From Diadema antillarum (taxonomy: Eukaryota), in assembly GCF_040938485.1 (NCBI RefSeq), contig NW_027271016.1, positions 1,780,436 to 1,844,435 of the forward strand: a stretch of 64,000 nt of DNA. The letters are read 5' to 3'. A program made the position numbers and the translations under genes. Below the pieces are notes generated by a model. It was given only the letters and a program-made list of their open reading frames with translations. It was not told where the DNA came from and ran no database searches. The stretch's first letter is position 1; every line of letters begins with the position of its first letter. This document shows positions 1 through 64,000 of the stretch, in pieces.

Positions 1-14569: not shown

Positions 14570-15660
14570 GAAAAATCATGCACACGAGGGTGTTGATAGG
14601 GGCATATCCCCTCCCACACGAAGGTGATTTTGTGTTTTCAGACCTGAAATTCAGCGATCTGGTGCAAATTTTTGGTGCAATACTTTTTCATCGAAGTGTT
14701 AAAATCACGGAATTTAGCTCTTATTCCGAATGTGCATCGCTGTGTGTATGTACAAAGTCTAGTGAGGTAGAGCTTAGGGGAAGGGGGATTCCCCCTCCCG
14801 CTCGCGGAGCTTTTGCGTTTTTAGAATTGAAATAAAGCGATCTGGGGCACACTTTTTGTGGAAAATTCGGAAATTGTCATTCCCAAAAATGTACTAAGTC
14901 TATAGTGGGTAACAAGCAATGAATGGGTGGCAAGATACCTCTCCCATATTCAAGGGAGCCTCTTTTTTTTTCAGTTTTAAGCTTTTAGAACTGAAATTCA
15001 ACAATCTGGCGCACACTTTTGTTGAAATATCTGGAAATTTGTCAATCAGAAGAGAAGTGTAGCAAGTCTGTGGAAGGAGATTTTGTATGATTTTCTGATT
15101 GCAGTTAAACGTTTTGGTGCACACATTTTGTGTCATATTTGGAAAACTGTTTATGTTCAAAGTGTAGCCAAAGTCTACTTCTATGCATGGCGGGGGGGGG
15201 GGGGGGGGGAGGGGCGGGCTAGCAGGGAGAAGGCGTGGGCGAGTGTTATCTCCACCCTTCCCTTACGATGGAGCTTTTGCTTTTTTAAGGTTGAAATTGA
15301 GATATCTCGTATACGCATATTTGATGGAGTATTTGGGAAATCACAAACAAACAAACAAAAAACTGACTGGGGGGACTGAGGGAGGAAGGGGTCGATTAAA
15401 AGGGGAAATTTCCCTTATACATGAGGGCAGTTTGAGTCTTTGGAATATAAGTGATAAGTCTTGTGCACTCAGAATTATTCATAATTTTTTGTAAATCTAA
15501 AAAGTGTACTAAGCTAGGGAAAGAGGCACAGAGGGGGAGGGTTTGGGAGGGGGATACCCCCTCCCAAGCACGAGAGATTTTGCATATTTTGAATTGAAAT
15601 TCAACGATCTGGTGCACACTTTGAGTGAAATATTCATAAAAATATGATATTATTCGATGA
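14570..15660. repeat. Second, more diverged satellite (about 170-bp unit, at least 6 copies). Each unit has a GGGGnnnCCCC palindromic core followed by ..TTTTGCnTTTTnnGAATTGAAATTCAnCGATCTGGTGCACACTTT..
   Basis: The GATCTGG[GC]GCACAC anchor recurs at 14660, 14838, 15005, 15110 and 15606. Poly-G tracts lie at 15190-15212 and 15755-15775. Confidence 0.6.
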
Positions 15661-16822
15661 AAGGTTGCAAAGGAGACCCGCTTCATGTGCATGCATACAG
15701 TATACACGCATTTTTTTTCCGCCTCCCAAATCCCCGGTCCAAATCTTGGGGGGGGGGGGGGGGGGGGGGGCGACCGCCCCCATCGCCCCCTGGCTACGCC
15801 AGTGACGAAACGCAGGTCTGTATGTATGTAGTTGTTTTTGTCGCTGTTGCTATTATTTAAAGGTCGACGTCAGTACGCAAAATGCCATGCAGGAGAAGTT
15901 TATTATTATTATTATCATTTTTAATCGATAGATGACAGCAAATGTGACTAATCCACGCCAATCGCTGATCCAACAAGGACTGACGCCAAGACGTTGTGGG
16001 TTGCTCCGCTTCTGTGCAGAATCGCGATTGCGCTATTGTCCTCTACATGTACACCGCTCACAAAGCCCAATTCAGCAAAATTTGAGAGTGAAATCAGTAA
16101 GAACTCGCTTTGCACAGGCCATATACTTAGTAATCAGCAAACACTGAACGATTCTCTCCCTGCCTTTCATCGAGACATTGCATATTCCATAGAAGACTTT
16201 GATGAAAATCAATTCAATTCATTTATTTTCATACTTCTCATTTATGAATATTACATCAGAAATAATACTACAAGTTCTTTTACCTTGTCAACAATGTGCA
16301 AAAAACAACCAATATACATGGTAATAACACAGCAATTGTAATGATAACTGGTCGAAATCGAAATTGGGTTGAACAAAGATAAGTATGTCGGGACCTACAT
16401 GAAAGCAAGCTTGTTTGGCTGTAAGCTCAAAGTAATCAGCGTTTGTGAAAAAGAAACGGAGAACGGATAGAAGATTAGACCAGGCGATTAATAGTACCAA
16501 ATAAGAGAAGCGGGGTATGCCTATATGTGATTCAAAAAAAAAATAATAATAATAAAAAAACCACCAAACCAACTAGTATACTAACAATGTGAACCGTTAT
16601 AGTGACCGAGCTGTCATTCGTTTTCCGGAGTAGAACATAGGGCCTACTTTGGTATACACTTAACTAAACTGTTGGGGCATTAAAACTATCACAAAGTTAT
16701 ATTTAGTAAAACCAAGGAGGTACTAGGCAAAGCCTAGTACCTCCTTGGTAAAACACAGAGAGTGACGTGTACAGTTATTCAGCCATTTGTTGCCTGGCAT
16801 AAGCTCCTCAATAAATCAATTT

Positions 16823-17616
16823 ATTATATGCCAAATTGAAGGTAATTTAATTGGTTATCAAAATAGTAGGTCAATATAAAGGGAACGTTTACGCATGAGT
16901 GAACACATTCGTTTTTGTCCTCCAAGGCACAAAGGTAAAAATTTCAAAAATTGACATGTTGTCTTTCATTTGGAAATGCCCTTCAAGATAACAATGATAA
17001 CAAACGACCAATCTTACACAATGGGAGACATGAATAAAATAGCAAAAAATTAATAAGTTTTCGTTCTATCTCTTTATAATCTGAAACAAAATCAAAGTTG
17101 GGAATTCAAGGGGAAAATAAGAATTTTCTGTCAACTCAAACTTCAAATGACATAGGGAGTAAGGGCACAAAGATGATTGAAAATTAATCTTTAATTCATT
17201 CTTTTCATTTAGTAATTTAAGAATTCATGAGACAAATTAAAGAATCAAATATTATTTACAATTTTCCTAATTTGAGATTCCTACAATTTTTTTATACTGC
17301 TTCTTCTCTCATTTTTTCAATATTCTTCATTTCCTTCATTATTTTAGCCTTTATTGATCTTTTGGGCTTCAGAGATATTAAAGCTTTATTTTTGCAACTT
17401 AATTCATGATTTTATTGCGCTGAATTTGTCCTTTTTTCTTATTGTCACATGGAAGAGCACTTATGAAGAGCACGCATGAATGACCACTTGCTAATTTTTG
17501 CATTTTTTTTACTTTTGTGCCTTTGAAGAGAAAAACGAAGGTGTTCACTCATGCGTAAAGTTTACCTTTTTATTGACCTACCAGGATGATAACCAATAAA
17601 ATCACCTTATTTGGTA
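16823..17616. mobile_element. About 0.8-kb non-autonomous TIR element (about 130-bp TIRs: ..GCCAAAT..GGTTATCA..TAGGTCAATA..TTTACGCATGAGTGAACAC..)
   Basis: 16826-16960 is the reverse complement of 17485-17615 with small indels. The interior is AT-rich. Confidence 0.5.
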
Positions 17617-20600
17617 TAATACATTAACTTTTAGTCAAATGTTCTATGAGAAATACATTATCTTTTAGTCAAATATTCTATGAGAAATACATTGCATAAA
17701 CTTGAAAAAGTGTTTACTTTTTTTTTGCCGAGCGTCTCGATATTATGTATTTATACACGCGCGCATTATTTTATAAAGTGGAGGTTAAGCATAACTGTAA
17801 CGAGTATCACTGTAATAGGTGTGAAAGTATGATTGCATTCGCAGTGTACTCGTAAAGTATGGACTGACGTACACATGGGGTGCCTAATCTGTTGAAATAT
17901 TTATATGGTGGATCCGTAGCGTGAAGTTGGGACCGATTATTTCACACTCAATAAGCAAGTTGTGAGAGAAGCACCATTGAGGGCCCCGGTGTGAAAAAAG
18001 GCGATTGGAAAACAGTGCATTTATTATATGAACAGCTACAGGCCATTTCTCGAGACATAACGTGCCAAGAATTTCTTCGAGTCTTGGGTTCATTTGAAAT
18101 TAGGAAAGTTGAATGTACGCATCTTGTGAAACGTGGTTATATGAATTACAATGTCCTCCACAACGCTTCAAGGACTTGACTATGATGTAACTCCAATGGT
18201 TTACGTGAATCCCTTTTAGACAGCCAAGAAGATTAATAAAACTCCACAGAGGTATTGACATTGTCGTGACAGTCGCTTATTACTCTAGGGTCATTCGCCT
18301 ATGATGCTGCCGCGAATCGACCAGTCGGTGGTTCCTTTGAGGTTATTCCTCCAGCCCAGGGTCACGAAGGGCGTACGGCATTTCGTTTCGCACACAATCT
18401 CTTTAGGATGCAGGGGGTCCATCTCTGCACCGCGTTTATTACTCGCCAACCAACGTGTTATAGATCCCTGCGAAAACAGGTCTACCGTGATCGTGTTAAT
18501 TACATCATTGCTGAATAATTTCAAGCCCGCAATGTTCTCCTTTTTTTTTCTGTCTGTCGCCCTCTCTTCTCTTTTCTCTTCATTTTCTCTCATCCCCCCC
18601 CCCCCCCCCGTTGTCTTCTCTCGTACGTTCTTCCTCTACAACTTTTTTTCACCTCTCTTTCTCTACCTCCTTTCTCCCTCTCGCTCTCTTTCTTCGTTCA
18701 GTACCAGGACAAAAAGCAAATATTTCACACAGATATGGGATCGAGCCTTGGGGGCGCTGCTAGGATCATAGAATTGAGCGCATCCCGTTCCTGCAATTGG
18801 ATGACACATATCACTGCATCACCCCTGGAGGGCGCGGGGCGAGATAAGAGAGGGAGGGGAGACAATCATGTACTCATGATATTATGGAAGCATCACGCCG
18901 TGCTGAAGCGCGGAGGGCCGTAGAGAAATCTAGAGCAATGTGACATACTGCTGCGCGCAGTCGAATGAATGGGATACCTCCTCCGCCGCCTTCCCACGCA
19001 ATCACTCGATCTGGGTAAAACTGACGACCCCTCGTTATGTAAAGATGAGGAAAATTCATTATCATGATCTTTGATCACGAGGATTGACCTTCAACTTCTA
19101 GTGTTTGAAATCAGCACTTTCCAAATAATTTTTATCCTTACCAAACCATGTTCTCATCAATATTATTTTTACTGTCCAAGCTGTTTGATAATATTAAAAT
19201 AATATCTACGTTAATGATAATAATGTTTATATCTATAAAATAATGCGATACTGTTACCTATAGCTTATCTCGCCCTTTTCAACCTGTGCTTCATTCAGTC
19301 CTTTTGGAGCAGAAAATCATTATTTATGCAAGTTTATCATCTTGTGGATGGTGACTATAAAGAAGTATACAATTTCATGAAGATCTCAGTTTCACAGAGA
19401 ATCATTGCAGTACTTCCGTCAAGTTTGCGTGGAAGTTCCAAGTTATGTTTGGGTAAGGTGGATCTTCTCGCCCCCTGGTTTGGCTTGTTCCAGTCTCTGC
19501 AGTGCACACACTTTTTCAGTTGGAAGGGAGGATGAAACTGTGAATTGGTCACTCATTAGTTTGTTTACTTGTTTGTTTGTTATATTCTCCTTCCCCATCT
19601 CGGAATATCGCTCTTGAACAAGATTTGATTTGTATATGGTAACTTAATGTTCTGCCTCTTTTTTTTTTTTTTTTTTTGTTCTTTTTTTCAATTCCTCTAC
19701 ATTGTTCAGTGATTGCGTTATCCCAATCAAGTTGATTGTTGTAAATAGTGTGATTCTGTATAATTTTTCAATAAAACATAAATTTAAAAAAAAAAGTTCC
19801 GACCGTAAATGTGTTTATTAAAGAATATACCTGTATAAAACAATGCACTGAAAAGTAAACACATTACACATTCTTCTTCTCACCCCCAGAACCCAATCTC
19901 AAAAAAAAGGAGAAAAATAAGTTTGTTTTTTTACACACTTGTGAGCATATATATCACAAACAAAGCTTACAAAAATGCACAAGTAGCAAGCAGAATCAAA
20001 GTTGCATTTCATTCTATTAAGTTTTAATCTGTATTGAGACATTATAAATATACATCCATTATCATAGACTTATATATACACATACATATATTATCTGACA
20101 GCATAATTCTCTGGATGTCCACAAGTACTGAAATTAATGATAATGGTACAGCCGACTCCCGATTTATCAAGTCCTTGGGACTGGCAGTTTTCTTGTGTAA
20201 TACTAAAATTTTGTTATAACCAAACAAAATCAATAAACAATAAAAAACGAAGAGTGGATGATGTTGAGGTCTGAATTTTTACTTCATTGTAACTGGAATT
20301 TCTGTTATAGCTGTGTTTGTTATAATGGGAGTACACTGTCATGACAATGATAATGAAAATGACAATGAAACAGACATTCTTCAGAGAATGATAGAAATAG
20401 GGAGAGTAACATTTTTGCAACGCGGACGTTCAAAGAAAAAAAAAAACTGTTCTGAGGATATGCAGAATCACTTGTCAGAATTGATCCATTTATAGCCCGT
20501 GTTGTCTGAGTTTTCACAATGTGTTCTAGGTTATTTGTATGTCCGCTCAGCTCATGGCACAGAGAGCTACTCGATGCACCAATCATATGGGGGGTGCCAT

Positions 20601-21231
20601 TTTAACTTAAATATAAAAAAACAGATTGTGTCCTCGCGTAATCTAAACAACGCAGGGAGAGAGGAGAACATCCAACACAATAGTCTCAAACGTCCGCATC
20701 GCAAATCTAGAGCTCCCTAGTGATAGATGTCCTAGAAGATACTGTAGACAATAAAAACTGGACAGCAAGTGACACGAGTACTGTCTTCCACAGAGACTTT
20801 AATGACCTAAAAAAATAACAATAAAAAAAAAATATCAAGGTGTTGCACAGGCAGGACGGAAATATCATGTACGATACACTGTTTATCACACACAGAAAAC
20901 AAAGTTAGAAGGCAAACAAACAAAAATCGCACAGCACATAAAAAGCACATTCAACTATTCCTTCAGTTTATTTGTTTAACCAAAAGTGACACTGCTGACA
21001 GAGTGGTGGGTCTTGTGTACCAAGTGAAGCATTCATTCTGTAGAGTACTACCTGAAACATGGTGTATCTCGGCTAATCAGATGATGATTGGTTGATACGA
21101 GGGGATGATAAACACCCCTTCTGCATTTGGACTGCCAGGTGCTTCATCACTAATACCTTTAGAACTCACACGTAATGATCTTCCTCATTTCACATCTGGA
21201 CATCAAGTGATTCCATGATCACTACCATCTG

Positions 21232-21690
21232 AAGAAGGAGTAGGCAGAGTGGAGAGAGAGAGGAGGTGAGGAAGAAGGAAAAAGATAATAGGAGGAAGGA
21301 AAGGAGGAGGGAAGAAGAGGGAAGGGAGAAGGTATGAGAGAAGGAGAGGAAGTGAGGAGAACGAGGAAAAATAGACAATGGGAGGAAAGGAGGAGGAAGG
21401 ACAGGAGGCAAAAGAAAAGGGGAAGGGAAGGAAGGAGGTAGGAGAGAAAAAAGGGAAATGGGAAAAGGGAGGAGAGAAAGAAAGGAGAAAGGAGAAAGAA
21501 AATGGGAGGAGGAAAGAGGATGGAAAGAAGGGAAAAGGGAGGGGAGAGGAAGTGAAGAGAAAGGAACAAGTAGAGAATTATAGAAGGAGGAAGTCAAGAG
21601 GCAGGACAAAAGAAGGGTAGATGGGGGGGGGGGGGAGACAGGATGAGGGAGGGGAAGAAGGAAGGACAAAGGGAGGCAGAAGGGGAGGGG
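21232..21690. repeat. About 460-bp polypurine/polypyrimidine tract (GGA/GAA/AGG-rich, more than 95 percent purine on the + strand)
   Basis: Seen directly. It produces the spurious 255-aa S/P/L-rich ORF 21190-21957 on the minus strand. It lies 0.4 kb downstream of the RNF32-like stop codon. Confidence 0.85.
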
Positions 21691-22090
21691 ATTCTTGTCT
21701 CTAGAGGTGATAACTATCATTTCCTCACCTCCCTCTCCTTTCCTACACTCTTCATGTCTAACATCTTCTAGCATTTGCAACAGTACCAGACTAACATGAA
21801 AGACATTGAGAAACCGCACAGTGAGGGATACAGTGAAACCAGAGGGAGATACAATATGTGCATTCCTCTTCTTAGCTCCATCTCGCACCTGTCTACCCCC
21901 AGAGGCCTGTGGTGAGATGCCACATTTCCTTTTCTCTTTACTGAGAGAAAGTGGCATTTCTCATTAGCATACTTTCACATCTTCCGAACATGACTCCGAT
22001 GTCTCGATATTCAGTCAGTTGGGGCACTGGGTCAGGTCATTCAACGTCGCCCCACCTCCACCCTTCCACCATGTTCTCTAACCACAACCA

Positions 22091-22330
22091 TCACGACTCC
22101 TGGAGGACCCTTTTTTGGTAGCCAGACCGGCAGACGGGGCAGATCTTGTGCTCGCCCAGGGACAGCTCCTCGAAGGCCTGCAGGCAGCACAGGTGGAAGA
22201 CGTGTGTGCAGGAGAGGAGGACCGTCTTGCGCTGCCCACGCCTGGGAGAATCTACCTCCTCGTTGCCCTCAGCGATGTTTCCTAGCGACATGATGCAGAT
22301 GGGACAATCCTTCTCTCCTCTCTCTACCGC
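22091..22330 (-). CDS. RNF32: RNF32-like terminal exon: AVERGEKDCPICIMSLGNIAEGNEEVDSPRRGQRKTVLLSCTHVFHLCCLQAFEELSLGEHKICPVCRSGYQKRVLQES* (complete RING-H2 finger 2)
   Basis: Acceptor ccccatgcag|, 80 codons ending in TGA at 22091-22093. C-x2-C...C-x-H-x2-H-x2-C...C-x2-C spacing is a textbook RING-H2. Confidence 0.7.
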   Translation of the reverse strand, partial: AVERGEKDCPICIMSLGNIAEGNEEVDSPRRGQRKTVLLSCTHVFHLCCLQAFEELSLGEHKICPVCRSGYQKRVLQES

Positions 22331-24227
22331 CTGCATGGGGAAAAAAAAATTTAACATCGAAATCAACTGAGACTGAGTACAGCTCCTTTCAAGTTGAGAA
22401 GGTGACTGGCGATGTTTAAAGGGAAATTCCAGACCACTTAAAGGTGTGTCTGAAAAGAATGAGTAAAATGTGGCAGGCACAAAAGCGAAAATTTGATAAA
22501 AAATGGATCAAAAGCAAGGGAGTTAAGAAATTTCAAAGATTTGCTTATTTTTGTATTACGGTTCTCAAACAGTTGATCTGAATATGTAATGAGTGAGCTT
22601 ATGATGTTATCATCTCACAATATTCCATTAATTGTGTACCAAAAAATGGCACAAATTCAATTTTTCTGGTTTTTAAGTATAGAATATGTTACTCCTGATT
22701 GAATAACTTCAAAGAAAACATCAGTCAGATATATGGGCATAACTGTGTTTGATGAAAAGCCTGGAAATTTCATGAGTTTATGTACATACCGTGTGGAAAA
22801 TTGTGAGAGGATGACATCATCCACTCACTATTTGCATATTCATATTGACCGTTCCAGAACTGTTTTGTAAAAATTAGTGAAATTTCTCAATTCTTAATTT
22901 TGACATCACAAGCTGTTGTAGTCTTCTCATCTAGCAGTGACTGAGAAGAAACTTCAAAAATTCACAACTTTTGAATGGATTGTCTGATTTTTCCCAAACT
23001 TTCATTGTGTTCTACTAATATTGCTGCATTCACTCAATCTACATGTCTATGAAGGTGGACTTGTCCTTCAATGTCCGAGAAATTTGTACATCACAGTATC
23101 ATACCAGATAACCACTGAATTTACATCCTAACTTGTGATTGAAAGAATAGGGAGACAAGATCTTGGCTTTAACACTCAAAATATGCAATTTGAGTGTCAA
23201 AGCCTCTCAAAAGGTGTTACACTATCAACATCAGATGATGACCAATTCACCTTGAGCATGTTCTTGTTTTTTTTTCCTGCCTCCCAAAAATGGCACAATT
23301 TACATTTTGCCCTATGTTTACTTCCCCTCCTCCCCCTGTAATTTAATGAAAAAGTGAAAAAGGAAAAAGAGAGAGGGAAAAAAAATGGTTTGCAAGCAGA
23401 TGCCCCCGCCTGGCAGAGTTCCGGTGGGAGGAGGAGGAGGAGGGACGGATGGAGGAAGTGATGGAGGAGGGTGAACGACAAGGTCACGGGAGGTCATCCT
23501 CCTTCCAAGAAGCCGCATTGGCTTGAAGGGGGGGGGGGGGGGGGGAGGGGGAGGGGGGAGGGGGATGTCATCTGAAAGATGCAGACTACTGCCTCCACTT
23601 TGATAAGAGGCGATTGGGGTCGTGAGGGGGAGACAGATGGGTAACAGGAAGAGGAAATGGCTTGCACATGCACGGCTTGGTTTGTCCTTGCCTAAAAAGC
23701 AAACGCTAGGCATCTGTTGTTGTTGTTGTGTTTTTTTTGGTGTTTTTTTGACAGGTCTAAAATTACTGCATGTGCAAATGCTTATTGAATGTGACAGCTG
23801 AAGTGACACACATGGTAGGATGGACGCAACATTTCCATTTGCTACATTTAAACCAAAATGCACGTACATCAGAGGATGATATCTCATCTCTAAATATAGA
23901 GCCCACATAGCTTTGGATGAAGCAGGGGCGGATCCAGGAATTTCGTAAAAGGGAGGCGCCTTTGCAAAATTTAAGGGGGGTGCACGCACCCCCCATTTTT
24001 TTCTTTTTATTTCTTTTAATCAAAAATAAAGAGGGGGCACGCACCCGGTGCGCTCCCCTCTGGATCTGCCACTGTGAAAGCATGAATTTCTGCCCATCGA
24101 CGGCCTCGCAGTGCACTCACTCACATTCATTTTGCTACAAGTTTCGTCATCTATCATGACAGCCAGCACAAAAATGTTCCCTAATCTCAAACAGATATTT
24201 CCAGTACTAGTATATTATATGTGCATA

Positions 24228-24476
24228 TCGTCGCTGGGGCGACAAGACCTCGTATCTACGTAATGTCAAATGTTCAGGAGAGCCAAAAAACATGGCGGCC
24301 AAAGCACTGTGGCGAATGGGATAGCTTTTCCTTTGACATGCCATGGTGGCTTCATTTTTGGAGTAAGACAGTTGGGATTTGGACAGGACATCACTTAACC
24401 CATTATTTGACCATTAATCCGAAAAAGTCATTTTCACCAAAATTGCAGATACAAGGTCTTGTCACCCCAGCGACGA
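24228..24476 (+). mobile_element. 249-bp MITE, copy 1 (33-bp TIR TCGTCGCTGGGGCGACAAGACCTCGTATCT, TA flanks)
   Basis: Terminal inverted repeats are seen directly, with TA at both ends. ORF 24221-24481 falls inside it and is spurious. Confidence 0.6.
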
Positions 24477-24523
24477 TATAGATGTATGTATCTACATACA
24501 TACATATACATACATACATATAC

Positions 24524-25412
24524 AGTCAAACCTGTCTTAGCGGCCACCTCTCTATAGCGGCCACCTGCTTATAACGGCTACTGAAAATCCCCCGAACGCA
24601 ATTGCTGTATTATAGACCCTTTATATAGCGGCCACCTGCCAACGCGGCCAGCGGCCACTCATTTTGTTTCCCGTGGTGAATATCAACCTGCCTATAGTGG
24701 TCACAAAAACTGAGTTGATCCATTAAATCAGCAATGAGTACAATGTCTTTTACGTTCATTGCGTGATGTCTACCGAGTCCTAGCTCAGTCACAATCACAC
24801 AGACATGATTGACAAAATTAATGCAGCTCTTTGCCACGAAAACCCGTCTTACCGCAAACTTGACTAGATTAGATCTAGGCTTCAGAAAAGCAGCCCTGAA
24901 TAGCTGCTACAAAGGCAAAGAGAACTCCTAATAACAACTTAGACTGTTACCGAAATGCAGACTAATTAGTGTTAATCCCTTTGAGTAAGGACAACATGGT
25001 ACCTGTCTGGGTATTGTTTCTATAGTTTACGTAAATTTTACACCTTTTTAATCCTCCATCGAACTCAGCTCTCGTGAACCCCGTTCATGCAAACCGGTAG
25101 GGATGAACCACAGCACTGCTCAGGCCCGAAATATTATTTTTAACATCAAAAGAATAGAAGGAGGCAATGAGAAAAAAAAATGAAGTGAATTGTACAACGA
25201 AAATCCCCATAATAGCAGAGCTGCTGCATATGCAAACTTAAATGTTGTTGTTGTTGTTTTTTTTAAAGAATAACATGCGGTATTTTCGGCTATCATAAAA
25301 TGCAAGTAATGAAATTCAAAATGGCCGCCGACCTGTCTATAACGGCCACCTGTCTATAGCGGCCACTTTTGTTGTTTCCCTTGGGTGGCCGCTATAGACA
25401 GGTTTGACTGTA
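24524..25412. mobile_element. About 0.9-kb TIR element (TIR TATACAGTCAAACCTGTCT[A/T]TAGCGGCCAC..) lying between the two inverted MITE copies
   Basis: 24524-24600 is the reverse complement of 25330-25412. Its right terminus abuts MITE copy 2 through a shared TA. (CATA)n microsatellites lie at 24481-24523 and 25806-25895. Confidence 0.5.
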
Positions 25413-25420
25413 TACACATA

Positions 25421-25669
25421 TCGTTGCTGGGGTGATAAGACCTTGTATCTGCAATTTTGGTGAAAATGACTTTTTTGGATTATTGGTCAAATAATGTGTT
25501 AAGTGATGTCCTGTCCAAATCCCAACTGTCTTACTCCAAAAATGAAGCCACCACGGCATGCCAAAGGAAAGGCTATCCCATTCGCCACAGTGCTTTGGCC
25601 GCCATGTTTTTTGGCTCTCCTTAACATTGGACATTTTGTAGATACGAGGTCTTATCGCCCTAGCGACGA
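25421..25669 (-). mobile_element. 249-bp MITE, copy 2 (same family, inverted orientation, about 90 percent identical)
   Basis: Reverse complement of copy 1. ORF 25392-25676 is nearly the same peptide as ORF 24221-24481. TA flanks. Confidence 0.6.
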
Positions 25670-25857
25670 TATACAATAGAAAGGGATTGGCCTGAAATGA
25701 AAGGAAACATAATGACCATTTTTTAGTCAGGCTACCAACAGATAACCTTTTAGAACATTTGGTGCCCCAACATAAACTTTTAGTGGTCCAAAGTCACAGC
25801 TAATGTCGAGCCCTGCTTTCACGCATACATACATACATTCATGCATACATACATACA

Positions 25858-25891
<34 letters not shown>

Positions 25892-26267
25892 CATGTACAG
25901 GTACATACAGTCAACCTTGCCTAAGTCAAATCTATTTGGACTGAAGAAGTAGCTTTGATGTAGAGAAAATTTTACTTAAGAGGGATTAAAATCAATAGCA
26001 TATAAGAGAGGACTTGCGAGGTCGACTTTAATAAGCAAGGTTGACGGCAGGTACATATATATATACCCAAATACATACATGCATGCATATATACAACACT
26101 GTACATACATACAATAATCATGCAAACAGTATCAATGCACAGGTAGATGAAATGACAGACAGACAAAAAGAAGGAAAATAAGAACAAATATGACAGCATC
26201 AAACACAAAACAAAACAAAACAAAACAAATCAGCTAATGTATCATACGGACTGAAGACATGATTTAA

Positions 26268-26648
26268 AGGGATAGTACAGTTTTGGTGGAGGTGAGAATT
26301 TGGCTTTTAAATTTTTGCGAGATACCAAGAAAACACTTATGAAATAGTACAGAGCATACCATTTTAAGAGGAATTCAAAGTTTACTTGATGGAAATCGGG
26401 TTTGGAATGACGGAAACATCCAAAAACAAGGTAAAACAAAGCGATCGTGTGAAAGTGTGGGTCCCACACTTTATTAGAATCGCTCTTTTTGGATATCTCA
26501 GCTATTTCAAAACCAATTTTCATCAAATAAACGTTGAATTCCCCATAAAATTACATGCCCTTTCATATTTCATAAGAGGTTTTTCATTATCTCACAAAAA
26601 AATGTTAGAAATCTGAAGTTAGGTCTCAACCGAAACTGTACAATCCCT
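26268..26648. mobile_element. 381-bp foldback MITE, copy 1, TTAA target duplication (termini AGGGATAGTACAG / CTGTACAATCCCT)
   Basis: The element is self-complementary end to end. TTAA lies immediately on both flanks. It sits in an intron of the RNF32-like gene. Confidence 0.65.
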
Positions 26649-40950: not shown

Positions 40951-41093
40951 TTGCTGTTCAGTGCCAAAATCCTCCTTGCAGATGACGCAGGGCTGCACCG
41001 AATCATCCCTCTTGTTAGACTTGTCCTTGACCCGGGCCCACTCATTCTCAGACAGAGGCTGCTCTGGGGCTTCAACCAGGCCCATTTTTTGAG
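40951..41093 (-). CDS. RNF32: RNF32-like exon: AQKMGLVEAPEQPLSENEWARVKDKSNKRDDSVQPCVICKEDFGTEQQ (start of RING finger 1, C-x2-C)
   Basis: Acceptor ctgctttag| and donor CAA|GTGAGT. It begins in phase 1, matching the previous exon's end. CVIC is the first Cys pair of a RING. Confidence 0.65.
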
Positions 41094-42169
41094 CTAAAGC
41101 AGAGGAAATGAAGATGAAGGAAAATTGATGGAAAAAAAAAATTCTGAGAATTAAGGTCTTCTGTATAGATGGGGAGCAGCACATCCCTATAAAAGAGATT
41201 TTTTAAAAAATAAACCTGCAAAAACCAGCAAAACTACAAAGTTGAATGAACATACATGTAAGACATAATCAGAAAGTTGGAATTACTTCACTTTCAGTAA
41301 AATATGATAAATGATATCATATGGGCACTTGAAACTGACAGTCGAGATCATAATATCACTGTTTCTTCAGTAACTTTATTCAATTTTTTGTTCAACCACA
41401 GATTCTGTGACTAGAGTTGGCATGTTGTACCTCAGCCACATTCTTTTTTTTTTTCAATATCCTCCAGAAAAGAGGGTATATACATACATTTGTAACTCCA
41501 ATCCACATTATGTCAAACTCGTAATGGCCATACGGTGATAAATTATTACAATCATGGATAACAAAATATAAACAGCAATACCATCGTCTTATTTTACCTG
41601 GGGGTACTCTCTTCCTATGAGTATCATTCTACCGCGTACTGTCAGTAACATTACCTCAACATTGCGGGGTACACACATGCATACAATCACAAACACATAT
41701 ACAAACATACATACTATGCACATAATGTGTGGAGGCATGTGTGTATACAGGAATGCCTGGGTCAATCATGTGAGACAAATCAGATGGAAACATTTTGTTT
41801 GAGAAAATAAAATCCTTTCTCTCTTGTTTAGTGGTACACAGCCCAATTGAATTTTGCATCAAATGTGATCATTGTAATACATGAAGATTGTTTATCATTT
41901 AATAGCTGACATAACGGCTCTCACAGATATGCATTACTTGCTGATTTGCACATCTGTGGAGATTTGATGCTTCATAATCATGCATTTTGGTGTAAAAAAT
42001 CATCTAATCTGTAGAAAATCTTCACAAAGCAGGAGAACTACAGTATACTTTACACTTGCTGTACTGGGAGCTCATCTCCTTACTTCAGTACTTTGAATCA
42101 GCGCCTACCAGGTACTCAGGGGTACTTCCAAAATGCATTACAAATTATTTTTCTATGTCACATACTTAC

Positions 42170-42404
42170 CGAGTGAGAGTGGCTTTGGCTTTGGGTCAAG
42201 TACATATTCCTTTTCTGTCTCTGATTTTTTCGAACCCTTGGAGAGTTGGGCATGGCGTCTAGTGTCAACAATGGGCTTGATGTTCCTTGGCGGCTTTTTG
42301 GCTGGTGGTGGTTTGTGTTTGGCCTTCTTGAATGGATCAACAAGTGACAGGTTCCTCATCATGTGGTCTTGGATTGCAACAGCTGTAAGGGCAGTGCTGC
42401 TGCC
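42170..42404 (-). CDS. RNF32: RNF32-like gene, N-terminal coding exon (..GSSTALTAVAIQDHMMRNLSLVDPFKKAKHKPPPAKKPPRNIKPIVDTRRHAQLSKGSKKSETEKEYVLDPKPKPLSL + 1 nt)
   Basis: Minus-strand ORF with no low complexity. Candidate acceptor ccactag| at 42405-42406 lies just after an in-frame TAG. Donor G|GTAAGT at 42170/42169. Phase 1 at the 3' end joins cleanly to the next exon (LSL+A+QKMGL). An upstream exon carrying the true start is probably outside what I could find. Confidence 0.5.
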
Positions 42405-42964
42405 CTAGTGGTACAAACAATAGTTCAAATGTTAACTTACTGACCAGTGGTTCTGGCTCACGTTCACTAGAGAAATATCCACATACATGTCATATTTTCA
42501 CAAGCCCTAGGGAGCATTAAAATCAACAGTCTGTAAGCAAATTAGAGATTTAAACCTGTTGGGTAACTATACATAGCCCTGTCACTGTGAAGGCACATAG
42601 CGTCTGGTCGGGCTACCTGTTGGGGGATGTACGTACATTATGTACACTTACAACACTGAAAGCACAGATTTAGCTCAATTAACTGCAACTCATGTTGCTT
42701 TTCTCATGCTGAATGTATCATTTTCAAATGTAATCAAATTTTTTTAGACGTATGTTTTTTCGACTACAGTATGTACTAATGTAGCGTTGTGGGAAAAGGT
42801 TGACCTGACTGATTGAATCAATAGTTGTTGTTGATTTGTTTTTATCAATGCCTATGTAAAACTTGAACAATTTTCTCTTTAGATTAGTTATCCCAGTCAT
42901 TTTCATACTCCTGAAAAAAAAAAAAAAAAATATATATATAGATCTATATATACATATTCAGTGG

Positions 42965-43935
42965 TAACCTCAACAGTTGACAGAAAGATCGGTCTGTATC
43001 TGGTTGTCAAGATACATGTACATTCCGCGGAGACTGCGTCTGGCTTCACGGATCCCCTCCTGTCTACTAGTAGTATAGACAGAAAGATCCGTCTGTCCGG
43101 TGGACTCTTTTATATTTTGCCAGTGACGCTGTCCTCCGTAGACAGACGGAAGGTATCAGTACCCATTGCTGTGTGGATGTTCTTAAGCACTGTCTCAATG
43201 GAAAATTGGGTGAGGTACCTCACCCTTCTTGATTGCGTCTAATTCACGGCCCTAGGTCGGCAAATTTAAGCTTGTATAATTAAATTAGCTTTTTAAGAAT
43301 ACACTACACTCACCAGATTAATGAATAATCCAACATTTTAGTAGAATTTTCAACGTAAAACACAGCCTGTCGCGTCATCACGTTCAAACTGCAGAAACAT
43401 ACACCATGAATATATTAGCCAATCACATGCGAGGTAGTTTCTACGTGTTTGTTTTACTAAAACACGTACCTCGCATGTGATTGGCTTACAGATTCAAAAT
43501 GGCGACTTACTGCTTGCGAACGGCGATGTTGCGATATCGATAAAATTTCTGCGTTATAACCGAGTTTATGTGAGTATTTCAATTGCACAATGTGAGAAAT
43601 TTATCCCAAATATTGCTGCATAATGTGTCATGTCACGTCAAACTTGTTTGAATGTAAAAAAGCTGTCTGAAATTTGGTTTATCGTAACGTTTGATCTGTG
43701 CGCGACTGCTCCACACAGGAGCCGCAATCATTGACTTCGGTCTGTATACGGAGGGGATCCGTGAAGCCAGACGTAGTCTCCGCGGAACATTCACCGACGG
43801 ACAGATACAGACCGATCTTTCGGTCAACTAGTAGTAGTACTACGGAGAGCGATAACGTCAAACAAAAAAAAAATTAGTAAAAGACTCCTCCAGACAGACA
43901 GATCTTTCTGTCTACCTCAACAGCGACCCCAAGTT
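42965..43935. mobile_element. About 1-kb foldback element with arms built of subterminal tandem repeats (CTAGTAGTA.GACAGAAAGATC[CG]GTCTGT)
   Basis: 42965-43150 is the reverse complement of 43741-43935. Each arm contains 2-3 copies of the about 45-bp subrepeat. The loop carries a separate 19-bp hairpin, GCCAATCACATGCGAGGTA / TACCTCGCATGTGATTGGC, at 43417-43483. Confidence 0.55.
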
Positions 43936-44754
43936 ACTGGCTACATTGCTACAGTGCTCCGCAACGGGGTTAAATCAATTCAGAGGGTGGCAGGGCCAGG
44001 GACTAAACTCAAACAAAGTGTAAGAACAGTGAGAACAAAGAAGCTACAGATCTCAGTCTAACGTTAGTGTTTAATGTCTTGCCCTCGCCTTGGTCTTGTA
44101 CACAGTCAATTAAAAATTGCGACAGGCCTATTGTGCACAGGACAAAGAGATTTTTCTCCTTCATAAGCTCTTTGGTACAGGATTAGAACTAGGTAACATT
44201 ACTATGGTCGGAGTCATTACACACATCAAAACTTATTTAAATTTTACCAGCAGCGAACACTACGGATGGGTCTACGCACTTCACGTCTTGTATTTTTCAT
44301 AAAAGTGTAAGGAAAATACTTGCCTTCGTTGGTTTAGAAGTGTTCTGACTATACACAGCTGACCTTTTATGATGTTGAGACCCCATTGTCGACAAAGAAA
44401 AATCAAAGTATAGAGGTAAGACTGCAAAACGTCCGGTGTCAAAGGGCTTTTATCGTCTGTTCATGTTCGGACTTTCCCAGTCCAAATCCATTTGTTGTCA
44501 TTAGCCACCGCATCATCACCCCGTGCATAAAAAGCTTGCTGCAGCTGCAGCGCTACGACGTGCAGCGATGCAACCGTAGTACTACATGTACATCGTTTTA
44601 TGAATTTGCCTCCCTCTATTGGCAAGATAACGGTCATACTGAGTTTTCGATTGTCATAATCCAAAAAATCTGTGAATAAACATAGCCTGCTAAAAATACA
44701 AAATTATAAAAATACACGAAAATACATAAAATACAGAAAAAATACAGAAAATAC

Positions 44755-46325
44755 AGCCGTGGAGATTGCACCAGCAGTGACTTTACTTTTCCAAGCTTCT
44801 ATCAGCCAAGGAAAAGTGCCTTCACAGTGGAAGAAGGCTCAGATCGTTCCATTGTTCAAGAAAGGAAGTCGCTCTGATGCTGCAAACTACAGACCCATTT
44901 CTCTAACATCCGTACTGTGTAAGCTGTGTGAACACATATTTCACTGTGCTGTAATCCGTCACCTGACTGACAACAACATCATTTCGGATGCCCAGCATGG
45001 TTTCCGCAAACTGAGATCGTGCGAAACACAACTCATCTGCATGCTGGATGACCTTGCCAAGGGTTTAGACATGAAGTCACAAATTGATGTGGTCCTTCTC
45101 GATTATGAGAAGGCCTTCGATAAAGTCTCCCATCGACATCTCATGGAGAAGGTCCAGCACTATGGAATCTGTGGTAAAACAGCAGATTGGATATCTGATT
45201 TCCTCCACTCACGCACACAATCTGTTCTTGTTGATGGCCAGGAGAGCAGGGAATCCCCTGTTACATCGGGAGTCCCACAAGGAAGTGTCTTGGGCCCCCT
45301 GCTCTTCCTCATCTTCATCAACGACCTGCCGGACTGCATCTCAAGTTCATCTGTCAGACTATACGCTGATGATAGTGTGGTTTACAGGCACATTTCTTCA
45401 CCTGCTGACTCAACCCGCTTGCAGAGGGACTTAGATGCAGTTCAAGAATGGGAAGCGAAATGGCTGATGCGATTTAATGCTACCAAGTGTCAGGTCTTGC
45501 AGGTCACCAACAAGAGGAATCCCGTTCCTGCCTCCTACACCATTCATGACCATGTACTACAAGTTGTCCGCTCAACCAAATACCTGGGTGTCCATATCGA
45601 TTCAAGATTGAATTTCAACAATCATGTGGATACTGTCACCAAGAAAGCTAATGGTACTCGAGCCTTCTTCTCACGCAACCTACGTCATAGCAGCCAAAAA
45701 GTCAAAGAAGCTGTCTACACAACATTCATCCGACCAACTGTCCAATACGCAGCGACTTCATGGGATCCGCACACACAACGGAACATACACAAGCTTGAGC
45801 AGGTTCAGAGAAGTGCAGCTCGATTTGTCACGGGCGACTTCGAAAGATCTAGCAGCGTCACAGCCATGCTGGATTATCTCAAGTGGCCTCCACTGCAGGA
45901 ACGTCGCTCCCAAAATCGTCTGCTGATGATGTATAAGATCAGACATCACTTGGTTGACATCCATTGGCAGACTTACCTGACCCAGCTCTCAAAATCTACC
46001 AGAGGACACTGTTCCCGATTCACTATCCCCCACACCAATACTACAGCGTATGCCAACTCATTCTTCCCACGCACCATCCGGGACTGGAACAGCCTGTCTG
46101 TTGATCCTGCCACATACCCATCCCTCATCGCCTTCAAAACTGCGCTGAGGGAACTCTGTAGGATGTAACTCTTCATCCAGAGATTTTTACTCGCACCTGT
46201 AAATATTTTTCACCTGATTTCAAATTTCTGTTGCCCCGGTGCGGCGTATGCGCATGTTCTCGCAGTGCGTTCATCCTCGACCATTTGAGGGCAGCACTTT
46301 ATCGGAAGAAGAAGAAGAAGAAAGT
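44755..46325 (+). mobile_element. 5'-truncated non-LTR retrotransposon (CR1/L2-like LINE): RT domain ORF 44672-46168 plus 3' UTR ending in a (GAA)n tail
   Basis: The 498-aa ORF carries NYRPISLTSV, QHGFRKLRSCETQL, LLDYEKAFDKVSH, GVPQGSVLGPLLF and YADD reverse-transcriptase motifs. No ORF1 or endonuclease lies upstream. A microsatellite-like (AAATACAG)n sits at the 5' junction. Confidence 0.85.
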
Positions 46326-48424
46326 CTCAATGTATTTCGTCTTACATATCTAAGTCGACGAACTTATTTCACTCCAGTCCTGAAATTTGAATATGGAGGT
46401 CAATCTCATGATCTGCTCAAATTCCGATCAGAAAGCATTAATGTGGGTTGAGTGAATATAGCAATATCAGTGGAACACAGAGAAAGTTTGAGGGAAATCG
46501 TAAGTCCGTTTAAAGGTTAATTCTTAAGGCAGACATCATTTGATTTGGAGACTACAATTTGTGACGTCACGTGTTAAGAACGATTTAAAGGAAATACAAA
46601 GAAAATTCAACACAATTATTTTCACTTTTATGGCATGATGAAAGAACATTTACCTTACTTTCAGATAGAAGGAGAAATAATATTAACATTAACATTATGT
46701 CGGTAACAAGTCAAGGTAATGTGCACTTTCCGTGGTTCTTGTAGATAAATAAAATGTTAATATTGTTTATATAAATGATGTTCATTTGGAAGTTTTGCTG
46801 AGGGTGATTTGCCCCAGAATAAAATCAGAGCACTGCCATGCTTCTTCGCGATCAACATAATACTCATCTTTACGAGTCTTTATGGGTAAGGCCCCAGTCA
46901 CACAATGCTCTGCGTCCGGTGTTACGTCCAAAAAAGTAATTTTTTCTGCGGATTCCCGCGGATCCCTCGCCGTCCCGTGAAAATTTTGACAAAACTTACG
47001 ACAGAAAAAGCGGGTGATACGGACAGATACGACCAGATGCGGATACTTGCGTCCACTTGCGGATAATCTTACGAATTGAAACGTAATTCGTTCTTTCGAC
47101 TTGCGTTAACTTCCGAATACTTCTGAACACTTGCGGAAAGTTGCGAATATTTACGGAGATTTGCGAATATTTTCGAATAGTTGCGGAGAGTTACAGATTG
47201 GTATGAATAATTGTGGACAATGTGGTTTTCTCGGGAGACCCCTGCTTATTCGGTGTATTAATGTCAGCAAGGTTATCACATTTATGACTGTCTTAGTACA
47301 ATGGGGGAAAACTGAAATTATGTCACGTTCAAGTTGTGGATGAAGACTTTTCGTATTATTTTTTATTTGTTTAATAGCAATAAAAGAAAAATGAAATTTT
47401 GAACTTTTTGAAATTTTGAAAGTTTTTCATTTCAATTGTGCAACTCAAATGTGAATGTGTATCATAAATGATTTTATCTTATTTCATTTCGTTTTATTTC
47501 TGCCTTTTTCACAAAATATTTACACGTAACAAACAATTTTCCAATACTGTAATCATGCTTTATCCAACACAAAATTAATATAAATATCTTCAAGTAAACG
47601 TACCAATATTGAAATATTGTATAAGTGAGTTATAATCATACTTGAATTATTGCGGAAAATCATTGATATTTCAATCGAATTAATGCAAACAAATTGGAGG
47701 AGACCGTCATCTTAAGCTAAAGCTAAGCTAAAGCTTGAATTTGATGACGGTCTCTGGATAAGCATATAGCTTATACTTCATTACAAATCATTTAATACAT
47801 ATTAAAGTGTATAACGGAGTTCCATATCAGGGTACGTACAAATGCATCAGTGCAAAGGTGTTGTAAGGTGAGTTAGGGTACAAGTGCATATGTGCAGTTA
47901 TGTTGTTTGATTATTGAAGTGAAATTTGGTGCTATTCAGAAAAAATGTGTATATCTATTTTCATATAAAAAATAGCATACACAATGTTTATGTATGGATA
48001 TATGTGCGGATACGAGTCATGTAATGTTAAAAGGTGGTGAAAAGAATAAAGTGCATCTTGGTAAATAAGAACTGCGTCCGCACTCTGTGTTTTATCAGAC
48101 ATGGAACCCTTCAGAAATTTAAGATTTCACTTCAAAACTAATTTATGAATTAAAAAGATGTATGACTAAATGCATAGAATACATAACATAATTATACCAC
48201 GAATAAAATACTACATGGATCGATAAGTTAAACAATATAGTAAGAAAATATAGTTTAGAGTCCTAGAATAGACAAATTTTGGTTACGTTGTAATTGTGCA
48301 TGGATATTCATGACTTACTGGATTATGTTACGAAGACTGTTAAAGTAATGCTTGATAAATTTCCAGACAAAAATGGACTTTAGAACACCCCCTCCCCCAC
48401 CCAGATACAATATAAAATATGTAT

Positions 48425-49963
48425 ACGCATTCCATGGAGTGTAGAATGGCTAAGACTACAGAGAAATACTAAATTCGTTCTCATTTTTTTTATATAGCTT
48501 ATCGCTGTCCCACACCTTCGCCAGGCCAAAAAAGTAAATAGAATGCTGTCACTCTATCCCCTACCAAAAAAATATTGACCCTTTCGAATAATATACATTC
48601 AAGGTTACAAGGAAAACAAGTTCACCACCCGGGGTCGACCGATGTCATCTGTATATGGGTGTCATCTTAAATTGACCATTTGCGGGGAGAAATTTCATAA
48701 CTCGACCATGCGGTTGTACCACTCCACCGCTCCGACTGTGTTATAGTATTCCTTCAGGTACATGCGCTATAGTGGTTTCCCGGAGTCTCTGCTCCCATGG
48801 GAGTGGAAAACGGAAAACGTCAAAGGACGCAGTTGTCCGCAGCTTTCGTGACTGTCCGCAGATGTCCGTAAGCAGACGTAAGTGTTGTGATACGTTAACT
48901 TGCGGTTAATTTCGGATACTTACGGCGGACGCAAATGAACGCAAATGGACGGGAGGTAAAACATTTTGCGGATGGTCTGCGTCCAAGCTACGGATAGTTA
49001 CGTTCAGTTACGGATAGTTACGTTTAGTTACGGTTACTTGCGTAAGTCTGCATCCGTGGAGTCCCTCTGCGAAATTTTGAACATTTCAAAATTTCGCAGG
49101 CTTGGTGCCGTCATTTTGCGTTTCTTTACGGATTAGTTACGGACAGTTACGTCTACATACGACCCTGCGGATGTCTGCGTCCACGCTGCGTCCCCCTGCG
49201 TCCACTCATCCGTATCTATCCGCAGCGGACGTAACCCATCGTAAGGCATTGTGTGACTGGGGCATTACGTCCGCCGCGAATAGATACGGATGAGTGGACG
49301 CAGGGGGACGCAGCGTGGACGCAGGCATCCGCAGGGACGTATGTAGACGTAGGGTTCTGTCCGTAACTCATCCGTAAAGAAACGCAAAATGACGGCGCCA
49401 AGCCTGCGAAATTTTGAAATTTTGAAAATTTCGCAGAGGGACTCCACGGATGTAAACTTTCGCAAGTTACCGTATCCACCAAACGTAACTATCCGTAACT
49501 GAACGTAACTACCCGTAGCTTGGACGCAGACCATCCGCAAACAATTTTACCTCCCGTCCGTTTGCGTTCGTTTACGTCCACCGTAAGTATCCGAAATTAA
49601 CCGCAAGTTAACGTATCACAACACTTTCGTCCCCTTACGGATATTTGCGGACAGTTACGGATGCTACGGACGATTACGTCCTTCGACGTTTTCCGTTTTC
49701 CACTAGCATGGGAACACAGAGACTCGTGGGAAGCCACACAACTCATGTTGCGAAGCTGCAGCGCATTTACCTGAAGGAATGCTACAACACAGTCGGAGCG
49801 GTGGAGAGGCAGAACCGTATGGTCAAATTATGAAATTTCTCCCACAATTGGTCATTTTAGGTGGCACCCATATGTGGGACAGCGATGAACTATATAAAAT
49901 GAGAACAAATTAAGTATTTCTCTATAGTCTTACCCACTTTACGCTCCATGGAATGTGTATTGC

Positions 49964-50015
<52 letters not shown>

Positions 50016-50075
50016 ATGCAATACACATTCCATGGAGCGTAAAGTGGGTAAGACTATAGAGAAATACTTTGCCCA
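48425..50075. repeat. Large near-perfect palindrome (arms about 800 bp, centre about 49250) inside the 5.9-kb element; centre carries a terminus-like motif GCATTGTGTGACTGGGG
   Basis: I compared the reverse complement of 48425-49232 with 49267-50075 segment by segment. They align throughout with scattered mismatches. The right arm ends in a second perfect palindrome centred on (TA)n. Confidence 0.75.
49905..50075. repeat. About 170-bp palindrome centred on (TA)22 (cruciform-capable)
   Basis: 49905-49965 is the reverse complement of 50012-50075 (CATTCCATGGAGCGTAAAGTGGGTAAGACTATAGAGAAATACTT), flanking (TA)n at 49967-50011. A third copy of the arm lies at 48425-48480. Confidence 0.8.
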
Positions 50076-50268
50076 TGAAATTTTGCCTATGATCAGACAT
50101 GTTTTCATGTCTGTTTCAGAAACGGGTTTGATTAAGATCTTTTGTCACACCATAGGCATGAAGAGTGTGACCTTGCCTTTCAGTTTTTGAGAGCTAAGCT
50201 CCGTTTTTAAGATCTTCAAGATCTATGATATATTTTTTACGGCGTTCTTCTTCTACCAATTCTTTTAC

Positions 50269-50279
50269 TTATATCTATA

Positions 50280-50334
<55 letters not shown>
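50269..50334. repeat. (TA)n of about 30 units inside the 5.9-kb element
   Basis: Seen directly. Confidence 0.95.
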
Positions 50335-50341
<7 letters not shown>

Positions 50342-50909
50342 GGGTGTGGGAGGGGTGTTTGAAAGTCTTGATGTCTTTTTTTTTCTGGAAATTTAATAAG
50401 CATTGCTTTATTACCAAAATCTCCTTAACATAACCCAATAAGTCATGAATATCGCTACACAACGTCAGCGTAACCACAGTTTGTCTATTCCATGACTGTA
50501 AGTAATATTTTCTTACTCTAATGTTTAACTTATCGATCTATATTGTATTTTATTTGTGGTATAGTTATGTTATGTATTCTTTACATTTATGACGTTTATT
50601 AAGTTGCACAAATATAATTTAAACTTCAAGTTCAAAATTTCATATATCTTTTATTACTGTAAAGCAAATTAAAGGATTACGAAGTTTTTTCACAACTTGT
50701 ACGTAATTCAATTTCAGTTTTCCCCAGTGTATACAATGTAAGACAGTCCAATATGTGATAACCTTGCTGTCATAATACACTGACTTAGCAGGGATCGTCA
50801 TAGAAAACCATATCGTCCATAATTATTTATAACAATCTGTAACTATCCGTAACTATCCGAAAATATCCGCAACTCTCCGCAAGGGTTCAGAACTATTATG
50901 TGCCAATTC

Positions 50910-52576
50910 CAGTGGCGTATCTAGGGAAAACGGCGCCTGGGGCAAGCGCGAAAATTGCGCCCCTAATTTCTGAAAAAGACTATTGTTCAACCCCAACCCC
51001 ATCCCGGTAGGGACTTTAAGCAAAGTGCACATGATATGCTTTTCAAGCCCTTAAAAGGGGTCTTTTGAGGGTGATTTAAATGTAATGAATTTTGATAAAT
51101 TTTGGCGAGCGAGCGCAGCGAGCGAGCCGAAAATTTGTGTATTTCAGCTGACAAAACATGGAATTCTAGTCATTTTTTGCTTATCAAATCTTACAATTCT
51201 AATCAAGATAGTGACGGCCTTATAGATAACGATTTATCTATACCAACAAACTGAGTACTTTAAAAAATATTCTAAATCAGAGGGGCATTTCATGAAGCAT
51301 TTTGTCCGACAACTTGTCGGACAAAATTTGCTTTCAGCCAATCAGAAGCAAGGATTTCAGTAGCTTTTAACAGTTTGTCAGACGAAATATCTGACAAATT
51401 GCTTCATGAAATGCCCCCCCCCCCCCCCCATGTACGCGCGAGTGAGCCGAAATTTGTATATTTCCGCGTCATCATCACGTTTTGTTCTTATCTCCTTTTT
51501 GTTTTGATAAATTTTGGCGAGCGAGCGCAGCGAGCCAGCCGAAAATTTTTGTATTACAGCTTACAAAACCTGGAACTCTTGTCATTTTTTGCTTATCAAA
51601 TCTTACAATTCTAATCAAGATATAGTGACGGCCTTATAGATAACGATTTTTACCAACAAACTAAGGAATTGAAGAAATACTCTGAATTAGTACGAGCGAG
51701 TGAGCCGAAATTTGTATATTTCCGCGTCATCATCATCACGTTTTGTTCTTATCTCCTTTTTGTTTTGATAAATTTTTGCGAGCGAGCGCAGTGAGCGAGC
51801 CGAAAATTTTTGTATTTCAGCTTACAAAACATGGAACTCTTGTCATTTTTTGCTTTTCAAATCTTACAATTCTAATCAAGATATAGTAACGGCTTTATAG
51901 ATAACGATTTTTACCAACAAACTGAGGGTTTGAAGAAATACTCTAAATTAGTACGAGCGAGTGAGCCGAAATTTGTATATTTCCACGTCATCATTACGTT
52001 TTGTTCTTATCTTGTTTGATTTTTTTTTTGGCGCCCCCCCTCCCCCCCCCCCCGTATGTTCGAAACCGTTGGCGCCTTCTTTTGATCCAATTGGCGATCG
52101 CTTCAGAACGAAAGAAATTGCAGCCGCTGCTCAGTGAAACATTTTGCCTACTAAATATAAAATGACACGTGTGAACACAATAGACATTGTCATTTTGTCC
52201 GATTCATCATCACATTTTGTTCTTACCTTCTTCTTCTATATAAAATTTAGAGAGCGAGCGCAGCGAGCGAGCCGAAAATTGTATTTCAGCTTACATAACA
52301 TGGAATTCTTGTGTGAACACAATAAACATTGTCATTTTGTCCGAGTCATCGTTATGTTTTGTTTTTATCTTTTTTTGATTTGGTTTTCTGCCCCCCCCCC
52401 CCGCACATTCTTCCTCCCCCCCCCTTCCGGTGAGTTTCTTCTTCTTCTTCTTTTCTTTTTTCGTTTTTTTTTCTTCGTTTTTTTTTTCTTCTTCTTCGTT
52501 TTTTTTTTGCGCCCCCAAGGAGTGGCGCCCGGGGCACGTGCCCCCCTTGCCCCCCCCCCCCCTAGATACGCCACTG
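50910..52576. mobile_element. Nested non-autonomous hAT-like element inserted into the right TIR of the 5.9-kb element; perfect 17-bp TIR CAGTGGCGTATCTAGGG with an 8-bp TSD GCCAATTC
   Basis: GCCAATTC occurs at 50902-50909 and 52577-52584, immediately flanking perfect inverted termini. An 8-bp TSD with CAG termini is typical of hAT. The interior holds about 3.5 tandem copies of a 270-bp unit (GCGAGCGAGCGCAGCGAGCGAGCC motif) and long poly-C/(CTT)n tracts. Confidence 0.55.
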
Positions 52577-53489
52577 GCCAATTCGTAAGAATATCCGCAA
52601 GTGGACGCAAGTATTCGCATCTGGTCATATTTGTCCGTATCGCCCGCATTTTTTCCCCGTATGTTTTGTCCAAATTTTCTGGTGACGGCAAAGGATCCGC
52701 GGGAGTCCGCAGAAAAAAATTACTTTTTTGGAAGTAACGCCGGACGCAGAGCATTATGTGACTGGGGCCTTAAGTTCCACTACAATAAGTTATCGCCTTA
52801 GCTAGAGCTTCTTTACTATACACTTCAGTTCAATGATCGAGTGCACATTTCTTAATTTCCATTACTCAACAATCATTTTGATATATACGCTACACAATCA
52901 TCTCTGTTTGCAAACGTCAATGTGTTTTAGACACAACTGAATTTTAGCGCCGTTCACGATCACGTGCACCGTTGATCTTGTCTGCTGTCATCGGGGAGTG
53001 ATGATTTTCAAGTCGCTTGTCCATGTCTTTCTAACACTAATATCCCCCACAGCCCCTTTTTCTTTGTTTTCTTTCTTAGCATCACCTGTGTACATGACCG
53101 TGTATGTTTTTTTGTGTAACTGTTTTGTTGTGTAAAACTAGTTTGTTTTTGTTGTAGTTAAGTAAGCCGATAGTTCATTGAAACTGTTTATTCATTTATT
53201 TATTTGTGCATGAGGCCCCAATATTAAGCTCGGCTTACTGGGGATCCTCCTACATGGTACCTTGACATTTTTATTATCATTATGTCTCCGTTCTTTGTCA
53301 CAATGATTATTTTACTTACCTGTCATGTGCAAAATCAGCCATGACTTTATTTTGAACCATGTGTTTATTTCTGAAAGTGATCAGAGGTGATTATATCATT
53401 TTACCATACAGAAACAATATGAAATGAAATGAAATGAAATATTTAAGGCACTTTCTGGCCTTCTGTTTGATACCCTTTCGATATTATAA

Positions 53490-64000: not shown

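Follow-up and report, generated by a model that had tools for sequence, protein, structure and literature searches.

How does a transposon terminus come to lie at the centre of a long inverted repeat, and is such a palindrome a genuine part of the genome? The question is raised by a locus in the window, the whole stretch of 64,000 nt of DNA analysed here. A preliminary description had placed an inverted repeat with arms of about 800 bp at 48425-50075, had read its centre as two abutting element ends and had warned of an assembly artefact. With a probability of about 0.6, the larger region 46887-52772 is a decayed tail-to-tail inverted pair, consisting of two copies of one non-autonomous cut-and-paste DNA transposon family. 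The window has a GC content of 38% and contains microsatellites. An exon of an amiloride-sensitive sodium channel (ASC; top identity of 65% in a protein search), a LINE-type reverse transcriptase and a RING-finger open reading frame (ORF) identify the host as an animal, and the window is animal nuclear, non-prokaryotic DNA. The element pair is placed in intergenic DNA, the locus lying about 2.5 kb upstream of the ASC exon. Rfam families were not matched anywhere in the window at gathering thresholds.

Table 1. Features of the inverted element pair and of its surroundings, with positions in the window.
Feature	Position	Strand	Basis or remark
LINE-type reverse-transcriptase ORF	44672-46168		RVT_1, E = 5e-37
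TAA triplet by the outer left terminus, candidate PIF/Harbinger TWA target-site copy	46887-46889		inverted-repeat match stops here
Inverted block	46887-47078 vs 52772-52579		88.7% identity
Left unit, complete non-autonomous element with both termini, 2375 bp	46890-49264	+	ends match; no Pfam match, no ORF >91 aa
Left terminal inverted repeat, 19 bp, GGCCCCAGTCACACAATGC; common to left unit and composite	46890-46908	+	exact 17-mer; aligns to mPing repeat
Left subterminal array, 10-bp phased CG-rich motifs (TTGCGGA / TTACGGA type)	47017-47221	+	repeat family; TRF period 10 at 47109-47185
Inverted block	47151-47406 vs 50882-50628		79% identity
Left-arm-only segment bounded by direct repeat TAAATG	47471-48160		single copy in window
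Inverted block	48167-48425 vs 50589-50318		78% identity
Left-arm-only segment, 138 bp, inter-arm indel	48515-48652		no counterpart in right arm
Inner left arm, right-end subterminal region of left unit with 10-bp motif arrays	48653-49234	+	90.5% to reverse complement of 49265-49872
Asymmetric loop, 30 nt, final 30 bp of left unit	49235-49264		sequence; arm ends set by alignment
Right terminal inverted repeat of left unit (reverse complement TGCCCCAGTCACACAATGC), then TTA 49265-49267	49246-49264	-	17-mer match
Right unit, inverted copy of the left unit's element minus its last 30 bp, later broken by insertions	49265-52769	-	colinear blocks mirror left unit
Small perfect palindrome, 56-bp arms 49912-49967 / 50014-50069, 46-nt spacer with (TA)22	49912-50069		sequence
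Right-arm-only stretch	49968-50317		(TA)22, inverted 56-bp copy, unique filler 50070-50269 (200 bp), (TA)33
Nested hAT-type non-autonomous element	50910-52576		perfect 17-bp terminal repeats CAGTGGCGTATCTAGGG; 8-bp target duplication GCCAATTC
Outer right terminal inverted repeat (reverse complement GGCCCCAGTCACATAATGC)	52751-52769	-	pairs with left end
TTA triplet by the outer right terminus	52770-52772		sequence
Amiloride-sensitive sodium channel exon	55233-55682		ASC, E = 4.5e-23

Self-BLAST of the window confirmed the large inverted repeat far above chance, the main match scoring 1390 bits. This match pairs 48653-49873 with its own reverse complement (84.8% over 1257 columns); a second one pairs 48423-48514 with 49960-49873 (84.8%). 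Block identities come from alignments made block by block with the BLAST matches as anchors; when the arms were aligned globally in one MAFFT run, the block 48167-48425 was misplaced. The inner arms are 90.5% identical, and 48410-48514 and 49873-49973 are 88% identical. The corrected arms of the palindrome comprise 48410-49234 and 49265-49973, reverse complements at 88-90%. They do not align along their whole length, as had been claimed, for the 138 bp at 48515-48652 are unpartnered. The last part of the right arm as first drawn, 49974-50075, consists of the spacer and second arm of the small palindrome and does not mirror the start of the left arm. The asymmetric centre measures 30 nt instead of 35 bp. 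Within the inner arm, identity climbs from 86.6% to 94.8% toward the centre. Folding of 48786-49720 as single-stranded DNA yields a single hairpin of -490 kcal/mol (z = -60.7 against shuffled sequences).

The palindrome so defined is the core of a longer structure, the inverted repeat running from 46887 to 52772. Colinear inverted blocks over this region comprise 1418 aligned nt with 87.0% identity (K2P 0.144). Similarity ends precisely between TAA and GGCCCC on the left (46887) and between GGGGCC and TTA on the right (52772), and the outer flanks are unrelated. Several indels of 50-700 bp distinguish the arms.

Three like termini occur in this region. The 17-mer at the centre, GCATTGTGTGACTGGGG (49246-49262), is the exact reverse complement of 46892-46908 and differs in one nucleotide from 52751-52767. 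The likeness of the centre to the outer right end, on which the first reading was built, thus holds with this one difference, the exact match being to the outer left end. Counting all three, the 17-mer occurs with 0, 0 and 1 mismatches, compared with 0.17 chance matches expected in the window at up to 3 mismatches. The central terminus is genuine and no chance look-alike: including the TAA/TTA flank, the match extends over 22 nt with one mismatch, and the box GTTACGTCC is found about 12 nt inward. Such a box accompanies each terminus, in the form GTTACTTCC at the outer right end. Common to the three termini is TAA-(G/T)GCCCCAGTCACA(C/T)AATGC. Since the three termini are alike, 46890-49264 represents a complete element, bounded on the left and on the right by a terminus of its own. 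The ends of this element share 79% identity over 43 nt; further in, the likeness is confined to the level of motifs. Six-frame translations of the element interior gave no match in Pfam, and the longest ORF does not exceed 91 aa. The lack of a coding remnant marks the element as non-autonomous.

Below both ends, a 10-bp unit TT(A/G)CGGA-NNN is arrayed, with motif spacings on one strand of mostly 10, 20 and 30 nt. Tandem Repeats Finder (TRF) reported a period of 10 at 47109-47185, 48995-49036, 49175-49205, 49294-49325, 49484-49517 and 50830-50879. The ratio of observed to expected CpG is 1.4-1.65 in the motif arrays versus 0.74 in the whole window. The arrays are presumed to be binding sites of the mobilising proteins.

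The right unit mirrors the left unit in the blocks 49265-49973, 50318-50589, 50590-50894 and 52579-52772. It opens at TTACGTCC (49265), 30 bp inside its own right terminus, and the left unit ends complete at 49264; hence the centre holds one terminus only, and not the two abutting ends proposed before. The junction joins one intact end to a truncated inverted copy. It reads ...GGGGCA-TTA-CGTCC, with a mirror TAA at 49232-49234. Alternatively, a former junction of two ends that had lost 33 bp between two TTA triplets would result in the identical sequence. In the palindrome reported initially, the subterminal regions of two right ends face each other, and the loop between them is the sole right terminus to have survived.

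The nested element has the 8-bp target duplication (50902-50909 and 52577-52584) and the CAG...CTG termini of hAT elements; it contains 261-bp tandem repeats and poly-C tracts. The left arm retains the empty site, uninterrupted, as GAATTGAA near 47071, so the hAT insertion postdates the homology of the arms. The left-arm segment 47471-48160 was inserted there and duplicated 6 bp, or else it mirrors sequence that the right arm lost in a microhomology deletion. A second palindrome around (TA)22 had been described as perfect with 60-bp arms; it is perfect, its arms measuring 56 bp. Its outer arm is at the same time an 88% direct repeat of 48423-48470. The (TA)33 tract covers 50270-50335 and extends past the right-arm-only stretch, at whose equivalent position the left arm has a decayed AT-rich tract (about 48410-48422). 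As the sequence shows, an AT-rich site of both arms has become (TA)22...(TA)33 in the right arm. The 56-bp inverted copy and the filler lie between the two tracts, a pattern that recalls templated insertion, in inverted orientation, within a fragile (TA)n tract. A separate element with the termini ATACGCATTCCATGG (48423, 49960 and 50021) was rejected, the three copies being colinear parts of the arms plus the local 56-bp inverted duplication.

Elements of the PIF/Harbinger superfamily are delimited by terminal repeats of 14-25 bp and a 3-bp TAA/TTA duplication (PMC2213677; bioRxiv 10.64898/2026.05.26.728016), and their Myb-like partner protein binds terminal or subterminal sequences (bioRxiv 10.64898/2026.05.26.728016). 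The terminal repeat of rice mPing is GGCCAGTCACAATGG with TAA/TTA (PMC2836001). At the present locus, short repeats beginning with GG are found at three termini as the 19-bp GGCCCCAGTCACACAATGC, which aligns with 14 of the 15 mPing positions if two 2-nt gaps are allowed. The plant PIF-type motif G(N)5GTT is approximated only, as G(N)5GTC. All three termini adjoin TAA or TTA; both the left unit and the composite have TAA at their left and TTA at their right end, so that neither pair is an identical direct duplication. A DDE_Tnp_4 transposase and a second ORF of the Myb/SANT/MADF type were absent from the six-frame Pfam search of the interior. From the termini of this one locus, the pair is probably of PIF/Harbinger (Tourist-like) affiliation, the best-supported superfamily. 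A Tc1/mariner-style TA duplication, TA-AGGCCCC...GGGGCCT-TA, is formally possible and readable at all three termini. The terminal repeat is like that of mPing and is not known from Tc1/mariner ends.

Other superfamilies were considered for the main element and rejected. Instead of the 8-bp duplication and the YARNG ends of hAT elements, it has the flanking 8-mers ATGGGTAA and TTAAGTTC and the terminus GGCCCC. The bases adjoining the termini are GTAA, TTAC and TTAA, i.e. the piggyBac target TTAA in one case of three, and the terminus is GGCCCC, not CCC...GGG. Assignment to Foldback or MuDR-Foldback elements, which make a 9-bp target duplication, was discarded on the flanking 9-mers, which are unlike each other (TATGGGTAA vs TTAAGTTCC); with its long arms and their 10-bp subrepeats, the pair resembles these elements in architecture only. 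Searches for further family copies gave no result. When JGI metagenome contigs were scanned for the 18-mer of the terminus, 6 matches came up, all attributable to chance; none has flanking similarity and most have a GC content of 52-66%. No trace of the element was detected in two related contigs, an exact-match query with the neighbouring LINE ORF was negative, and a literature search with the terminus sequence retrieved only unrelated PCR primers.

How the two units were joined is approached through the distribution of differences between them. The two arms differ at 10.2% of sites in terminal and motif blocks and at 17.7% in internal blocks (Fisher p = 9e-5); in the motif blocks, 75% of CpG dinucleotides are conserved versus 67% of dinucleotides overall. 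Uneven divergence and CpG retention fit past constraint on cis-acting sequences in separate mobile copies better than uniform neutral decay. The uneven divergence could otherwise stem from gene conversion close to the centre, since identity rises toward the loop, or be caused by the AT-rich interior aligning less well. Given this unevenness, the arms may predate their joining, and their divergence provides no date for the palindrome. An alignment of one arm against the reverse complement of the other had been recommended in order to obtain identity and age; it yielded the identity (88-90% for the palindrome, 87.0% for the whole structure), and dating by arm divergence is unsafe with divergence uneven along the arms.

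Excision of PIF/Harbinger elements has been proposed to proceed by a staggered cut at the target-site duplication, with 3-nt overhangs serving as microhomology (PMC4561436). In the proposed course of events, a transposase and a DNA-binding partner, supplied in trans, would have bound the subterminal arrays while the family was active. Two family members, already diverged, would then have been brought together. One copy may have been inserted at a TWA site within or beside the other, or the transposase may have made a staggered break at the right end of the left unit, the ends being rejoined through the 3-nt TTA overhang. The right copy may have lost its 30-bp tip at this joining; alternatively, the composite may later have been moved by its two outer left ends. 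Afterwards, as the sequence shows, a hAT-type element entered the right arm. The (TA)n microsatellite of this arm expanded and apparently gained a templated inverted insertion, giving the perfect 56-bp palindrome, and more indels accumulated. A simple nested insertion of the left unit into the right one was rejected: the 30-bp tip is absent left of 46887 and, under a sister-chromatid model, right of 52772. Local alignment of the missing tip in both flanks under three scoring schemes gave nothing better than random window segments (p = 0.09-0.58). The absence of the recipient tip makes plain nested insertion insufficient, and composite mobilisation or a deletion is needed besides. Taken together, the two-copy routes are considered somewhat favoured.

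A single copy may instead have been duplicated in inverted orientation by fold-back, the palindrome being mobilised later by its outer left ends and then decaying neutrally. Two routes are conceivable. After a break at the right end, e.g. a transposase cut, the 3' strand ...GGGGCATTA would snap onto the TAA located 30 nt upstream and prime synthesis, or a hairpin-capped element end would be replicated and the centre would then lose 33 bp between the two TTA triplets. Several features of the locus agree with such an origin. The arms are colinear over the whole element including its non-functional interior, the junction falls exactly at the terminus and TTA, and the mirror TAA 30 nt back offers a 3-nt microhomology. 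Identity grows toward the centre as in palindromes homogenised by conversion, and the outer flanks TAA and TTA mirror each other, by which the palindrome gains 3 nt. For yeast, fold-back priming from short microhomologies at DNA breaks has been reported (PMC11724301). However, neutral decay after one duplication predicts neither the divergence of 10% versus 18% nor the conservation of CpG in the motifs. The palindrome halts exactly at the element ends, which requires a further transposition step anyway. Fold-back of a single copy, the two routes counted jointly, is therefore regarded as rather unlikely.

More far-reaching readings of the same junction take the palindrome for a fossil of transposon-end chemistry, in which a hairpin or snap-back at a PIF/Harbinger right end was replicated to a tail-to-tail dimer and stabilised by the loss of 33 bp between TTA triplets, or for the founder of an amplified 'foldback-Harbinger' family with a third, internal terminus. 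They are highly improbable. Similarly improbable is the proposal that the 5.9 kb as a whole represent the regular state of a long-inverted-repeat family of the Foldback or Galileo type, the central terminus having no special history. It is true that the arms extend over the entire element and include short tandem subrepeats; in Galileo, copies of just two long inverted repeats exist and secondary insertions can enter both arms (PMC4168063). Against this proposal, the exact 17-mer terminus at the centre, with its TWA flank and conserved subterminal box, exceeds chance, a 7-9 bp target duplication is absent at the flanks, and the left unit by itself displays every feature of a complete short-repeat element.

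That the large palindrome arose in assembly, for instance from a chimeric fold-back read, is extremely unlikely. Palindromes and (TA)n tracts are prone to assembly errors, yet fold-back artefacts give near-identical arms, and the large arms differ at 13% of aligned sites and by indels of 50-700 bp; moreover, the hAT insertion and its 8-bp duplication are confined to one arm. Divergence, indels and the one-sided insertion together settle the earlier concern for the large palindrome, which is no artefact. The concern persists for the palindrome around (TA)22, which may be an assembly error because its arms are perfect, as expected from a recent event and from an artefact alike. Equally remote is a selected function as a source of hairpin or small RNA or as a regulatory cruciform upstream of the ASC channel gene: the hairpin potential is very strong and the ASC exon is about 2.5 kb from the locus, but Rfam gave no match, the arms are decaying and interrupted by insertions, and transposon anatomy accounts for every feature.

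Among known systems, Tourist-like PIF/Harbinger elements (rice mPing/Pong, Medicago MtPH) resemble the inverted pair in their anatomy: a short repeat starts with GGCC, TAA or TTA stands by every terminus, subterminal arrays are opposed at the two ends, and internal (TA)n and composite or nested copies occur. The PIF/Harbinger elements of Medicago offer precedents, having been described as composite and nested, with subterminal repeats arrayed in inverted orientation and with (TA)n tracts in their interior. Differences from mPing/Pong and MtPH concern the animal host, the unit length of 2.4 kb instead of less than 500 bp, the 10-bp CG-rich unit of the motif, and the flanking triplets, which are TAA and TTA instead of an identical pair.

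A classical inverted dimer is maize double-Ds, in which one Ds element is inserted in reversed orientation inside another. Inverted dimers of this type can undergo alternative transposition and cause breakage. Double-Ds likewise consists of two opposed copies of one non-autonomous element, forming a composite with extra internal termini. It belongs to the hAT superfamily, unlike the PIF/Harbinger-like pair, and both recipient halves flank the inserted copy there, whereas the 30-bp recipient tip is absent here. Recipient parts with a target duplication on each side were thus not found, the tip being undetected in either flank.

Drosophila FB and Galileo elements share arms that make up approximately the whole element, short tandem subrepeats, dynamic extension and more conserved ends. 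For Galileo, a member of the P superfamily, better conservation of the ends than of the interior and dynamic arms have been reported (PMC4168063). The present pair lacks the 7-9 bp duplication, and in contrast to FB and Galileo a complete short-repeat element forms one arm, with a terminus at the centre. DNA breaks can give rise to fold-back inversions and to insertions templated in inverted orientation (PMC11724301). These display a short asymmetric spacer and junction microhomology, which fits the TTA at 49265 and the (TA)22 palindrome with its filler. Such events usually measure tens of bp, compared with 56 bp for the small palindrome and more than 2 kb, bounded by transposon ends, for the large one.

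The locus is a previously unannotated case within described categories, i.e. ordinary transposon debris, and its wider weight is small; nothing about it is unusual for genomes rich in DNA transposons. The pair is inert today; all that it could plausibly still do is passive, by extruding a cruciform or folding into a hairpin and, were it transcribed, by giving rise to double-stranded RNA. Fragility or a tendency to recombine is conceivable for the locus, as is a role as double-stranded RNA source, and in principle its internal terminus might once have served alternative transposition. If the palindrome were a fossil of end chemistry or the founder of a 'foldback-Harbinger' family, it would offer natural evidence on end cutting in the poorly understood PIF/Harbinger superfamily; in the latter case, the internal terminus would be able to drive alternative transposition and chromosome rearrangement. 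As it stands, the pair makes a clear case study of kilobase palindromes arising in animal genomes from inverted copies of transposons. It illustrates that such palindromes need not be assembly errors and that the divergence of their arms is not directly readable as the age of the duplication.

The right arm of the palindromic structure, probably a decayed inverted pair of non-autonomous transposon copies, harbors a nested non-autonomous element of the hAT type. Its 17-bp repeats are perfect (CAGTGGCGTATCTAGGG), and the 8-bp duplication reads GCCAATTC. The element contains a 261-bp tandem repeat, present in 2.2 copies at 51432-52012 and in further partial copies, as well as several poly-C stretches, each 12-16 nt long. 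The 17-bp repeat recurs at 15788-15804 in a diverged form with three mismatches. In the segment confined to the left arm, a 13-bp inverted repeat encloses the short tandem repeat (TAAGCTAAAGC)2.

Two other units with inverted repeats are located in the window. The 1.45-kb unit starts with T(G)CATATCGTCGCTGGGGCGA and is probably another non-autonomous DNA transposon. The arms of the second, longer unit are both partly palindromic in themselves and start with TTTAAAGGGA(T/C)(A/T)GTACAGTT. This unit may represent a TTAA-targeting element. The repeat found in two inverted copies, with partial copies also at 27648-27897 and 62352-62461, is a dispersed family unrelated to the palindromic structure.

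Coding sequences were identified on both sides of the palindromic structure. The frame with the reverse-transcriptase domain, about 700 bp upstream, is a fragment of a LINE-type retrotransposon. An exact-sequence look-up in public assemblies revealed no protein identical to it. The sodium channel exon is situated about 2.5 kb downstream and shares only 50-65% identity with its best public relatives. The RING-H2 reading frame probably represents a host-gene exon.

Further features located in the window
Feature	Position	Strand	Characteristics
RING-H2 zinc-finger ORF	22091-22480	-	zf-RING_2, E = 1e-6
498-aa ORF, reverse-transcriptase domain	44672-46168	+	RVT_1, E = 5e-37
Exon, N-terminal part of amiloride-sensitive sodium channel	55233-55682	+	ASC/DEG/ENaC family, E = 4.5e-23
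1.45-kb unit between 258-bp inverted repeats	24222-25675		24222-24479 vs 25675-25418, 94% identity
Inverted repeats of ~400 bp	26255-28362		26255-26652 vs 28362-27961, 78% identity
13-bp perfect inverted repeat, left-arm-only segment	47695-47757		GGAGACCGTCATC ... GATGACGGTCTC
hAT-type non-autonomous element, nested in right arm	50910-52576		17-bp repeats, 8-bp duplication
Repeat in two inverted copies	40098-40623 and 63153-63879		separated by 23 kb, 88.6% over 412 bp
Tandem array, ~270-bp units	13737-14548		three copies, 88-89% identical
Long (TA)n-type microsatellites	7776-7860, 11400-11467, 50270-50335 (right arm), 61734-61848		recurrent

Since the right-arm (TA)n tract is associated with a perfect 56-bp palindrome, the analysis suggests that rearrangement or assembly error has local hot spots at the (TA)n tracts in the window.

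Follow-up and report, generated by a model that had tools for sequence, protein, structure and literature searches.

A probable non-autonomous hAT transposon with an internal 261-bp tandem array, nested in an older palindromic element of Diadema antillarum

Positions 50910-52576 of a 64,000-nucleotide stretch of Diadema antillarum DNA (the window) form a segment of 1,667 bp (~1.67 kb) with inverted repeats at its ends and a tandem array inside. The locus raises the questions of what kind of element this is and whether the array is a foreign cargo or a part of the element's own design. We consider it very probable that the segment is a non-autonomous hAT DNA transposon lying in the right arm of an older host element, and that the array is a module typical of its family. 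It belongs to a group with the termini CAG(T/G)GGCG(T/G)A..C.AGG, short insect members of which have been published as 'Pegasus-like' MITEs.

The ends of the element are defined by terminal inverted repeats (TIRs) and a target-site duplication (TSD), as follows.

50902-50909, no strand assigned: left 8-bp TSD copy, GCCAATTC, same letters as 52577-52584
50910-50926, + strand: left TIR, CAGTGGCGTATCTAGGG, 17 bp, starting with CAGTG
52560-52576, - strand: right TIR, exact reverse complement of the left TIR CAGTGGCGTATCTAGGG
52577-52584, no strand assigned: right 8-bp TSD copy, GCCAATTC; 52579-52584 pairs with GAATTG of the host left arm (47073-47078)

An earlier note on this DNA had described perfect 17-bp TIRs directly flanked by an 8-bp duplication. 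The TIRs are exact, and the duplication is perfect at both sides; GCCAATTC occurs twice in the whole window, solely at these two positions. When up to three mismatches were allowed, the 17-mer TIR gave three matches in the 64 kb, against 0.05 expected. Mates for solo termini at 12837-12853 and 23923-23939 were looked for, and none was found. Gap-free pairing of the TIRs ends after 17 bp; further inward, GGCGCC...TGGGG.C..GCGC.AAAA is common to both ends, with indels. The TIRs of hAT elements have the consensus start YARNG, a pattern that the CAGTG of this element fits, and a length of 17 bp is within the short-TIR range for hAT (about 10-25 bp).

The insertion interrupts the right arm of a host element, the arms of which were mapped as follows.

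46887-47406, + strand: host left arm, a long TIR with 10-bp periodic subterminal repeats
50628-50909, - strand: host right arm, inner part, up to the insertion point; 79% identity to 47151-47406
52585-52772, - strand: host right arm, outer part, beyond the insertion; 52579-52772 has 88.7% identity to 46887-47078

Insertion excepted, the host is a 4.2-kb palindromic long-TIR element spanning 46887-52772. After in-silico excision of 50910-52584 the right arm was collinear with the left arm (46887-47400) across the join, with a score of 468. The idea that the insertion splits the host's right TIR was borne out by this rejoining of the arms, save for one blemish, a 31-nt indel: the left arm has ~31 extra nt (47076-47110) adjoining the join. 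The host arms are older, and the hAT-type insertion came later. A TSD of the host palindrome was also looked for, and nothing was seen beyond a possible TA.

Chance, or local rearrangement of a repeat-rich region, could in principle produce such repeats with no mobile element involved, and this region is rich in palindromes and low-complexity sequence. Such an account is already effectively refuted by the collinearity of the host arms across the insertion, by the presence of the same 17-mer at the ends of elements with 8-bp TSDs at many unrelated loci, and by the TSD counts given below. The perfect 8-bp TSD, moreover, lies beside a perfect 17-bp pair, and the duplication alone would arise by chance about once in 65,536. 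We regard the probability of this account as negligible.

The exact 17-mer ends at least 120 loci in a few invertebrate-host-associated metagenomes. Among 65 candidate TIR pairs from these loci, the 8-bp TSD was perfect in 12 and had one mismatch in seven, and mis-registered (shifted) controls gave no perfect TSDs. The TSD cases comprise 18 that are non-redundant, and the matching never runs past 8 bp. A search for the 17-bp TIR with 8-bp TSDs elsewhere, proposed earlier as a check, was thus answered by these metagenome loci and by a second element in the window, at 13689-15804. At its right end, over ~72 bp with the TIR included, the window element has 75-86% identity to 13 metagenome loci. 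These relatives come from other hosts, and no window sequence beyond the terminal ~72 bp matches them. A scan of viral contigs for the TIR gave two isolated matches, which were put down to chance from database size.

Elements with the identical 17-mer TIR contain decayed remnants of a hAT C-terminal domain (...IASCERSFSKLKL...), and in three of them (L096, L104 and L110) such a remnant is found together with a perfect TSD. The reconstructed remnant peptide had 237 homologues, with a best E of 7e-32, nearly all carrying PF05699 (the hAT dimerisation domain); its direct Pfam match scored 16.7 bits, under the curated cut-off of 21.4. These internally deleted hAT elements (loci L003-L122) share with the window element the identical 17-mer, the 8-bp TSDs and the subterminal layout GGCACGTGCC, GGCGCCACT and GGGGGCGCAAAA, and differ from it in retaining a decayed hAT C-terminal domain and in lacking a large internal tandem array. 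The description of the element as hAT-like and non-autonomous is therefore supported by 8-bp TSDs in related elements and by hAT remnants in elements with identical TIRs.

An 8-bp target duplication is not exclusive to hAT, and a non-autonomous element of another superfamily with 8-bp TSDs (e.g. P, Zisupton or Merlin) would also generate one; the data are compatible with P in this respect. Among the elements examined, no full-length transposase was found between such TIRs, so that no intact hAT transposase is tied to them. Of the parts of a hAT transposase (BED finger, RNase-H-like DDE core and C-terminal dimerisation domain), the last alone was found, in decayed form and in elements from other hosts. 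The TSD sequences also depart from known hAT target preferences: GCCAATTC, and ACGAAACG from the second element, match neither nTnnnnAn (Ac-type) nor nnnTAnnn (Buster-type). A hand count was made of ten perfect TSDs, eight from the metagenomes and two from the window elements, after L041 (reverse complement of L005) and L110 (reverse complement of L079) had been dropped. T was at position 2 in four of the ten and A at position 7 in one, in what is a small sample set against a merely statistical consensus. What favours hAT over these superfamilies is the CAGTG start, with its YARNG pattern, and the hAT dimerisation-domain remnants in elements that have identical 17-bp TIRs and validated 8-bp TSDs; no further transposase domain was seen in the identical-TIR elements in a scan that was not THAP/P-specific. 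The hAT remnants in same-TIR elements disfavour the P superfamily, and we rate membership of another superfamily as highly improbable.

Counted against the hAT explanation as a whole are the failure to find a full-length transposase, the Pfam match under the cut-off, the restriction of the similarity with the metagenome elements to ~72 bp, the departure of GCCAATTC from the loose nTnnnnAn pattern, the 31-nt indel at the excision join, and the failure of the searches described below to find a second copy of the 261-bp unit.

The interior of the element was resolved into the following parts.

50927-51089, + strand: left subterminal region, non-repeated, with GGCGCC (50932) and GGGGCAAGCGCGAAAATTGCGCCCC; resembles subterminal parts of related metagenome termini
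51090-51281, + strand: copy A, an incomplete 261-bp core repeat (~0.73 of a unit); 88% identity to 51502-51690 and 51763-51951
51282-51417, no strand assigned: inserted hairpin (foldback) of 136 bp, 18-bp termini GGGGCATTTCATGAAGCA; dG -41.1 kcal/mol, z = -9.7
51414-51429: C16 run after the hairpin
51432-52012, + strand: contiguous 261-bp core array of 2.2 copies (B 51432-51692, C 51693-51953, D partial); TRF period 261, 93% matches, score 1022; 95% in a separate repeat comparison
52013-52168, + strand: block of T10, GGCGCC and poly-C, followed by a unique spacer in which GGCGCC is found again
52169-52374, + strand: degenerate variant units; 52198-52312 has 82-85% identity to part of the core, and 52311-52374 repeats 52169-52232
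52385 to ~52504-52510, + strand: low-complexity tract of poly-C, (CTT)n and T-runs
52505-52559, + strand: subterminal region of the right end, GCGCCCCC..AGTGGCGCC..GGCACGTGCC..poly-C, also conserved in elements of other hosts (alignment by eye)

The period of the array is 261 bp and not 270 bp as first proposed. Of the three to four copies that had been claimed, one of them interrupted by a hairpin, about three are present together with degenerate fragments; the hairpin does lie in the array, and the poly-C/(CTT)n reported for the interior is found at 52385-52510. The transition from repeat through T-run to GCGCCCCC is seen again at 52355-52395 and 52476-52516. The hairpin and the C16 run separate partial copy A from the remaining array, and the B/C unit junction is without the 136-bp hairpin. 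When a TSD for the hairpin insertion was looked for, none was recognisable. The small hairpin joined the array only once the array had already formed.

The element has no coding capacity: its only long open reading frame is without a Pfam domain, and the others are of 129 aa or less. It contains no Rfam match at gathering score and no tRNA. An RNA gene or SINE-like core was considered and rejected, there being just sub-threshold miRNA-hairpin matches, which fell on the hairpin. The 261-bp unit is absent from the rest of the window, from 120 metagenome loci, from 22.8 kb of D. setosum DNA and from a related ENA contig of 21 kb, and a synthetic six-frame peptide of the unit had no match in a collection of 5.8 billion proteins. 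The term MITE, used in the earlier note, suits the element in that it is non-coding and has TIRs and a TSD; at 1,667 bp, it is too large for the small size (<~800 bp) that the term, in its strict sense, implies along with a high copy number.

The second element in the window bears on how the array should be read.

13689-15804, + strand: second hAT-like element, TIRs CAACGGCGTATCCAGGA / CACTGGCGTAGCCAGGG; perfect 8-bp TSD ACGAAACG at 13681-13688 and 15805-15812
13737-14548: internal array of the second element, 271 bp x3.0

A flank-array-flank layout is common to the two elements. The 261-bp and 271-bp units aligned with a score of 35, against 29.9 +/- 5.0 for shuffles, and homology of the units beyond a GAGC-type motif was rejected. 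Each core repeat of the two arrays contains a single copy of this 21-nt motif (CGAGCGAGCG(C/G)AG(C/T)GAGCGAG), which is absent from the remainder of the window and is the one unexplained detail of the element. The array had been called an unusual cargo for a MITE. That view is not supported, as the second element has a similar architecture and tandem-repeat MITEs are well documented (PMC3879986, PMC4079207). Since the second element also carries an array, of 271 bp x3, the supposed cargo is a shared architecture and no oddity, and the array is best read as a family-typical module.

The alternative is a composite 'macro-transposon', in which like-type ends of two short elements mobilised a pre-existing satellite array as captured cargo. 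In favour of this, ...CTAGGG is present at both ends of the window element, whereas in the large metagenome family one end has CTAGGG and the second CTATGC. The internal block 52013-52060 (T10-GGCGCCCCC-polyC) is similar to the right subterminal region, as an old end might be, but its likeness to the terminus is weak. A free-standing 261-bp unit was found neither in the window nor in D. setosum DNA (22.8 kb). The second element, with the same layout, a different unit and a shared 21-nt motif, argues for a family module rather than capture, and we think a composite origin improbable.

On the preferred explanation, a non-autonomous hAT element with its own array, a hAT transposase supplied in trans would recognise the 17-bp TIRs and the GGCGCC-containing subterminal motifs, excise the element and insert it where the target DNA had been cleaved with ends staggered by 8 bp. 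The GCCAATTC duplication would come from repair of these ends, with the right arm of the older 4.2-kb palindromic long-TIR element as the landing site. The array may grow and shrink through unequal exchange, slippage or gap repair after excision.

The locus provides a clean, datable case of nested transposon insertion. It would also place the 'Pegasus-like' termini on hAT elements, found beyond insect MITEs in echinoderms and other marine invertebrates, and make the tandem-repeat module a hAT-type case of the established connection of transposons with satellite DNA. For the Diadema setosum genome, 25.9% 'unclassified' repeats are reported (PMC11066563), part of which the element could help to classify.

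Among known systems, matching termini are seen in the 'Pegasus-like' silkworm MITEs BmMITE-13 to -16 (Han et al. 2010), which are non-coding, have an 8-bp TSD without fixed sequence, and have the TIRs CAGTGGCGTACCTA and CAAGGGCGGATCCAG (PMC2997013). Set against the TIRs printed in PMC2997013, the left TIR of the window element agrees with CAGTGGCGTACCTA of BmMITE-15 at 13 of 14 bases, and the solo terminus at 23923 agrees with CAAGGGCGGATCCAG at 14 of 15. Compared on TIR and TSD alone, the window element has the Pegasus-like combination of an 8-bp TSD of no fixed sequence and a CAGTGGCG(T/G)A-type TIR. The silkworm families are 263-431 bp long, and neither an internal array nor a superfamily assignment is given for them in PMC2997013. 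The window element differs from them in its length of 1,667 bp, its echinoderm host and its 261-bp tandem array.

In internal organisation the element resembles pearl (oyster), DTC84 (Donax trunculus), and DINE-1 and its relatives, which consist of a flank, up to about five core repeats, a microsatellite-like tract at one end of the array and a flank with inverted repeats (PMC3879986). The number of core repeats varies, each core repeat has a conserved short motif within it, the target duplication is AA, and the one inverted motif is subterminal (PMC3879986). The same modular plan is seen here in the flank at 50927-51089, the 261-bp repeats, the poly-C/CTT tract at 52385-52504 and the flank at 52505-52559. 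Unlike those elements, the window element combines exact TIRs with an 8-bp TSD, in place of the AA duplication and subterminal motif, and it is therefore an analogue and not a member of the group. Elements of the pearl/DTC84/DINE-1 type are now linked to Helentrons.

The foldback-type elements Tetris and Galileo of Drosophila contain internal ~220-bp tandem repeats that are able to seed satellite arrays, and the Galileo repeats bear extra transposase-binding sites (PMC4079207). Both differ from the window element in having their repeats within very long TIRs, and both are members of other superfamilies. In the present case short TIRs bracket the array, and the foldback-like structure is that of the host and not of the inserted element. 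The Galileo repeats may serve as a model for the GAGC motif, which is reiterated as well. By analogy, the 21-nt motif might be a reiterated protein-binding site, either an additional binding site for the transposase or one for a host factor, which would make the arrays selected, transposition-enhancing modules and possible seeds of satellites. We hold this to be unlikely; if true, the arrays of this echinoderm hAT lineage would be under selection and not passive junk. As internal tandem repeats are known in such elements, the element is a tidy but ordinary example; it follows a known kind of tandem-repeat transposon and leaves current understanding unchanged.

The 8-bp direct duplication GCCAATTC reported in the earlier note was recovered on both sides of the element, and no further occurrence was found when the whole window was searched. 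It encloses 1,667 bp bounded, as had been claimed, by perfect 17-bp terminal inverted repeats (TIRs).

Features of the main element and its flanks (window coordinates)
50902-50909 and 52577-52584: 8-bp target-site duplication GCCAATTC
50910-50926: left TIR CAGTGGCGTATCTAGGG
52560-52576: right TIR, exact reverse complement of CAGTGGCGTATCTAGGG
51282-51417: near-perfect hairpin, 136 bp, with 18-bp termini GGGGCATTTCATGAAGCA
Downstream of the 261-bp array: T10/GGCGCC/poly-C block, then a unique spacer
52169-52374, after the spacer: two degenerate variant units
After the degenerate units: poly-C/CTT/T-rich tract, then a right subterminal region of ~55 bp

With up to three mismatches allowed, the 17-mer gave three matches in 64 kb, against 0.05 expected. 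The gap-free match between the TIRs is limited to 17 bp; inside it, GGCGCC and then TGGGG.C..GCGC.AAAA are present at both ends, with indels. The element has no credible coding capacity. Its sole long ORF (52144-52737) is of low complexity, has no Pfam match and extends out into the surrounding host element, and neither Rfam families nor tRNA genes were found in the main element.

The internal array had been described as having a 270-bp period, which TRF corrected to 261 bp (2.2 contiguous copies at 51432-52012, 93% matches). An extra 0.73 copy, 88% identical, lies at 51090-51280, and is separated from the remaining array by the hairpin and a C16 run (insert 51282-51429). The hairpin folds with -41 kcal/mol (z = -9.7). 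The junction between the adjacent core units at 51432-51692 and 51693-51953 is uninterrupted and lacks the hairpin, which must therefore have entered after the array formed, and which is a third level of nesting. The insert has no recognisable target duplication, and no other copy within the window. The poly-C and CTT content noted earlier corresponds to the tract beyond the degenerate units.

The host into which the element is inserted (46887-52772) is a large palindromic structure, ~4.2 kb long once the main element is excised. Its outer arms of ~520 bp end in TAAGGCCCCAGTCACA and carry 10-bp periodic subterminal repeats, and its inner region consists of stacked palindromes (48167-50589, centred near 49250) with (TA)n tracts. 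The host flanks show at most a possible TA duplication. We take this structure to recall the foldback/TU-type elements of sea urchins, as a likeness only and not a superfamily assignment. When 50910-52584 was deleted in silico, the alignment between the right arm and the left (46887-47400) ran directly through the join, and the retained duplication copy paired with GAATTG in the left arm at 47073-47078. The alignment was restored with flaws, namely ~31 extra nucleotides in the left arm beside the join (47076-47110) and a further 20-nt gap deeper in, both within slippage-prone 10-bp repeats. Excision restores collinearity of the arms, which supports the proposed nested chronology: the host arms came first, and the main element was inserted second.

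Beside the host lies a non-LTR retrotransposon.

44672-46168, plus strand: reverse-transcriptase ORF (PF00078)

In protein it matches a Diadema setosum entry at 92% identity, followed among the named hits by other echinoderms, and the DNA at 44754-46322 is 98.3% identical over 1,570 bp to D. setosum contig CAXXCE020000015.1 (GCA_964275005.2). The window accordingly derives from Diadema or a close relative. Repeats are reported to make up 37% of the D. setosum genome, and unclassified repeats 25.9% of the genome (PMC11066563).

At least 120 metagenome loci carry the exact 17-mer, and they come mainly from a few host-associated samples. When inward-facing termini were paired, requiring one exact end and no more than one mismatch in the core 10-mer, 65 candidate elements resulted. 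Flanking 8-bp duplications were perfect in 12 of these and had one mismatch in seven; when the flanks were shifted by 1-3 bp, no perfect duplications remained. Among the 18 non-redundant cases the flank matches end at 8 bp, and JAAUXV01 contigs contained, by eye, more short elements with 8-bp duplications. Further copies of the TIR with 8-bp duplications, for which the earlier note proposed a search, thus exist among the metagenome loci. The main element resembles these elements in its TIR and terminal ~72 bp (75-86% identity) alone; they are therefore relatives belonging to other hosts, not copies.

At seven of these loci (L075, L079, L081, L082, L106, L110 and L122; flank acgttgatct), a CAGTGGCGTATCTAGGG-family insertion in the metagenome hosts directly adjoins the remnant ...TSASCERSFSKMKLLKKF..., left by the C-terminal coding part of another hAT element. 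All seven share this junction, so the nested pair was either repeatedly sampled or amplified as a unit. A related terminus, ...CCCTGGCTACGCCACTG, lies in ENA contig ERZ25070167 (locus L124, near 10043). The contig also codes for a reverse transcriptase with 80% identity to that of the window, which suggests that the terminus group is present in another, possibly echinoderm-like, host.

The main metagenome family comprises internally deleted transposons of ~1.3-3.7 kb. Decayed frames ...IALQIMLTMAV.IASCERSFSKLKLVLSYLRAS...DFDEIIDDFASIKARKV were found inside three members (L096, L104 and L110) whose boundaries are validated by a perfect duplication. The peptide reconstructed from the consensus scored 16.7 bits for the hAT dimerisation domain, below the Pfam cut-off of 21.4. 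It had 237 homologues (best E = 7e-32), nearly all annotated with PF05699 and some named 'HAT C-terminal dimerisation domain-containing protein'. Together with the 8-bp duplications of the family, these remnants support the initial hAT-like classification.

Related sequences also occur elsewhere in the window.

13689-15804: second complete hAT-like element, 2,116 bp, with imperfect TIRs CAACGGCGTATCCAGGA and CACTGGCGTAGCCAGGG
12837-12853, minus strand: solo related terminus CAGGGGCGGGTCCAGAA
23923-23939, plus strand: solo related terminus CAGGGGCGGATCCAGGA
13737, 14013, 14284, 51106, 51518, 51779 and 52251, all plus strand: 21-nt motif

The second element is flanked by a perfect 8-bp duplication, ACGAAACG (13681-13688 and 15805-15812). 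It contains poly-G tracts and an array of 3.0 copies of 271 bp (13737-14548, 88% matches), followed by degenerate modules of ~150-240 bp with GGGGAT.CCCCCTCCC palindromes. No mates were found for the solo termini, both of which have GGCGCC 33-57 bp inside. This hexamer is enriched in the window (9 against 2.6 expected), and lies 23-57 bp inside four termini of the group. The 261-bp and 271-bp arrays have no significant overall similarity; common to both, once per unit, is the 21-nt motif CGAGCGAGCG(C/G)AG(C/T)GAGCGAG. All seven occurrences in the window (0 expected) fall within these arrays, and the motif was absent from all 124 fetched loci. The array had been regarded as an unusual cargo, but the second element, with its own array and the common motif, has the same flank-array-flank layout. 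Flank-array-flank is therefore an architecture that these elements have in common in this genome, and not the oddity of one copy.

The structure of the element, the 8-bp duplications throughout the family and the hAT-domain remnants are direct observations; the reading with the best support is that the main element belongs to the non-autonomous hAT elements and is moved in trans. Going by the established behaviour of the hAT superfamily, a transposase of this type would recognise the TIRs and the subterminal motifs. Having cut the element out, it would insert it at an 8-bp staggered cut, and repair of the stagger would leave the 8-bp duplication. Gain and loss of repeat units in the array would most likely come about through unequal exchange, slippage, or template switching in post-excision gap repair. 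Galileo, as cited in PMC4079207, is reported to have tandem repeats with extra transposase-binding sites, and such sites offer one testable model for the putative role of the GAGC motif.

Among known systems, the 'Pegasus-like' silkworm MITEs (TIRs CAGTGGCGTACCTA and CAAGGGCGGATCCAG; PMC2997013) have termini matching those of the main element, and both have 8-bp duplications. The TIR of silkworm BmMITE-13 matches the solo terminus at 23923-23939 in 14 of 15 bases. The modular layout of pearl, DTC84 and DINE-1 parallels that of the main element; in those elements the duplication is AA and an inverted motif is subterminal (PMC3879986), which makes the main element their analogue but not one of them. 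Tetris, whose internal repeats are documented to have seeded satellites (PMC4079207), presents the same theme of a transposon with internal tandem repeats. With the main element, this sea-urchin genome carries a non-autonomous, hAT-type element that contains tandem repeats and is of a kind already known.
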